From: Candidatus Eiseniibacteriota bacterium
GTDB lineage: Bacteria > Eisenbacteria > RBG-16-71-46 > JABDJR01
Reading direction: 5' to 3'
Assembly: GCA_963783375.1 (NCBI GenBank)
Contig: CAWANH010000029.1
Coordinates: 576,001 to 640,000 of the forward strand
DNA length: 64,000 nt
In this document: positions 1 through 64,000 of the stretch, in pieces
Layout of the letters: each line of letters begins with the position of its first letter
How positions within the stretch are numbered: position 1 is the stretch's first letter
Notes under the pieces: model-generated
Told to the model about the DNA's origin: nothing
Seen by the model: only the letters and a program-made list of their open reading frames with translations
The model's database searches: none
Program-made: the position numbers and the translations under genes

Positions 1-2320
1 CCCGCCGCGCCCCCAGCACCTTCGATTTGACTCCGCCGATGGGGAGCACGTTTCCGCGGAGGGAGATCTCCCCGGTCATGGCGGTGTCGGAGCGCACCGG
101 CTGTCCGGTGAGCAGGGAGACCAGGGCGGTGACCATGGCCACCCCCGCCGAAGGCCCGTCCTTGGGCATGGCTCCGGCCGGAACGTGGATGTGGAAATCG
201 GTCTGCTCGAATTCGGGCCGCTCCACCCCCAGATCATCGGCGTGGGAACGGACGTAGGAGAGCGCGGCGATGGCCGACTCCCGCATCACGTCGCCGAGCT
301 GGCCGGTCAGGGTGAGGTTCCCCCGTCCCGGCATGCGCGTGGCCTCGACGAAGAGAATCTCCCCGCCGTAGGGGGTCCAGGCCAGACCGGTCACCACCCC
401 GACCCGGTTCTTGCGTTCCCGCTTCTCGCGGAACACCTTGGACTGGCCCAGGTAGTCGGCGATGTTCTTCCGGGTGACCGAGGCCTTCACCCGTTTCCCG
501 CGGGCCACCCGCGTGGCCACCTTGCGGGCCACCCGGTTGATCTGGCGCTCCAGCTCCCGGACCCCCGCCTCGTGGGTATACTCGTTGGCGATGGTGGAAA
601 GGGCGGAGCGGGCGATCCGGAGGTGCTTGCCGCCGATGCCGTTGTCGGCCAGGGCCCGCGGCACCAGGTAGCGCCGGGCGATCTCCACCTTGTCCTGGGT
701 GGTGTAGCCGGGAAGCTCGATCACTTCCATGCGGTCCCGGAGCGGGCCGGGGATGGAGTAGAGCACGTTGGCGGTGGTGATGAAGAGAACCCGGGAGAGA
801 TCGTAGGGAACGTTCAGGTAGTTGTCCTGGAAGCTGTTGTTCTGCGCCGGGTCGAGCACCTCGAGGAGCGCCGAGGTGGGATCGCCGCGGAAGTCCGCGC
901 CCACCTTGTCCACCTCGTCCAGCATGAACACCGGGTCGGGGGACTTGGCCGACGCCACCCCCTGGACGATCCGTCCGGGCATGGCTCCGATGTAGGTGCG
1001 CCGGTGGCCCCGGATCTCCGCCTCGTCGTGGAGGCCGCCCAGGGACAGGCGCACGAAAGGCCGCCCCAGCGCCCGCGCGATCGACTGGCCGAGGGAGGTC
1101 TTCCCCACTCCGGGCGGCCCCGACAGGCAGAGGATGGGGCTTCGGGGATGCTGGGTGAGCTTCCGCACGGCAAGGTACTCGATGATCCGCTCTTTCACCT
1201 CGGTCAGGTCGAAGTGGTCCTGGTTCAGGATCGCCTCCGCCTTGGCGATATCGATGGCCGGGCGCTTCACCCCCTTCCACGGCACCTGGAGCATCCAGTC
1301 GATGTAGGTGCGGGCCACGGTGTACTCCGCGGCCTGGGGCGGCATGACCTTCAGGCGGTCGAATTCCTTCAGGGTGGCCTCGTGGGCCGCCTCCGGCATC
1401 TCCGCCTCATCGATCCGCTTCATGAGCTCGGCCAGCTCGGGATTCTCCTCCTCCCCGCCCAGCTCCTTCTGGATGGCCTTCAGCTGCTGACGCAGGTAGA
1501 ACTCGCGCTGGGTCTTCTCCATCTCGCTCTGGACCTGATCCTGGATCCGGCGCCCCAGGGCAAGGATGTCCAGCTCCCGCACCATGAAGGCGGTGACCCG
1601 CTCCAGCCGCTTCTCCGAGTCCCGCTCCTCGAGGAGCGCCAGCTTGTCGGTCAGCTTGAGGTTGAGATTCGCTCCGAGGAAGTCGGCCAACCGACCCGGG
1701 TCGTCCACGTTCAGAGCGACCACCTTGAGTTCCTCGGACAGATACCCGGTGGCGTCCACCAGCTTCTGGAAGAGCTCGAGCGCGTTCCGACGGAGCGCTT
1801 CCCCGCGACGCGAGACCTGCTTTTCCCCCGTCACCACCTCCACCCGTCCCTTGAGGAAGGGGCTCTGCTGGATCAGCTCCACCAGCTTGATCCGGGCCAC
1901 TCCCTGGACCAGGAGACGCATCCCGCCGTCCGGAAAGCGCAGCATCTTGTGGATGATGGCCGCGGTTCCGGTGCCGGACAGCTCGGAAACCGAGGCCACC
2001 GGGCGGGCCCGCGCCCCGACCTCGGAGCTTTCTCCCTCGTGATTCCGCCTCCCGGCGGCGCCGTCCCTTCCCGGGTCGTTCGGGGAGTCCGCCTCCGGGC
2101 CCCCCTCATCCTCCCCGGCTTCCACCGTGAACAACCCGATCATCTTGCTCCCGGCCAGGGCCTCGTCGATCGGGTCCAGGAGCTCCCGATCGCTCACCAC
2201 CAGGGGAAACATCATGTACGGGAAGGCCACCACGTCCTTGAGGGGAACCAGGGGGAGGACGGTGGGGATCTCGAGCGACTGACCGGAGTCGGTCTTGACC
2301 GTTATCGTCGAATCAACCAT
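1..2320 (-). CDS. lon: Lon ATP-dependent protease (3' end runs off the window)
   Basis: Translated by hand because it is absent from the ORF track: MVDSTITVKTDSGQSLEIPTVLPLVPLKDVVAFPYMMFPL..., Walker A CLSGPPGVGKTS, HRRTYIGAMPG, catalytic PKDGPSAG and GGVKSK. The frame stays open to the window edge. Confidence 0.96.
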   Translation of the reverse strand, partial: MVDSTITVKTDSGQSLEIPTVLPLVPLKDVVAFPYMMFPLVVSDRELLDPIDEALAGSKMIGLFTVEAGEDEGGPEADSPNDPGRDGAAGRRNHEGESSEVGARARPVASVSELSGTGTAAIIHKMLRFPDGGMRLLVQGVARIKLVELIQQSPFLKGRVEVVTGEKQVSRRGEALRRNALELFQKLVDATGYLSEELKVVALNVDDPGRLADFLGANLNLKLTDKLALLEERDSEKRLERVTAFMVRELDILALGRRIQDQVQSEMEKTQREFYLRQQLKAIQKELGGEEENPELAELMKRIDEAEMPEAAHEATLKEFDRLKVMPPQAAEYTVARTYIDWMLQVPWKGVKRPAIDIAKAEAILNQDHFDLTEVKERIIEYLAVRKLTQHPRSPILCLSGPPGVGKTSLGQSIARALGRPFVRLSLGGLHDEAEIRGHRRTYIGAMPGRIVQGVASAKSPDPVFMLDEVDKVGADFRGDPTSALLEVLDPAQNNSFQDNYLNVPYDLSRVLFITTANVLYSIPGPLRDRMEVIELPGYTTQDKVEIARRYLVPRALADNGIGGKHLRIARSALSTIANEYTHEAGVRELERQINRVARKVATRVARGKRVKASVTRKNIADYLGQSKVFREKRERKNRVGVVTGLAWTPYGGEILFVEATRMPGRGNLTLTGQLGDVMRESAIAALSYVRSHADDLGVERPEFEQTDFHIHVPAGAMPKDGPSAGVAMVTALVSLLTGQPVRSDTAMTGEISLRGNVLPIGGVKSKVLGARR

Positions 2321-2325
2321 CGTCC

Positions 2326-2754
2326 CTATTCCACCTCAATTTGATGTTCCTGGGCTTTCGCCCGGGGACGGGCCTTGAGCCGGATCTCCAGCACCCCGTC
2401 GCGGTAAGTCGCCGCCGCGGCCGCGGCGGCAAAGCTCTCGGGCACCTGAATGCTTCGGGCGAAGGGGCCCATCGCGATTTCCATCTTATGAAAGGTCTTC
2501 CGGCCGGGGGGCGTGTCGTCCCGCCGGAGTCCCCGAACGTGGACGATCCGGGAGCGCATGATCACCTGGATGTCCTCGCGGTTCACCCCGCTCAAGTCCA
2601 TCCGGATCACGAACTCGGTGTCCGTCTCGTAGGCGTCGGTGGCCGGATACCACACCACATCGGCCTCCACGCTGCTCCGGCCCGGTTCCAGAAACAGGTG
2701 CTCCACCAGCTCCCGGAAATTTCCCCATCGGTCTTCGAAATCACCGTCTACCAC
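2326..2754 (-). CDS. Hsp20/alpha-crystallin small heat shock protein
   Basis: Motifs P-x-DAYETDTEFVIRMDLSGV, EIAMGPFARSIQVP and ATYRDGVLEIRL; lies directly upstream of lon. Confidence 0.92.
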   Translation of the reverse strand: MVDGDFEDRWGNFRELVEHLFLEPGRSSVEADVVWYPATDAYETDTEFVIRMDLSGVNREDIQVIMRSRIVHVRGLRRDDTPPGRKTFHKMEIAMGPFARSIQVPESFAAAAAAATYRDGVLEIRLKARPRAKAQEHQIEVE

Positions 2755-2764
2755 GGTACGTCTC

Positions 2765-3145
2765 CTACCAGGAGGTCTCTTCGTCCATGCTCTGATCGAA
2801 CGCCATGACCCCGCCGAAGTCCTCCTTGCGGTCCTCGTCGGTCTTGGCCATGAGGCCCACCTCGATCAGGTTGTATACCACCTCGCCCACGTCCTCGCCC
2901 CGCTTGAGGCCCCAGAAGTTCAACACCGAGCGGGCCATGGGCCCGTACTCCCGGATGGCCATCTCCCGGACTCCCTTGAGGAGTTGCGGCCCGGTGAGAT
3001 GCTCCTTCTCCCTGCCCCGGTGATGGGTGCGCTGGAAGAAATCCAGGGCTGCCTGCACGAAGAAGTAGGCCTCCCGGGCGTAGCGGGTGTCGCGTTCCAG
3101 CACCCGGTCCAGGGTGGCTTCGTAGTCCTCGTCGCTCCCGCTCAT
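2765..3145 (-). CDS. Minf_1886-like conserved hypothetical protein
   Basis: Pattern DTRYAREAYFFVQAAL...HLTGPQLLKGVREMA..EYGPMARSVLNFWG..EDVGEVVYNLIEVGLM..TDEDRKEDF, recognised from memory of this family. Confidence 0.8.
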   Translation of the reverse strand: MSGSDEDYEATLDRVLERDTRYAREAYFFVQAALDFFQRTHHRGREKEHLTGPQLLKGVREMAIREYGPMARSVLNFWGLKRGEDVGEVVYNLIEVGLMAKTDEDRKEDFGGVMAFDQSMDEETSW

Positions 3146-3146
3146 C

Positions 3147-4802
3147 TCAACCCACCACCGATTCCGGCTGCGGAATGGTATCGCTCCAGCTCACGTCGCC
3201 GATGCGGCCGAGGACGGAGTCCCGGCGGAAGTGCACGTCGTCCGGAGCGGGATAGTCCCGGTTGATGTGCAACCCGCGGCTCTCCTTCCTGGCGCCGGCC
3301 ATTCGAAGGATGATGTCGGCGATCAGGGTGATGTTGCGGAGCTCCAGAAGGTCCGGATCCACCTCGAAACGCCGGTAGAACCGCTCCACGTCCTGGCGGA
3401 TGAGAGCCAGCCGCGGTGCGGCGGCGGTCAGGCGCTCGTCGGAGCGCGCGATCCCCAGGTAGTCCCACATCAACCGGCGGACCGCGTCCCAGTTGTGATT
3501 GATGATGACGTCCTCCCGGGGTTGGCCGCTGCTGGGCACGACCCAGGGATCGGCCCGGGGGGGCGGAGAGCCCTCCACCCAGGGGCGCAGATCGTGGGCG
3601 GCCCGGTGTGAGAATACCAGGGCTTCCAGGAGGGAGTTCGAGGCCAGACGGTTGGCGCCGTGAAGGCCGGTGTGCGCCACCTCCCCCACCGCATAGAGCC
3701 GGGGGATATCGGTGGCTCCGTTGAGTCGTGCGCGCACCCCGCCGCACATGTAGTGCGCGGCGGGAACCACCGGGATCGGCTCGGTGGCCGGATCGATCCC
3801 GTAGGAGCGGCACCCCTGGACCACCTGGGGGAACCGCTTTTCGAGGAAGGCGCCCCCGAGGGCGGTGGCGTCGAGCCAGACATGATTCTCTCCCCGGGTC
3901 TTCATCTCGAAGTCGATGGCCCGGGCCACGATGTCCCGAGGGGCCAGATCGCCGCGGGAGTCGTGGGCCTTCATGAACTCCTCGCCGTCCAGGCGGCGAA
4001 GCACCGCGCCTTCCCCACGCAGGGCTTCGGTGATCAGGAATCGCTTGGCCCGGGGGTGATAGAGGCAGGTGGGGTGGAACTGGATGAACTCCAGGTTCGA
4101 CACCCGCGCCCCGGCCCGGAAGGCCATCGCCACGCCGTCCCCGGTGGCGATGTCCGGGTTGCTGGTGTACAGGTACACCTTCCCGCATCCGCCCGAAGCC
4201 AGGACGGTGGCCTTGGCCTGGAACGGGATCACCGAACGGTGGTCGGGGGTGAGGACGTAGGCCCCCCAGCAGGCTTCTCCGTCCTCGGAAGTGCCCCGGG
4301 ACATGCGCGAGGCGAGGATCAGGTCAACTGCGAAGAAGTGCTCCAGCATGGTGATGTTGCCGCGGGCGGCCACCGCGGCCAGGAGCGCCTTCTCCACCGC
4401 GGCCCCGGTGCGGTCGGCGGCGTGGACGATGCGTCGCTTGGAGTGGCCGCCTTCGCGACCCAGCTCGAGGTTCCCGTTGCCGGCGCGGCTGAACTCGACC
4501 CCCATCTCCATCAGCTTCCGCACCAGGGGGGAACCCTCTTCGACCACCATCTGCACCACGTCGGGGTGGCAGAGCCCCGCCCCCGCGATGAGGGTGTCCC
4601 GGGCATGGAGGTCGGCGTGGTCCTCGGGATCCAGGACCGCGGCGATCCCCCCCTGGGCGTAGTTGGTGTTGGACTCCGCCCGCTCCTTTTTCGTGATCAC
4701 GGTAACCGAGCCCCACTGGCTGGCTTGGAGAGCGCACCAGAGGCCGGCCAGTCCCGAGCCGATGATCAGGGTGTCGGTGTAGCGGGGGGCTTCGATCACC
4801 AT
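3147..4802 (-). CDS. nadB: L-aspartate oxidase
   Basis: Motifs IIGSGLAG, SNTNYAQGGIAAV, REGGHSKRRIVH, EFIQFHPT, LITEALRGEG, AAHYMCGG and GLHGANRLASNSLLE. Confidence 0.96.
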   Translation of the reverse strand: MVIEAPRYTDTLIIGSGLAGLWCALQASQWGSVTVITKKERAESNTNYAQGGIAAVLDPEDHADLHARDTLIAGAGLCHPDVVQMVVEEGSPLVRKLMEMGVEFSRAGNGNLELGREGGHSKRRIVHAADRTGAAVEKALLAAVAARGNITMLEHFFAVDLILASRMSRGTSEDGEACWGAYVLTPDHRSVIPFQAKATVLASGGCGKVYLYTSNPDIATGDGVAMAFRAGARVSNLEFIQFHPTCLYHPRAKRFLITEALRGEGAVLRRLDGEEFMKAHDSRGDLAPRDIVARAIDFEMKTRGENHVWLDATALGGAFLEKRFPQVVQGCRSYGIDPATEPIPVVPAAHYMCGGVRARLNGATDIPRLYAVGEVAHTGLHGANRLASNSLLEALVFSHRAAHDLRPWVEGSPPPRADPWVVPSSGQPREDVIINHNWDAVRRLMWDYLGIARSDERLTAAAPRLALIRQDVERFYRRFEVDPDLLELRNITLIADIILRMAGARKESRGLHINRDYPAPDDVHFRRDSVLGRIGDVSWSDTIPQPESVVG

Positions 4803-4852
4803 GGCGGGGCCTTTATGGGTTGAACCGACTCAAGTTGGAGGACCAAAGGACG

Positions 4853-4881
4853 ATCATAGCGGAAGGGCTCCCCCCTCTCAA
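4853..4881 (-). promoter_or_regulatory. Putative sigma70 promoter for nadB-hyp-hsp20-lon
   Basis: TTGAGA-N17-TATGAT on the minus strand, about 50 nt upstream of the nadB ATG. Confidence 0.55.
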
Positions 4882-5160
4882 GCCGGCAGCCCGTCGGGAG
4901 ACCGACGGTCGGGGCCAAATACCCCACCGGCACGGAGGGCGCGCCGGGACGGTTCATGTCCCGGAGCCGGGGGTCCGATATCGGTATAGATCGAGGCGTC
5001 CGCCGCCGGGTTCCCCATGGCCCCGACCGGCTGACAGATCGCCTTCCGGTGCGGGATGCGGGAACCGATTCTCCGCCTCCCGGGCCTGCGGTCACCGAGT
5101 GCCGCGGCCGTCGCTTCCGCGTGGTCGACCCGGAGGCCTGTTCGACAAGGAGGAGAGAGG

Positions 5161-5808
5161 ATGAAAAACCATCGTCGTCTGCCCTGGGTGGTCGCGCTCG
5201 TCATGATTCTTGGAGTCACGGCTCTGGGTGTGACGGTCAACGGTTGCAAGGAACAGGGCGGCGATACCCGCAACATCGTGGACATCGTCTCGCTGAACGG
5301 GAACCAGCCGCTCTTGAGCGATGTCTACAACCTGGGTAGCAAGAAGGACGATCCCACCGACGACTTCATCCCCGTGGACGTGGTCGAGGTGACCTTCCAG
5401 AGCCGCCCCCACGACAGCGCGCTCACCATCCAGCCCGGCGAGCCCTTCGGATCGGTCCGGTTCTACGCCTACGACCTGGTCTGGGCGGACAAGAATCACG
5501 CCGACGGCGTCGACCTGGACGGGAACGGCTCGGTGGATCTGAAGAACGTCCGCGGCGGGGCCATGAACTCCGTGGTCCCGATCGGACAGACCGGTCAGGG
5601 CTCGATCCTGGTGGTGAGTGGAGGCGACAAGGTCCTTCCCCCCATCTCCTGCCTCGGCCCGGTGGGTGGCGCCTGTTCCGGCAACACCGCGGTGGAGTAC
5701 AAGGCGTCCGCCGAGATCACCTTCTACGGCGTCGAGGAGACGAGCGGCGACAAGATCACCCTGACCCGTGGGCTTGCCGTCGACATCGGCGATTACAGCG
5801 ACCAGTAG
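5161..5808 (+). CDS. Hypothetical lipoprotein
   Basis: AGGAGAGAGG RBS before ATG 5161; signal peptide with lipobox-like VNGC; codon usage typical of the window; contains DLDGNGSVD. Confidence 0.8.
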   Translation: MKNHRRLPWVVALVMILGVTALGVTVNGCKEQGGDTRNIVDIVSLNGNQPLLSDVYNLGSKKDDPTDDFIPVDVVEVTFQSRPHDSALTIQPGEPFGSVRFYAYDLVWADKNHADGVDLDGNGSVDLKNVRGGAMNSVVPIGQTGQGSILVVSGGDKVLPPISCLGPVGGACSGNTAVEYKASAEITFYGVEETSGDKITLTRGLAVDIGDYSDQ

Positions 5809-5830
5809 AGCGCGGAACCAGACGGGTAGG

Positions 5831-5862
5831 ACGGGGACGGTCGTGAGGCCGTCCCCGTTTTC
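5831..5862 (+). terminator. Intrinsic terminator hairpin
   Basis: ACGGGGACGGTC-GTGA-GGCCGTCCCCGT forms a 12-bp stem with a GNRA loop, followed by a short T run, between convergent genes. Confidence 0.75.
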
Positions 5863-5877
5863 CTGCTCCCCCGGCGC

Positions 5878-6922
5878 TCAGGCGAGGAGCTCGCTCAGGA
5901 GCCGGTCCCAACCCCCCTCCACCTCCACCGAGGCTTCGACCACCAGCCACCCCGCCTCGGGGTCGGCCAGGTCCTCGAGCCGCATCCGGTCCTTGGTGGT
6001 GGTCACCGGGACCGATCCGCGCGAGCGCGCCGCGGTTTCTTCCGCCCGCACCTCGCGCTCGATGAACCGGTGGTGGTCTCGGTACTCGGACCACCCACGG
6101 ATCTCCGCGCCCGCCTCCTCCAGGAGAGCCCGGAAGCGCCGGGGACGGGCGATCCCCGCCACCCCGTGCACGGCCAGGCCGCGGAGGGACGGCGCGGCGG
6201 CGGCGGAGCCGCCGTGGAGAAGGGTGAGCCGCCCCGGCCGGGTCCACGCCCGGGAGCGGGGGCGTCCCGGCGCATGGAGATCGAGGAGCGCCCGCACCGA
6301 TTCGGTGATCGGGAGATCTTCCCGACCCCCGGTGAGGAGCACGTGATCCGCCCGGCGAAGGGCGCTCGGGGGGTTCGCGAAGGGGTCCGGCGGGGAGAAG
6401 CCGCCCGTTTCCCAGGGGGCTTGCCGCGTCGAGGAGAACCAGATCCCGGTTCCGGTGGAGCCGGCGATGCTGGAACCCGTCGTCGAGGATGAAGAGATCC
6501 ACCGATTCCCCCGCGTCGAGGTAGGCGCAGGCGCCGGCTCCCCGGTCCTTCCCCACCACCACCGGCACCTCGGGTAGGGCGCGACTGAGAAGCAACGGCT
6601 CGTCCCCCGCGGTGACGGCGGAGGCGGCGACCCCGGCCCACCGTCCGTCGCGAAGCACTCCCGAACCGTTGCCGCCATAGCCTCGGGTGAGGATGACCGG
6701 CCGCCGGCCCGAGCGGCGCGCGGCCTCGGCCAGCGCCCGGACCACCGGGGTCTTCCCCGTCCCCCCCACCACCAGGTTACCCACCGATAGCACCGGGACC
6801 GGCAGCCGCTCCACCGGCATCACCCCGCGATCGTGGAGACCGTGGAACACCGAGGCCCCGAGCCGGTAGGCGGGCTCCAGGAGACGCGCCCACCCGCCGG
6901 GGCCGTTCTCGAGATCCTTCAT
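5878..6922 (-). CDS. lpxK: Tetraacyldisaccharide 4'-kinase (apparent frameshift in the G6 run at 6368-6373)
   Basis: SVGNLVVGGTGKTP, GDEPLLL, ILDDGFQH and LLPAGPLREP lie in one frame; ALRRAD...GIARP...DHH...TTTKD continue in the next. Removing one base restores the ORF. ATGA overlap with waaA. Confidence 0.92.
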
Positions 6923-8172
6923 CGCCCGGTTTCCGGGATCAGGACGCCCCGCTCGATCAGGAACTCCAGCGTCCGCGCCGACGCCCCGCGGAGCGCCCGG
7001 GCGGTTTCCCGCGCCGCCCCTGCCGCCCGCTCGCGCGCGGCGGGATCGCCCAGCCAGGTGTCCAGGGCCCGGGCCAGGGAGTTCGCGTCGGTTACCGTTC
7101 GCGCCCCCCCCGCGGCCAGGAGCGCCTCGGCGTCCTCGGCCACGTTGGCCAAGTACGGTCCGAAGAGCACCGGGGCTCCGCCCACCGCCGCCTCCAGCAC
7201 GTTGTGACCTCCCACCGGCACCAGGGTCCCGCCCACGAACGCCGCCGTCGAGGCCGCGTAGAGGCCGGGAAGCTCGCCGTGGGTGTCCACGATCAGCACC
7301 TCCGCCCGCTCGTCTGCGGCGGCGGGACGGCTCCGGCGCGCGGCGCGAAGGCCGCGGCGTTCCAGGTCGCGGTCGAGGGCGTTCCACGCATCGGGGTGGC
7401 GGAGGGCGAGAACCAGGCGGAGGTCCGGATGCGCGCCGCGGAGCGTTTCGAACGCGGCCAGGACCGCCCGTTCCTCCCCGGGACGAAGGCTTCCCACCGT
7501 CCACACCGCGGCGCCGGTCCACGGCAGGGAAGCCGGCGCGGCTTCGGCCAGTCGGTCATGTTTCAGGTTCCCGGTGACCCGGACCGCATCGCCCGGCGCC
7601 CCGAGGCCGATGAACCGATCGGCGTCGACGTCGCTCCGTGCGGCCACCGCACGAAGGCCGGCGAGAAGCGGACGGAACAACCCGGCCAGATGCCGGTAGC
7701 GCGGGAAGGCGCGGTCGGAGATGCGGCCGTTCACCACCGAGACCGCCGTGCCCCGCCTCCGGGCCTCGATGAGCCAGTTCGGCCAGAGCTCGGTCTCCAC
7801 CAGGACCAGGCTCCGGGGACGGCGGCGTGCGAACGCGCGTCCCATCGCGCGGGGAAGATCGAGGGGGGCCAGGCTCACCGCCTCGCCCCAGAGCGACTCC
7901 GCCGCCCGGCGCCCGGTCACGGTGGAGGTCGTGACCACGAATCGACCGGCGGCGCCATGCCGGTGGGCCAGGGTGAGAATCGGCTCCAGAGCGGCCACCT
8001 CGCCCAGGGAAGCGGCGTGCCACCACGTCTCCGCCTCGGGCCCGGCGATACGGGCCAGGCGCTCGGCATGGAGCGCGGCGCTCTCCTCGCGCGCACCGAT
8101 TCGAAGGGCCACGCCGGTGAGCGGCTCGGCCAGCGCGGTGAGCGCACGATAGGCGGCCAGGGTCCCGTTCAT
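6919..8172 (-). CDS. waaA: 3-deoxy-D-manno-octulosonic acid (Kdo) transferase
   Basis: Motifs WWHAASLGEV, LVETELWPN, VVNGRISDR, VTGNLK and FVGGTLVPVGGHNVLE; start ATG 8172 overlaps the upstream stop. Confidence 0.95.
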   Translation of the reverse strand: MNGTLAAYRALTALAEPLTGVALRIGAREESAALHAERLARIAGPEAETWWHAASLGEVAALEPILTLAHRHGAAGRFVVTTSTVTGRRAAESLWGEAVSLAPLDLPRAMGRAFARRRPRSLVLVETELWPNWLIEARRRGTAVSVVNGRISDRAFPRYRHLAGLFRPLLAGLRAVAARSDVDADRFIGLGAPGDAVRVTGNLKHDRLAEAAPASLPWTGAAVWTVGSLRPGEERAVLAAFETLRGAHPDLRLVLALRHPDAWNALDRDLERRGLRAARRSRPAAADERAEVLIVDTHGELPGLYAASTAAFVGGTLVPVGGHNVLEAAVGGAPVLFGPYLANVAEDAEALLAAGGARTVTDANSLARALDTWLGDPAARERAAGAARETARALRGASARTLEFLIERGVLIPETGR

Positions 8173-8879
8173 CGCCTCGCCTCCCGGTCCGCCTCGCCCT
8201 CCACCGCGTCCAGCGCGGCCTCCAGCCGCCGCCGCCAGGGCTCGAGGTCCCCACCGGCGGGAACGAGGAGGGGTTCGCCGTACACGATCACCCCGCGCGC
8301 CCCCGGCCGCGGGACCTGGAAGCGGTCCCAGGACCGAAAGGACCAGGCGGGGCGCGAAGCCGCCCCCACGGGGACGATCGGCCGTCCCGCCCGCGCGGCC
8401 AGGGCCACCGCTCCCATCGCCGCCCGATGGAGCGGCCCGCGGGGGCCGTCGGGGGTAAGTGCCACCGACCGGCCGCTCTCGAGCCACGCGGCCAGTTCGG
8501 CAAAGCTTTCCTTCCCTCCCCGGCTGGTGCTCCCCCGAACCGGTCGGAATCCCAGGGCCCGGGCGGCGCGGGCGATCACCTCGCCGTCCTCGGAGAGGCT
8601 CACCAGCACCGCGGCTCCGGTGTGGCCAAGCCGGGCGACGGGAAGCCACATGCGGCCGTGCCACACCGTGTAAATCACCGACTCATAACGGCTCAGGGCT
8701 TCTGTCTCACGTTCCTGATGAAGATAATGAACCCGGGTGAACTGGCCGCTCAGGCGGAGCGCGGCCGCTCCCATCCACGCGCCGAGGCTTCGCAACGGGC
8801 GGCGGAGAGGCCGGAAGTATCTCGAGCGTTTGCGCTCTCTCCCGCCGGACGCGCCTGGAGGCGCACCGGGGCCGTTCAC
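8169..8879 (-). CDS. DUF374 family acyltransferase (LpxJ-like lipid A secondary acyltransferase candidate)
   Basis: Motifs WHGR, LVSLSEDGE, VRGSTSRGG, TPDGPRGP and SWDRFQVPRP; lies between lpxB and waaA; GTGA overlap. Confidence 0.85.
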   Translation of the reverse strand: MNGPGAPPGASGGRERKRSRYFRPLRRPLRSLGAWMGAAALRLSGQFTRVHYLHQERETEALSRYESVIYTVWHGRMWLPVARLGHTGAAVLVSLSEDGEVIARAARALGFRPVRGSTSRGGKESFAELAAWLESGRSVALTPDGPRGPLHRAAMGAVALAARAGRPIVPVGAASRPAWSFRSWDRFQVPRPGARGVIVYGEPLLVPAGGDLEPWRRRLEAALDAVEGEADREARR

Positions 8880-10000
8880 CGCCGCCCCCCGGTCAGAACT
8901 CCCGCCACCACCTCGGCGGCCCGCTCCGCCGCTCCCCCGCCCCCCAGGCGCTCCCGTAGCGGCGCCAGGTAGCGGGCCTGCTCGGCCCGCTCCGCGGGAT
9001 CGAAGAGGAGCCGCCGGGCCACCGCGGCCACCCCCTCGGGCTCCAGGTCCCCCTGGAGGAGTTCGGGGATCCTTGCCCCACCCGCGGCAATATTGACCAG
9101 TCCCACGGTGCGTAACTTCACCAGCGCCCGCGCCAGGTGCCAGTTCACCGTCCCGGTGCGGTAGACCACGCACAGGGGGGTGCCCTGAAGACCGGTTTCC
9201 AGGGTGGCGGTGCCGCTGGCCACCAGGGCGGCGTCGGCGGCCCGGGCCAGGGCCGGGCCGGCCCCCGGCCAGAGGGGAAACCCCGCCGCCTCGGCCGGCG
9301 CGTAGAGGGCCTCCGGGACCCCCGGAGCCCGACTCACCGCCACCCGCGCCTCGGAGAGCCCCTTCGTCCCCGCCACCAGGGGCGGGAGAATGTGGCGGAC
9401 CTCCTGGGCCCGGCTTCCGGGAAGGAGGGCCAGGAGCGGCGCGTCGGCCGCGATGCCCAGCCGCTCGCGGACCGCCTCACGTGTGGGGAGTTCGAGCTCC
9501 TCGTCGAGCAGAGGGTGCCCCACGAAGGTCGCATCGATCCCCGCCTCCCGGAACAGCGCCTCCTCGAAGGGAAAGACGACCAGGAGGTGGTCCACCGCGC
9601 GGGCGATTCCCGGCCGCCGCTCCCGCCGCCAGGCCCAGACCTGGGGGGCGATGTAGTAGACCACCGGCTTCCCGCGGGCGCGGGCGCGGCGAGCCAGGCG
9701 GAGGTTGAAACCGGGATAGTCCACCGGAAGGACCACGTGGGGGTCGAAGCGTTCGATCTCCTCGGTCGCCTCGTTCATGAGCCGCCGGAAGAAGGGAAGG
9801 CGGCGCGCCACCTCGGCGAAGCCGAGCACCGAGAGGTCCTCCACCCGGGCCAGGAGCCGCGCCCCCTCCGCGGCCAGACGCTCTCCCCCCAGGCCCACCA
9901 CCTCCACCTCGCCGACCCGCCTACGGAGCGCGCGGACCAGCGCGGCGGCATGCCGGTCCCCGGAGGTTTCCCCCGCGGAGACGAAAAGGCGCCAGGCCAT
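8876..10000 (-). CDS. lpxB: Lipid-A-disaccharide synthase
   Basis: Motifs AGETSGD, VDYPGFNLRLA, YYIAPQVWAWR, FPFE, FVGHPL, LLPGSRAQEV and SGTATLE. Confidence 0.97.
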   Translation of the reverse strand: MAWRLFVSAGETSGDRHAAALVRALRRRVGEVEVVGLGGERLAAEGARLLARVEDLSVLGFAEVARRLPFFRRLMNEATEEIERFDPHVVLPVDYPGFNLRLARRARARGKPVVYYIAPQVWAWRRERRPGIARAVDHLLVVFPFEEALFREAGIDATFVGHPLLDEELELPTREAVRERLGIAADAPLLALLPGSRAQEVRHILPPLVAGTKGLSEARVAVSRAPGVPEALYAPAEAAGFPLWPGAGPALARAADAALVASGTATLETGLQGTPLCVVYRTGTVNWHLARALVKLRTVGLVNIAAGGARIPELLQGDLEPEGVAAVARRLLFDPAERAEQARYLAPLRERLGGGGAAERAAEVVAGVLTGGRR

Positions 10001-10998
10001 CAGCGCCCCCCGGACTGCCTCGCCACCGCCTCCTCGACCGCCACCATCGCCCGGAGCGTGGCCAGGGCCCGCTCCCCGGTCACTCCCTCGTTGGCCTCCC
10101 CGAAGACGGCGCGACGGAAGGCGTCGTGCTCGGCGCTCAGGGGATCCTCCCCTTCCGGCCCCTCCACCCGGTGATCGAGGACCTTGAGCATGTCCAGGGC
10201 GCCCCCCGAGCGGAGCACCTCACGGAGGAGTTCGTCCCGCTCCTCGCGCAGGCGGTAAACGTGGGTGGTGCGGGCGGCGCAATCGGCGGAGACATAGGTT
10301 CCGGGGAGGAACATGCGGAACTTGCGGACCCGTTCCAGGGAGACCCGGCTCGCGGTGAGGTTGGCGGTGGCCCCGCCCGGGAAGCGGAGCCGGGCGTTGG
10401 CGATGTCCACCCGGTCGGTGAGCACCGCCACCCCCGAGGCGTCCACCGACTCCGGCTCCTCCCCCACGAAGGCGATGGCCAGGTCCAGATCGTGAACCAT
10501 CAGGTCCTGGATCACGTCGAGATCGAGGTTCCGGGGAACCAGGGAGGCCAGACGATGACTCTCCACGAACAGTGGAGCCGGGATCCTTCCCAGGAGGCCG
10601 CGAATGGCCGGGTTGAATCGCTCCACGTGCCCCACGTGAAGAACGAGGTTCGCTTCCCGGGCCCGGGCCACCAGGAATTCCGCGTCCTCCACCCGTCCGG
10701 TCAAGGGCTTCTCCACCAGGACCGGACGGCCGGCGGCCAGCGCCGATTCCACCGCGGCGCGATGGGAGGACGTGCTGGTGGCGACCACCACCGCGTCAGC
10801 CCGCTCCAACGCATCGTCCATCGAGGCCGCGGCGAGCGTTCCCAGCTCCCCGGCCACCCGCGCCGCGCGCCCGGGGTCGCGGTCGTATACCGCGGTCAGC
10901 TCGAACCCCGGGGCGCCGGCCAGCTTCTCGGCGTGGCGCGCGCCCAGATAGCCCACGCCGAGGACCGCGATTCGGAGCCGGCGGGGCGGGGAGGTCAC
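10000..10998 (-). CDS. Gfo/Idh/MocA oxidoreductase (GnnA-like)
   Basis: Motifs GVGYLGARH, VLVEKP, VGHVERFNPA, DLMVHDLD and DIANARLRF..G..ANLTASRVS; located between lpxA and lpxB. Confidence 0.88.
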   Translation of the reverse strand: MTSPPRRLRIAVLGVGYLGARHAEKLAGAPGFELTAVYDRDPGRAARVAGELGTLAAASMDDALERADAVVVATSTSSHRAAVESALAAGRPVLVEKPLTGRVEDAEFLVARAREANLVLHVGHVERFNPAIRGLLGRIPAPLFVESHRLASLVPRNLDLDVIQDLMVHDLDLAIAFVGEEPESVDASGVAVLTDRVDIANARLRFPGGATANLTASRVSLERVRKFRMFLPGTYVSADCAARTTHVYRLREERDELLREVLRSGGALDMLKVLDHRVEGPEGEDPLSAEHDAFRRAVFGEANEGVTGERALATLRAMVAVEEAVARQSGGR

Positions 10999-11768
10999 CG
11001 GGTAACGCCCCGTTCGGAGGTCAGCATGAACTCGGTGAAGCGTTCCACCTCGGGGGTCGGAGGCACCTCCGCGCGGACCCGTTCGGCCGCCTCGCGCACC
11101 GTCAGCTTGCTCCGGAAAAAGAGTCGATAGGCCAGCTTCAACGCAGCCACCGTCTCCGGGGAGAACCCGCGGCGCAGGAGACCCACCGCGTTCAGGCCGA
11201 AGGCCTCGGCGGGGTTCCCCGCCACCTTGGTATAGGGAGCGACATCCTGGGGGATCCGGGAACCGCCCCCGATGAAGGAATGGGCCCCCACCCGCACGAA
11301 CTGGTGGACCGGGGTCACTCCGCCGATGATCGCGTGCTCGTCCACCCGGACGTGCCCGGCCAGGTTCACCGAGTTGGCGAGAATGACGTGGTCCCCGAGG
11401 ATGCAGTTGTGGGCGACGTGGGAGTAGGCCATGAGCAGACAGTCGGTTCCCACCACGGTGGCCTGGCCCTCGGCGGTGGCCGGGTTCAGGGTGGCGAATT
11501 CGCGGACCACGGTGCGATCGCCGATCCGAAGCCAGGTCTTCTCCCCCCGGAACTTGAGATCCTGGGGAGGCGTCCCCACCACGGCGTGGGGGAAAACCCG
11601 GCAATCGCGTCCGATCTCGGTATGGCCGTCCAGGTAGGCGTGGGCGCCCACCGTGGTCCCCCCCCCGATGCGCACGTTGGGCCCGATGATCGCGTAGGGC
11701 CCTACCTCCACATCGGCCGCCAGTTCCGCCTTGCGGTCCACCACCGCGGTGGCGGCGATCTCAGCCAT
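10995..11768 (-). CDS. lpxA: UDP-N-acetylglucosamine acyltransferase
   Basis: Hexapeptide repeats plus PQDLKF, MAYSHVAHNC, LAGHV and VHQFVRVG. Confidence 0.97.
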   Translation of the reverse strand: MAEIAATAVVDRKAELAADVEVGPYAIIGPNVRIGGGTTVGAHAYLDGHTEIGRDCRVFPHAVVGTPPQDLKFRGEKTWLRIGDRTVVREFATLNPATAEGQATVVGTDCLLMAYSHVAHNCILGDHVILANSVNLAGHVRVDEHAIIGGVTPVHQFVRVGAHSFIGGGSRIPQDVAPYTKVAGNPAEAFGLNAVGLLRRGFSPETVAALKLAYRLFFRSKLTVREAAERVRAEVPPTPEVERFTEFMLTSERGVTR

Positions 11769-11804
11769 GATCCCCCCCTTGACCCGGATGGTCCATACCC
11801 CGGG

Positions 11805-13127
11805 TCAGCGATCCACGACGCTGGAGAGAAGCTCCGCTTCGGCGACGAGACTCCCATCCACGAACGCCTTACCCACCATCTTGCAGATCCTGCCCTTGAG
11901 CTTCAGCATCTCGAGTTCGAACCGCACCTGGTCCCCCGGCCGCACCGGGCGGCGGAACTTGGCCCCGTCGATGCCCATGAAATAGACGAGCTTGTCCTTG
12001 GGCCGTTCCACCTTGTTGAGGAGAAGGATTCCCCCGGTCTGGGCCATCGCCTCGATGATCAGCACCGCGGGCATGATGGGATGACCGGGAAAGTGCCCGC
12101 TGAAATAGGGTTCGTTGAGCGTGACGTTCTTGATCCCCACCACCCGCTCGTCGGTCAGCTCCAGAATACGGTCCACCAGGAGGAACGGATAGCGGTGGGG
12201 CATGATCTGGGTGATCGCCTCGATGTCCCAGAAGTGGTTCTTGCCGTCCGGACGGGGCGGGAGGTCGAACCCGGTGGCCCGACGCTCCGCCGCGGCCAGC
12301 GACTTCACGAACTCCACGTGGCTCTCGTGGCCCGATCTCCAGGCCATGACGTGCCCCCGCACCGGGAGGCCCAGCAGGCTCAGGTCGCCGAGCAGGTCCA
12401 GCACCTTGTGCCGGACGAACTCGTCCGGAAAACGCAATCCGTCCCGGTTGGCCACCCGGTCCTCCTCGACCACCACCGCGTTCTCCAGGGTGCCTCCGAG
12501 GATCATTCCCGCGGTCAGGAGCGAATCCACGTCGCGGCGCAGGACGAAGGTGCGGGCGGGAGCGATCTCCGTCTGGAAGACCTCCGGCACGACGTCGAAA
12601 GAGGCGTACTGGGTGCCGATGACCGGGTTGTCGTACTGGATGGTGAAGGAGACCCGGAGCCCGGGGTACGGGAGCCCAACCAGCTCCGCCCGCCCCTGGT
12701 TGAAGTGCACCGGGTGGGGAATCTCGAAGTACCGGCGTTCAACGTCCTGTTGTTCGATCCCCGCCTCGCGGAAGAGAGCCACGTAGGGGGCGGCGCTTCC
12801 GTCCCCCGGCTCCCCCGGCTCGCGGGCGCCGACCTCGATCCGCAGGTTGTCGATCCCCACCCCGCGCACCGCGGCCAGGAGATGCTCCACGGTGTGCACT
12901 TCGGCGGCGCCGTCACGCAGGATGGTGCGCCGGCCCTGCTCGGAATCGTAGACCGCGTTCTCCGGCGCAACCCTGACTTCGGGACGGCCGGGAAGGTCGG
13001 TCCGGATGAAGGTGATGCCGCTCCCGGGAGGAGCGGGCTTGAAGGTCACCCGGCAGTTCTCGCCGGTGTGGAGGCCGACCCCTTCGTAGGAGATCTCGCC
13101 GGCCAGCGTGGCCTGAAGATCCTTCAC
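11805..13127 (-). CDS. lpxC: Bifunctional LpxC deacetylase / FabZ dehydratase
   Basis: N-terminal [23 protein letters not shown] and [11 protein letters not shown]; C-terminal FabZ motifs [21 protein letters not shown] and EAMAQ. Confidence 0.97.
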
Positions 13128-14215
13128 AGAACCTTCTCCCGGCGCTCCGGCCGTGGGTCCGCGGTCTGGCCCCGGTGGTGGCCGTTCCTCTCCTCCTCCA
13201 TCTCTCGGATCCGCTTCTCCATGTCCTTCAGCTGCTCGAAAAGCGCGGGGAGCTTGCGGGTGTAGGCGTTCAATCGACGCGCCCGGTCGTGCTCCATGGC
13301 CGGATATCCCGATACCCGGGCGTCGGCGGCGACGGACTTGGTCACCCCGGCCTGGGCCCCCACCATGGCCCGGTCCCCGATCGTGATATGCCCCGCCAAT
13401 CCCGCCTGCCCGGCCACGGTCACGTCCTTGCCCACCTGGGTGGACCCGGAAATCCCCACCTGCGCCACCAGGAGGGTGTTCTCGCCGATCACCACGTTGT
13501 GGGCGACATGAACCAGGTTGTCGATCTTGACCCCGCTACCGATCCGGGTCGCCCCCATGGTGGCGCGGTCCACCGCCACGTTGGCCCCGATCTCCACGTC
13601 GTCGCCGATCACCACCGAGCCCAGCTGGGGGATCTTCTCGTGGTGGTCGTTGTGGCGCACGTAGCCGAATCCGTCCGAGCCGAGCACGGTTCCACAGTGA
13701 ACGGTGACCCGCTTTCCCAGGATCACGTCTTCCCGCACGGTGACGTTGGGGTACAGGTAGGAGCCGTCGCCGAGGACCGAATCGCGACCCACGAACACTC
13801 CCGGGGCGAGAACCACCCCTTCCCCAAGCACCGCCCCCGCCTCGACCACGCACAGCGCCCCCACCGAGACCCCCGGCCCCAGCCGGGCGGTCGGATCCAC
13901 CACCGCGGTGGGATGCACGCCGGCCGGCCGTTCGCGAGAGCCCTCGCTGAACATGCGGAGCACCTGGATGAAGCCCACGTAGGGATCGTCGGCGCGGATC
14001 AGGGCGGCCGCGGAACCGCCGCCGTAATCCCGGGGGACGATGACCGCCGACGCCCGGGTTCCCGGGACCTCGGCCGCATACTTGGGGTTGGCGAGGAAGG
14101 TGATCTGGCCGGGACCGGCGTCGGTGATCCCCGAGACCCCGTTCACCGGGATCTCCGGGTTCCCCTCCAAATCCGCGCCCAGGCGCCGGGCGATGTCTCC
14201 CAAGCTGAACTGCAT
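13124..14215 (-). CDS. lpxD: UDP-3-O-acylglucosamine N-acyltransferase
   Basis: Motifs [30 protein letters not shown] and [12 protein letters not shown]. Confidence 0.97.
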
Positions 14216-14289
14216 GTTCCGTCCTCGATCCCGGAAGAGGCCGATCTCCGGACCTCAGCGGGCTCCCGGTTCGCCGACCGCCGGGCGGG

Positions 14290-14880
14290 CTACCTGTTTT
14301 GCCCCTGCGGCGGCTGCGCCGGGGGTGTTTGCTGCTGGGGTGTCCCCTGATCCTCGTTCAGAACCGCCACCACCCGGTCGGTGAGATCGAAGGCGTCGTT
14401 GGCGTACACGATGTTGCCGTCGGTGGCGTCAAAGATGATCGAATAGCCTTCGCTCTGTCCGATGTTGGTCAGCACCTCGCGGATCTTGTCCACGATGGGC
14501 TGGGTGAGCTCCTGGTTTCGCTTGGCCACCTTTCCGGTGGGCCCCCAGATCTCCTGGGTGAACTGGTCGAGTTCGCTCCGCTTCTTCTGGATTTCTTCTT
14601 CCCGCTCCCGTCGCTTGGGCTCGCTCAGGATCAAGCTCTGGCTCTCATAGTCCTTCTGGAGCTGATCCAGCTCCTGCTTCTTCGTCTCCAGCTCCTTGTT
14701 CCACTGCTCGACCTGCTGATTGAACTGGGACTGGGCGTCCTTGGTCCCGTGAAACTCGGCGAAGATACGCTCGGAATCGATGAAGCCCAGCTTCAGGTCC
14801 GCCGCCCGCGCCGGAACGGCGGGAAATCCTAGCAAAAAGACAGCCAGAAAGATAGTTCCCTGGATCATGCGTCGCAACAC
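14290..14880 (-). CDS. skp: OmpH/Skp outer membrane chaperone
   Basis: Signal peptide, KLGFIDSERIF, coiled-coil middle and YSIIFD...DLTDRV; GAGGAGG RBS before GTG 14880 (alternative ATG 14868); lies between bamA and lpxD. Confidence 0.9.
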   Translation of the reverse strand: MLRRMIQGTIFLAVFLLGFPAVPARAADLKLGFIDSERIFAEFHGTKDAQSQFNQQVEQWNKELETKKQELDQLQKDYESQSLILSEPKRREREEEIQKKRSELDQFTQEIWGPTGKVAKRNQELTQPIVDKIREVLTNIGQSEGYSIIFDATDGNIVYANDAFDLTDRVVAVLNEDQGTPQQQTPPAQPPQGQNR

Positions 14881-14974
14881 GACTGGTCCTCCTCTGCGGG
14901 CGGGACTCGCCCTGCCCTCGCCGAATTTCCGATTTGGGTCGAGTCGGCGGATCCCCCTGGCCGGCAAATCCGGT

Positions 14975-17572
14975 TCAGAAGATCCGACCGAACTGAATGT
15001 GAGGCTGCCATCCCTTGCGGTCGTACCGCCCCGTGGATCGATTCAGCCGGTCGAAACCATAACCGTAGTCGAAGCCGATCAGGCCCAGGAGCGGCACCTC
15101 CATGCGGAGCCCGAGTCCCACGCTCTTGTGGATGTCGTCCCACCGGAAATCCTCCACCCGATTCCAGGTCCCGCCCCAATCGGTGAAGAGCAGGGCGTGG
15201 AGGGGATCGGCGATGGGAAACTGCCACTCGAGGGTGAAGGCGGCCATGTACCGTCCGCCCGGATAGTAGACCGGACTCGACGACACGGAGTAGCTGGTGT
15301 CCTGAGCCGTGGTCACGCTATCGACCTGAACGCTCCGGATGTAGCGGCTGACCAGGAACCGACGGCCGACGTTGTCCGAGGGTACGACCTCGAAATCATC
15401 GTAACCACGGAGGGCGTCAAAGGTGGTTCCTCCCAGGCGGAAGAGCTCGTTGGATTCCGGGGGGTAGCGCTTGTAGTGCCGCGGCACCGGGACCGCCACC
15501 GAGGTCCCCAGGCCCAGGCTCACCGAGTCCAGCACCGCGCCCTCGGGGATACCGGTCTCATAGGACCAGGCGTCGGGAAGGAACGGGTCGTTCCGGAAGG
15601 CGTCCCCCACCATTCCCAGCCGGACCCGGGGCATCAGGACCGCGTGCCACTTCCCCGCCTCGATCGTCTTCATGTAGTGGGCCAGGTCGAGCTCGTACTT
15701 CTGGTAGACCTGATCGCCCCCCAGCGGTCCACCCGCCATTTCCACCCGGAGCTTCTCGTTGGAGCCCACGGTGGGATAGAGGGGATCGTTGGTCGAGTTG
15801 CGGACCAGGCTGAGCGCCAGGTTCGAGGTCAGCGCGGTCTCCTGATCGAGCCGGAAGCCGGTGACGAAGAGGGAACTCGAAACACCGGTTCCGGTGCTGT
15901 CGCTGGAGGTGGAGATGCTCGTCTCGTCCACCACCGACTGGTTCTGGAGGCCGTAGGTGGCGAAGAGCTTCACGTATGGGATGGGAAGGGGACGGCCCAC
16001 CCGGATGGCCCCCCCCACCTGGCGGATCTCCAGGTTCAGATCGGGCCCCTGGTAGATCCGGTTGGTGCTGAACAGATCGATCCCGGTGGAGGTCGGCGTC
16101 CCCAGGAACCAGGGTTCGGTGAACGAGAGCTCGGCGTTGTTGCGCTGGCTGCCCCGTTCCATGCGGAGGTTCAGGCTCTGGCCGTTCCCGAACAGGTTGG
16201 TGTGGCCCAGCTCCATGAAACCGGTGAGCCCCACCGAGCTGGAGAAGCCGAAACCCGCCGACGCGGTGCCGACCTGTTTCTCCTCCACGTTCAGGGTGAG
16301 ATCGATGTCGTTGGACCCGGGCACCGGCTTGGAGTTCACCTCCACATTGCTGAAGTACCCGAGCTGCTGGAGCATCCGATTGCTGCGGACCAGGAGATTC
16401 CGTCGGAAGAGATCCCCCGGCCGGATGGCCAGCTCCCGCCGGATGACCTTCTCCTTGGTTCGGGTGTTTCCGCTGATGAGGATGTCGTGGACGTGGGAGG
16501 GTTTTCCCTCCGTCACCTGGAAGGTGACATCCACGGTGGAGTCCGCGGTCACGTAGTCCGGCTGGATGTTCAGATAGATGTAACCCCGGTCCGCGTAGGC
16601 CCCGATGGCCTCCTCCACCGTCCTGTCCACTTTCTCCTGGTTGAAGACCGCTCCCGGCTCCAGCTGGGTGAGCCCGTAGAGGGCCGGAGTCGGCACCGCC
16701 TGGTTCCCGGCCCACTTCACCCCACCCACGTAGTAACGCTGACCCTCCTCCACCTGGACCTCGACCACCACCCGGTCGTCTTTGGAGCCGGGGACGACGT
16801 CGTACTTGAGGACCTTGCCGTCCCTGAACCCCTGTTTGCCCATCTCCTCTTCGATGCGCTTCATGTCCTCGACCAGCACGTCGGGCTTCAGGACCCCGCC
16901 CTTCAGGAATCCGGTGGTCCCCTGTTTCATCGCTCCCTTGAGGTCGCCGGCGTCGAGCTGGTGGGCCCCGTCGAAGCGGATCTTCTCCACCCGCACCTTG
17001 GGGCCCTCGTCGATCTCCACCAGGAGGATGCGCCGGGACTCGGAGTCCCCGGCCAGGAACCGGGGGGTGATCTTGGCCCGGGTGTATCCCTTCTGCCGGT
17101 AGGCGTCGTGGATCCTCCGCTGGACCAGGGAGAGAAGCCGGTCATCGGCCATTCGTCCGGTCAGCTCGCCGGTGGCGGTGATGAGATCCTTCTTCTTGAT
17201 CTTCTTGTTGCCGGTGAATTCCACCGACCCCACCCGGGGATTCTCGGTGACGTGGACGGTGAGGGCGACGCCCCGCTCGCCCACCTCCCCGGTCACCTGG
17301 ATGTCGTTGAAGAAACCGAGGTCGTAGAGGTGGCGGATGCCCCGGCGCACCGCGTCCGCCGAGTACCGGGCTCCGGCGGGAAGGGCGAAGGCCCTAAGGA
17401 CCAGATCGGTGTCCACGGTCTCGTTGCCGACCACGCGCACCGAGGCCACGGTGTCGGGCGGCGCAGACGGCACCTGGGCCCGGGCTTTCCCGGGCCCAGA
17501 ACCAAGCAGGAAGAGAATCAGAAGGAGGAGAAACTCAGTCGGACGGCTCCCCCCCGGAAGCCGTCTATGCAC
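14975..17572 (-). CDS. bamA: Outer membrane protein assembly factor BamA
   Basis: POTRA repeats (GNTRTKEKVIRRE, LGYFSNV), NLFGNGQ, FTEPWFLG, LRGY and a C-terminal Phe. Confidence 0.95.
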   Translation of the reverse strand: MHRRLPGGSRPTEFLLLLILFLLGSGPGKARAQVPSAPPDTVASVRVVGNETVDTDLVLRAFALPAGARYSADAVRRGIRHLYDLGFFNDIQVTGEVGERGVALTVHVTENPRVGSVEFTGNKKIKKKDLITATGELTGRMADDRLLSLVQRRIHDAYRQKGYTRAKITPRFLAGDSESRRILLVEIDEGPKVRVEKIRFDGAHQLDAGDLKGAMKQGTTGFLKGGVLKPDVLVEDMKRIEEEMGKQGFRDGKVLKYDVVPGSKDDRVVVEVQVEEGQRYYVGGVKWAGNQAVPTPALYGLTQLEPGAVFNQEKVDRTVEEAIGAYADRGYIYLNIQPDYVTADSTVDVTFQVTEGKPSHVHDILISGNTRTKEKVIRRELAIRPGDLFRRNLLVRSNRMLQQLGYFSNVEVNSKPVPGSNDIDLTLNVEEKQVGTASAGFGFSSSVGLTGFMELGHTNLFGNGQSLNLRMERGSQRNNAELSFTEPWFLGTPTSTGIDLFSTNRIYQGPDLNLEIRQVGGAIRVGRPLPIPYVKLFATYGLQNQSVVDETSISTSSDSTGTGVSSSLFVTGFRLDQETALTSNLALSLVRNSTNDPLYPTVGSNEKLRVEMAGGPLGGDQVYQKYELDLAHYMKTIEAGKWHAVLMPRVRLGMVGDAFRNDPFLPDAWSYETGIPEGAVLDSVSLGLGTSVAVPVPRHYKRYPPESNELFRLGGTTFDALRGYDDFEVVPSDNVGRRFLVSRYIRSVQVDSVTTAQDTSYSVSSSPVYYPGGRYMAAFTLEWQFPIADPLHALLFTDWGGTWNRVEDFRWDDIHKSVGLGLRMEVPLLGLIGFDYGYGFDRLNRSTGRYDRKGWQPHIQFGRIF

Positions 17573-20027
17573 CCTGCTCCACCCTCTCGCTGTTCTCCGC
17601 GGACTCGCGTTCCCGCTCCTCGAAGGTGAGTTCGTCTCCCCGGCGACCGATCCGGATCACGCCGCCCGGGACGAATTTTCCCGCCAGCACCAGCTCGGCC
17701 AGGGGGTCCTCGATGAGTCGTTGGATGGCCCGGCGGAGCGGCCGCGCCCCCATCTTCGGATCGAAGCCCTTCTCCACCAGGAGGGAGACCGCCGGGGGAG
17801 TGAGGCTCAGGTCCAGGCGGTGCTCGGCCAGGCGGAGCTTGACCTCATCGAGGAGGATCCGCACGATCTGCTCGATCTCCTTTCGGCCCAGGGCCCGGAA
17901 GACGATCACCTCGTCGATGCGGTTCAGGAACTCGGGGTTGAACGCCCGCTTGACCTCGTCCATCACCGTGGAACGCATGCGGTCGTGGGCCTCCTGGGCG
18001 TCGTCGCGGGCGAAACCCACCGAGCTGCGCCCGCCGATCAGCTGGGCTCCGAGGTTCGAGGTCATGATCAGCACGGTGTTCTTGAAGTTCACCTTCCGGC
18101 GCATGCTGTCGGTGAGCTGCCCGTCCTCCAGCACCTGGAGGAGGATGTTGAACACGTCGGGGTGGGCCTTCTCGATCTCGTCCAGGAGGACCACGCTGTA
18201 GGGCTTCCGGCGCACCTTCTCGGTCAGCTGCCCGCCCTCCTCGTACCCCACGTACCCGGGGGGCGCTCCCACCAGCCGGGACACCGAGAACTTCTCCATG
18301 TACTCCGACATGTCGATGCGGATCAGGGCGTCGGGGTCGTCGAAGAGGAACTGGGCCAGCACGCGGGCCAGTTCGGTCTTTCCCACCCCCGTGGGCCCGA
18401 GGAAGATGAACGTGCCGATGGGCCGGCGCGGGTCGCGAAGTCCGGCCCGGTTGCGGCGCACCGCCCGGGACACCGCCTTGACCGCCTCGTCCTGTCCGAC
18501 CACCTTCTCCCGGAGGACCTCCTCCATGCGGAGGAGCTTCTTGGACTCGCTCTCCTCCAGGTTGGACACCGGGATGCCGGTCATCTTGCTGATGACGGTG
18601 GCTATCTCCTCCGCGTCCACCATGGTGGTGTTGACCGAGCGGCTCTCGTTCCATTCCCGCTTCAGCTTGGCCAGCTGCTTGCGGAGGTCCTTCTCCCGAT
18701 CACGAAAGCTGGCCGCCTTCTCGAACTCCTGGTTCTGGATGGCCGCTTCCTTCTCCTTGGAGAGCTCGCCGATCTTGGCCTCCATGTCCCGGAGCTCCTG
18801 GGGAACCACCGAAAGGGACAGCCGGGACCGGGACCCCGCTTCGTCCAGGACGTCGATGGCCTTGTCCGGGAGGAACCGGTCCGAGATGTAGCGGTCGGAG
18901 AGGTAGACCGTGGCCCGGACCGCCTCGTCGGTGAACTTCACCCCGTGATGGGCCTCGTACTTGTCGCGGAGGCCCATGATGATGTGCACGGTCTCTTCCG
19001 CGGTGGGCGGATCGACCATGATGGGTTGGAAGCGGCGCTCCAGGGCCCCGTCCTTCTCGATGTACTTCCGGTACTCATCGAGAGTGGTGGCGCCGATGCA
19101 CTGGATCTCGCCCCGGGCCAGGGCGGGCTTCAACATGTTGCTGGCGTCGATGGCGCCCTCCGCGCCCCCCGCGCCCACGATGGTGTGAAGCTCGTCGATG
19201 AAGATGATGGCGTCCCGCGACTCGCGGATCTCGTTCATGATCGCCTTCAGGCGTTCCTCGAACTGGCCGCGATACTTGGTCCCCGCCACCACCGCGGCCA
19301 GGTCCAGGGTCACGATGCGCTTCTCGGCCAGAAGCTCGGGGATCTTCCCCTCCACGATCCGTTGGGCCAGGCCCTCGGCGATGGCGGTCTTGCCCACCCC
19401 CGGCTCGCCGATCAGGACCGGGTTGTTCTTCTTCCGCCGGCAGAGCACCTGCACCACCCGCTCGATCTCGTTCTCGCGCCCGATGATCGGATCCAGCTTC
19501 ATCTCCCGGGCCAGCTGGGTGAGGTCCCGCCCGAACTGGTTCAGGGCCGGAGTCTCGGACTTCTCCTCTTCCTGGGCTTTCCCGCTGGGCGGACCGCCCA
19601 GGAGCCTCAGGGTCTCGTCCCGCACCTTCTTCCGGTCCACCCCCAGCTCCTGGAGCACCCGCGCCGCGACTCCCTCGCCCTCGCGGATGAGGCCGAGAAG
19701 CAGATGCTCGGTGCCCACGTAGTTGTGGCCGAGCTGGCGGGCTTCCTCGATGGCCAGCTCCAGCACCCGCTTGGCCTTGGGGGTGAAAGGAATCTCGCCC
19801 AGGGTCAGGGTGCTGCCGGGAGCGGCCACCATGCTCTCCACCGTCTGGCGGATCACCTCGAGGTCCAGCCCCAGATTGGTCAGCACGTTGGCGGCGATCC
19901 CCTCGCCTTCCCGGATGAGCCCCAACAGCAGGTGCTCGGTCCCGATGTAGTCGTGCTGAAGGCGTCCGGCCTCCTCGCGGGCCAGGTACATGACCTTGCG
20001 GACGCGTTCGGTAAACTTGTCCTGCAT
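17565..20027 (-). CDS. clpC: ATP-dependent Clp protease ATP-binding subunit ClpC
   Basis: Twin Clp-N repeats ([17 protein letters not shown]), two AAA+ modules ([16 protein letters not shown]) and a UVR middle domain. Confidence 0.97.
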
Positions 20028-20040
20028 GAGAATCGGCCTC

Positions 20041-21183
20041 CTACTCCTCCCCCCGCGGGGGGTCTTCGGACGGGATACCCCCCATCGGGGAGGAGGGTTC
20101 CGTTTCCGTCCCGGAAAGTCGTTTTCGGATGTAGTCGGCGCGCAGACGACGCCGCTCCTCCTGCTCCAGCTCCCGCCCGGCCCGCCGCGAGACGTGACCG
20201 GGCTGGGAGAAAACCAGAATCTCGTTCAGGACCGGAAGGGGGCAGAGCCCCTCCCGCTCCAGGGCGATGCCGAATCGCACCGCCGAAGCCAGGCTCAGCA
20301 CCTCCACCGAGGAGATGCTCCGGGCGCTCACCAGCGTTCCGTAGGCCCGATAAATCTTGTCTTCGAGCTGAAGACGGGCGCTCCGCCAGATGACCTCGCG
20401 CGCCTCTTCCTCGTACTGGATGATCTGCCGCACCACCTGGTCGAGCCGGCTCACGATCTCGTGCTCGTCGGGCCCGAGGGTGGTCTGGTTGGAGATCTGG
20501 AAGAAGTTCCCCATGACCTCGGTGCCTTCCCCGTAGAACCCCCGCACCGCCATGTTCATGGCCGCCACCCCCTGGATCACCTTCTTGGCCCGGCGGGTGA
20601 GCACCAGGGCGGGCAGATGGGCCAGCACCGAGGCCCGCATGCCGGTCCCCACGTTGGTGGGGCAGGCGGTAAGATAACCCAGAGTGTCGTCGAACGCATA
20701 GTTGAGCCGTGCGTCGAAAATGTCGTCCACTTCGTTGAGCCGGTCCAGGGCCTCTCCCAGACGGAGCCCCGAGAGCATGCTCTGGAGCCGAAGGTGGTCC
20801 TCCTCGTTCACCATGACGGTGAGGGACTCCCCGTTCGCCACCAACACCCCCCGGCGGCGGTGGCCCCCGGCCAGATCGCGGCTCACCAGCCGCCGCTCCA
20901 CCAGGAGGCTCAGGTCCTCCGGGGCCAGGGCGTCGCAGGGTATGTACACCGCGTCGTCGAAACCGGGGATGTCGGTCATGGCCCCCCGCACCCGGCTCAC
21001 CACCGCGCCCTGCTGCGGCTCGGTGCTCAACCCGGGAAAGGGCACTTCCCCCAGGTTCCGGGCGAATCGAACCCGGGAGGACAGGATGACCGGCGCCGCC
21101 GGCCCCGGCTCCGACGCCCAGCGGGGGACGCGGGCCGCCAGCCGGGCGAAGACCGCCGCCGTCGCCTTACCGTTCCCCTTCAT
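20041..21183 (-). CDS. mcsB: Protein arginine kinase McsB
   Basis: Motifs SSRVRFARN, MVNEEDHLRLQ, GYLTACPTNVGTGMRAS, VRGFYGEG and FQISNQTTLG; ATGA overlap with mcsA. Confidence 0.95.
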   Translation of the reverse strand: MKGNGKATAAVFARLAARVPRWASEPGPAAPVILSSRVRFARNLGEVPFPGLSTEPQQGAVVSRVRGAMTDIPGFDDAVYIPCDALAPEDLSLLVERRLVSRDLAGGHRRRGVLVANGESLTVMVNEEDHLRLQSMLSGLRLGEALDRLNEVDDIFDARLNYAFDDTLGYLTACPTNVGTGMRASVLAHLPALVLTRRAKKVIQGVAAMNMAVRGFYGEGTEVMGNFFQISNQTTLGPDEHEIVSRLDQVVRQIIQYEEEAREVIWRSARLQLEDKIYRAYGTLVSARSISSVEVLSLASAVRFGIALEREGLCPLPVLNEILVFSQPGHVSRRAGRELEQEERRRLRADYIRKRLSGTETEPSSPMGGIPSEDPPRGEE

Positions 21184-21723
21184 CGCTTCTGCTTCTCCCC
21201 GGCGGGATCCCCGGTTTCCATCTTCCGGATGTGATCGCGGATCTCCGCCGCGCGCTCGTATTCCTCGTCCGCCACCGCCCGCTCCAGGTCCTCGGTGAGG
21301 CGGCGGAGGCGCGCCCCCTGCTCGTAGGCCGCGCCTTCGCGCCGGGGCCGCTTCCCCTTGTGGCGAATCGAACCCTGGATGCGCCGGAACATCGGGGTCA
21401 GCTCCTCGGCGAACGTCTCGTAGCACCGGTGGCAGCCGAGCCGGCCGGTCTCCCGGAATCGGGCGTAGGTGAGCCCGCACCCCGCGCAGACCGCTCCGCT
21501 TCCCCGGGTCTCCCCGATGCTCTTCATGAGCACCGAGAGGGGGTCGGCGGAAGACCCCTCCGGCGTCGCCGATCCCGGGCTCCACGCCCTCGATCTGGGC
21601 GCAGGAGAGGCAGAGGTGGCGCTCCACCTCCTCCTCGTCGGTCACCCGGCGCACCCGCACGGAGGCGGGCTCGGCGCCGCAGCGTTCGCAGGTCTGGGGG
21701 TCGGTTTCCGGGTTCTCGCTCAT
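21180..21723 (-). CDS. mcsA: McsA activator (CxxC and UVR domain), apparent frameshift near 21555-21558
   Basis: CERC...HLCLSCA in one frame; CAGCG...GRLGCHRCY..F...HKGK.P...EEYERAAEIRD in the next. Deleting one base in the run joins them. Confidence 0.9.
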
Positions 21724-21762
21724 AAGTCGTTTCCGGGCCCGCGCATGGCGCGCCCACTACGG

Positions 21763-22479
21763 TTATCGGCCGGTCTGCCCGGCGGTTGCGGCTCTATCGG
21801 GATAGAGCTTTCCACCCTCCAAACGGTACACCTCATCGGCCCGGGCGGCCAGTCGCTCGTCATGGGTGGCCACGAGGGTGGTCTGGCCGCGTTCGTGGAC
21901 CAGGTGAGCCAGAAGGGCGTGGAGGTCCTCGCTGCTCGTCCGATCCAGGTTTCCGGAGGGTTCATCCGCGAGGAGGAGGGCCGGCCGGTTTATCAGAGCC
22001 CGCGCCACCGCCACCCGCTGCTGCTCCCCTCCGGACAGCTCCCCGGGCCGATGGCTGCTCCTTCCCGCCAGACCGACATTTTCCAACAGTTTAGCCGCTT
22101 CGCTTGCCACTTCATACCGCTTCCGCCCCGCGATCAGTCCCGGCATCATCACGTTTTCCAGGGCGGTGAATTCCGGCAGGAGGTGGTGGAACTGGAACAC
22201 GAATCCAATCGAGCGATTCCGGAATCGCGCCCGATCCCCCGAGGACGTGGCGAACACGTTCCGCCCCTCGAAGAGCACGGTGCCGGCGGTCGGGCGGTCC
22301 AGGGTGCCCAGAACGTGCAGGAGGGTGCTCTTCCCCGAGCCGGAGGCCCCGATGATCGCGGTCAGGGTCCGCGGCCGCGGGGTGAAGTCCAGGTTCTCGA
22401 GCACCACGAGGTCACCCCCCGGCGAGGGATAGACCTTGCCGAGGCCGCGGACCTCGAGGAGGGTCCCCGACGCGTTCAT
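21763..22479 (-). CDS. lolD: Lipoprotein-releasing ABC transporter ATPase
   Basis: Motifs GASGSGKST, IGFVFQFHHLLPEF, LSGGEQQR and ADEPSGNLD. Confidence 0.92.
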   Translation of the reverse strand: MNASGTLLEVRGLGKVYPSPGGDLVVLENLDFTPRPRTLTAIIGASGSGKSTLLHVLGTLDRPTAGTVLFEGRNVFATSSGDRARFRNRSIGFVFQFHHLLPEFTALENVMMPGLIAGRKRYEVASEAAKLLENVGLAGRSSHRPGELSGGEQQRVAVARALINRPALLLADEPSGNLDRTSSEDLHALLAHLVHERGQTTLVATHDERLAARADEVYRLEGGKLYPDRAATAGQTGR

Positions 22480-22521
22480 CGATCCGCCTTTCCGGGCGCG
22501 CGCCCCGCCCCGGCGGTTCCC

Positions 22522-23751
22522 TCACGCCTCACGGATGGTCTCCACCGGATCCAGCCGGGCCGCCTTCCACGCCGGGTACAGGGTGGCCAGCGTGCTGATC
22601 ACGAACACCGTCGCGCACACCGTGAGCACGTCCGCCCCCTCCAGCCGCACCGGCAGGGTGCTCAGGAAGTAGACGTCGGGGGGAAGGTGCATGGGATAGC
22701 GGTCCAGCAGCCATGCCCCCCCGAGCCCGAGCAGGAGGCCGAGACCGATGCCCAGCACCCCGATCTCCATTCCGTTGGCCATGAAGATGCGGAGGATCTC
22801 CCCGTCGGTGGCACCCATGGACTTGAGGACCCCGATCTCCCTCCGTTTCTCCATCACCATCATGATGAGCACCCCCACTATGTTGAAGGCGGCCACCAGC
22901 ACGATCAGGAGAAGGATCACGCTCATCCCCGCCTTCTCCAGCTTCATCCAGACGAACAGGTTCTCGTTGAGTTCGATCCAGGTATTGATGCGATAGGGAT
23001 AGCCGCCCAGGGCCCGAAGCACCTCGGTCTTGAGCCGCTCCGCCTGGAAGCTGTCCCGGATCTTCACTTCGATCCCGGTGGCCCCGGACCCCAGTCCATA
23101 GAAACGTTGGGCCTCGGCCAGGGAGATGAAGGCCAGGGAGGAATCGTACTCGTAGAGTCCCGAGCTGAAGATCCCCCCTACCCGGTACTTGCGGAACTTG
23201 GGAACGAACCCCAGGGGGGAGGCCGAGCCCTGGAACGGCCCGCTCAAGAGCACCTCGTCCCCTTCCGAGGCGCGGAGGCGGTCGGCCAGGTTCCGGCCCA
23301 GGATGATGAGGGGGGTCTCCCCCGGGGACACCCCGAGGGAATCGAGGGGGGGACTGACGTTCCGGGCCACCGTGGTCACCGACCGCTCGGCTCGGAGATC
23401 GACCCCCTTCACGATGACCCCGTCGGAGCGGTCCCCCACCTGCACCAACCCCTTGCCGTAGACGAAGGGGGCCACCCCCTCCACCTGGGGAACCCCGGCG
23501 ATCACCGCGGCCACCGAGTCCGGCCGGGCGATGGTGTCGGTGTCGTAACGGAGAACGATCAGGGCGGCGTTGGTCCCCACGATGCGGGAGCGCACTTCCT
23601 GCTCGAACCCGTTCATCACCGAGAGCACGATGATGAGGACCGCCACCCCCAGCGCGACGCCGCCCACCGAGATCCAGGTGATGAGGGAGATGAAGCCGGT
23701 GCGCTTCTTGGAGCGGAGGTACCGGTCGGCGACGAAGACCTCGAAGCGCAT
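22522..23751 (-). CDS. lolC: Lipoprotein-releasing ABC transporter permease LolC/E
   Basis: Motifs RYLRSKK..FISLI, VLSVMNGF, VAAFNI, EIGVLKSMGA and TLYPAWKAARLDP. Confidence 0.92.
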   Translation of the reverse strand: MRFEVFVADRYLRSKKRTGFISLITWISVGGVALGVAVLIIVLSVMNGFEQEVRSRIVGTNAALIVLRYDTDTIARPDSVAAVIAGVPQVEGVAPFVYGKGLVQVGDRSDGVIVKGVDLRAERSVTTVARNVSPPLDSLGVSPGETPLIILGRNLADRLRASEGDEVLLSGPFQGSASPLGFVPKFRKYRVGGIFSSGLYEYDSSLAFISLAEAQRFYGLGSGATGIEVKIRDSFQAERLKTEVLRALGGYPYRINTWIELNENLFVWMKLEKAGMSVILLLIVLVAAFNIVGVLIMMVMEKRREIGVLKSMGATDGEILRIFMANGMEIGVLGIGLGLLLGLGGAWLLDRYPMHLPPDVYFLSTLPVRLEGADVLTVCATVFVISTLATLYPAWKAARLDPVETIREA

Positions 23752-23760
23752 GTCTGGAGC

Positions 23761-25290
<1,530 letters not shown>

Positions 25291-25315
25291 GTTCGGGCGT
25301 TCTCCCCGGCGAAGA

Positions 25316-26749
25316 TCAGGTCCGGACGGCGTGACGGGCCGGCGGCGACGTCACCCCCTCCACCGCGCGGCGGAGGGTCTCGTCCACCAGCCGGACCGGA
25401 TACCGGCCGGTGAAGCAGGCGTAGCAATGCTCGGAGGGGGCCTTGACCGCGGAACGGAGCCCCTCCTCGGAGAGGTAGCCCAGGCTCGCCACCCCCAGGA
25501 ACTCCCGGATCTCCTCCAGGGTGGAATTGGCGGCGATGAGCTCCCCCCGCTCCGGCGTGTCGATGCCGTAGTAGCACGGACCCACGATGGGGGGGCTGGC
25601 GATCCGGAGATGCACTTCCTTCACCCCGGCGCGCTTCAGGAGCCGGACCAGCTTGTGACTGGTGGTTCCCCGCACCACGGAGTCGTCCACCACCACCACC
25701 CGCTTCCCCTCCAGGATGGGGCGGACCGCGTTGTACTTGACCCGCACCCCCGCCTCGCGCAGGTGCTGGCCGGGGCGGATGAAGGTGCGGCCGATGTAGT
25801 GGTTCCGGATGAGGCCCAGTTCGAAGGGAAGCCCCGAGGCCTCGGAATAGCCGAGAGCGGCGGAATTGGACGAGTCGGGGACGGAGATCACGCAGTCGGC
25901 CGCGACCGGATGCTCCTCGGCCAGCCGCCGCCCGAGGCGCCGCCGCACCCGATCCACCGGCTCGCCGAAGATCACGCTGTCCGGCCGAGAGAAATAGATG
26001 AGCTCGAACACGCACTTGTGGAGCGGGGTGGCGGGGAGCCGGCCGACGGTGCGAAGCCCCCGCTCGTCCAGGGCCACCACCTCCCCCGGTTCCACCTCCC
26101 GTACGAACTCCGCCTCCACGATGTCCAGGGCGCAGGTTTCGGAGGCCACGATCCACCCTCCGCGGAGCCGCCCCACCGCCAGGGGGCGGAACCCGTGGCT
26201 GTCCCGGGCGGCGTAGACCGCCTCGGGGGTGAGAACGGTGATGGAGAACGCCCCCTCCACCTGGTGAAGCGCTCCCATGAGCCGCCCCTCGAAGCTCGCC
26301 GCCCGCGAGGACGCGATGAGGTGCACCATGACCTCGCTGTCCGAGGTGGTCTGGAAGATGGATCCGCCCTCTTCCATCCCCCGCCGGAGCGTCGCCGCGT
26401 TCACGATCTGGCCGTTGTGGGCCATGGCGAGGTCCCCGCCGTGGTAGGTGACCCAGATGGGTTGGGCGTTGCGAAGGCTCGAGGATCCCTTGGTGGAGTA
26501 GCGGTTGTGGCCGATGCCGTTCGGGCCGGGGAGACGGGCCAGGACGTCGTCGTCGAACACGTCGGAAACCAGCCCCATCGCCTTGTGGTGATGGAACCGT
26601 CCTTCCTCGGAGGTCACGATCCCGCTCGACTCCTGCCCGCGGTGCTGGAGCGCGTATAGGGCCAGGTAGGCCGCCTCAGCCGCCCGGGGAACCCCGTAGA
26701 CCCCCACCACCCCGCATTCGTCGTGCAGATGATCCTCGCTGTCCAACAC
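25316..26749 (-). CDS. purF: Amidophosphoribosyltransferase
   Basis: Propeptide followed by ECGVVG, LQHRGQE, GHNRYST, VVVDDSVVRGTT and the Fe-S Cys motif CYACF. Confidence 0.97.
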   Translation of the reverse strand: MLDSEDHLHDECGVVGVYGVPRAAEAAYLALYALQHRGQESSGIVTSEEGRFHHHKAMGLVSDVFDDDVLARLPGPNGIGHNRYSTKGSSSLRNAQPIWVTYHGGDLAMAHNGQIVNAATLRRGMEEGGSIFQTTSDSEVMVHLIASSRAASFEGRLMGALHQVEGAFSITVLTPEAVYAARDSHGFRPLAVGRLRGGWIVASETCALDIVEAEFVREVEPGEVVALDERGLRTVGRLPATPLHKCVFELIYFSRPDSVIFGEPVDRVRRRLGRRLAEEHPVAADCVISVPDSSNSAALGYSEASGLPFELGLIRNHYIGRTFIRPGQHLREAGVRVKYNAVRPILEGKRVVVVDDSVVRGTTSHKLVRLLKRAGVKEVHLRIASPPIVGPCYYGIDTPERGELIAANSTLEEIREFLGVASLGYLSEEGLRSAVKAPSEHCYACFTGRYPVRLVDETLRRAVEGVTSPPARHAVRT

Positions 26750-26869
26750 GTCGTTCCTTTCCGGTAGGTCGGCTGCACGCCCCTCGGGGCCATAGCGGAC
26801 GGCCCGATAGGGCGACTCTTCCGATCGTTTGGGTTCGCCCCGCCCGGCCCCGGCGGGAAGCGTACGATT

Positions 26870-27439
26870 CTACCCGACCCGCTCCCGCCCTGTCGTCCCC
26901 AAGAGCGCGCGCGCGATCTCCGCGGCGGTGGGGGGCGCGCGGAACACCGTCGCGTCCTCCAGGTGGGGATTGGCCAGGAGGCCCTGCTTGCGCTCCCGGG
27001 TCACCGCGATTTCCGCGGCCAGATCCGCCGCCTCCTCCCCCTCCACCCCCAACGACAGCTCCCACAGAACCGCGCGGCGGGTGGCCGGAGGCGCCCCCTC
27101 CACCAGGCGGTGGCGGGCCAGGGTCGTCTCGAGGTCCTCACCCTCGCCGGGAACCGCGACCATCACCCAGACGTTCCCCCGGGGTTCGAGCGCCTCGTCT
27201 CCCACCGCGATCTCGAGACGGTGCTTGTTGGGGTTCAGGATCAGGTTGGTCTCGCGCGCCAGGCGGGCGAGCACCCCGCGGGCATCGGATTCGGCGTCCC
27301 AGCGGAAGCACCAGACTTCCGAACGCGCCACCTCCTCGACCTTCCGCCCGTAGGCCAGCGCCCGCTGCAGGGTCTCGCGGGCGGTGAGGGCGGTGGGATC
27401 GCCCACCTTGAGCCACAGTCGCACCACCGCGTCGGTCAT
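26870..27439 (-). CDS. PurS-like protein with two tandem PurS-type halves
   Basis: 189 aa between purQ and purF with an ATGA overlap. Each half ends in an L-x-N-P motif (LILNPNKH, LLANPHLE) like the PurS LLAN motif; LKVGDP near the N-terminus. Confidence 0.65.
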   Translation of the reverse strand: MTDAVVRLWLKVGDPTALTARETLQRALAYGRKVEEVARSEVWCFRWDAESDARGVLARLARETNLILNPNKHRLEIAVGDEALEPRGNVWVMVAVPGEGEDLETTLARHRLVEGAPPATRRAVLWELSLGVEGEEAADLAAEIAVTRERKQGLLANPHLEDATVFRAPPTAAEIARALLGTTGRERVG

Positions 27440-28302
27440 GACCGCTCCTCCCTCCGTCCCCAGCGCAGATAGTCGGAAAGGGACTGGAACACCCGGAACC
27501 CGGGACCGGGCCCTTCCAGCGCATCCCGGCGGCGGGCGGCCTCGATCCGCTTCTCCCCCCACGGCCCCGGGATCGACTCCGGCACCTGGCGGAGCCAGGC
27601 CGCCCGTTCGGGGTGGGGCATGAAGGCGAGCACGTTCCCCGCCGGGTTGGTCACCCCCGCCGCGCCCAGGAGCGAGCCGTTGGGGTTCAGGGGGAACGGC
27701 GGGTCCTCGTCTCCGTCCGGGCTCACGTAACGGAGCGGCACCTGCCCCGCCTCGGCCCAGATCCGGAACTGCTCGGGATCCCGCACGGTGAACCTCCCCT
27801 GGGCGTGGGCCAGGGGAACCGGGAACACCTCCCCCTCCTCGAACCGCGAGGTGAACGCGGTCTCCCGCCCCTCCTTGGTCACCCGCACGTGGACCCAGCC
27901 GCAGTAGTAGCCCTTCCAGCCGGCGGCGTTGGCCCCGAGGGCCATCTCCACCCGGCCCGGGCTCCCGCCGGGCACGAGCCCGGCCTCCACCAACACCTGG
28001 GCGCCGTTACAGATGCCCAGGACCGGCTTCCCCGCCTCGGCCGCCCGGGCCACCACGTCCAGGGCCGGCGCCTTGGCCGCCACCGCCCCCGCCCGGATAC
28101 GGTCCTCGTAGGAGAACCCCCCGGGCAGCACGTAGGCGTCGAAGGACTCGAGGTCGGCGGAGGGACGATTCCAGCGGAAGATCTCGGCGGTGAGTTCGGC
28201 GCGGGCCAGGGCGGCGCGGGTCTCGTGCTCGCAGTTCACGCCCGGAAGCTGGAGCACCGCCACCCGAGGCCACGGCGCTTCGCGGAGATGAGGCGTGCTC
28301 AT
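27436..28302 (-). CDS. purQ: Phosphoribosylformylglycinamidine synthase subunit PurQ
   Basis: Motifs PGVNCE, LPGGFSYED, LGICNGAQ, NPNGS and MPHPER. Confidence 0.95.
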   Translation of the reverse strand: MSTPHLREAPWPRVAVLQLPGVNCEHETRAALARAELTAEIFRWNRPSADLESFDAYVLPGGFSYEDRIRAGAVAAKAPALDVVARAAEAGKPVLGICNGAQVLVEAGLVPGGSPGRVEMALGANAAGWKGYYCGWVHVRVTKEGRETAFTSRFEEGEVFPVPLAHAQGRFTVRDPEQFRIWAEAGQVPLRYVSPDGDEDPPFPLNPNGSLLGAAGVTNPAGNVLAFMPHPERAAWLRQVPESIPGPWGEKRIEAARRRDALEGPGPGFRVFQSLSDYLRWGRREERS

Positions 28303-30644
28303 CGTAGCGCCTCCCCCAGCGCGCCGCGCCAGCGCGGCTCCAGACGCGCCAGGTCGAGCGCCATGACCGTGTCTCCGTCCCGGGTCACCGTGAGCTCGCG
28401 CCCCCGTTCGACCCGTCCCACCCGTTCCATACCCGCCCCGTGTTCGGCGGCGAGCGCCGTCACCGCGGCCACGTCGTCCTCGGCGATCTCCACCAGGAAC
28501 CCTCCGGTCTCGCTCAGGAGATACTCGTCGAAGCGGAGTCCCCCCGGCCGTTCGGGGAGATCGAGTCGCGCCCCGCACCGGCCGGCCAGGGCCATCTCCG
28601 CCGCCGCCACCACCAGCCCTCCTTCGGAAACGTCGTGGCAGGCCCGGATGAGCCCCCGATCGATGCCCGCCACCACCGCGGCGATCTCGGCCCGCACCGC
28701 GGCGAAGTCCACCCGCGGAGGGGTCCCTCCCGCGATCCCCAGCCGGCGCCAGTAGGCGGATCCCCCCAGCTCCCGTTTCCTCGGACCGATCAGGTGGAGC
28801 ACGTCGCCCTCCTCCTCCAGCGCGGGGGTGATCGCGCGGGAGTAGTCGGCGAGCACGCCGAAACAGGCCACGATGGGCGAGGGCGGGATGGACCGCCCGG
28901 TCGACGACTGGTTGTAGAAGGACACGTTCCCGCTCACGATGGGGACCGGGATCCCTTCCTCCCCCATCATCCCGATCTCCCGCGCCGCGTCCCCCACCCC
29001 GCGTACTCCCTGCACGAACTGTCGGAAGACCTCGGGGTCCTCGGGATTCCCGTAGTTCAGACAGTCGGTGAGGCACCAGGGGACCGCTCCCACTGCGGCC
29101 ACGTTCCGCATGGATTCGGCCACCGCGTTCGCCCCGCCCTGGTAGGGATCGAGGGTGCCGTAGAACGGGTTTCCGTCCACGCTCACCGCCAACCCGGTGG
29201 GGCTTCCCTCCACCGGCACCAGCACCGAGGCGTCGGCCTCGCCGGGTCGGATCACCGCCCGGCCCCCCACCTCGGTGTCGTAGTGGCGGTAGATCGCCTC
29301 GCGGGAGGCCAGGTCGATCCCCCCGAGGAGCGCGCCCACGATCTCCCCCAGGTCGGCGGGAAGAAGCGGTTGGGGATCGGGGGCGAAGGCGGCCGCCGGG
29401 GCCGCCGGCCGCTCGTAGCGGATCCCCTCGGTGATGGTCTCCACCGGCACGGTGCAGACCTCGTCGCCCTCGTGGGTCACCCGGTAGAGGGTGTCCTCGG
29501 CGCGCACCCGGCCCACCACCTGGGCCCGCGCCCCCGGATAGAGGTGGGGAAGCTCGTAGTCCACGTTGTAGATCTGAAGCACCCGCTGGGCCCAGGCCGC
29601 GGGCACCACCCAGGCGTAGCGTTCCTGGGTCTCGGAGCAGGCCAGGACTTCGGGCGGGAAGGGGCCCCCGTCCTGGGCGGCGGCGCCGAGCTCGATGTCC
29701 GCCCCGAATCCTCCCGCCGCGGCAAGCTCGCTGGTGGCGCAGGCGATTCCGCCCGCCCCGAGATCCTTGAATCCCACCGCGAACCCCTCGGCCCGGGCCA
29801 GCTCCAGCACCCGCCGGTTGGCCTCGGTGAGGACGCGCTTCAGGAACGGGTCGGGCACCTGGACCGCTCCCTTGTTGCTCTCCCCTTCGCCCTCGTCCAG
29901 GACCGCCGAGGCGAAGGCCGCGCCGCCGAAGCCCGATGCGTCGGTGGGCTTCCCCGCCAGGACGAACACGTAGGGTTCGTTCCGCGCCGCCTCGGGGACG
30001 CGGCTCCGGACCAGCCACTGCTCCGGCACCACCCCCACCGCCACCACGTTCACCAGGCAGTTCTCCTCGAAACCGGGATCGAAGGCCACGTCGCCCCCGA
30101 GGTTGGCCACCCCGAGCGCGTTGGCGTAGTGCCAGATCCCATCCACCACCCCGGCCGCGATCTCCCGGGATCGTTCCCCGCGCGAACCGAGGGGCACGCC
30201 GAAGCGCAGGGCGTCGAGCACCCCGATCACCTCCGCGCCCATGCAGTAGATGTCGCGGACGATCCCGCCGATCCCGGTGGCCGCCCCCTCGAAGGGGAGA
30301 ACCTGAGACGGATGGTTGTGGCTTTCGTGTCCCACCACCAGCGCCCAGCGCTCCCCCTTGTGGGTGGTGAGGTACACCACCCCGGCGTCTTCGCCGGGAC
30401 CGAGGATGACGTGAGGGGCCTCGGAGGAAAGGAACGCCTTCAGGCTCGCCCGGCTCGACTTGTAGGAGCAGTGCTCGCTCCACAGGGTGTCGAAGAGGAC
30501 CGCCTCCACCCGGGTCGGGTCCCGTCCGATGAGGGCGGCCACCCGGCGCGCCTCGGAGGGGGCCAGGCGCAAGCCCTCGGCGCGGAGAAGGGATCCCAGG
30601 GCGGCTTCCTCGCCGCCGCCGAACGGCACGCTGGGGCTCTTCAC
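28299..30644 (-). CDS. purL: Phosphoribosylformylglycinamidine synthase subunit PurL (small type)
   Basis: Motifs WSEHCSYKSS, ESHNHPS, GAATGIGGIVRDI, DLGAGG, SETQER, TDCLNYGNPE and SGNVSFYN. Confidence 0.97.
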   Translation of the reverse strand: MKSPSVPFGGGEEAALGSLLRAEGLRLAPSEARRVAALIGRDPTRVEAVLFDTLWSEHCSYKSSRASLKAFLSSEAPHVILGPGEDAGVVYLTTHKGERWALVVGHESHNHPSQVLPFEGAATGIGGIVRDIYCMGAEVIGVLDALRFGVPLGSRGERSREIAAGVVDGIWHYANALGVANLGGDVAFDPGFEENCLVNVVAVGVVPEQWLVRSRVPEAARNEPYVFVLAGKPTDASGFGGAAFASAVLDEGEGESNKGAVQVPDPFLKRVLTEANRRVLELARAEGFAVGFKDLGAGGIACATSELAAAGGFGADIELGAAAQDGGPFPPEVLACSETQERYAWVVPAAWAQRVLQIYNVDYELPHLYPGARAQVVGRVRAEDTLYRVTHEGDEVCTVPVETITEGIRYERPAAPAAAFAPDPQPLLPADLGEIVGALLGGIDLASREAIYRHYDTEVGGRAVIRPGEADASVLVPVEGSPTGLAVSVDGNPFYGTLDPYQGGANAVAESMRNVAAVGAVPWCLTDCLNYGNPEDPEVFRQFVQGVRGVGDAAREIGMMGEEGIPVPIVSGNVSFYNQSSTGRSIPPSPIVACFGVLADYSRAITPALEEEGDVLHLIGPRKRELGGSAYWRRLGIAGGTPPRVDFAAVRAEIAAVVAGIDRGLIRACHDVSEGGLVVAAAEMALAGRCGARLDLPERPGGLRFDEYLLSETGGFLVEIAEDDVAAVTALAAEHGAGMERVGRVERGRELTVTRDGDTVMALDLARLEPRWRGALGEALR

Positions 30645-31948
30645 GCCTCGCCCTCCTCGAGCACCCGCTCGAAAATCCGGTCCACGTTACGCAGGTTGTA
30701 GTCGAGGTCGAACGCCGCCTCGATCTCCGCGGGGTCGAGCGCCTTGGACACCCGGGCATCCCGCCGCACCCGCTCGCGGAAGGTGGCTCCGCCCTCCTCC
30801 CAGGCGGCCAGGGCGATCTCCTGCACCAGGGCGTAGGCCGCCTCGCGGCGAAGGCCGGCCCGGGTGAGCCCGAGGAGGAGCCGCTGGGAGAACACCAGGC
30901 CGCCGGTCCGTTCGAGGTTCCGCATCATGTTCCCGGGATAGACCACCAACCCCTCCATCACCCGGGTGAAGATCGCGAGCTGGTAGTCCACCAGGATGAA
31001 GGAGTCGGGGAAGATCACCCGTTCCACCGAGGAATGGCTGATGTCCCGCTCGTGCCAGAGGGCCACGTTCTCCAGGGCGGCCACCGCGTTCCCGCGCACC
31101 ACCCGGGCCAGTCCGGACACCCGCTCGCAGACGATCGGGTTCCGCTTGTGGGGCATTGCGCTCGATCCCTTCTGCCCCCTGGTGAACGGCTCCTCCACCT
31201 CCAGGATCTCGGTGCGCTGGAGGCTCCGGATCTCGGTGGCGAACTTCTCCAGGCTGGCCGAGAGGTTGGCCAGGGCGAGGATCATGGCCGCGTGACGATC
31301 GCGCTGGAGGATCTGGGTGGAGACCGGGGCCGGGGTCAGCCCCAGCCGGTGGCAGACGTACTCCTCCACCTGCGGATCGAGGTGGCTGAAGGTCCCCACC
31401 GCGCCGGAGATCTTTCCGGCGGAGATCCCCGCCGCCGCGGCCAGGAGCCGCTCCTCCTGGCGCTGGATCTCCGTGTACCACCCCAGGAGCTTGAGCCCGA
31501 AGGTGGTGGGTTCGGCGTGGATCCCGTGGCTCCGGCCGATCATGGGGGTTCGCCGGTGGGCCATGGCCTGTCGCTTGACCGCCGCGGCGAGCCCTCGGAG
31601 GCCTTCCCGCACCACCATGGCCGCGCGCCGGGTGGTCAGCGCCATCGCGGTGTCCAGGAGATCCGAGGAGGTCATTCCGAAGTGCAGGTGCCGGCTCTCG
31701 TCTCCCAGGTGCTCGGACACCGAGGTGAGGAATGCGATCACGTCGTGCTTCACCACCGCCTCGAGTTCGGCCACGCGGGCCGGGTCGATCACCGCCTTGG
31801 CCCGGATGGCCGCCACCGTTCCTTCGGGGGCGCTTCCGTAACGCTCGAGAGCCTCCACCACCGCCAGCTCCACCTCGAGCCACGTCCGAAGCTTTGCCTC
31901 TTCGGACCACAATCCCGCCATTTCCGGGCGGCTGTAGCGTTCGATCAT
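30641..31948 (-). CDS. purB: Adenylosuccinate lyase
   Basis: Motifs [37 protein letters not shown] and [12 protein letters not shown]. Confidence 0.97.
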
Positions 31949-33132
31949 TGCGGGTCCTGACCTCCTTGCCGTTCGGTGGGAAGCGGCTCCAGGGTAACCG
32001 GGATGTTCAGGAGCTGTCCCCCCCGGGCCACGGTGAAGGTGATGGTGTCCCCGATCCGCGCCCCGAAGATCGTGCGCCGGGCCTCCTCCGCATCCCGCAC
32101 CTGGATCCCGTCCACCGCCCGGACCACGTCCCCGAGCTGGATGCCGGCGCGGGCGGCCGGCGAACCGGCCTCCAGGCTCCATACCACCAATCCCTGGCGG
32201 TCGGGCAGCCCGAGCTGGTTGGCCAGGGCCGGCGAGAGCTGCTGCACCGCCAGCCCGATCCAGACCCCCCGCACGTGGCCGTAGAGGATGAGCTCCTCGG
32301 CCACCGACATCGCGGTGTTGATGGGGATCGCGAAACCGATGCCGAGGGAGCCGCCCCCCTGGCTGAAGATGAAGGTGTTGATCGCGATCACCTCGCCGTC
32401 GGCATTCACCAGGGGCCCGCCCGAGTTCCCGGGGTTGATCGAGGCGTCGGTCTGGATCATGTCCTTGTAGATGGCCGATCCCTCGCTGATCTTGACGTCT
32501 CGGTGGACCGCGCTCACCACCCCCACCGTCACCGAGGGACGAGGGTCGCCCACGAAGTTGCCGAAGGGATTTCCCAGCGCCAGCGCCCATTCCCCCACCA
32601 TGAGGTCGTCGGAGTTCCCCAGGGGAGTGGTCTGGAAGACCTCGGTTCCCTGCTGCTTGACCCGGATCACCGCCAGGTCGTAGTTGGGGTCGGTCCCCAC
32701 CACCTCGCATTCGAAGACCTCGCGATTGGGAAGGGTCACCCAGATCTGGGCCGCTCTCCCCACCAGGTGGTCGTTGGTGAGGAAGAAGCCCTTGGAGTCG
32801 AGCACGATCCCCGAACCCATCCGGGGCAGGAATTGATCCTGCACACCCGGAAAATCCGGGAAGAAGCGCCGGAAGAACTCCAGGGTGCGGGGGTCGATTC
32901 CCGAAATGGTGCGGCGCTCCAGCGCGTTCACGCTCACCACGGTGGGAGCAACGCGTTCCACCGCCTGCACCAGCGCGGTACGGCGGCTGGCGCTCACCCG
33001 GTCGTCGCCGGCAGCCGGCGGCGTGGCGGGAAGCCCCGACTCCTTTCCCCCGCATCCGGCCAGGAGGAGGAACAGGAGCGGAAGCCCCCGACGGAGCGTC
33101 CCCCGGACCGTTGTCGTGGTGTTTCGTCTCAT
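31945..33132 (-). CDS. HtrA/DegP-family serine protease with PDZ domain, lipoprotein
   Basis: Lipobox LAGC; catalytic triad TNDHLV / DLAVI / GNSGG; IQTDASINPG; one PDZ domain. Confidence 0.92.
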   Translation of the reverse strand: MRRNTTTTVRGTLRRGLPLLFLLLAGCGGKESGLPATPPAAGDDRVSASRRTALVQAVERVAPTVVSVNALERRTISGIDPRTLEFFRRFFPDFPGVQDQFLPRMGSGIVLDSKGFFLTNDHLVGRAAQIWVTLPNREVFECEVVGTDPNYDLAVIRVKQQGTEVFQTTPLGNSDDLMVGEWALALGNPFGNFVGDPRPSVTVGVVSAVHRDVKISEGSAIYKDMIQTDASINPGNSGGPLVNADGEVIAINTFIFSQGGGSLGIGFAIPINTAMSVAEELILYGHVRGVWIGLAVQQLSPALANQLGLPDRQGLVVWSLEAGSPAARAGIQLGDVVRAVDGIQVRDAEEARRTIFGARIGDTITFTVARGGQLLNIPVTLEPLPTERQGGQDPQ

Positions 33133-33179
33133 GGTGTTCCTCGCATCGCATCCGCGGGCCCTCTGGAGCCCGGCGCGAC

Positions 33180-33968
33180 TCACCCGCCCAACCCGGCCAG
33201 GCGCGCCGCCCGGAAGACCGGCGCCTCCACCCGCTCCCCGGGATATCCGACCGCGGCCAAGTAGAGGCCCCCCGGGGAAGCCGCCGGACCCGCCCGCGCG
33301 CGGTCCCGCCCCTCGAGGACGCGCCGCAGGGCGCCCACCGCGCCGCCCTCCTCGAAGTCCCGAAGCAGGCTTCCCACCACCGCGCGGACCATGCCGTAGA
33401 GAAAACGGTCGGCGGTGATCCGGATGAGCGCGCCGCCCTCCAACACGAGCCAGGATGCCTCGGTCACCGTGCACACCGTGGTCCGGGTTTCCGCGCCCGA
33501 CCGGGCGAACCCCGCGAAGTCGCCCACCCCCACCAGGGAGGCCAGTTCCCCCGCCGCCCACGCCGGATCGGGAAACCGTCGCGGGCAGGATCGGCGGTGG
33601 CGGAAGAAAACCGACTCCTCCCGCCCCAGGGCGTAGAGGTAGGTCCGCTCCACCGCGTCGAACCGGGCGTGGAACTCCGGCGCCGTCCGGACCGCTCCCC
33701 GGATCCTGAGATCCGCCGGGGTGAGCGAGGCCAGGGCGCGCGCCAGGGCGCCGGGTTCCCACTCCCGCTCCAGGTCCACGTGGCAGGGGTTCTGCAGGGC
33801 ATGAACCCCGGCATCCGTCCTCCCGGATCCGGTGGGACGCGCGCTCTCTCCGAGCCGGGCCAGGGCCCCGGCCAGCTCACCCTGCACCGTCCGACGTCCG
33901 GGCTGGACCTGCCACCCCGAAAAATCGGTGCCATCGTACTCAAGGTCGATCCGACAGCGCCACCCCAT
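33180..33968 (-). CDS. truA: tRNA pseudouridine(38-40) synthase
   Basis: Motifs YDGTDFSGWQ, GSGRTDAGVHA, FHARFDA and FLYGMVR. Confidence 0.95.
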   Translation of the reverse strand: MGWRCRIDLEYDGTDFSGWQVQPGRRTVQGELAGALARLGESARPTGSGRTDAGVHALQNPCHVDLEREWEPGALARALASLTPADLRIRGAVRTAPEFHARFDAVERTYLYALGREESVFFRHRRSCPRRFPDPAWAAGELASLVGVGDFAGFARSGAETRTTVCTVTEASWLVLEGGALIRITADRFLYGMVRAVVGSLLRDFEEGGAVGALRRVLEGRDRARAGPAASPGGLYLAAVGYPGERVEAPVFRAARLAGLGG

Positions 33969-34711
33969 CAACCGGATCCCAGCCAGATCGCCCCCGCCAC
34001 CGCTGCGCCCACCATCGACCAATCCCAGAACCCCATGCGGTAGCCTCGGGCGAAGCCGCGCTCGGCGCCCGGACGATAGCCGCGCAGCGTCAGGGCCAGG
34101 GCGAGAGCCTCGGCCCGCTCCACCACCGTGATCATCCACACCGGGGCCAGCCCGGCCGCCCGGCGGAGCCCCGAGAGCCCCCGGCGGGGGCCGCGGCGGA
34201 GCCGATCCACGTCGAGAATCCGCACCGCTTCGGTCCCCAGGATGGGGAAGAGCCTGAGCGCGAGAACCACGGGCAGGAACGCCCGGTGGACGCGCCGGCG
34301 CCAGCCCGGCGCCCCCCGCACCGTCCACTCGAGGCTTCCGCCCAGCTCGAAGGCCCGGATGGTGCCCACCGCCCACGCCGCCACCGCGGCCAGGGCGCCG
34401 AGCCTCGCGCCCTGGACCGCGCCGAGACGGAGCCCCTCCGCGCTGGGGCGCACCCAACCCAACCACCCCGGTCCCAGGCGGTGACCGGGGGTGAGAAAGG
34501 CGTTGGCCACCAGGCTCAGCCCCCACAGGACGATCAGAAGCCGGAAGACGGAGGCCAGGCGCCGGAACCCCACCCCGGCGCTCACCAGCAGGAGGAGGGT
34601 CACGGGTAGGGCGGTGAGGGCGCGCCCCGCCGGGGCGGCGGCCAGGGCGACGCTCGAGAGCAGGGCCAGGAAGACCTTGGCCCGGGGGTCGCGGTCCGCC
34701 CAGAAGCTCAC
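33968..34711 (-). CDS. ecfT: ECF transporter transmembrane component T (CbiQ/EcfT family)
   Basis: Motifs DPRAKV, several TM helices, ALRLFP and RAEALALALTLRGY; sits directly upstream of truA. Confidence 0.8.
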   Translation of the reverse strand: MSFWADRDPRAKVFLALLSSVALAAAPAGRALTALPVTLLLLVSAGVGFRRLASVFRLLIVLWGLSLVANAFLTPGHRLGPGWLGWVRPSAEGLRLGAVQGARLGALAAVAAWAVGTIRAFELGGSLEWTVRGAPGWRRRVHRAFLPVVLALRLFPILGTEAVRILDVDRLRRGPRRGLSGLRRAAGLAPVWMITVVERAEALALALTLRGYRPGAERGFARGYRMGFWDWSMVGAAVAGAIWLGSG

Positions 34712-36225
34712 GATCGTCGCCCCCGGATGAACGCGTAAATCCCGAGCAGGAAGAGGATCGCTCCGGCCGCCACCAACACCCAGTTCCCGTGCCGGTCGTA
34801 GAAAGTGGGCCCGTCCCCCAACTCCACCGCATCCACAAAACCCGTCTTCACGAAGGTGTCGGTGCGGTGCCTCACCAGGCCGTAGGGATCGATCACTCCG
34901 GAGATCCCGGTGTTGGCCGCCCGGACCAGGCCCACCCGGCTCTCGATGGCCCGGAGCACGTTCATGTTGAAGTGCTGGGCGGGAGCGGCGGAGTCTCCGA
35001 ACCACTGGTCGTTGGTGATGTTGACCAGGTAGCGCGCGCCGAGGTTCACCTCCTCGCGGGCCAGGCCGGGAAAGATGGACTCGAAGCAGATGAGAACCCC
35101 GAAGGGAACGCCGTTCTCCTTCATGATCCCGGGCTTCGTCCCCGGGGTGAAGTCGGATTGGCCGAAATCGAAGCGGTTGAGGAACGGCAGCGGGAAGTCC
35201 TCGCTGAAGGGGACAAGGTGCCGCTTGTCGTAACGGGCCACGATCCCCCGCTCCGGGAGGATGAGAGCCGCGGAATTGGTGAAGCGGATCGAGCCGTCCT
35301 CGAGGCGCACACCGTCGGGGAACCCGGCCAGAAGCGGCACGCCGGTGCTGTCCACCAGGCGTTCAACCAGGTACCGATAGTAAGGCTCGCGCGGGAGCCG
35401 GACCGGGATCGCGGTCTCCGGCCAGATGGTCATGGCCGGCGGACCGGCCTCGCTTTCCGCGGCCAGGTCCGCGGTCTGATCGAGGATCGCGTGGACCACC
35501 GAGTCCCGGACCGCCATTTCCCACTTGTCGTTTCCCACGTTGGGCTGGATCACCCCCACCGCCACCCCCGCCCGGGGCCGACGATGGTTGAGGACGTTCT
35601 GGCCGTGCAGGTAGGGAAGCACCACCACGATCGCGATGAGGGCGAATCCCGTCAGCTTGGGCCGAACCCAGGGAAGCGCGAGATACAAGTAGACCGACCC
35701 GTTCACCAGCGCCGCCCACAGGGAGACCCCCCACACCCCGGTGATGGAGGCGAACTGGATCAGGTGGGGATAGGGGGCGAAGGCGTAGCCCAACGACCCC
35801 CACGGGAAACCGAAGGTCCCGGTTCCCCGGAGCGCCTCGGTCAACGTCCAGGCCAGGGGAAGGGAGATCGCGGGAGAAACACCGCGGCGGGAGAGCCAGG
35901 CCGCGGCCGCGGCGGCGAGCGCCGGGTAGAGGGCGAGATAGGCCGCCATGACCCCCAGGGCGGGGATCATGAGGTAAGGGACGGTCACGTTCTCGGCCGG
36001 GAGCTTGGGGATCCAGTAGAGCAGCACCAGGAAGAACACCACCCCGGTGAGATAGCCCAGACGAAATGCGCTCCAGACCGACACCGTGGTCTCGGGGGGC
36101 GAACCGGGAGGCCGGATGGCCAGCATGAGCGGGAAGAGGGCGACGAACGCCACCAGCACCAGCGCGAACTTCGGGAAGCAGACCGCGAGAAGGAGACCGG
36201 AGAGGGCGGCGAGGGCGGGCTTCAC
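34708..36225 (-). CDS. lnt: Apolipoprotein N-acyltransferase
   Basis: Motifs GFPWGSLGY, IQPN, IWPETA, YDKRHLVPFSE, ICFESIF, NITNDQWFG and RAANTGIS. Confidence 0.96.
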   Translation of the reverse strand: MKPALAALSGLLLAVCFPKFALVLVAFVALFPLMLAIRPPGSPPETTVSVWSAFRLGYLTGVVFFLVLLYWIPKLPAENVTVPYLMIPALGVMAAYLALYPALAAAAAAWLSRRGVSPAISLPLAWTLTEALRGTGTFGFPWGSLGYAFAPYPHLIQFASITGVWGVSLWAALVNGSVYLYLALPWVRPKLTGFALIAIVVVLPYLHGQNVLNHRRPRAGVAVGVIQPNVGNDKWEMAVRDSVVHAILDQTADLAAESEAGPPAMTIWPETAIPVRLPREPYYRYLVERLVDSTGVPLLAGFPDGVRLEDGSIRFTNSAALILPERGIVARYDKRHLVPFSEDFPLPFLNRFDFGQSDFTPGTKPGIMKENGVPFGVLICFESIFPGLAREEVNLGARYLVNITNDQWFGDSAAPAQHFNMNVLRAIESRVGLVRAANTGISGVIDPYGLVRHRTDTFVKTGFVDAVELGDGPTFYDRHGNWVLVAAGAILFLLGIYAFIRGRRS

Positions 36226-36232
36226 CGGCTCC

Positions 36233-37255
36233 TCAACCGAGACGGATCTCGCGCCCTTCGAGCGCCGACTGGTACACCGCCTCCAGGATGCGGTGCAGAA
36301 CCAGGGCGTCCTCCCCCGGCGAGCGGGGCCGGGATCCGGAGCGCGCGCACTCCACGAAGTGGCGGAGCTCGGCCTCGTAGGAGAGCTTGTAGCTGTTTCG
36401 GCCCGCGGTCACCGCCGGGGTGACGTTGACCAGGCTGCCGTGCATCTCCTTGTGCACCCGAAGCGGGTTCAAGAGCGCCGCTCCCTTGTCCCCGAAGAGA
36501 TTCAGGTAGGCGAAGTCCTTCTCCATGAGGAGGCCCCAGGACACCTCCAGGGCCACCGTGCCTCCGCTCTGGAGCCGGAGGAGGGCGGCCGCGCTGGTCT
36601 CCAGCTCATCGCGACGGGGCTTGGGGTGGGCGGTGGCCGAAACCGATTCCACCGGCGGCATGTCCAGGAGCCACATCACCGCATCCAGCATCTGGATCCC
36701 GAGATCGAGGAGCACGCCGCCTCCGGCGTACCGCTTCTTCCCCTTCCAGCTCGGTCCCGACCACTCGGAGGCCTGCATGAGCCAGCCGGTCTTGGCGTAG
36801 AACACCGTGCCCAGTTCGCCCTCGGAGATGAATCGCTTGAGCACGGCGGCGTCCTCCCGGTAGCGGCCGTTGAAGCCGCTCATCAGGATGCGGCCCTGTT
36901 TCCGGGCCGCCGCCACCATCTGCTCCGCCTCCTTGCTGCTGCGTGAGAACGGCTTCTCGCAGAGAACGTGCTTGCCGTTTTCCAGGGCGGCGATGGTCGC
37001 GGGCGCGTGGAGGTGGTTGGGAAGGCAGATATCCACCACCTCCACGTCCTCGAGTTCCACCAGTTCCTCTATGGACCGGGTGACGTGGGGGATGTTGTAC
37101 CGGCCGGCCACCCGGCGGGCCTTGGGAAGGTCGGTATCGCAGATCGCGGCCACCGTCGCTCCCGGGATGCGCGCATAGGCGGGCAAATGGCTGACCTGGG
37201 CGATCGCCCCCGCCCCGAGGATCCCCACCCGAACCTCCCGTTCGGCCTTCACCAT
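36233..37255 (-). CDS. Gfo/Idh/MocA family oxidoreductase
   Basis: Motifs GAGAIAQ, PNHLH, GKHVLCEKP and GGGVLLDLGIQ. Confidence 0.9.
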   Translation of the reverse strand: MVKAEREVRVGILGAGAIAQVSHLPAYARIPGATVAAICDTDLPKARRVAGRYNIPHVTRSIEELVELEDVEVVDICLPNHLHAPATIAALENGKHVLCEKPFSRSSKEAEQMVAAARKQGRILMSGFNGRYREDAAVLKRFISEGELGTVFYAKTGWLMQASEWSGPSWKGKKRYAGGGVLLDLGIQMLDAVMWLLDMPPVESVSATAHPKPRRDELETSAAALLRLQSGGTVALEVSWGLLMEKDFAYLNLFGDKGAALLNPLRVHKEMHGSLVNVTPAVTAGRNSYKLSYEAELRHFVECARSGSRPRSPGEDALVLHRILEAVYQSALEGREIRLG

Positions 37256-38277
37256 CGGGGTTCGCCCTCCAGGCGCACCGTGCCCGTCCCCTCGACCGCC
37301 TCCCCCACCACGAACGCCCCGTTGCCGGCGCGGGCCACGGCCTCGGCTGCCCGCTCCGCGGGCACCGCCGCCACCAGACCCACCCCCAGATTGAACGTCC
37401 GGGTCATCTCATCCAGCGGAACGTCGCCGTAGCGCGCGATCAGCCCGAACAGGGGGGGGATCCGCCAGGCGCTCCGGTCCACCCGGGCGTCGATCCCCGG
37501 GGGAAGGATCCGCGACAGGTTTCCCGGTATCCCCCCTCCGGTGATGTGGGCGGCCCCTTTCAGGGTGCCCCGCAGGGCCTTGAACACCGGGCGATAGGAA
37601 CGGTGGACGGCGAGGAGCGCGTCCCCCAGGGGGACCTTGGTCCCCGGCACCTCGTCGTCGGGGTGGAGCCCGGCCGCCTCGAAGAGCACTCTCCGGGCGA
37701 GAGAGTAGCCGTTGGTGTGGAGGCCGGTGGAAGGAAAGCCCAGGAACACGTCCCCGGGCGCGATCCCGGAACCGTCGACGAAGTCCTCGCGGCGGACCGT
37801 GCCCACGATGCAGCCGACCAGATCCAGATCGGGAGGGGTGTACACCCCGGGCATCTCCGCGGTCTCCCCCCCGATCAGGGCGCAACCGTTGGCCCGGCAT
37901 CCCCGGACCATACCCTCCACCACCTGTTCCACCACTTCGGGGTCCAGCTTCCCCATGCCGACGTAGTCCAGGAAGAGGAGGGGATCGGCGCCGTGCACCC
38001 CGATGTCTCCCGTGCAGTGGTTGACCAGGTCCTCCCCCACCGTGTCGTAGCGACCCAGCATGGCCGCGACCTTGAGCTTGGTCCCCACCCCGTCGATGCT
38101 GGAGACGAGGAGGAGATCGGGATCGCCGCCGGGAATCGTGCAGACGCCGCCGAAGGTGCCGAGTTCGGTGAGCACGTTGGGTCCGAACGTCTCGCGGACC
38201 TTTCCCTTGATGCGGCGGACCGCTTCCTCACCGGCGCTCAGATCCACCCCGGCGTCGCGGTAGCGGATGGGGCTCAT
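37249..38277 (-). CDS. purM: Phosphoribosylformylglycinamidine cyclo-ligase
   Basis: Motifs YRDAGVD, DGVGTKL, LIGGETAEMPG, STGLHTNGYSL, HITGGG and RTFNLG. Confidence 0.97.
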   Translation of the reverse strand: MSPIRYRDAGVDLSAGEEAVRRIKGKVRETFGPNVLTELGTFGGVCTIPGGDPDLLLVSSIDGVGTKLKVAAMLGRYDTVGEDLVNHCTGDIGVHGADPLLFLDYVGMGKLDPEVVEQVVEGMVRGCRANGCALIGGETAEMPGVYTPPDLDLVGCIVGTVRREDFVDGSGIAPGDVFLGFPSTGLHTNGYSLARRVLFEAAGLHPDDEVPGTKVPLGDALLAVHRSYRPVFKALRGTLKGAAHITGGGIPGNLSRILPPGIDARVDRSAWRIPPLFGLIARYGDVPLDEMTRTFNLGVGLVAAVPAERAAEAVARAGNGAFVVGEAVEGTGTVRLEGEPRW

Positions 38278-38293
38278 GACCCGGGGGCTCCCC

Positions 38294-39667
38294 TCATACC
38301 ACCCCGGCGTTGACCAGCCCGGGGCGGGCCAGAAGTTCCGGTGGGGGCGGGGCCACCTCCCCTCCCACCTCGATCTCGCCGCGACGAACGAGACGCTCCA
38401 GGGCGGTGACCACCTCGGGGTCGAACTGGTCCCCGGAGCAGCGCCGCATCTCGGCCATGGACTCCTCCAGGGTCAGGGCCTTCCGGTATACCCGGTCCGA
38501 GGTCATGGCGTCGAAGGCGTCGGCGGTCATCACGATGCGGGCGCCCAGGGAGAACTCCTTGGCCGGCAGGTTGTGGTAGCCGCGGCCGTCCAGCCGCTCG
38601 TGGTGGAAGCGGACCAGGGGGGCCACCCGCCGGAACGCGCGCACCTGTTCCAGGATGTCCGCTCCGAGGCCGGCGTGGAGGCAGATCCGCTCCCGCTCCT
38701 CGGGGCTGAGACGGCCCGGCTTGAGGATCAGGTCCCGCTGGGACATCTTGATCTTTCCGATGTCGTGGAGGAGCCCGCCGTACTCGATCCGCTCCACCTC
38801 CCGCTCGGAGAGCCCCAGCTCCCGGGCCAGGACGGCGCTGTACTTGCTCACCCGCTGGGAGTGCTGACGGGTATAGGGGTCGAACTCATCGATGACACTG
38901 GCCAGCACCCCGGCGAAATCGAGAAGATCGCGTTTGGTCTCGATGTAGAGCTTGAAGCTGTACCGGGCCAGGAGCAGGGGGAAGATGAAGAGCACGACCC
39001 CCCAGGTCCCGAGCCCGAAATAAGCCACCGCCACCGCCGCCCCGAAGGGGAGCGAGGCCACCATGTGAAAGATGGTCCAGATGTAGTTGACCTGCCAGAC
39101 CTGCCACGTCTTTCGTCCCTCGGAAAGCGCGATGACCAGGCTCACGATCATGGTGTTCAGCGCGTAGTAGCTCATCCCCATGGCCACGATCGGCAACAGG
39201 ACGTGGGGAAAGCCGAGGGGCTGTCCGGGCACCCCGCCCAGAACCTGGTACACCCACCCCGCCACCATCACCGTGCCCGCGAAGGCGCAGGCGTTGAAGA
39301 TGGCTTTGTGGAGCGGGCGGCGCTGAACGCCGAGCTGCAGGAGCATGGTGGCCGCGAACTCGGCCAGGGCGGTGGGAAGCGGTCCCAGGATGAGGATGCC
39401 CGCGTAGTCCAGGGTCGAGGACACCGTGATGAACCCGCCTCCCGGCAGGTTGACCGGAGCGGCGTCGGTGACCACGATGAGGGCGAACCAGAGGAGAAGG
39501 AGGAACGGAGAGGTTCCGGCCAGGTCGGGCAGGTGCCAACCGAGCAACGTCAACCCCGCGGCCACGATCAGCCCGTAGTAGGCGCGAAACCAGCGGGAAG
39601 CCCCCGTCGGCGCCCCCAGCCGTGAAGGCTGCTGAATGGTGATGCCCTCCACGCTCGCGTCAAGCAT
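38294..39667 (-). CDS. Membrane-bound HD-GYP domain phosphodiesterase with multi-TM sensor domain
   Basis: About 7 hydrophobic helices, then DPYTRQHSQRV, LLHDIGK, HHERLDGRGYH and ADAFDAMTSDRVYR. Start uncertain (39667 or 39691). Confidence 0.9.
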   Translation of the reverse strand: MLDASVEGITIQQPSRLGAPTGASRWFRAYYGLIVAAGLTLLGWHLPDLAGTSPFLLLLWFALIVVTDAAPVNLPGGGFITVSSTLDYAGILILGPLPTALAEFAATMLLQLGVQRRPLHKAIFNACAFAGTVMVAGWVYQVLGGVPGQPLGFPHVLLPIVAMGMSYYALNTMIVSLVIALSEGRKTWQVWQVNYIWTIFHMVASLPFGAAVAVAYFGLGTWGVVLFIFPLLLARYSFKLYIETKRDLLDFAGVLASVIDEFDPYTRQHSQRVSKYSAVLARELGLSEREVERIEYGGLLHDIGKIKMSQRDLILKPGRLSPEERERICLHAGLGADILEQVRAFRRVAPLVRFHHERLDGRGYHNLPAKEFSLGARIVMTADAFDAMTSDRVYRKALTLEESMAEMRRCSGDQFDPEVVTALERLVRRGEIEVGGEVAPPPPELLARPGLVNAGVV

Positions 39668-39763
39668 ACCCCCCCGATCCGCCCCCCCCATCGGGGCGCG
39701 GTTCCGGAGGGCTCGGGCTGGTGACGGCAGAAAATGTTCCGGCCGAGCACCCCTACGCCGGGT

Positions 39764-39826
39764 CTACATCCAACCGGATTTTCCCTCGAAAATCACGGAC
39801 ATCAGGTCCAAGAGAAGCTCCCACAT
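39764..39826 (-). CDS. Unannotated 20-aa peptide MWELLLDLMSVIFEGKSGWM
   Basis: The minus strand reads AAACAAGGAGCAAAGCC-ATG TGG GAG CTT CTC TTG GAC CTG ATG TCC GTG ATT TTC GAG GGA AAA TCC GGT TGG ATG TAG. AAGGAG RBS at 7-nt spacing in an A-rich leader; below the ORF-track length cutoff. Confidence 0.7.
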   Translation of the reverse strand: MWELLLDLMSVIFEGKSGWM

Positions 39827-39876
39827 GGCTTTGCTCCTTGTTTAGAGGAATCTGAGGTCAGGGTCGCCATCGGTGG

Positions 39877-39906
39877 TTCGCTTCGCTCGTTCGCTTGCTT
39901 GGCTTG
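39877..39906 (-). repeat. Short degenerate 4-5 nt tandem repeat in the peptide leader
   Basis: The minus strand reads CAAGCCAAGCAAGCGAACGAGCGAAGCGAA (AAGC/GAAC/GAGC units). Confidence 0.5.
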
Positions 39907-39934
39907 TATACGGCTCTGGGTCGGGTGTTTCTCC

Positions 39935-40696
39935 TCAGGGCAAGGATGTCGGCCGGATCTCGTACTCGACCGGCTCCCGGTAGCGGAGCCGGCCCAGAAT
40001 GCGGTTCAGGGCGTCCAACGTAGCATAGACAACCGACTGCTGCAAATCGTGGCTGACCGGACACGATCCGGTCAACGTCTTCTCCGATCTATCTTTATAG
40101 AATTTGACCGCAACCACCACCACGTCCTCTCCGCCCAGTTCCAGGATCTCCATGTCGGTCAGGGAAAACACGTAGGTCTCGTCCACGAAGCGCTCCACCG
40201 CCTCCAGGGCGGCCTGCCCGATGAGAAGCGGGACCTGCCGGCGGGAGTTGGACCCCGCCGCCTCCCCCACGGTTTCCCGGTCTCCCAGGGACAATTCCAC
40301 CCGGGCACGGCAGGAGGCCTGGTCCAGTCCCACCGTCACCCCCACGAAGCGGAGGCGGATGGCGGCGGGTTCCTCATCGATGCGCAGGGCGGGCAGGGTG
40401 AGCACGTTGGGGAGACGGGGAGGCTCGGCGGCCGGCGGCTCGCCGCCGGTATCGCGCTTCTGAGCCACCGAGATCTTGCGGTAATCCACGTCCATCTGAT
40501 ACTCGGCGCGGAGCGCGGAGCGCACGTCGCGGACGATCTGCTTGGGCGGGCGCTGCCCGTCAGCCAGGATATTGATCTCGGCGATATCCCGGTCGTCTTC
40601 GGTCAGGGAGATCGAGGCCCGCGCGATATTGCGAAGGCTGAGCAGCAACTTCTCCGCCTCGATCACCCACTCGCGCCCGCGTGAAACGTTGTTCAA
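39935..40696 (-). CDS. Conserved hypothetical soluble protein; C-terminus resembles the LeuA allosteric-domain pattern
   Basis: AAAGAGGG RBS before TTG; N-domain EINILADGQRPPKQIVRDVRSAL...DYRKISVAQ; Pro-rich linker; C-domain LTGSC..SHDLQQSVVYATLDALNR. Confidence 0.8.
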   Translation of the reverse strand: MNNVSRGREWVIEAEKLLLSLRNIARASISLTEDDRDIAEINILADGQRPPKQIVRDVRSALRAEYQMDVDYRKISVAQKRDTGGEPPAAEPPRLPNVLTLPALRIDEEPAAIRLRFVGVTVGLDQASCRARVELSLGDRETVGEAAGSNSRRQVPLLIGQAALEAVERFVDETYVFSLTDMEILELGGEDVVVVAVKFYKDRSEKTLTGSCPVSHDLQQSVVYATLDALNRILGRLRYREPVEYEIRPTSLP

Positions 40697-40728
40697 GCTA
40701 CCCTCTTTGCTTGAAGATCCACCGACGG

Positions 40729-40757
40729 TTTATATCAGACCCCCCCCGGGGAAGCAA
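40729..40757 (-). promoter_or_regulatory. Putative sigma70 promoter for the hypothetical-peptide-HD-GYP module
   Basis: TTGCTT-N17-TATAAA with an extended TG, about 32 nt upstream of TTG 40696. Confidence 0.6.
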
Positions 40758-40797
40758 GCTGATCCCCCCGCAGGACGGGCGGAAGGCGTTCCGGGAC

Positions 40798-41700
40798 TCA
40801 GAATTGCGCCATCTTCCGGACCTCGTGGAAACGGGCCTCGATCTCCTCCCGGGACGCGGTGGCCAGCCGTCCGAGGCTGAACGCCTCCACCGTGAACGAG
40901 GCGAGCACGGTGCCGTAGATCGCCGCCCGGCGGATCTCCGCCTCGCTCCGGCTGTCTCCGCACCCGGCCAGGTAGCCCAGGAACCCCCCGGCGAAGGTGT
41001 CCCCGGCCCCGGTGGGATCGTAGATCAGCTCGATGGGATACGCGGGAGCGGCGAACGTGAACTCGGGGGTCAGGACCAGGGATCCGTGCTCCCCCTTCTT
41101 CACGATCACCATGTCCGGACCCAGGCCGAGGACCGATCGCGCCGCCTTGATGAGGTTGGGCTCGCCGGTGAGCATCCGCACTTCCTCATCGTTCAGAAGC
41201 ACCACGTTCACCCGGCGGAGGGTGGCCATGAGGTCGTCCCGCGACCGCTCGATCCAGTAGTTCATGGTGTCGAGCACCACCAGGGAGGGGTCGCTCACCT
41301 GGTCCAGGACGCTTCCCTGAAGTCCCGGGTGGATGTTGGCCAGGAAGACGTACTTCGCCGCCCGGTAGGATTCAGGGAGCACCGGCTTGAATTCGGCAAA
41401 TACGTTGAGCTGGGTGTCCAGGGTGGTCCTGGTGTTGAGGTCGTAGCCGTACTCCCCCGCCCACCGGAACGTGCGTCCCGAGGCGGTCTCCAGACCGCCG
41501 ACGTCGATTCCCCGGTTGCGGAAGAATTCCACGTGTTCCTCGGGGAAATCATTTCCTACCACCGCCACCATCGCCACCGGGGCGAAATGACGCGCGGCCA
41601 CCGCGAAGTAGGAGGCGGAGCCCCCCAGGGCGTCCTTGGCCTCCCCGAAGGGGGTCTTCACCGAATCCAGGGCCACCGACCCCACCACCAGTACGCTCAC
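40798..41700 (-). CDS. PfkB family carbohydrate/nucleoside kinase
   Basis: Motifs VVGSVALDSVKTP, LGGSASYF, DTMNYWI, VKKGEHG and DPTGAGDTFAGG. Confidence 0.92.
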   Translation of the reverse strand: MSVLVVGSVALDSVKTPFGEAKDALGGSASYFAVAARHFAPVAMVAVVGNDFPEEHVEFFRNRGIDVGGLETASGRTFRWAGEYGYDLNTRTTLDTQLNVFAEFKPVLPESYRAAKYVFLANIHPGLQGSVLDQVSDPSLVVLDTMNYWIERSRDDLMATLRRVNVVLLNDEEVRMLTGEPNLIKAARSVLGLGPDMVIVKKGEHGSLVLTPEFTFAAPAYPIELIYDPTGAGDTFAGGFLGYLAGCGDSRSEAEIRRAAIYGTVLASFTVEAFSLGRLATASREEIEARFHEVRKMAQF

Positions 41701-41728
41701 GTCGGAGATTCTCCTTCCGTTCGCCCGG

Positions 41729-43396
41729 TCACATGCGTTCCGGGGCCCCGATGTCCATGAGGGCGAGGCCGTTGGCCAGCACCCGCCGCGCCCCCTCGGT
41801 GAGGGCGAGCCGGGCTCGGGTGAGCTCGGCGTCCGGCCCCACCACCCGGCAATGATGATAGAAGAGATGGAAGGCCTGGGCCAGCTCGCGGAGATAGTTG
41901 GTGAGCCGGTGGGGTTCCCGGGCCTCCGCCGCCCCCGCCACCACCGCGGGGAACTGGAGCAGGGTCTTCATGAGCACCAGCTCCTGATCGGCCTCGAGCC
42001 GCGTCGTGTCCGCCCCCTCCGGGTCCGGCGCCCCCTCATCCCGGGCCTTGCGGAGGATACCCGAGATCCGGGCGTGAGCGTATTTCACGTAGAACACCGG
42101 GTTCTCCTCGCTCTGTTTCTTGGCCAGGTCGAGGTCGAAGTCCAGGTGGCTCTCCGCGCGCCGCTGGAGAAAGAAGAAGATCGCGGTGTCCTTGCCGACA
42201 TCCTCGATCAGGTCCTCCAGGGTGATGAACTCACCCCGTCGCTTGGACATCTTCACCGGTTGGCCGCCGGACAGGAGGTTCACCTGCTGGACGATCAGCA
42301 CCTCCAGCCAGTCCGCACCGTACCCCGAGGCCTCGGCCGCCGCCTGCATCCGCCCGATGTACCCGTGGTGGTCCGGCCCCCAGATATCGATCACCTTCTC
42401 GAAGCCCCGCTCGTGCTTGTCCACGTGGTAGGCCACGTCGGCCAGGAAGTAGGTGGGCTGTCCGTTGCCGCGCACCAGGACCCGGTCCTGGTCGTCGCCG
42501 TAGCGGGTGGCGGCGAACCAGAGCGCGCCCTCGCGCTCCTCGACCTCCCCGCGCTCCCGGAAGAGCCGGAGCGCCCGCTCCACCGCGTCGGGATAGAGCT
42601 CGCTCTGGTAGAACCAGCGGTCGAAGACCGTGCCGTAGGCGCCCAGGTCGCGGCGTTGCCAGGCCGTCACCTGCTCCACCGCCTTCCGCCCCATGATCGC
42701 CGCCGCCTCCTCGGAGGGTTTTCCGTCGAGGAGGGCGTCGAACTCGACCGGGTCGAGGGTGGCGGCCAGGTCCCGGAGGTAATCCCCCTGGTAGCCCCCC
42801 TCGGGGATGGTCGCCTCGCCCTCCCCCCGCGCCTCGCGGTAGCGGGCCAGGAAGCTCGCCCCCAGGAGATCGATCTGGCGCCCCACGTCGTTCACGTAGA
42901 ATTCGGAGCGGGCATCGTAGCCGGCGGCGGCGAGGAGCCGGGTGAGGGCGCCGCCGAAGGCCGCGGCGCGGGCGTTCACCACGTTCAGGGGTCCGGTGGG
43001 GTTGGCGCTCACGTACTCCACCTGCACCCGCTTCCCCCGGCCGGTCCCGCTCCGGCCCCACGCCGGGCCGGCCTCGAGGATCTCGGCCAGGCCCCGGCGA
43101 AGCCGTGCCGGGGCCACCCGGAAGTTCAGGAACCCCGGTCCCGCCACCTCCACCGCGGCGAAGAGATCATCGCGAGAGCGAAGCGCTTCGGCCAGGGTTT
43201 CGGCGATGGAGCGCGGTGGCTTCCGGAGGGGCCGGGCCAGGCCGAGGGCCACGTTGGTGGCGTAGTCGCCGTGACCGGCCTCCCGGGGGATTTCCACCTC
43301 GGCGATCACCCCGGCCTCGGGGTAGAGACGGGCCAGGGCCTCGTTCAGCGCGTCACGAATCTCCTGTTCCAGTTTCGATCGCCTCCCGCGGAGCAT
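41729..43396 (-). CDS. argS: Arginine--tRNA ligase
   Basis: Motifs HGDYATN, VAGPGFLNF, EYVSANPTGPL, WGPDHHGY, KMSKRRG and NPVFYVKYAHAR. Start uncertain (ATG 43396 or CTG 43372). Confidence 0.96.
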   Translation of the reverse strand: MLRGRRSKLEQEIRDALNEALARLYPEAGVIAEVEIPREAGHGDYATNVALGLARPLRKPPRSIAETLAEALRSRDDLFAAVEVAGPGFLNFRVAPARLRRGLAEILEAGPAWGRSGTGRGKRVQVEYVSANPTGPLNVVNARAAAFGGALTRLLAAAGYDARSEFYVNDVGRQIDLLGASFLARYREARGEGEATIPEGGYQGDYLRDLAATLDPVEFDALLDGKPSEEAAAIMGRKAVEQVTAWQRRDLGAYGTVFDRWFYQSELYPDAVERALRLFRERGEVEEREGALWFAATRYGDDQDRVLVRGNGQPTYFLADVAYHVDKHERGFEKVIDIWGPDHHGYIGRMQAAAEASGYGADWLEVLIVQQVNLLSGGQPVKMSKRRGEFITLEDLIEDVGKDTAIFFFLQRRAESHLDFDLDLAKKQSEENPVFYVKYAHARISGILRKARDEGAPDPEGADTTRLEADQELVLMKTLLQFPAVVAGAAEAREPHRLTNYLRELAQAFHLFYHHCRVVGPDAELTRARLALTEGARRVLANGLALMDIGAPERM

Positions 43397-43733
43397 CCCC
43401 CCAGAGGCGCTCCAGCATGTAGATCTCGCGGGTCCGTTCGTGGAACACGTGCACCACGACGTGCACGTAGTCCAGGAGGAGCCAGGTCTTTCCCTTCAGG
43501 CCCTCGACGTGCCAGGGGGACTCGCCGTCTTCCTTGAGTCCCGCTTCCACCCGTTCGGCGATCGCCTTGACCTGAGGCTCGGACTCCCCGCTGACCAGCA
43601 CGAAATAGTCGCATACCGAGGACTGTTCGCGCAGGTCCATGATGACGACATGCTTTCCCTTCTTCTCCAGGGCCAAACGAGCCGCCTTCTCGGCCAGCTC
43701 ATGGGAGGGAAGGGAGCGGTTCGCGGGGTTCAC
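43353..43733 (-). CDS. rsfS: Ribosome silencing factor
   Basis: Motifs EKKG..VVIMDL, DYFVLVSG, WLLLDYVHVVVHVF..TREIYMLERLWGDA. Confidence 0.93.
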   Translation of the reverse strand: MNPANRSLPSHELAEKAARLALEKKGKHVVIMDLREQSSVCDYFVLVSGESEPQVKAIAERVEAGLKEDGESPWHVEGLKGKTWLLLDYVHVVVHVFHERTREIYMLERLWGDAPREAIETGTGDS

Positions 43734-43740
43734 GCCGGGA

Positions 43741-44751
43741 TCATTGGCGGCGGTCGAGTACGTACTCAACGGCGTCGTGCAGGGTATCCCGGATGGGGCT
43801 TCGCTCGAAGTCATCAAGGAGTTCAAGGGCGCGGTCCGCGTATCCCCGGGCGCGCTGGCGCGCGTATTCCAGGCCGCCGAAGTCCGCGGCGAACGAAGCC
43901 ACCTCGCTCGCGCCGCCGTCGTCCATGACCCCGGCCATGCGCTCACGGATGTGGGCGGTGCGCTTGGGGGGCGCGTTGGCGATGGAATGGATCAGGGGAA
44001 GGGTGACCTTTCCGTCCCGGATGTCGGAACGGGTGGACTTGCCCATGGTGTCGGCATCGCCCTCGATGTCGAGGATGTCGTCGGTAATCTGGAAGGCCAT
44101 CCCCAGGTTGGTGCCGAAATCGGCGAGGAGCCGCCGCTCCCGTCCGTCCCCCCAGGCCAAGAGGCCGCCTATCTCACACGCCGCGGAGAGAAGGACCGCG
44201 GTCTTGTCCATGATGAGGCGGTAGTAGATGTCCTCGGTCAAACCGAAATTGAGCTTGTGTTCCAGCTCCAGCATCTCCCCCAGGCTCATGCGATGGGTGG
44301 TCCGGGCGAGGACGATCATCGGCTCGAACATGCCCCGCTCCACCAGGAGAAAGAAGGCCTTGGAGTAGAGGTAGTCCCCCATGATCACCGAGGTCTGATC
44401 GTTCCACAGGCTGTTGACGGTGGGGATGCCCCGGCGGAGGAAGGAGCGGTCGATGGAATCGTCGTGCACCAGGGTAGCGGTGTGGACCAGTTCCACGATG
44501 GTGGCGGCGATGATGGCGTCCCCGGAGACCGGGCCCTTGAGGCGGTTCACCAGGAGGAGCAGGGTGGGCCGGAACCGCTTGCCGTTGGCCCGCAGCATGT
44601 GGGTGGAGATCTCGTTGATCAGGGGAACGTCGGAGACGAAGAACCGGGCCAGCTCGTCCTGGACCTGTTCCAATTCGTCCCGCACCGGGCCCTGGAGCCC
44701 CCCGATGTTCACCCGGAGCCGAGCGTCGGTTCCCTGAGTTCTTTCGATCAT
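43741..44751 (-). CDS. Long-chain polyprenyl diphosphate synthase (IspB-like)
   Basis: Motifs GKRFRP, ELVHTATLVHDDSID..LRRG, GDYL, KTA, AFQITDDILD and GK..SDIRDGKVTLP. Confidence 0.93.
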   Translation of the reverse strand: MIERTQGTDARLRVNIGGLQGPVRDELEQVQDELARFFVSDVPLINEISTHMLRANGKRFRPTLLLLVNRLKGPVSGDAIIAATIVELVHTATLVHDDSIDRSFLRRGIPTVNSLWNDQTSVIMGDYLYSKAFFLLVERGMFEPMIVLARTTHRMSLGEMLELEHKLNFGLTEDIYYRLIMDKTAVLLSAACEIGGLLAWGDGRERRLLADFGTNLGMAFQITDDILDIEGDADTMGKSTRSDIRDGKVTLPLIHSIANAPPKRTAHIRERMAGVMDDGGASEVASFAADFGGLEYARQRARGYADRALELLDDFERSPIRDTLHDAVEYVLDRRQ

Positions 44752-45062
44752 CGGTTACGGGTTCCTGGGCGCTCGTGCGATGGAAAGTGGTGCGACTTCG
44801 GTCGATCCCGATTCGTCCCGACCGGGTACAGTCATGACCGGTACGGCCGGATCCAAGACAGCCTGACCCGAAGCCGAACTATGGATAAAGGGAATTGGGA
44901 TAAGCTGCCTCCGGCCGGCAGTCGGGCGGCATCGCATGGGGGTGAAGCCGCGTCCGCGCTCCGCCGGCAAAGACGATCACGGCAACGGCCCCCGCCGAGT
45001 GGATCCCGATCCGAGTTCCTCCGGGAGAATTCCTGGCGTGTCGGTGAATCGGTCGAACGGTA

Positions 45063-46430
45063 TCAAGAGGAAGGAGTAGTGTCAAGGCGGGCCGAGGCCA
45101 GGGCGGGCGCTTCCCCGTCCCCTCCCCACGGCGCCGACTCTCCCGGTCCCAGCTTCTCCATGAGCCGGTGCGCCCGGGCCACCGCAAGGTCGAATCCGGG
45201 CCGGTAGCGGGCGGGCAGCGGCTCCGCGGCGCCGCCCTTCAGGGTGAGGGGGTTGATCCATCTCCCGTTCGCCTGCACCCGGAAGTCCAGGTGGGGGCCG
45301 GTGGCCAGGCCCGACGCCCCCACGTAGCCGATCACCTGACCCTGCTTCACCCGGGTTCCGGCCCGGATGCCCTTGCCGTAGCGTGAGAGGTGGGCGTACT
45401 GGGTCAGGTAGGTGGCGTTGTGCTTGATCTTCACCGTGCGTCCGAAGCCCCCGTGCCAGCTCGCGTCCACCACCTTCCCGTTGCCCAGGGCCACCACCGG
45501 GGTCCCCGCGGCGGCGGCGTAATCCACCCCCAGGTGCGGGCGGAGCTTCTTCAGGATGGGATGCATGCGCGCGGTGGTGAAGGTGGAGGAGATGCGCCGG
45601 TAGTTGAGAGGGGACTTGAGGAAGAACTTCTTCACCGATCTTCCGTCGGGGAGGTAGTACCCGTCCTGACCGGCCTGGTCGCCCCAGGCGTAGTGGATCG
45701 CTTCCAGGGGTTCGTCGGCTCCCGCGGGAAGATAGCCCGCGGCCACGATGCGGCCGAACCCGGCCGGCTGGCCCCCTACCGTCCGGTCCTCCACCAGGAG
45801 CTCGAACCGGTCCCCGTTCCGGGTGTCGGTAAAGAAATCGAAGTCCCAGGAGAACAGGTCCGCGAACTCCACCACCAGCGCCGGATCCCCCCCCGAAGCG
45901 GTGAGGCTCAGGTACAGGTTGTCGGTCACCGTCCCGGCCAGCTTCCGGAGGACGACGTGGACGGGAATGGTCTCGACCTCGGCCCGGTAGGCCGCACCCG
46001 CCGGGGTGACCACCACCCGCTGCTCGGGATTGCGCTGGTACTCCAGCCGCCGGAGATCGCCGGACCGGGAGCGGAAGATCAGGAACCGGTCCTCGGGGCG
46101 GATCCGCCGGAGGTCCACCCGGGAGTCCAGGGTCCTGAGAACCTCGAAGGCCCCCGCGGGGTCCATCCCCGCTTCCACCAGGGCCCCTTCCGCGGTCTGG
46201 CCCGGGCGAACGCGGAACTCGTCCACGCAGGAGAGGATTTCCTCGGGGACCGGGCCCACCGCCGCGGCGCGAAGGATTTCCCCGGTCCCCTCGTGGAGGA
46301 GCCGGTCGGCGGGAGACGGGCCGCGCCGGGACATTATCCCGATAGCGCCGATCAATATCGCCACCAAGCCTAGAAAATAAACAGTACGGAAGCGGGTCCG
46401 GACGCGCCGGAACCATGTAGAGCCTGCCAC
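45063..46430 (-). CDS. M23 family peptidoglycan DD-metalloendopeptidase (MepM-like)
   Basis: N-terminal TM helix; RMHPIL..RPHLGVDYAA, YAHLS and TGPHLDF. Confidence 0.92.
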   Translation of the reverse strand: MAGSTWFRRVRTRFRTVYFLGLVAILIGAIGIMSRRGPSPADRLLHEGTGEILRAAAVGPVPEEILSCVDEFRVRPGQTAEGALVEAGMDPAGAFEVLRTLDSRVDLRRIRPEDRFLIFRSRSGDLRRLEYQRNPEQRVVVTPAGAAYRAEVETIPVHVVLRKLAGTVTDNLYLSLTASGGDPALVVEFADLFSWDFDFFTDTRNGDRFELLVEDRTVGGQPAGFGRIVAAGYLPAGADEPLEAIHYAWGDQAGQDGYYLPDGRSVKKFFLKSPLNYRRISSTFTTARMHPILKKLRPHLGVDYAAAAGTPVVALGNGKVVDASWHGGFGRTVKIKHNATYLTQYAHLSRYGKGIRAGTRVKQGQVIGYVGASGLATGPHLDFRVQANGRWINPLTLKGGAAEPLPARYRPGFDLAVARAHRLMEKLGPGESAPWGGDGEAPALASARLDTTPSS

Positions 46431-46480
46431 GTCTTGCTCATCCCTCCTTGAGTTCGACGGGTGATGTCGCGATCCGGGGC

Positions 46481-46510
46481 ACTTTAGGATCGCCCCCCCG
46501 CTCTCGTCAA
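46481..46510 (-). promoter_or_regulatory. Putative sigma70 promoter for the M23 peptidase
   Basis: TTGACG-N18-TAAAGT followed by an AAGGAGG RBS. Confidence 0.45.
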
Positions 46511-47898
46511 CCCGTTCCGTGCATTTCCCCGAGAATCCTCAGGAGATCCTCCCGGGTATTGAGCCCGGGCTCCTCGAGTACCCGCTCCAGGAGCGCGTCC
46601 AGAGCCCGTCCCACCTCGGGCCCGGGGGGAATCCCCATCGCCTCCATCACGTCCCCGCCGTCCACCCTTAGATCGGTCACATCGAGGGCCGTCTCCACCC
46701 CCAGGACCCCATCAATCCGCGCCCGGAACTCTCCCAGCGGACCGTCGGAGGCCAAGCCCGTCCCGTGGGCCAGGGTATCCGCCTCCCGGAGCAGGAAGAG
46801 GTCCTCCAGGTTTTCCCGTCCCACCCGGCGGATGAACCGGCGCACCGCGGCGTCCGTCCACTCGGGGGTGTAGAAGAACATGTGCTGGGCCACCAGATGG
46901 GACACCCGGTCGCGTTCGGCGTGGGGGAAACGCAGCCGGTCGAGGATCTCCCGGGTCATGAGCGCCCCCAGGTTCTGGTGGTCGTAGAACGTCCCCTCCC
47001 CGTCCACCACCCGCTTGGTGCGGGGCTTGGCCACGTCGTGGAGGAGGGCGGCCAGGCGCACGTCCGGGGCCTCGGCGGGCGCCGCATCGAGGGCACGCAG
47101 CGTGTGCTCGTAGACGTCGTAGGCATGAAACCGGTTCTGCTCCATCCCGACTCCCTCCAGGAGCTCGGGGATGATCAGGGCCAGAATGCCCGTCTCTCGC
47201 ATGAGTTCGATTCCCACCGAAGGCCGGCGCGCCCGAAGGAGCTTCATCAGCTCATCCCGAACCCGCTCGCGGGCCACCCCGGCCACCCGGTCCCGCATCC
47301 GCTCCATGGCGGCCAGGGTCTCCGGCTCCACCGCCAGCTCCAGCGCCGCGGCCAGGCGGATTCCCCGGAGCGGCCGGAGCCCGTCCTCATCGAAGCGCCG
47401 GTCGGGGTTCCCCACCGCCCGGAGCCTCCGGCCCTCCAGGTCCGCCTCCCCCGAGAAGGGATCCACGAAGATCCCCGCCTCGGGATCCAGGGCCATCGCG
47501 TTGATCGTGAAATCCCGCCGCGACAAGTCCTCTTCCAGGCTCGCCCCGAAGCGAACCCAGTCCGGGTGCCGCCCGTCGGTATAGGGTCCCTCCGAGCGGT
47601 AGGTGGTGATCTCGACCGGCCGCCCTCCGGGAAGCGCGGTCACCGTTCCGTGGCGGATCCCGGTGGGAACCGCCTCCGGCCAGAGTCCCATCACCGCGTC
47701 GGGATGGGCGGACGTGGTCACGTCCCAGTCGGAGACCGTCCGGCCCAGGAGCAGGTCCCGGACCCCTCCGCCCACCAGCCACGCCTCGTATCCCGCCCCC
47801 TTCAGGCGGCGGAGCACCGGCAGGACCCAACCATAGGAGGCGCGGGCGGTTTCATCCAGGAGCTTCGGTGAGGCGGGTCGTCGGGCGGGGTGTTCCAT
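46507..47898 (-). CDS. CCA tRNA nucleotidyltransferase / poly(A) polymerase family with HD domain
   Basis: Motifs LVGGGVRDLLLG..DWDVTT, EITTYR, DLSRRDFTINAMA, EDGLRPLRGIR and ALLHDVAKP. Confidence 0.93.
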   Translation of the reverse strand: MEHPARRPASPKLLDETARASYGWVLPVLRRLKGAGYEAWLVGGGVRDLLLGRTVSDWDVTTSAHPDAVMGLWPEAVPTGIRHGTVTALPGGRPVEITTYRSEGPYTDGRHPDWVRFGASLEEDLSRRDFTINAMALDPEAGIFVDPFSGEADLEGRRLRAVGNPDRRFDEDGLRPLRGIRLAAALELAVEPETLAAMERMRDRVAGVARERVRDELMKLLRARRPSVGIELMRETGILALIIPELLEGVGMEQNRFHAYDVYEHTLRALDAAPAEAPDVRLAALLHDVAKPRTKRVVDGEGTFYDHQNLGALMTREILDRLRFPHAERDRVSHLVAQHMFFYTPEWTDAAVRRFIRRVGRENLEDLFLLREADTLAHGTGLASDGPLGEFRARIDGVLGVETALDVTDLRVDGGDVMEAMGIPPGPEVGRALDALLERVLEEPGLNTREDLLRILGEMHGTG

Positions 47899-47916
47899 CT
47901 GCCAGCGGGCGGCCGA

Positions 47917-48780
47917 TCAGCCGCCCCCTCCCCTCGGGGCCTCGGAGCCGGCGCGCGCCCCCCACCCGGAGGAGCGGCGGTCGAGAGCGCGCTTGATGCG
48001 GCCCAGAACCCCCCGGCTCTCCGGCCCACCCAGCGCCTCCACCCTCACGATCTCCACCGTCACGTTATCGGTCCCACCCCGCTCCAGGGCGAGGTCCACC
48101 AGCTTCCGGGCGGCGGACTCCGGGTCATTTTGCGACACGACCGGGGCCATGTCCGTCCCGGTCACCGTCCCGCTCAACCCGTCCGAGCAGAGGAGGAAGA
48201 CGTCGCCGGCCTGGACGGTCAGGGGAGGGTCGGAGGCGTCCACCCGGACCAGGGCGGCCGCTCCCAGGGCGCGGGTGAGCATGTGGGCGTGGGGGGGACG
48301 GGTGACGGTGTCGTCCCCGTCCGGGATCCCCAATTCCGCCCCTACCGAGTGATCCCGGGTGAGCTGGGTGGAGACACCGTTCCGGAAGAGGTAGGCCCGG
48401 GAGTCGCCGACGTGGGCCACCACCGCCTCCTTTCCCCGGAGCACCAGGGCGGTCAGGGTGGTTCCCATCCCGGCCAGGGCGGGGTCCCCGGCGGCCCGCC
48501 GGAACACCGCCTCGTTGGCCGCCTCCACCGCCCGGGCAAGTCGCCGGCCGACAGTGCCTTCCGAGGCGGAGGCATAGGTCCCGGCTACAACGTCCACCGC
48601 GATCCGGCTGGCCACCTCCCCCGCCGCATGCCCGCCCATGCCGTCCGCCACCACCACCAGGGCGCCCTCACCCGAATCAAAGTTCTCCAGGTAGGCGTGG
48701 CTGTCCTCGTTGTTGGCGCGCCGGCCCACTACCGAGCGGCCGGCGTGGATGAGGCGGATCGGGGGTTCGGGATGGATCAC
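47917..48780 (-). CDS. PP2C/Stp1-type Ser/Thr protein phosphatase
   Basis: Motifs RRANNED, VVADGMGGH, MGTT, AHVGDSRAY, LTRDHS, LLCSDGL and GGTDNVT; start taken at GTG 48780. Confidence 0.92.
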   Translation of the reverse strand: MIHPEPPIRLIHAGRSVVGRRANNEDSHAYLENFDSGEGALVVVADGMGGHAAGEVASRIAVDVVAGTYASASEGTVGRRLARAVEAANEAVFRRAAGDPALAGMGTTLTALVLRGKEAVVAHVGDSRAYLFRNGVSTQLTRDHSVGAELGIPDGDDTVTRPPHAHMLTRALGAAALVRVDASDPPLTVQAGDVFLLCSDGLSGTVTGTDMAPVVSQNDPESAARKLVDLALERGGTDNVTVEIVRVEALGGPESRGVLGRIKRALDRRSSGWGARAGSEAPRGGGG

Positions 48781-48897
48781 GTGATCTGCCCTCTGGTCGG
48801 GGGGACTGCCGCCGGCGGGAGCGCCGCCACCCCCGGCCAGACCGTCGGAAAGGGCCGACGACGGCGTTGACTGTAGCAAATACGACGGGGGGCGTCT

Positions 48898-48954
48898 CCG
48901 TTTCAAACGGTTTCCCAGGGGCGGCTTGAGCCGGTTCATGTCTGGTGCTAGTGT
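48898..48954 (+). promoter_or_regulatory. Putative promoter of the plus-strand operon with upstream palindrome
   Basis: TTGAGC-N17-TAGTGT with an extended TG (48926-48954); inverted repeat CCGTTT-C-AAACGG at 48898-48910 in the divergent intergenic region. Confidence 0.45.
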
Positions 48955-49025
48955 ATCTGCTCCCGGCCGAGAACTTCGGCGCCCACCGTCATCGTGCCCC
49001 CGAAATCAGACGGAGTACCCGAGCC

Positions 49026-50186
49026 ATGATCCGTTCGCTTCCACTCCGATCGTGCATCCCCTCTCCCGTAATCTCCTGGAGTCTTGCCGCGGTGACCGCC
49101 TGCCTCCTCGGCGCCGTTCCCGTCTCCTCCGCCCCGACCCAGAGCCCCGATCCCACCACCCTGGCCGCCTTCAAACAGGACCCGATGAGTTTCTTTTTCG
49201 ATCTGCGCCGGACCGATGCGGTGGCCTGCGGGCAGGTCGTGCTCGAGGACGCCGCCGTCCAGCCCGACGAGCGGCGGAAGGTCCTGACCGCCCTGGCCGC
49301 GGTGCACCTGGCCTCGGGACGGGAGCCCCAGGCCCGGGCCGCGGTCATGGCCATGCTGAGCGAGGACCCCCGCGCCGACCTGACCCGGCCGGAGATGCTC
49401 CCTCCCCCCCTGGTTTCGCTCTTCTACGGCCTCCGGGACAGCGTCCTTCTGGCCTCGGGGGACGCGGGCGACAGCACGGGCCCGGCGCCGGACATCCACA
49501 CCCTGGCGGTGGGTGACATCGAGAACAACTCCATCGTCGCCGGCAAGTACAACCTCGACGCCTTCGCCAAGGGACTCACCCAGATCATGATCACCGATCT
49601 CCAGGAAACCACCCCGCTGACCCTGGTGGACCGCCAGCGCCTGAGCGTGCTCCGGGAGGAGATCAAGATGAACCAGAACGCGCAGATCACCGATCCGCGC
49701 TACCGGGTCCCCCTGGGGCGGCTGACCGGGGCCCAGTCCTTCCTCTTCGGAAGCATCATGCAGGTGGACGAGAAGAAGGTGCGGCTGGACCTCCGGTGGG
49801 TGGACACCTCCACCGGGGAGATTCTCCTCGCCGACGGGGTGGAGGGAAAGCTGGGCTCCTCGGACGACCTGTTCAAGCTGGAGCGGACGGTGCTCCTGGA
49901 CCACCTGGTTCCCCGGCTTCAGAAGCTCCTGGGTGGCGAAGACCTCGAGCGAGCGGTGAAGCCGTACCTCGAGCAGAAGAAGAAGTCCCTCCCCAAGGGG
50001 ACGTCCTACGTGAACCTGTTGATCAAGACCGGCGACGCCATCCTGGCCGAGGATCGGGGGGATCTCGCCGCTGCCCAGACCGCCTGGAGCGAGGTGGCCC
50101 GCATGAACCCGGAGAACGCCGGGGCGGGCGGCCGGGCCCGGGCGCTCACCGCTTACCTGGCCATGAACGCGGAGGATGATCGATGA
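49026..50186 (+). CDS. Exported protein with TPR-like helices and a CsgG/HfaB (TolB-N-like) domain
   Basis: Signal peptide; TLAVGDIEN...GLTQIMITDL...LVDRQRLSVLREE...LGRLTGAQSFLFGS...RLDLRWVDTSTGEIL is the CsgG/FlgT-type pattern. Confidence 0.75.
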   Translation: MIRSLPLRSCIPSPVISWSLAAVTACLLGAVPVSSAPTQSPDPTTLAAFKQDPMSFFFDLRRTDAVACGQVVLEDAAVQPDERRKVLTALAAVHLASGREPQARAAVMAMLSEDPRADLTRPEMLPPPLVSLFYGLRDSVLLASGDAGDSTGPAPDIHTLAVGDIENNSIVAGKYNLDAFAKGLTQIMITDLQETTPLTLVDRQRLSVLREEIKMNQNAQITDPRYRVPLGRLTGAQSFLFGSIMQVDEKKVRLDLRWVDTSTGEILLADGVEGKLGSSDDLFKLERTVLLDHLVPRLQKLLGGEDLERAVKPYLEQKKKSLPKGTSYVNLLIKTGDAILAEDRGDLAAAQTAWSEVARMNPENAGAGGRARALTAYLAMNAEDDR

Positions 50187-51790
50187 ACCGAGTCCGGGGT
50201 TTCTTGTTCCTGGCGGCGGCGCTCACCGCCGCGGGGTGCGCGGTCGCCCCTCATGGCCCGGGGGACGACCTCCTTCGCCACGGGGACTTCGCGGCCGCGA
50301 TACCGGTGATTCAGCAGGCGCTGGTCGCCCAACCCGACAACCCGGTCCTGAACCGGAACCTGGGAATCGCGCTTCTCGAGACCGGAAAACCCGAGGCCGC
50401 GGCCACCGCCCTGGAGAGGGCGCGGTCCCTCGACCCGCGCGATCCGGTCGCCGCCTTCCAGTTGGGACGGGCGGCGGAAGCGGCGGGGAGTTGGGACGCC
50501 GCGGCCCGGGCCTACGGCGACTATCTCGCCCTGGGCGGAAAGCAGGAGTCGGCGGTTCGTGTTCGTCTCAACACCCTCAGCCACCGCCGGGCGGAGGCCG
50601 AGGTGAAGGCGGCCCTGGCCCGGGAGCGGAGCCTCTCCGCCGCCTCGGTCCCCGAAAACACCCTCGCCGTCCCCGACTTCGTGAACGTGGCGGCCAGCGA
50701 CACCCTGGCCCCGCTCTCCCGGGGCCTCTCCGCGGTCCTGGTCACCGATCTCTCCCAGGTGGGGGCGTTCCGGGTCCTGGAGCGCGATCGGCTCCAGGTG
50801 CTCCTGGACGAGCTGAACCTGAGCCATCCGAACCCGGAGGCGTCGACGCCCGCCGCCCCCCTCCACGACCCCTCCACCGCCCTGGGGCTCAAGGAGCGCC
50901 TCGCCGCGCTCCGCAGCGCATCGAGCGGGAAGCCGTATTACTCCGGCCCGGTGGACGATCAGCGGGATGCCGGTCTGGAGGCGGCGGTGCGGGAGTTTCA
51001 GGGGGATCATGGCCTGAAGGCCGACGGCGTTCCCGGACCCCGGACCCTGGCCGCCCTGGCCGGGGCGGTGGGCGATCGCCCCCCCGAGACCCCGGCCAAA
51101 CCCGCCGAGGTCGCGGAGGTGGCCCCCGACACCGCCCCCCGCCTCGGAAAGCTGATCGGAGCGCGGCGGTTCGTCCAGGGGGCCTTCGCTCCCCTCGGCG
51201 CGAGCGCGGTCCGCCTCGATGCGTCGGTGATCGCCACCCACGAAGGAACGCTGACCGCAGCGGGAGATCCGGTCAACGGCCCCCTCCCCCGGGTTCTTCA
51301 CCTGGAGAAGGACCTCCTGGCCGAGATCCTGGCCGCCCTGGGCATCACGCCTACCCCGGCGGAAGAGGATGCGCTGGCCCGGATCCCCACCGAGAACTTC
51401 GACGCCTTCATGGCCTGGTCCCGGGGCCTGGTCTTCCAGGACCAGGGACGCCGGGCCGAGGCGCTGGCCGCCTTCCGGGAGGCGGTCCGGCTCGACCCCG
51501 GCTTCAACGAGGCCCGCGCATCCGAGGAGCTGGCTGCGGTCACTCCCGACGATCAGGACGAGCTCGACCGGGCCGAGCTGGACCGGGCCTTCGCCTCGCC
51601 CCCGGCCGGCGCCACCGATCGCCTGCTCCGAAGCGGGGCCTGGACCGGCCTCGGGCCCGGACCCGACCTGGACCGCTGGGCGGACACCGACCCCACCGTG
51701 ACCGAAACCGAAAAGCTGGCCGAGGGAGGAGGGGACGCCACCGGCACCATCGAGGTCGGGGGCACCCTTCCCGGGAGGAACCGGCAATGA
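50183..51790 (+). CDS. Lipoprotein: TPR, CsgG-like domain with inserted peptidoglycan-binding domain, TPR
   Basis: Lipobox TAAGC; TPR repeats; TLAVPDF..GLSAVLVTDL..VLERDRLQ; PG-binding motif AVREFQGDHGLKADGVPGPRTLAAL; RLGKLIGARRFVQG. Confidence 0.8.
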   Translation: MNRVRGFLFLAAALTAAGCAVAPHGPGDDLLRHGDFAAAIPVIQQALVAQPDNPVLNRNLGIALLETGKPEAAATALERARSLDPRDPVAAFQLGRAAEAAGSWDAAARAYGDYLALGGKQESAVRVRLNTLSHRRAEAEVKAALARERSLSAASVPENTLAVPDFVNVAASDTLAPLSRGLSAVLVTDLSQVGAFRVLERDRLQVLLDELNLSHPNPEASTPAAPLHDPSTALGLKERLAALRSASSGKPYYSGPVDDQRDAGLEAAVREFQGDHGLKADGVPGPRTLAALAGAVGDRPPETPAKPAEVAEVAPDTAPRLGKLIGARRFVQGAFAPLGASAVRLDASVIATHEGTLTAAGDPVNGPLPRVLHLEKDLLAEILAALGITPTPAEEDALARIPTENFDAFMAWSRGLVFQDQGRRAEALAAFREAVRLDPGFNEARASEELAAVTPDDQDELDRAELDRAFASPPAGATDRLLRSGAWTGLGPGPDLDRWADTDPTVTETEKLAEGGGDATGTIEVGGTLPGRNRQ

Positions 51791-52929
51791 GCCGCCGTCA
51801 CGCGCGCCTCTTCCGATCGGCGTCCGTTCTGGCCCTCGCCCTCATCCCCGCCGCGGCGGCGGCCAGCTCGGGAACGGTGCGCGTCCCCGGGAGCTACCGC
51901 ACCTGGACGGTGAAACAGGACGGGACCGAGACCTCGATCAGCCAGTTCCACCTCCCCCTGGTTGTAACCGCCGGCCTCGGCCGTGGGACCGACCTCGTGG
52001 TCTCGGGTTCCGGGGCCTTCGCCTCGACGGATCCCTCCGGCGCCTCGTCGAATTCCCTGAACGGCTTGACCGACGTCACCGCGCAGCTCTTCATGCGCCT
52101 CGCCGGCGATCGATTCCTGATCCACGCCGGGGCCGGGCTTCCCACCGGGAAGACCGAACTCGACGACCGGGAGATCGTGGTGGCCCGCAACCTGGCCCTT
52201 CCCGTCCTGGGCTTCAGGGCCAAGGACTACGGAGAAGGCTTGAACCTGAGCGCGGGCGGAGCGGTGGCGTTTCCGCTCTCCGGGACCGCGCGGTTCGCGA
52301 TGGGGGCGGGGTTCGTCCATCGCGGGAGCTACACCCTTTTCGCCGGGGGCGGGGACTACCGCCCGGCCCCCGAGGTCTCGGCGACGGCGGGATTGGACCT
52401 CCAGGGCCGGGGAAAGGGGAGCACCGCTCCCCTCCTCCGCCTCGACGCGGTCTACCGTATCTACGGAAACGACGAGCTCGACGGAGAGACGGTCTTCGAG
52501 GAAGGAAACCAACTCGAGCTCCAGGCGGCGGGATCGAGCGGGGGAAGCGGGCTCCGGCTGACCGGCCTCGCCCGCACCGTGCTCAAGGCGGACAACACGG
52601 TGACCGGAGGTCAAGGTCAAACCGTGGAGGCGCTCAAGGCCAGCTCCGGGAACGCGGTGCTCGGCCGGCTCGAAGTCGACCTCCCGGTGGGCACCGCTCT
52701 CCGCGCGGGGATCACCTCGGAGTGGAACCACGTGAGCGGGAGCGACACCCCGGTCTGGAACGGCGATTCCTACGGACTCGGCCCCGTGCTCCGGGCGGCG
52801 CTCGGAGCGCACGCCCGGTTGGAGTTCAACGTCATGCGCCTCGGCGGCACCCTGGACGGCGGCGCGAACCCCGACCTCGACCTCTCCGGCACCTCCATAG
52901 GAGTCACCTTCTCCTGGCGGGCATCATGA
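51787..52929 (+). CDS. Putative outer-membrane beta-barrel protein
   Basis: Signal peptide, alternating amphipathic strands, GLPTGK motif and an aromatic-rich terminal strand (IGVTFSW); ATGA overlaps on both sides. Confidence 0.65.
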   Translation: MSRRHARLFRSASVLALALIPAAAAASSGTVRVPGSYRTWTVKQDGTETSISQFHLPLVVTAGLGRGTDLVVSGSGAFASTDPSGASSNSLNGLTDVTAQLFMRLAGDRFLIHAGAGLPTGKTELDDREIVVARNLALPVLGFRAKDYGEGLNLSAGGAVAFPLSGTARFAMGAGFVHRGSYTLFAGGGDYRPAPEVSATAGLDLQGRGKGSTAPLLRLDAVYRIYGNDELDGETVFEEGNQLELQAAGSSGGSGLRLTGLARTVLKADNTVTGGQGQTVEALKASSGNAVLGRLEVDLPVGTALRAGITSEWNHVSGSDTPVWNGDSYGLGPVLRAALGAHARLEFNVMRLGGTLDGGANPDLDLSGTSIGVTFSWRAS

Positions 52930-55900
52930 GGAACGTCATGCAATTCGGAAATCGAATGATTCCGCTTTCCCGGTTCATCGGGGTCCTTTTCGCCGCCGCT
53001 CTCGGCGCCGCGCTCTTTTCCCTGGGCTGCGGGGACCATGCCGCCACCGGGCCCCGCACCGCGGTGCCGCTGAGGGTGCGGGTGGAGTTCCCGGACGGCG
53101 CTTCGGCCAAGGGAGCGGGACTCACCCCGGCCGCGGTCATCGACCAGGTGCGGGCCTTCGCCTGGGAGGTGGTGGACGACACCACCCAGGTGCTGCGCGA
53201 TCAGGCCTCCCAGGACATCGCCCCCACCGACACCTCGTTCAGCCTGGTGCTGACCGTGCCTCCCGCCCCGCTCTACCGGGTGCGGGTGGAGGCCCGGAGC
53301 GGCAACGTGGTCCACTTCGAAGGCGAGGCCCTCGTGGAGGACGTGGGCTCGGGAGAGACCGCGACCATCAGCCTGGTCCTGGTGGATGCGCTCCCCCCCA
53401 CCGCCCCCACCGGCCTCACCGCGACTCTCTCCACCTTGACCAGCGTCGATCTGAGCTGGACGGACAACGCGGAGAACGAGACCCGCTATCGCGTGGAGCG
53501 CCGGATCGGCGCCGAAGGCTCCTTCGCCGAGATAGCGGTCCTGGAGGGCAGCTTCGCCGGAACCGTGACCTATGCCGACAAGAACCTCTCCGAGCGCACT
53601 TCCTACCAGTACCGCGTCCGGGCGCAGGGGGCGGCCGGCTTCTCCGGCTACTCGAACATCGCTTCGGCGCGGACCGGAATCGGCGCCCCCACCGGACTCG
53701 CCGTGGCCCCGCTCACCGATACCTCGCTCCGCATCACCTGGAGCTACTCCTCCGACCCCGGGGGCTTCCAGCTCCAACGCCGGACCGGATCCGGGGCCTG
53801 GGGAACGATGCTCTATCCGGGCGCCTCGGCCCGCGGCTACAACGACGGCGGCCTCCAGCCCAAGACTTCCTACGGCTACCGCCTCCGCGCCTTCGCCGGC
53901 CCCGACACCTCGGTCTGGACGCCGGAGGCGACCGGAAGCACCGAGGACCGCGCCCCGGTCTGCGCTCTCTCCGAGCCCAGCCATGATTTCGGCACTCTGA
54001 CGGTTGGGAACAGCTCCGTGTGGAGCTTCACCATCACCAACACCGGCGGCGGGACTCTGGCCGGAACCGTGGCCCTGGCGAGTTGCGGGAACGGCTTCAG
54101 CCTGACCGACGGCGAGGGACCGTTCAGCCTGACCGCGGGGCAGAGCCGGACGGTGCGCGTCCGGTTCGAACCGACCGTCCCCGGATCCCGCGCCTGCACG
54201 GTGGCCACCGGCCTCGCCTGCACGGTATCGCTCTCCGGGAACGCGGTCACCCTGGGCGCATGCTCGGTGGACCTTCCATCGATCGGGTTCGGAACCCTCG
54301 AGGTCGGTTCCACCGCGGACACGACCTTCGTGATCACCAACACCGGCGGATCGAGCCTCGACGTTCCCCTCGGGGCAAGCGGGGGGGGCTGCCCGGCCTT
54401 CACCCTGGATCCGCCGGCCGGGAACTACAGCCTCGACCCCGGGGCCAGCCTTCCGGTGAAGGTCCACTTCGCGCCCACCCAGGCCGTGACCTACACCTGC
54501 ACGGTCACCGCCGGGAGCGGGTGCTCGGTGGCCTTGAGCGGCGCCGGGCGATTGAGCCCCCTCTGCTCCGTCACCCCCACCACCCTCGACTTCGGCTCCC
54601 GCGAGGCGGGCACCGACAGCCTCCTCTCCTTCCAGATCACCAACGTCGGCGGCGGAACCCTGACCGGGTCGGTGGTCCTGTTCGAGTGCAGCGGCTTCAG
54701 CCTGGAGTCCGGCGGCGGGAACTTCGCCCTGGGGGCGGGGGCGTCGCGGGCGGTGACCGTCCGCTTCTCGCCGGGGCAATCGGGTAGCTACGCCTGCACC
54801 GTGGCCACCGGGACCGACTGCTCGGTGGCCCTCGTGGGCGAGGCGTTCGAGCTTCCGGTCTGCTCGGTGGTCCCGGCCAGCCTGGACTTCGGCACCGTGT
54901 TCACCGACGGGGACAGCGTGCGTAGCGTCACCGTCACCAATCGCGGCGACGGGGTGCTGAGCGGCGCGGCGACCCTGGGCGAGTGCAGTGGGTTCACCCT
55001 GAGCTCGGGGAGCGGCGCGTTCAGCCTGGGAGCGGGCGAGTCGCGGTCGATCGACATCGAGTTCGCCCCCCCCACCGCCGGTCCCTTCGCCTGCCAGCTC
55101 GACCTGGGAACGGACTGCGATCCGGTCGCCCTCACCGGGACCGGGGAACTCCCCCCCGCGTGCACGATCGAGCCCCAGGCCCTGGTGTTCGACACCCTCG
55201 ACGTCGAGACCTCCCAGGTCAAGAGCTTCACCATCACCAACACCGGGGGCGGAACCGTCGAGGGCACGGTGGCCCTGCCCGAGTGCACCGAGTTCACCCT
55301 CGACTCCGGAGCGGGCGGCTTCAGCCTGGGGGCGGGCGAGTCCCACACCGTGAGCGTCCGGTTCAGTCCGCTCATCCCCGGGGGCGTGGCCTGCGAGGTC
55401 ACCACCGGCACCCAGTGCTTCCAGGTCCCGGTCGCCGGCGCAGGACGGCTTCCCCCCTACTGCACCCTCGACACCTACTCCCTCGACTTCGGCGCCCCCC
55501 AGCCCGGGACGCCGGTCCAGCGGAGCTTCACCATCACCAACGACGGGGGCGGGTTCTTGACCGGCTCGGCAACCGAGAGCTGCCCCGACTTCTCGATCGT
55601 CTCCGGCGGGGGTCCGTTCAGCCTGGGGGCCCAGCAGAGCCGCCGGGTCACGGTGGAATACAACAGCACGTCCGCCGCCGGGGGGAGCTGCAGCGTGGAC
55701 CTGGGCACCGACTGCGGCTCGGTGTCGTGCACGGCGGCGGGGGTGCCGGAGTGCTCGGTGAGCCCCGCCACCCTGAACTTCGGCACCATACCCGCCGGGA
55801 CCGTCGCCGATCGTACCCTCACCGTCACCAACAGCGGGGGTGGCGTCCTGAGCGGCTCGGTGAGCGAGAACTGCGCCGAGTTCACGGTGTTCCAGGCGGG

Positions 55901-56413
55901 AGTGGGAGCGCCGTCGGCCCCCGCCTCCCCCGAGGCCAGCGTCCCCTATTCCCTGGCAGCCGGACAGAGCATCGACGTGACCGTCCGGTTCCAGCCCAAG
56001 ACCGGCGGGTCCTACAACTGCACCATCCTCGCCGGGGATCAGTGCATCGGGGTTCAGGCGGTGGGGAACGCCGCGGTGTGCTCGATCTCGCCGGGGACGA
56101 CATCGACATGGGGTACACGTACTACACGGGGGACTCGGCTACCAGCTGGTGACGATCACCAACACCGGGGCGGGCATCCTGGCCGGGGCTACCGACCGAG
56201 AGCTGCCCGAATTTCTCGCTCACCGACTACACCTACGAAAACCCGGTGAGTTCCTTCGCCCTCGGGCCGGGCCAGTCCTACAGCTTCGTGATCTGGTTCA
56301 CCGCCCCCGTCGACTTCGGGACCTATAACTGCACGGTCAGCCTCGGGCCGAACTGCCCGAGCATCGTGTGCACCGTGAACCACTCCTGCCTCGGAAAGCC
56401 GGGGAAGCGATGA
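52926..56413 (+). CDS. Large lipoprotein: 2 fibronectin type III domains plus about 8 Cys-rich Ig-like (ASH/choice-of-anchor D type) repeats; frameshifts at about 56090-56200
   Basis: Lipobox SLGC; FN3 motifs (APTGL, LSWTDNAENE, YQYRVRA); repeats of DFG...FTITNTGGG.L.G...F.L.AG.S..V.VRF.P. The eighth repeat continues in shifted frames to TGA 56411-56413, overlapping the next ATG. Confidence 0.8.
53953..56380 (+). repeat. Intragenic repeats of about 300 bp encoding the Ig-like domains
   Basis: Recurrent ttcaccatcaccaac...ggcgg and ttcagcctgggggc segments at about 300-nt period. Confidence 0.75.
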
Positions 56414-58201
56414 GCGCGAACCGAATCCCGGGACCGGACACCCCGCTGGATCTGCTGATCCTGGCCGATCTCGTTCCGGAAGGCGCGGCCGATGCCCCCC
56501 TCCGCGCCCGCCCCCACCGGGTGGACGCGGCGGGCTTCGCCGAGCTGTTGCGGACGACCGCCCCCACCGTGTCCATCGTGACCGGGGACGGGGAGACGAT
56601 CGCGCTCCGGTTCGACGAGCTCCGCGCCTTCCGCCCCGAGGCCCTGGCCGCCGCCCTACCCGGGCTCCGGGGCCTGACCGCGGTCCACCGGATCCTCGAG
56701 GACCTCCACCGCGGGCGGATCGATCTCACCAAGGCCCTGGCCGAGCTGGACGCCCGCGCCGAAACCGTCCCCGGGGTGAAGGCGGTGCGGAAGGCGCTGG
56801 CCGGCGGCGCGTCCCCGGAGGGGAAGGCGTCGCCCGAGCCACCCCCACCCGCGACCCCGGCCCCTCCCCCGGCGGAGGGCGGGCTTTTCGACCTGGTGGA
56901 CGTGGACGCCTCCACCGCCCCCACCGAACCGGAAGCCCCGGCCAAGGCCCTCGACCGGCTGGTTCGCGAGATCGCCGGCGGCGGGGTGGCTCTGAACCGC
57001 GACCGCCTCGGCCGGCTCACCGCCCGCCTGGACGAGGCCTCGGCGCGACGGCCTCCGCGGCGTCCTTCACCACCCCGCGGTGCGAAACCTGGAAGCGGCG
57101 TGGCGCGGGCTCGATTTTCTCCTCCGGCGGATCGACCCGCGCTCCGGGGTTCGCGTTCACGTCCTGGCCGCGCCGGCCGGCGGACGCGTGGAGGCGTTCC
57201 GGGAACTCCTCCTTCCCCTGGCCGCGGAGATCCGCGAGGAGGCCCGAACCGCGGTGGCGCTGGTGGACGCCGAGTTCGGGGGCGGCCCCGACTCCCTGGC
57301 CGAGGCCCGCGAGCTCGCCGCCCTGGCCGAGGAGGCCCGGACCCCGCTCGTCGCCTCCGCCGATCCCCGGCTCCTGGGCCTCGATTCGTGGAAAGCGATC
57401 CAGTCCCTGGGTCCGGTGGACGAGATGCTCCACGACGCCCCGCCCGCCGGCTGGGCCGCCCTCCGGGGCGACCCCGCCGCCCGGTGGCTGACCCTGGCCG
57501 CCAACCCGTACCTTCTCCGCCTCTCCTACGGGGCGGATCTGGACCGGGTGAAGGGGTTCGCCTTCGAGGAAAACCCCGGCCCCGGCGATCCGACCTACCT
57601 CTGGGGACGGCCGGGCTGGATCGTGGTCGCCCTGATCGCCCTCGGCGCGATCCGGGACGGCTGGGGCGCGGCGATCACCGGCCCCGCCGCCGCCCTGGAG
57701 GTGACCGATCTCCCGGTCCGTCCGCTGGCCCTTCGCGGCGGAGACCCGGTCCAGATCCCCCTGGAGATGCTCCTCCCCGAGAACCGCGTGCTGGAGCTCT
57801 CCCGCGCCGGTCTGGCCGCGCTGGCCTGCGCGCGAAACCGCGACCATGCCTTCCTTCCGAGCGCGCCTTCCACCGCGGCGCCCGCACCTCCCACCGCGGC
57901 CTCGGACCGGCGAACCGAGGCGCTCCGGGTGTCGCTGGCCTACCAGATCTTCACCGCGCGGATCACCGCCCTCCTGGATCACCTGCTGCGTTGGATGGGA
58001 CCCACCCAGGGCCCGGAGGAAACCGCGGCCGGGCTCGCGACCGGGCTCCAGACCCTCACCGCAACCGCGGCCGGACCGGAAGTGGAGGTGGCCGGGGCGG
58101 TGGGCGACGGCGGGACGTCCATCGTGCTTCGCATCGTGCCGCGGGGCGAGCCGGTTCGGGGCCTGCCGGTTCTGGAGCTCCGCCTCCCGGTGGAGCGGTG
58201 A
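56410..58201 (+). CDS. T6SS-type contractile sheath protein, TssB-TssC (VipA-VipB) fusion 1; apparent frameshift near 57040-57052
   Basis: TssB-like LLILADL...LRFDELRAFRPEAL; TssC-like VLHHPAVRNLEAAWRGLDFL, WAALR..PAARWLTL, YLLRLSYG, FAFEE, YLWG and SLAYQ. Confidence 0.8.
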
Positions 58202-58204
58202 TCG

Positions 58205-58678
58205 GTGAGCCTGGACATCGCCCCCACCCAGATGAACTACTACGACGTCTCCGGGACCACCCTGGAGGAGGCGGCCGGCAATCTGGGCCTGCCCGGAGGC
58301 GAGGACGGGCTCACCGAGTTCGACCTCGGGTACGAGTACGACGGCGTGAGCCGGGGCCTTCCCCAGAACTTCATCCTGCACCTTTCGCTGGCCATCACCA
58401 TGCCCCGCTGGTTGGAACGGGACGCCGCCACCACGCCCGAGCAGGCCGAGTGGGACCGGTTCTACGCCGCGCTCCTGGCCCACGAACGGGAGCACGCCTC
58501 GCGGACCCGGGCGGAGGCGCGCCGGGTGCACGCCCGCCTGGCCCGCACCCGGGCCGCCGACCTCGAGGAGCGCTTCCAGGCCGGCAAGCGGGTGATCCAG
58601 CGGGAGAACGACGCGTTCGACGACGCCACCCATCACGGCCAGGTGCCGGCGCCCGGAACGATCATCACGATCCCCTGA
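58205..58678 (+). CDS. DUF922-like Zn-dependent protease
   Basis: Motifs YYDVSGTT, ITMPRW, WDRFYAALLAHEREH (HExxH) and FDDATHHG; no signal peptide. Confidence 0.75.
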   Translation: MSLDIAPTQMNYYDVSGTTLEEAAGNLGLPGGEDGLTEFDLGYEYDGVSRGLPQNFILHLSLAITMPRWLERDAATTPEQAEWDRFYAALLAHEREHASRTRAEARRVHARLARTRAADLEERFQAGKRVIQRENDAFDDATHHGQVPAPGTIITIP

Positions 58679-58709
58679 ACGGGGCCGGCGACCGGCCGGA
58701 GGAACGATC

Positions 58710-60045
58710 ATGAAACCCTTGCCCTGGAAGATCACCGTGTTCTCCGACCTGGGGGGACGGTCCGACCCGCCGGTTCGCGTCCGCGCCGGGGACCTGGACG
58801 AACGCCTGCACGCGATGGGGGTCTCGGCGGCGATCCCGGTGCCCGGAAAAGGAACCGCGACCCTCTCCCCCGAATCCCTCGACGATCTCTCCCCCCGCGC
58901 GCTCCGGGACTTCCTCGGGGTTTCCGGAGAAGCCCTCGACGCCGTCCTCCACGCTCCCGCCTTTCAGGGGCTGGAAGCGGCCTGGCGTGGCCTGGCGCGC
59001 CTCACCGCCGAGGCGGGGGACGAGGTGTCGGTCGAGGTGGCGTCGGCGCCTCGGGGATCGCTGGCCGAGCGTCTGCGGGAGACCGTGCTCGGCCCGGGGC
59101 TCTCCACCGACGCCCCCCCCACCCTGCTGGTCCTGGACTACGACTTCACCCACAAGCCGGCCGACCTGGCTCTGCTCCGGGAGATCGCGGGAATGGCCAA
59201 GGTGCTCCAGGCCCCGGCGGTGGCCGCGGCGAGCGCCGGGCTTCTTCGATCTCCGCCACCTGGCCCACGTCCTCACCCTCCCCGACATGGTGGGGCGTTT
59301 GAACGACCCCGCCCACGCCGGCTGGACCGCGTTCCAGGCCACCGAGGAGGCGCGCTGGCTGGCCCTGACCCTGAACCGCTACCTGGAGCGCGCCCCCTAT
59401 CAGGGCGAGGACCACACCGAGGCCGCCACGGTGGCGAAACCGGAGACCTACCTCTGGGCGCGGGGCGGCTGGCTGGTGGCCACGGCCCTGGCCCGGAGCG
59501 CCCGGGCCCACGGCCACGCCCTGGACATGTCGGGGGGCCGGGGGGGCCGGTTCGACGGGCTTCCGGTCCGGGATTACCCGGTCTCGGCCAACGAAACCGC
59601 ATCCTTGGCCACCGAGGTTCCGATTCCCGACATGAAATCCCAGGAGCTTTCCCGCGCCGCCTTCACCCCGCTGGTGGGCCAGCTTCGCGGCGGGGCGGTG
59701 GTGGTCCCCATCGCGGTGTCGGTGTCGCGGCTCGGCCCGGGACGACTCACCGTGGAGGGGACCCTGGCCTACCAGATCACCGCCGGCCGGCTGGCGCGGT
59801 TCTGCGGCAATCTTCTCGACGCCGCCCCCGGCGGCTCGCCCGACGACGTTGCCGCTTTCTTCAGGGAATCCCTGAGCGCCTTCCTGGGCCCGGTGGGCGG
59901 CGAGGACGCGGTCACCGTGACCCCCACCACCGCCGAAGGCCCGGACGGCCCCCGCCCCATGGCGGAGATCCAGGTGCGCTCCGCGGTGCCCCTGGAGGGA
60001 AAGCCCATCTCGTTCACCTTCCTGCTCCCCCTGGCGCAGGACTGA
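58710..60045 (+). CDS. T6SS-type contractile sheath protein, shorter TssB-TssC fusion 2; apparent frameshift near 59238-59240
   Basis: Motifs PWKITVFSDLGG, SLDDLSP, AVLHAPAFQGLEAAWRGL, LVLDYDFTH..ADLALL, EEARWLAL, YLWARG and TLAYQITAGR. Confidence 0.8.
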
Positions 60046-60055
60046 CGGAGGAACC

Positions 60056-60592
60056 ATGAGCCTCGACCGCGCTTCCCAAGACGATGCTTCTTCCACCCAC
60101 GAGTTCCACGCGGTGGAGCGGGGCGACTCGGTGGAGATCGGGGCCGGGCTGGTGGTGGACGCGCCTCCCGCCGGGGTTCCCGACGCTCCCGCCCGCCTCC
60201 GCCTGGCCTCCGGGCGCCGGGCCGAGTTCGCCCGGGAGGGGGCGGACGACCTCCTCACCGTCTCCGCCGCCGACGGTCGGGTGGAGCTCCGGGTCCGCTT
60301 CACCGAGGCCGGTCCGGTCCTCTCCTTCGAGGCCGCGGGCCTGAAGCTGGCCAGCGTGGGGGAGGTGGCGGTGGAGTGCGACCGCTTCCGGGTGGAGGCG
60401 CGGGAGGCGGTGGAACTCCGTTCGGGGGGATCGATCGAATCCACGGCCGAGGGCGACGCGGTGACGCGCGCGGGAGGCACCGCCCGGGTCGAGGGACGCG
60501 CGGTGGAGGTGCGCTCCCGGCGGGGAGACGTGGACCTCAAGGCCAACGACGACGTCCGGCTCCGCGGGGAGCGGATCAAGCTCAACTGCTGA
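60056..60592 (+). CDS. Small spike-like protein with gp5/VgrG-type C-terminal beta-repeat (DUF6484-like)
   Basis: GGAGG RBS; periodic beta-strands ending LKANDDVRLRGERIKLNC; precedes DUF2169. Confidence 0.55.
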   Translation: MSLDRASQDDASSTHEFHAVERGDSVEIGAGLVVDAPPAGVPDAPARLRLASGRRAEFAREGADDLLTVSAADGRVELRVRFTEAGPVLSFEAAGLKLASVGEVAVECDRFRVEAREAVELRSGGSIESTAEGDAVTRAGGTARVEGRAVEVRSRRGDVDLKANDDVRLRGERIKLNC

Positions 60593-60600
60593 GGCCGCGA

Positions 60601-61634
60601 ATGGACTTCGAGAACACCTCCGCCTTTCCCCGCCGAGCTGGTCCGGAGCGCCCTCTCCACCGACGACCGCGAGCCCATGCTGGCGGTGGTGGTGGTGAAG
60701 GTCACCTACATGGTGGACGCGGCGGGGACCGTCGAGCCGGCCCCGGAGCAGGATCCCATCCGGCTCGAGGCGGAGGAGACCGAGCTGGGGGTGCTCCCGC
60801 CCGACGCCGCGCCGGTCAAGCCCGGCTTCGACGTGCTGGTCCTGGGCCGGGCCCTCGCTCCGGAGGGAAAGCCGGTGCCGCAGATGACTGGTGCGGCTGG
60901 AGGTGGGTGAGGCGGCGCGCGAGCTGGCGGTGTTCGGCGAGCGGCGCTGGGTGAAACGTCCCCCGGAAGGAAAACCGAAGAAGCGGAAGAAGAACGAGCC
61001 GGAGCCGCCGCCGGTCTTCGCGGCCTCGCTCCCCGAGCCCTTCATCGCGCTTCCCCTGACCTACGCCAACGCCTACGGCGGGAAGGCCAAGGTCGGGGTC
61101 TACGAGGCTCCCTTCGCCTACAACCTGGAGGGAAAGGGATTCTGCATGGAGGCCGACGCCGCCGAGGGACTGCCCCTTCCCAACGTGGAGGATCCCCGCG
61201 CGCTGATCCGGAGCTGGGAGGACCAGCCCCGTCCGGCCGGGTTCGCTCCCCTCCCCCTCGGCACCCTCTTCACCGTGGAGCGCGGGGTCACCCACGACGC
61301 GGAGACGAACGAGCAGACCGTGCACCCGGAGGTGTTCCAGAACGCCCATCCCGACCTGGTCTTTCCGGAGGTTCCGCCGGGGACCCCGATCGTCCTCACC
61401 GGCATGACCCCGGAGGGACGCCTCGCCTTCGCCCTCCCCGACCTCCGGGCCTCGGTGACCGTGCGCCTGGGCGAGACGGAATATCATCCCGAGGGGAAGG
61501 TGGACACCCTGACCATCCACCCCGAGGAAGGGCGCATCGTGCTCACCCACCGCACCCCGTTCAAGTACCGGGTGGTGCCGGAGCAGATCCGGACCACCGT
61601 GCTCGCCGTGGAGAGCCCGGGGGGCGCATCATGA
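60601..61634 (+). CDS. DUF2169 T6SS accessory/chaperone protein 1; apparent frameshifts near 60628 and 60888
   Basis: MDFENTSAFP / VVVVKVTY..DAAPVKPGFDVLVLGRA / LAVFGERRW..PEPF..LPLTYANAYGG..LPNVEDP..PAGFAP..FQNAHPDL..VDTLTIHP, spread over three frames. Confidence 0.8.
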
Positions 61635-62521
61635 GCATGCCCACCTTCGCCATCCACACCGTGAACGTCCGGTTGGCCTTTCTCTATGCCACCCACCTGG
61701 ATATCCCCCCGCCCTACACCGCGCCCCCCGCCCCCCTTCCCTTCGTAGAGGTGCCCCACACCTGCTTCTGGGGACCGGGGGCGGCCATGGCCGCGCCCAA
61801 CAAGGTGCTCACCGACAACTTCACCCCCGCTCAGATCGGTCACGACTGCGGGATCGGGGTGATCCACGTGGACATCCCGGTGGGGCCCCTGTGCCCGGTG
61901 GCCATCGCCACCTCCTCCTGCAAGGTGGTGTTCGCCGCCGGCACCGTGCTGTCGGACGGGAAGCCCACCGCCGGGCACTTCCCGCCCCTCATCAACCTGC
62001 TTCAGTGCTTCGTCCCGGTGCCGCTTCCCATCGGGGGCTTCCTCCTGGTGATGAACACGGTGTTCGTGGGGATGACCCTGCTGGACATCTTCATGGGGAT
62101 CGTCCGGATCGCCATCGCCATCGTCATCGCCCTCATCTTCAACAAGCTGGGGAGCTCGGCGGGCAAGATGGGGCAGGCCTGGCAGTGGGTGGGGAAACTG
62201 GGAGAACGGTTCGGGACCAGCTGGGCGGGGGCGATGGGGAACGCCCTCCTCGGCACCCTGGCCGAGGACATGGTGAAGGGCCTCGTCCTGGGTCCGATCA
62301 TGGAGGGCAAGATCGCCCTCCCCTACCAGATCGCCGAGCTGGATCTCACCAACGGCCAGGTCAAGGTGTTCTACTGGAACGTGGGCGGTCCGAACTGGAC
62401 GCCGGCCCAGAATCGATCCGTGGGCGGTCTCCTGGACAGCGCCCAGCAACCTACCGCGGTGCCGAGCGGATCGTCCCCCGCCCAGCAGGCCACCAGCGGC
62501 GTTCCCGTCCTGGGAGGATGA
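61631..62521 (+). CDS. PAAR-like spike-tip domain with hydrophobic C-terminal extension (candidate effector)
   Basis: Pro/Cys/His-rich N-domain (GHDCG..IH, SSCKVVFAAGTV..GKPTA, LLQC..P.P, NTVFVG), then a TM-like helix and a Gly-rich tail; flanked by two DUF2169 genes. Confidence 0.55.
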   Translation: MSMPTFAIHTVNVRLAFLYATHLDIPPPYTAPPAPLPFVEVPHTCFWGPGAAMAAPNKVLTDNFTPAQIGHDCGIGVIHVDIPVGPLCPVAIATSSCKVVFAAGTVLSDGKPTAGHFPPLINLLQCFVPVPLPIGGFLLVMNTVFVGMTLLDIFMGIVRIAIAIVIALIFNKLGSSAGKMGQAWQWVGKLGERFGTSWAGAMGNALLGTLAEDMVKGLVLGPIMEGKIALPYQIAELDLTNGQVKVFYWNVGGPNWTPAQNRSVGGLLDSAQQPTAVPSGSSPAQQATSGVPVLGG

Positions 62522-62522
62522 C

Positions 62523-64000: not shown

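Follow-up and report, generated by a model that had tools for sequence, protein, structure and literature searches.

A small peptide gene enclosed by a covarying RNA stem, between genes for an orphan protein and a MASE9-like HD-GYP protein: a candidate signalling module in Candidatus Eiseniibacteriota

Results

The window analysed here, the whole 64,000-nucleotide stretch of contig CAWANH010000029.1 from a Candidatus Eiseniibacteriota bacterium, carries three units in the order orphan protein gene, small ORF, and gene for a MASE9-like membrane HD-GYP protein. A preliminary description of this DNA had placed them, co-oriented, among housekeeping genes, and this holds: in the sequence and ORF list of the window, the three units and the flanking genes all lie on the minus strand, between a gene for a PfkB-family kinase (40798..41700, from a Pfam match) and purM (37249..38277, TIGR00878 above cut-off), both of which lie outside the module. 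The TTGCTT-N17-TATAAA promoter that had been described ahead of the three units is present in the sequence. This sigma70-like candidate (40729..40757, minus strand) has TTGCTT at 40757-40752 and TATAAA at 40734-40729, a 17-nt spacer, and a TG before the −10 element. A comparable TTG..-TGnTATAAA was found by eye at the equivalent position in the related loci L001 to L005 (by pattern search, in L001 to L003 only); a consensus promoter scanner returned no site at the candidate.

The product of the last unit (38294..39667, minus strand) is a fusion of a MASE9-like membrane domain and an HD-GYP phosphodiesterase domain. The open frame spans 38294-39691; translation likely begins at the ATG at 39667, a choice backed by the close relative L002. 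Pfam matched HD_5 with an E value of 1e-29 and MASE9 (PF20972) with an E value of 0.002 and 18.3 bits, below the cut-off of 24.3 bits, which was passed by three of the four syntenic relatives tested. Aligned to PmGH (4MCW), the protein keeps the metal ligands H, HD, H, HH, and D, together with the guanine-binding motifs KPG (as LKPG) and RxY[K/R] (as RVYR). The preliminary description had called this a multi-TM protein with a C-terminal HD-GYP domain; the eponymous motif itself has changed: HHExh(D/N)GxGYP reads HHERLDGRGYH, with the Tyr kept and the Pro replaced. GYP was found in 14 of the 15 loci read, and the window enzyme has GYH. We predict from these motifs that the domain breaks down c-di-GMP. 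At the position of PmGH E185, the residue that marks the trinuclear type, the window enzyme has Tyr (DPYT versus DPET) and no acidic residue, and by the published rule it is therefore predicted to have a two-metal site making pGpG.

The small ORF (39764..39826, minus strand) encodes a 20-codon peptide, MWELLLDLMSVIFEGKSGWM, with an acidic amphipathic leader and a G-KSGW(M) core. Its strong RBS, noted in the preliminary description, is confirmed as an AAGGAG 7 nt upstream; this Shine-Dalgarno region (39834..39847, minus strand) is predicted, from how the window element folds, to base-pair with a CTCT lying upstream of it. Relatives have a small ORF at the equivalent position, and across 26 loci the codons vary synonymously throughout the core. 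Judged by this positional conservation and synonymous variation, the ORF is a real gene, beyond chance.

The C-terminal motif of the peptide is (G)-K/R-A/S/G-G-W. Among 39 peptides of the same phylum the core is nearly uniform (KAGW in 14, RAGW in 10, and KSGW in 7), which sets it apart from strain-specific pheromones. In 27 of 36 peptides the residue directly ahead of the core is Gly. Six of the 39 repeat the core two or three times, separated by spacers (for example, NDG-KGGW-DLQPTDG-KGGW-DRTDG-KAGW, or GGHAWW three times), and this repetition suggests that the peptide undergoes processing. The near-terminal Trp proposed earlier for the intervening ORF is typical of the phylum but not universal, since Trp ends 5 of 22 cores in one Bacillota set. 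AGGA is invariant in 22 Desulfosporosinus-type loci, where the last four residues vary. Across 22 Bacillota loci, core type showed no correlation with MASE9 distance (r 0.056 by partial Mantel test, p 0.28). Leaders are acidic in 29 of the 39 own-phylum peptides, against 66 of 67 from elsewhere that are basic and resemble signal peptides; they vary freely in length and charge while the core is kept. Because the leader is acidic and the peptide of L070 very short, at about 9-11 residues, export and cleavage in the phylum are left unexplained. The peptide matched no family in Pfam or NCBIfam. A second MASE9 protein is encoded in the source genome; it is a histidine kinase, and after it comes a small ORF in which GAWEW occurs three times.

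The small ORF is enclosed by a covarying RNA stem, absent from the preliminary description. The 5′ arm of the stem (39949..39957, minus strand) lies in the last codons of the orphan gene, at I-R-P-T codons that are fixed in relatives, and forms a perfect 9-bp helix with the 3′ arm (39746-39738), after which comes a short U-rich run (arm and run together, 39729..39746, minus strand). The window element has a folding z of −3.57; across 27 loci the z for the whole element averaged −1.9, several loci having values around zero or above it. The longest helix was 10.2 bp, against 6.7 bp in shuffled sequences (105 loci). With the arms anchored independently, pairing was 0.88 versus 0.43 for swapped arms at the most variable position (92/104 loci), and double-sided stem changes numbered 28 versus 8.9 in shuffles (26 loci). 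Beyond the 3′ arm, 61% of 33 phylum loci have a U-rich run (background, 5%), and CCCACC/GGTGGG, the helix equivalent to the RBS pairing, was 89% paired in 20 phylum loci. These comparative data show a covarying stem closing around the peptide ORF, often with a U-rich run after it, and in this phylum a second predicted helix over the ribosome-binding site. The covariance models of Rfam 15, which include those for c-di-GMP riboswitches, returned nothing relevant for the window or for six related loci.

AGCG repeats ending in AGCGAAGCG (39879..39896, minus strand) make up an AGCG-N-AGCG motif that is near-invariant in alignments A6, A7, and A8 and is a candidate binding site for the orphan protein. 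In Actinomycetota, all 15 peptide loci from orphan-positive genomes have the motif ahead of the peptide, and none of the 16 from genomes lacking a full-length orphan does (1.7% and 0.3% of sequence windows as background), a split that does not amount to 31 independent events because the genomes compared are related. Orphan-positive genomes have the motif even when the orphan gene is in divergent orientation at a distance of 0.5-1.5 kb. The strand of the motif is fixed, its distance to the peptide start is about 60-85 nt, and the spacing between AGCG repeats is irregular; a third AGCG lies in a hairpin loop (6.6 versus 3.8 bp, with 31 of 32 above their own shuffles). Eight orphan-plus-peptide loci outside the phylum (L075-L080, L083, and L119) have no exact motif. 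Searching two orphan-only genomes with a model of the motif revealed no other significant target.

The orphan gene (39935..40696, minus strand) starts with TTG and encodes 253 amino acids. It had been called a protein of unknown function, and a Pfam search indeed gave no match. In a structure model (pLDDT 83.7), an N-terminal alpha-beta-beta-alpha-beta domain (residues 9-80) is joined by a disordered linker to a C-terminal (beta3-alpha)x2 domain resembling the LeuA regulatory domain (residues 115-234). Profile comparison matched LeuA_dimer (83.5%, E 8e-6), and Foldseek ranked LeuA first (E 7e-6), with tandem dsRBD proteins next. The family has 3621 representatives at E<=0.001; 19 of 56 members gave weak matches to PF08502 (best E 4e-4), and the window protein did not reach the Pfam cut-off of that family. 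The (beta3-alpha)x2 fold is shared with the C-terminal regulatory domain of LeuA and CimA (PF08502; PDB 1SR9 and 3F6G) over about 106-133 columns. Unlike these enzymes, the orphan has no catalytic domain and has a small N-terminal domain joined to the fold, and the G-x-G-P-x-D-A stretch of LeuA gives way to an insertion in the orphan; the loop concerned with branched-chain amino acid binding in the LeuA domain differs. R114, N231, and R232 are invariant. Neither the model nor its matches contain a helix-turn-helix, and no peptidase is among the fold matches. A role as maturation factor, one of two suggested at the outset, is therefore not borne out by a protein whose fold combines a LeuA regulatory domain with a small alpha/beta domain. 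The other suggestion, a regulator, stands and can be made more exact by the co-occurrence of motif and orphan: the protein is likely an RNA-binding regulator, as modelled here, tied to the RNA motif.

The three units proved to be linked across phyla, with the small ORF between, as the preliminary description had proposed to check. Gene order is conserved, and peptide and HD-GYP are present or lost together. Among 70 loci of the phylum, both were present in 41, neither in 24, and one only in 2 (peptide but no HD-GYP in L044, HD-GYP but no peptide in L035), 3 being cut by a contig end; among 80 loci from other phyla, 64 had both and 6 neither. A motif-first scan of metagenomes found a MASE9-like gene downstream in 12 of 80 loci, all 12 with the small ORF and 11 with the orphan gene upstream, the twelfth being cut off. 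In 24 of the 70 phylum loci the orphan persists without motif, peptide, or HD-GYP. Sets of peptide, MASE9, and DUF5317 without the orphan occur as well, so the orphan is not obligate for the module; in family f5, HD-GYP is kept and the other three (orphan, motif, and peptide) are missing. DUF5317, the usual fourth gene in other phyla and the candidate peptidase there, is linked in 60 of their 80 loci. It was found in 0 of 151 genomes of the own phylum (search controls were positive in two named genomes), and no processing enzyme is therefore identified for this phylum, where the loci read contained no transporter or peptidase gene.

Discussion

On balance, we favour a model in which the peptide core is a signal for the MASE9-like domain and sets HD-GYP activity, while the orphan protein binds AGCG-N-AGCG and controls peptide synthesis. 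The small ORF would encode a precursor whose C-terminal core, G-KSGW, signals to the neighbouring MASE9-like domain. Most transcripts would end or be trimmed at the stem, beyond the peptide ORF, so that peptide message would be abundant and receptor message scarce. An orphan dimer on the AGCG repeats, beside the helix hiding the RBS, would gate translation, perhaps also responding to a small molecule through its LeuA-like domain. Cleavage after the Gly would yield a free core of 4-5 residues, which would bind MASE9 within the membrane and alter c-di-GMP turnover; intramembrane ligand binding by MASE9 is proposed in a passage of 10.1101/2021.11.05.467447. The first suggestion, that the peptide serves the membrane sensor as its ligand or partner, would fit both the joint presence and loss of the two genes and the repeated cores.

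A serious but doubtful alternative concerns the orphan only, which might read the motif as DNA or act off the motif as a ligand-binding adaptor, their co-occurrence reflecting shared cassette ancestry among genomes that are not independent. The fixed strand and distance of the motif, the looped third AGCG, the irregular repeat spacing, and the lack of a helix-turn-helix argue against this. In its favour are the divergent gene order in many Actinomycetota, as seen with transcription factors, a small-molecule regulatory domain as the top fold match, and the survival of the orphan alone beside purM.

MgrB, which docks on PhoQ, offers a precedent for another, unlikely, reading: the peptide would be neither cut nor released and would sit whole, as a small membrane-associated subunit, on MASE9 of the same cell, as an internal switch set by RNA and orphan. 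The 6 of 39 peptides in which the core recurs between polar spacers are hard to reconcile with this, as are the core's constancy beside a freely varying leader and, in other phyla, the invariant AGGA with its variable four-residue tail and linked DUF5317. What speaks for it comes from the own phylum: a nearly uniform core, an acidic amphipathic leader without signal-peptide character, genomes without DUF5317, and loci in which transporter and peptidase genes were not seen. It is improbable that the ORF is a leader peptide whose translation remodels stem and U-run to control read-through into HD-GYP, its product being irrelevant: the enclosing stem with its frequent U-rich run, the paired RBS, and a neighbour with an amino-acid-regulatory fold would suit that idea, but there is no run of codons for a single amino acid, many cores lack Trp, the same type of peptide occurs without stem or motif (0/16, mean helix 6.6 bp), copies are in tandem in L400, L422, L448, and L450, and the peptide lies on the strand opposite the MASE9 gene in L399, L404, and L410.

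MASE9 is widespread as a sensor, but to our knowledge no input has been described for it. A Streptomyces member, HdgA, is silent in the laboratory, perhaps lacking a signal; as the relevant passages report, hdgA mutants have no phenotype, and the authors suggest that the activating signal is missing (PMC6205966). The module supplies MASE9 with a concrete, cheaply made candidate ligand, an RNA element, and a protein, so that each step is testable in culturable relatives (Desulfosporosinus, Thermoanaerobacterium, and Desulfitobacterium). If the favoured model is true, peptide communication would be joined to c-di-GMP without a kinase, and a protein family with thousands of members would gain a function. 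As a tentative extension, the module may represent a phylum-spanning class of peptide signalling into c-di-GMP, with Gly-released MASE9 ligands of 4-5 residues and a new LeuA-fold family of RNA-binding proteins that gate the pheromone message by reading AGCG repeats; these proteins would possibly also sense c-di-GMP or the peptide, so that feedback would be closed through RNA.

The nearest described proteins are the MASE9-HD-GYP phosphodiesterases TM1467 of Thermotoga maritima and HdgA of Streptomyces venezuelae, in which, as here, a MASE9-similar membrane domain is fused to HD-GYP (10.1101/2021.11.05.467447; PMC6205966). Membrane location has been shown for HdgA (PMC6205966). Unlike the module, the passages on these two proteins name no ligand, peptide, RNA, or upstream regulator, and the main text of 10.1101/2021.11.05.467447 does not contain the word "peptide." Our search of the open full-text literature found neither a description of the module nor a mention of DUF5317, and MASE9 together with HD-GYP in one paper.

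In its logic the module resembles peptide quorum sensing, with no tested part falling in a described peptide-signalling family. Agr, ComCDE, ComQXP, and systems with Gly-cleaved precursors likewise have a small precursor gene beside that for a membrane receptor, and a conserved leader before a short C-terminal core. The differences are that the output here is an HD-GYP domain, that the gene is enclosed by structured RNA, and that the phylum is one we take to be diderm; AgrB, ComQ, and peptidase-ABC genes were not seen in the loci. Agr-type systems are defined by an AgrB peptidase, an AgrD with a ring-forming Cys or Ser, and an AgrC histidine kinase; here the receptor is an HD-GYP protein, and neither peptide nor orphan matched a family in Pfam or NCBIfam. 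Translational control of the CsrA/RsmA type uses a short repeated GGA motif next to the RBS, with one copy in a hairpin loop. The repeats described here are alike in being short, in having one hairpin-loop copy, and in adjoining the RBS, but the motif is AGCG rather than GGA, the protein is unrelated, and the motif appears to serve one gene.

Results

On the minus strand, the PfkB kinase gene (41700 to 40798) is followed by the 253-aa orphan ORF (40696 to 39935), the 20-codon peptide ORF (39826 to 39764, with AAGGAG upstream), the membrane HD-GYP ORF (ending at 38294, with its start more likely at 39667 than at 39691), and purM. The promoter-like TTGCTT-17 nt-TATAAA sequence (40757 to 40729, minus) that the preliminary description placed ahead of the three units lies between PfkB and the orphan ORF and fell below the pass mark of a consensus scanner; its support is its recurrence in the closest relatives.

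Orphan matches were present in 114 of 151 genomes of the phylum, taken to be Candidatus Eisenbacteria because the named relatives of the 253-aa protein belong there, with a single match in the window's own genome. We read one locus from each of 70 phylum genomes, of which 30 gave the best matches and 40 were selected for family spread. Peptide and HD-GYP genes both lay downstream of the orphan gene in 41, after an insert in 4 of these (L032, L042, L053, and L069). Neither was found in 24, where purM was directly next in nearly all; 2 had one of the two alone, and contig ends interrupted 3; five peptide calls in this count were assigned by hand. Among the best 80 of 583 confirmed genome matches in other phyla, both genes were downstream in 64 loci and neither in 6. 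The linkage of orphan, small ORF, and HD-GYP that had been proposed was thus borne out in homologous loci.

Family f13 of the phylum had the orphan in 12/12 genomes and the membrane domain in 0/12; family f5 had the membrane domain in 32/32 and the orphan in 0/32, and a broad orphan profile matched 0/5 f5 genomes. Eight f5 upstream regions inspected had PfkB directly before HD-GYP, with peptide and motif both absent. In f5 loci L184, L185, L187, L191, L193, L194, L196, and L200, from which orphan, RNA, and peptide are gone, HD-GYP is preceded by TGGCAC-N5-(G/T)TGC, which we take to be sigma-54-like.

The orphan family comprises 3,621 representatives at 50% identity. The best 80 of 583 matches were mainly from Bacillota, with Coriobacteriia, one Armatimonadota record, and one Chloroflexota record, and carried HD-GYP in 65 loci and the candidate peptidase DUF5317 in 60. 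Among 251 Actinomycetota genomes, raw matches to DUF5317 numbered 93 and to the orphan profile 79 (including four and two unpublished genomes, respectively). With unpublished genomes left out and the two match tables compared by reading, 57 genomes had a full-length orphan, which lay within 7 kb of DUF5317 in 32, in several gene orders. Since 44 of 89 published DUF5317 genomes had no full-length orphan, the orphan is an optional partner. Two tandem copies of an orphan-family gene precede the peptide in one locus (L074:5001-6500), and many Actinomycetota genomes encode proteins, some short and stand-alone, with only the LeuA-like half (profile positions 85 to 213).

The 39 phylum peptides ended in KAGW (14), RAGW (10), KSGW (7), KGGW (3), or variants of these. 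Gly immediately preceded the core in 27/36, core codons varied synonymously, and 6/39 peptides had two or three cores. Tandem peptide genes, two or three per locus, occur in L400, L422, L448, and L450; such copies are an alternative to several cores within one gene. Peptides of other phyla have a basic, hydrophobic leader and then AGGA plus about four variable residues. Leaders were acidic in 29/39 phylum peptides and basic in 66/67 others, and the acidic leaders go together with the absence of DUF5317 (0/151 phylum genomes). Because of this absence, the module of the window is a variant without DUF5317 or an identified processing enzyme.

The peptide ORF is enclosed by an RNA stem (folding z of −3.57 for the window element). 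Pairing the region before the leader with the 100 nt beyond the peptide stop in 105 loci gave a longest perfect helix averaging 10.2 bp, versus 6.7 for shuffled sequences and 6.3 to 7.7 for swapped partners. When the arms were anchored independently on the shared cores RRCCGRC and GYCGGYC (possible in 92/104 loci, but not for the 3′ arm of the window, which is deviant), own partners paired far more often than swapped ones at variable positions (0.88 versus 0.43 and 0.97 versus 0.78). For 26 loci, a plain alignment gave a stem that was 100% paired and had 28 double-sided changes; for 20 loci, pairing over three helices was 91.7%. These values lean high because the loci were picked among anchored ones and the structure was derived from the same loci. 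Rfam gave no match, RNAalifold found no consensus structure for the hairpin, and whole-element folding z was weak in several loci.

In the phylum, the 5′ arm lies within the last codons of the orphan gene. Its Pro codon was CCG in 33/33 loci versus 51% elsewhere in the same genes, and its Arg codon was AGA in 23/33 versus 2%; the ending R-P-T/A-S is absent where no peptide is directly downstream. Immediately beyond the 3′ arm there is a U-rich run in 61% of 33 phylum loci (background, 5%) and 54% of 61 others (background, 22%). The AGCG-N-AGCG motif lies upstream of the peptide ribosome-binding site; in the phylum a predicted helix covers the Shine-Dalgarno sequence, and in loci of other phyla a third AGCG sits in a hairpin loop. 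Doubled AGCG(A/G)AGCG also occurred without the module in 68/80 further loci (L204 to L283), possibly as a family of repeated elements.

The predicted structure of the orphan (pLDDT 83.7) combines a small N-terminal alpha-beta-beta-alpha-beta domain with a C-terminal (beta3-alpha)x2 domain, joined by a disordered linker. The C-terminal domain resembles the regulatory domain of LeuA, with a profile match of 83.5% (E 8e-6) and a fold match at E 7e-6. After LeuA, the fold search ranked tandem double-stranded-RNA-binding domains and the ribosomal protein S5, with a poor overall fit. We then compared Actinomycetota DUF5317 loci in two groups: of 40 loci from 38 genomes lacking a full-length orphan, 16 had a called peptide, and of 20 loci from genomes that encode a full-length orphan, 15 did. 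The motif preceded the peptide in 15/15 cases with the orphan, even where the orphan gene was divergent, and in 0/16 without, a split between related genomes. A motif-first scan agreed, finding the orphan upstream in 11 of 12 loci with a MASE9-like gene. This co-occurrence is the decisive clue to the orphan's putative role.

Aligned with PmGH (4MCW), the window enzyme retains the metal ligands, KPG, and RxYR, has GYH for GYP with Tyr intact, and has Tyr at the E185 position. By the residue rules in 10.1101/2021.11.05.467447, for which that paper notes exceptions, it is predicted to be a two-metal, c-di-GMP-specific enzyme halting at pGpG. Cyclic di-GMP is likely in use, since a rough motif count gave 4 GGDEF and 5 HD-GYP frames in this genome.

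A second MASE9 protein of this genome, above the MASE9 cutoff, is a histidine kinase whose gene precedes a 30-codon ORF, MFSIINHAMSLTGAWEWLGAWEWLGAWEWI, with three GAWEW repeats (plus strand, G000:C28 about 431275 to 433230; L072:1186-2733 and about 3045 to 3137). Ahead of the small ORF is TTCGGCAC-N5-TTGC, presumably sigma-54-like. The two genes make up another peptide-MASE9 pair of this genome, in which the output is a kinase. The genome also encodes a second MASE9-like HD-GYP protein (G000:C29 about 1155200 to 1157510, minus), which is extended at its C terminus by a long stretch. No Trp-ended small ORF was visible ahead of its gene, which lies close to two genes for PilT-like ATPases and is transcribed divergently from a GAF-type HD-GYP gene (names assigned by eye).

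Discussion

The orphan-peptide-HD-GYP module is real, conserved, and undescribed in the literature searched, in which no paper names DUF5317. Sequence comparison established that its genes are linked, that the small ORF is coding, and that the RNA pairs, and it identified the folds; both the test of motif against orphan presence and the fixed codons at the end of the orphan gene come from the present analysis.

The upstream protein had been proposed as a regulator or maturation factor; the 15/15 versus 0/16 split recasts it as what is probably an RNA-binding regulator. This reading has limits: the exact motif was absent from eight loci with orphan and peptide, and the motif model found no other significant target in two genomes where the orphan stands alone. 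That the protein binds DNA or acts independently of the motif is a less likely alternative.

The peptide had been read as a ligand or partner of the membrane sensor, coupled to c-di-GMP; this remains the best reading, now with an RNA layer. On balance we favor a released or membrane-processed core as the MASE9 ligand, and we infer binding, processing, the direction of control, and catalysis. Because the histidine-kinase MASE9 gene also precedes a GAWEW-repeat ORF, Trp-cored peptides seem to accompany the sensor domain irrespective of output. Core and sensor showed no co-variation in 22 Bacillota loci (r 0.056, p 0.28), although variation was greatest in the sensor (distance 0.44 versus 0.23 for the HD domain). 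It is unlikely that the whole peptide serves as a membrane subunit, and very improbable that the small ORF is a cis-acting leader. The passages of 10.1101/2021.11.05.467447 consulted define MASE9 and suggest binding inside the membrane, naming no ligand; HdgA and HdgB are located in the membrane and their mutants had no phenotype, according to PMC6205966.

The module invites comparison with Agr, ComCDE, MgrB, and CsrA, and the elements ahead of the f5 HD-GYP genes and the GAWEW-repeat ORF invite comparison with sigma-54 promoters.

Follow-up and report, generated by a model that had tools for sequence, protein, structure and literature searches.

A conserved cassette of a LeuA-regulatory-type gene, a structured RNA, a small peptide and a MASE9-type HD-GYP gene in Candidatus Eisenbacteria, Bacillota and Armatimonadota

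Introduction

Most of the membrane sensors which feed c-di-GMP enzymes, MASE9 included, have no input known to us, and we know of no peptide signal that is read directly by a cyclic-dinucleotide phosphodiesterase; none was found in the literature either. The MASE9 domain was defined in a survey of HD-GYP proteins, which predicted ligand binding within the membrane, and the word "peptide" did not occur in the available part of that text (10.1101/2021.11.05.467447). HdgA of S. venezuelae was membrane-bound, poorly expressed and without phenotype, and in the available part of the account its authors blamed a likely missing activating signal for the lack of phenotype (PMC6205966).

The window analysed here is a stretch of 64,000 nucleotides from a genome of the Ca. 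Eisenbacteria phylum (G000). Within a housekeeping stretch (argS, pfkB, then purM) it held a membrane HD-GYP gene as part of a cassette which, judged from sequence, has four parts: a two-domain LeuA-regulatory-type gene, a structured RNA, a peptide and the MASE9-type membrane HD-GYP gene. The two flanking genes were:

39935..40696, minus strand: P0002, 253 aa, with an N-terminal alpha-beta-beta-alpha-beta domain and a C-terminal LeuA/citramalate-synthase regulatory-type domain; candidate RNA-binding regulator
38294..39667, minus strand: P0001, membrane HD-GYP phosphodiesterase gene (HD_5 E 1e-29, above the cut-off) with a MASE9-like N-terminal sensor; alternative start at 39691

Small ORF and its ribosome site

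39826-39764, minus strand: small ORF of 20 codons plus stop, with an acidic amphipathic N-part and a conserved G-K-S-G-W tail
39839-39834, minus strand: Shine-Dalgarno (SD) sequence AAGGAG with a 7-nt spacer to the ATG; open here by prediction, whereas most relatives have it paired with an anti-SD

The first-pass annotation had pointed to a hidden small ORF, and its sequence, coordinates and residue counts were confirmed on the minus strand. It lies between P0002 (40696-39935) and P0001 (39667-38294). The ORF ran from ATG at 39826 to TAG at 39766-39764, was preceded by the leader TTCCTCTAAACAAGGAGCAAAGCC-ATG, and was translated into MWELLLDLMSVIFEGKSGWM, which contained 4 Leu, 2 Trp and 3 Met. 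The ribosome-binding context had been counted among the clearest in the window; by pairing energy it only ranked 689 among 4095 possible starts, and it was one of 11 once an A/T-rich context was also demanded. The 3' end of the genome's own 16S rRNA carried the standard anti-SD. The genome contained 472 cases of AAGGAG followed by 4-12 nt and ATG, of which 97 led into ORFs of at most 45 codons. The ribosome site and the short ORF by themselves are thus at chance level.

It was conservation in relatives, and not the ribosome-site context, that showed the ORF to be real. ORF, frame and ribosome site were all kept at the same place in 6 of 7 same-family genomes, and the seventh (G005), which was without the ORF, was also without the adjacent HD-GYP gene. 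For the 7 closest sequences, the synonymous-substitution check which had been proposed along with the ORF gave a pN/pS of 0.23 in frame, while the shifted frames gave 1.58 and 6.48; among 36 distinct 16-codon relatives the values were 0.51 in frame and 0.80 and 2.99 shifted. By this substitution pattern the 20-codon ORF is a gene under purifying selection.

Tail and N-part of the peptide family

The peptides were tallied at 149 loci, which overlapped in genomes, with a filter on the tail that makes the tally circular for the tail itself; 121 loci were positive, giving 92 distinct peptides. The first 30 loci were inspected without this filter, and a ribosome site with an ORF of 16-40 codons lay downstream in nearly all of them, the exceptions being L009 and L025, which lacked this arrangement, and L012, which stopped at the contig edge. 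The 28 loci missed by the filter were 16 loci of families that had lost the HD-GYP gene, 3 with variant tails (L011, L118, L127), 4 at contig edges and 5 without peptide (L009, L025, L049, L138, L140).

The tail had the consensus G-K/R-x-G-W, the Trp being followed by 0-5 further codons. Among 64 distinct genes all synonymous codons occurred at G, K/R, A/S/G and G, with third positions varying freely, so the tail has been selected as protein. Tandem tails were found in two lineages, G-K-G/A-G-W in three copies in L052 and L053 and two in L027, and G-G-H-x-W-W in three copies in L014 and two in L013; the copies differed synonymously and the spacers between them had diverged, which is the layout of multi-core precursors. 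The tail was kept throughout while the N-part spanned hydrophobic to acidic-amphipathic forms and shrank to three residues, so the N-part appears dispensable. Lengths went from 8 to 49 residues, the shortest peptide being V/M-K-M-G-K-A-G-W in L060, whose cassette was otherwise intact. Double-glycine leader peptides have a GG cleavage site and a linked C39 peptidase transporter. GG preceded the tail in Bacillota and some other lineages, but not in this genome, which reads E-G-K there and had one C39 match elsewhere, unlinked to the cassette. The peptide matched no Pfam or NCBIfam family, and the Bacillota members reached E 0.15-0.26, below threshold, against Phr and signal-type models.

At slightly under an even chance, the peptide is a precursor acting in trans, its tail being the MASE9 ligand and its synthesis being under RNA-level control by P0002. 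The G-K-S-G-W tail would bind the MASE9 sensor of the neighbouring HD-GYP enzyme and alter c-di-GMP turnover, and the role of the variable N-part would be limited to bringing the tail to the membrane, by a signal-like hydrophobic stretch in Bacillota and by an acidic amphipathic helix in this genome. Peptide output would be set by the RNA around the ORF: P0002 would bind AGCG words beside the ribosome site, and P1, a helix enclosing the ORF, would define and protect a short message or serve as a conditional stop. A precursor with an active Trp-containing tail had been one of two earlier suggestions for this ORF; it fits the comparative data (tail kept through synonymous changes, repeats, shrinkage of the N-part), and the signalling itself stays a prediction. 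This reading, with its putative export, cleavage and tail binding by MASE9, would also be consistent with the basic start, hydrophobic stretch and short aromatic end of the Bacillota peptides, and with the available parts of the published accounts, in which MASE9 is expected to meet its ligand inside the membrane (10.1101/2021.11.05.467447) and the signal of HdgA is likely missing (PMC6205966). Against the trans-acting precursor, neither the 8-residue form nor the acidic leaders are Sec signals, and the tail is nearly constant (G-K/R-A-G-W) across a large family, whereas quorum pheromones are usually more strain-variable.

The uncut peptide might instead remain within the membrane or at its surface, a small subunit which binds MASE9 and tunes the enzyme, as does MgrB, a small membrane regulator of PhoQ. 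We consider this unlikely. The 19-residue hydropathy of 1.4-2.1 in Bacillota and several other lineages (L142, L148, L149 and others) and the co-loss with MASE9 described below would agree with it, and export machinery would be unnecessary; but the peptide of this genome had three acidic residues and a 19-residue hydropathy of 0.63, 36 of the 92 distinct peptides had 16 residues and one had 8, too short for a membrane span, and repeated tails with acidic spacers would be hard to place in one anchored helix. The variation of the N-part and the repeated tails argue against a plain transmembrane subunit in this lineage, and also against stop-coupled stalling.

Structured RNA around the ORF

39879..39895, minus strand: three AGCG words (AGCGAACGAGCGAAGCG), candidate protein-binding sites
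39940..39957, minus strand: 5' arm of P1, overlapping the last codons (R-P-T-S-L) of P0002
39738..39756, minus strand: 3' arm of P1, just past the peptide stop and followed by a short U-rich tail at 39737-39728

Neither the structured RNA around the ORF nor the tie to the upstream gene had been part of the first-pass annotation. Of 92 distinct leaders, 91 had at least three AGCG words in the 130 nt preceding the start, versus 142 of 1840 control windows (range 3-5 words, exactly four in 58 leaders), as had 22 of 26 Bacillota leaders versus 18 of 520 control windows. A double-AGCG pattern occurred in 91 of the 206 phylum genomes, mostly at the cassette; the off-cassette matches were scattered (5/41, 2/13 and 0/15 genomes in families f9, f15 and f16) and comparable to a reversed-pattern control.

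P1 linked a site about 120 nt 5' of the start with a site 3-76 nt past the stop. The duplex in the window had -33.1 kcal/mol with one bulge, a perfect helix of at least 8 bp was present in 90 of 118 cassettes, and in 38 of 92 leaders the best helix outscored all 20 shuffles. In alignments made only of cassettes selected for the presence of P1, two-sided changes were seen at its pairs: A-U 12 / G-C 9 and A-U 17 / G-C 4 in one alignment, and A-U 18 / G-C 15 / G-U 11 / U-A 3 in an alignment of 47 sequences. The 5' arm was coding in this genome and intergenic in Bacillota and others, so it has been kept as RNA or DNA sequence and not as protein. T-rich tails followed P1 on its 3' side and were strongest in Bacillota.

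In 91 of 117 cassettes the ribosome site of the peptide was predicted to be paired to a greater extent than after shuffling of the leader, while that of this genome was predicted open (0.65 unpaired versus 0.56 in shuffled). The anti-SD stem had no two-sided change in the 47-sequence alignment, so the evidence for it is predicted accessibility. Local folding of the 291-nt region was unexceptional (z -1.19), and no sigma-70-like promoter was found in 39600-40900. Rfam models did not match the element, either in the window, where the single match was a chance one (E 3.4), or at 6 loci. Nothing relevant was found in the main texts of three surveys of RNA motifs (PMC11109978, PMC8632094, PMC6429828), and one supplement file of PMC8632094 was likewise without a match; the supplement of PMC11109978 could still list the motif.

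In L023, L024, L055 and L048 the RNA-peptide element lay at least 300 nt from the P0002 stop, with a TTGAC-containing promoter-like sequence before it, which suggests that the element is on its own transcript there. In addition, G000 contained repeats of about 120 nt, rich in GAGCG(A/G)AGCG words and palindromes, in at least 5 copies (C28 19411, 19681, 246171 and 1024031; C29 1192324), which are possibly REP-like or further targets of an AGCG-binding factor.

The element might work in cis, translation of the ORF or stalling on the Trp tail deciding the formation of P1 and the U-tail, and with it HD-GYP expression. P1 encloses the ORF and T-rich tails follow it, the ribosome site is predicted to be sequestered in most cassettes, and even an 8-residue peptide could still work inside the ribosome. 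Against it, the stop lies 3 to 76 nt from the 3' arm of P1, 0-5 codons follow the Trp, and the internal repeats are away from the stop. What lies between peptide and HD-GYP gene speaks against it as well: the peptide was kept despite a strong terminator before the HD-GYP gene in the G-G-R-N-D-W group of the sister phylum, despite some 4.5 kb inserted at this position in G206 of that phylum, and in L047 with purM downstream. The terminator and the insertion make amino-acid attenuation unlikely and argue against pure cis control, which we regard as rather unlikely. The second earlier suggestion, a Leu/Trp/Met leader peptide controlling HD-GYP translation, is not supported either, with Met9 replaced by Leu and Trp2 by Val in close relatives. 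A peptide acting in trans is the reading to which such indifference to position would correspond.

Between the terminator and the HD-GYP gene, 7 of 12 matching loci, from about 4 distinct genomes, had a motif TGAT-N15-GCCGATR, which is sigma-28-like by what we take to be the sigma-28 consensus:

L090, 4938-4963: sigma-28-like motif
L093, 4946-4971: sigma-28-like motif
L100: sigma-28-like motif
L230: sigma-28-like motif

Proteins encoded by the flanking genes

P0002 had no Pfam or NCBIfam match, and its comparison with the sequences of solved structures gave E 0.27 or worse. A single-sequence structure model was poor (pLDDT 53), with an uninformative fold search, and a model built with an alignment of 103 sequences reached pLDDT 82. 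In the latter model the C-domain matched LeuA by Foldseek (E 7e-6) and 3f6g with Z 9.9 and rmsd 2.9 over 109 aligned residues, with weaker matches to dsRNA-binding domains, and the P0002 homologue of L142 hit PF08502 at E 0.0009, below the cut-off. As modelled, the C-domain is the (beta-beta-beta-alpha)2 regulatory fold of LeuA, and amino-acid binding at a dimer interface is predicted by analogy. The N-domain had a common fold, like transporter C-domains, BolA and acyl-CoA ligase lids (Z 7-8.6), with R49, R56, D57 and D71 invariant. RNA binding by P0002 is our inference.

The N-terminus of P0001 matched MASE9 (PF20972) at E 0.0023 with 18.3 bits, below the cut-off of 24.3, and its L142 homologue at E 0.006. 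The motif HHERLDGRGYH (38575-38607, minus strand) had GYH in place of the GYP of the HHExxDGxGYP motif; orthologues had GYP in 99 of 105, GYH in 5 and GTH in 1. P0001 is predicted to degrade c-di-GMP, and the GYH may mean that activity or substrate differs in this lineage. When the two-tail peptide of L027 (37 residues) was modelled in complex with the MASE9 domain, the score was 0.01 (mark 0.32), which speaks neither for nor against binding. Two further MASE9-like genes were present in G000 (C29 ~1156300-1157500, minus strand; C28 ~431400-432900, plus strand), and no small peptide gene was seen 5' of either.

Distribution and co-occurrence

Of 61 relatives, 46 had a P0002 homologue, as had 155 of the 206 genomes of the Ca. 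Eisenbacteria phylum and 131 of 301 genomes sampled from Bacillota (the phylum of G209, a Clostridiaceae record). The cassette was found in these two phyla and in Armatimonadota. Among the best 30 Bacillota loci, 27 had the peptide, one was cut by a contig end and 2 had none; the peptides were of 24-29 residues and began with basic residues, which were followed by a hydrophobic stretch, in most cases by L-A-G-G-A, and at the end by 3-7 residues with aromatics. The Armatimonadota loci L142 and L149 had the cassette plus a second HD-GYP and DUF5317, and the sister phylum had the G-G-R-N-D-W tail in 8 of 9 genomes. Two cultured species, Natranaerobius thermophilus and Subdoligranulum variabile, carried the cassette, with the peptide unannotated in their records. 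Although DUF5317 lay downstream of the cassette in Armatimonadota and N. thermophilus, it was dropped as a universal processing partner for the Ca. Eisenbacteria phylum, being present in only 1 of its 206 genomes. No description of the cassette was found in literature from which subscription journals were mostly missing, and the multi-phylum cassette is undescribed so far.

The Bacillota loci L175, L179 and L184 had two or three P0002 paralogues, one pair in tandem, and two of these paralogues had, in place of the cassette, a downstream gene which we take to be spoVS-like.

It is highly improbable that the ORF encodes a type I toxin-like membrane peptide, made from a message that represses itself and has its 5' and 3' ends paired, with the neighbours there by accident. 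Type I toxin messages do have a short hydrophobic ORF, a sequestered ribosome site and long-range end pairing, as here, but this peptide gene is single-copy, fixed in position across three phyla and strictly co-lost with its flanking genes; it has no Rfam, Pfam or NCBIfam match, and an 8-residue form exists.

The co-loss was seen in four families (f15, f8, f14 and f16), where P0002 was kept and no MASE9 orthologue was found genome-wide at E 1e-40 (0/13, 0/1, 0/6 and 0/15). All 16 sampled loci of these families lacked an HD-GYP gene and a core peptide, P0002 being followed directly by purM in most of them. Six core-pattern matches in 3 of 5 P0002-only genomes were set aside, as the matched strings were not SD-led in-frame short ORFs. 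In family f9 it was P0002 that was absent (0/41), and the MASE9 gene was kept in 40/41; no peptide tail or AGCG tandem was found in 20 of 20 regions 5' of that gene, and 5 of 5 genomes were without the core pattern. The f9 sensors formed a long-stemmed group within the peptide-linked sensors in a midpoint-rooted tree without support values.

The MASE9-HD-GYP gene of f9 (L193-L212) followed pfkB, with a site TGGCAC-N5-TTGC in 20 of 20 loci, which resembles what we take to be the sigma-54 consensus.

The peptide-RNA element was kept essentially only where both flanking genes were present, as would be expected of a link between them; this pattern represents a handful of events, the kin genomes being not independent. 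Two exceptions were found. G010 had both flanking genes without a recognisable core tail. G013 had the peptide before purM and no HD-GYP gene in the cassette, and here a histidine kinase with a fused MASE9-like domain lay about 8 kb upstream of the peptide cassette (L219 ~2770-4267). Co-loss of peptide and HD-GYP, and a peptide that persists with its MASE9-like partner 8 kb away, are consistent with the trans-acting precursor, while f9 and G010 speak against it: the sensor of f9 shows that the peptide is not obligatory for the sensor.

P0002 and peptide were both absent from f9, so P0002 is equally available as receptor. The tail might stay in the cytoplasm and fill the LeuA-type pocket of P0002, switching its binding to AGCG as feedback on its own RNA. 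In its favour, the C-domain has the fold with which LeuA and citramalate synthase bind Leu or Ile, export could be dispensed with, and repeated tails would be multivalent ligands of a dimer. R49, Q53 and D71 were kept in 50%, 0% and 20% of 20 P0002 orthologues without cassette, though these are related genomes and not independent events. Against it, P0002 persisted in about 34 genomes of the four families without MASE9 orthologue, with no peptide at the 16 sampled loci, and the hydrophobic signal-like N-parts of Bacillota suggest the membrane as destination. We hold peptide binding by P0002 to be quite improbable, and return to the tail as ligand of MASE9.

A wider circuit may be drawn around the trans-acting precursor, in which a released Trp-tailed peptide acts through MASE9 on a membrane c-di-GMP phosphodiesterase and P0002, as a new RNA-binding protein with an amino-acid-sensing LeuA-type domain, controls its synthesis via AGCG repeats in the structured RNA, the whole being ancient and shared by several phyla. 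This extension is doubtful; if true, nutrient state, cell-cell signalling and c-di-GMP would be linked without any transcription factor.

Comparison with known systems

Short ORFs within structured RNAs are known from trpL and TnaC. The cassette shares this layout, but has no run of regulatory codons, Leu, Met and the first Trp varying among close relatives, and no fixed stop-to-stem spacing; nor does the ORF stand directly before one regulated gene, as a terminator, an insertion or another downstream gene follows it in several lineages. The CsrA/Rsm RNAs have repeated short words beside a sequestered ribosome site, as has the cassette, whose word is AGCG instead of GGA and whose RNA has no Rfam match.

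The agr system (AgrD, AgrB, AgrC) also combines a tiny precursor gene, an amphipathic leader and a multi-pass membrane sensor alongside. In the cassette, however, the output would be a cyclic-dinucleotide phosphodiesterase and not a kinase, a conserved RNA wraps the peptide gene, and the peptide has neither a Cys/Ser ring core nor a C-terminal follower. No agr-type model of NCBIfam or Pfam matched the precursor, the adjacent sensor was an HD-GYP protein (a MASE9-like kinase only in G013), and AgrB (PF04647) had no match in G000 (97% complete) and none in the cassette. The lack of AgrB here, DUF5317 in a single phylum genome and leaders that are not Sec signals weigh against the trans-acting precursor.

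MgrB and SafA, regulators of PhoQ, are likewise encoded by small protein genes tied to a membrane sensor, but many cassette peptides cannot span the membrane and some have repeated tails. Phr/Rap, SHP/Rgg and ComS/ComR resemble the cassette in their precursors of 20-30 residues with a hydrophobic N-part and a short aromatic C-terminal core, the Bacillota members being weakly similar to Phr leaders (E 0.15). By analogy with Phr, SHP and ComS, export and cleavage to a short C-terminal core would be expected; no RRNPP receptor was adjacent, the neighbours being P0002 with its LeuA-type domain and the membrane HD-GYP protein P0001.

The closest enzymes are the MASE9-HD-GYP phosphodiesterases TM1467 of T. 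maritima and HdgA, with which P0001 shares the architecture of a multi-pass sensor, here with a weak MASE9 match, and an HD-GYP domain, and from which it differs by GYH; the available parts of their accounts mention no peptide, RNA or upstream partner (10.1101/2021.11.05.467447, PMC6205966). Set beside these systems, the cassette offers a concrete, synthesisable candidate input of 4-8 residues for MASE9, adds a conserved RNA motif that Rfam lacks and a family of candidate RNA-binding proteins, and is open to testing in two named cultured carriers.
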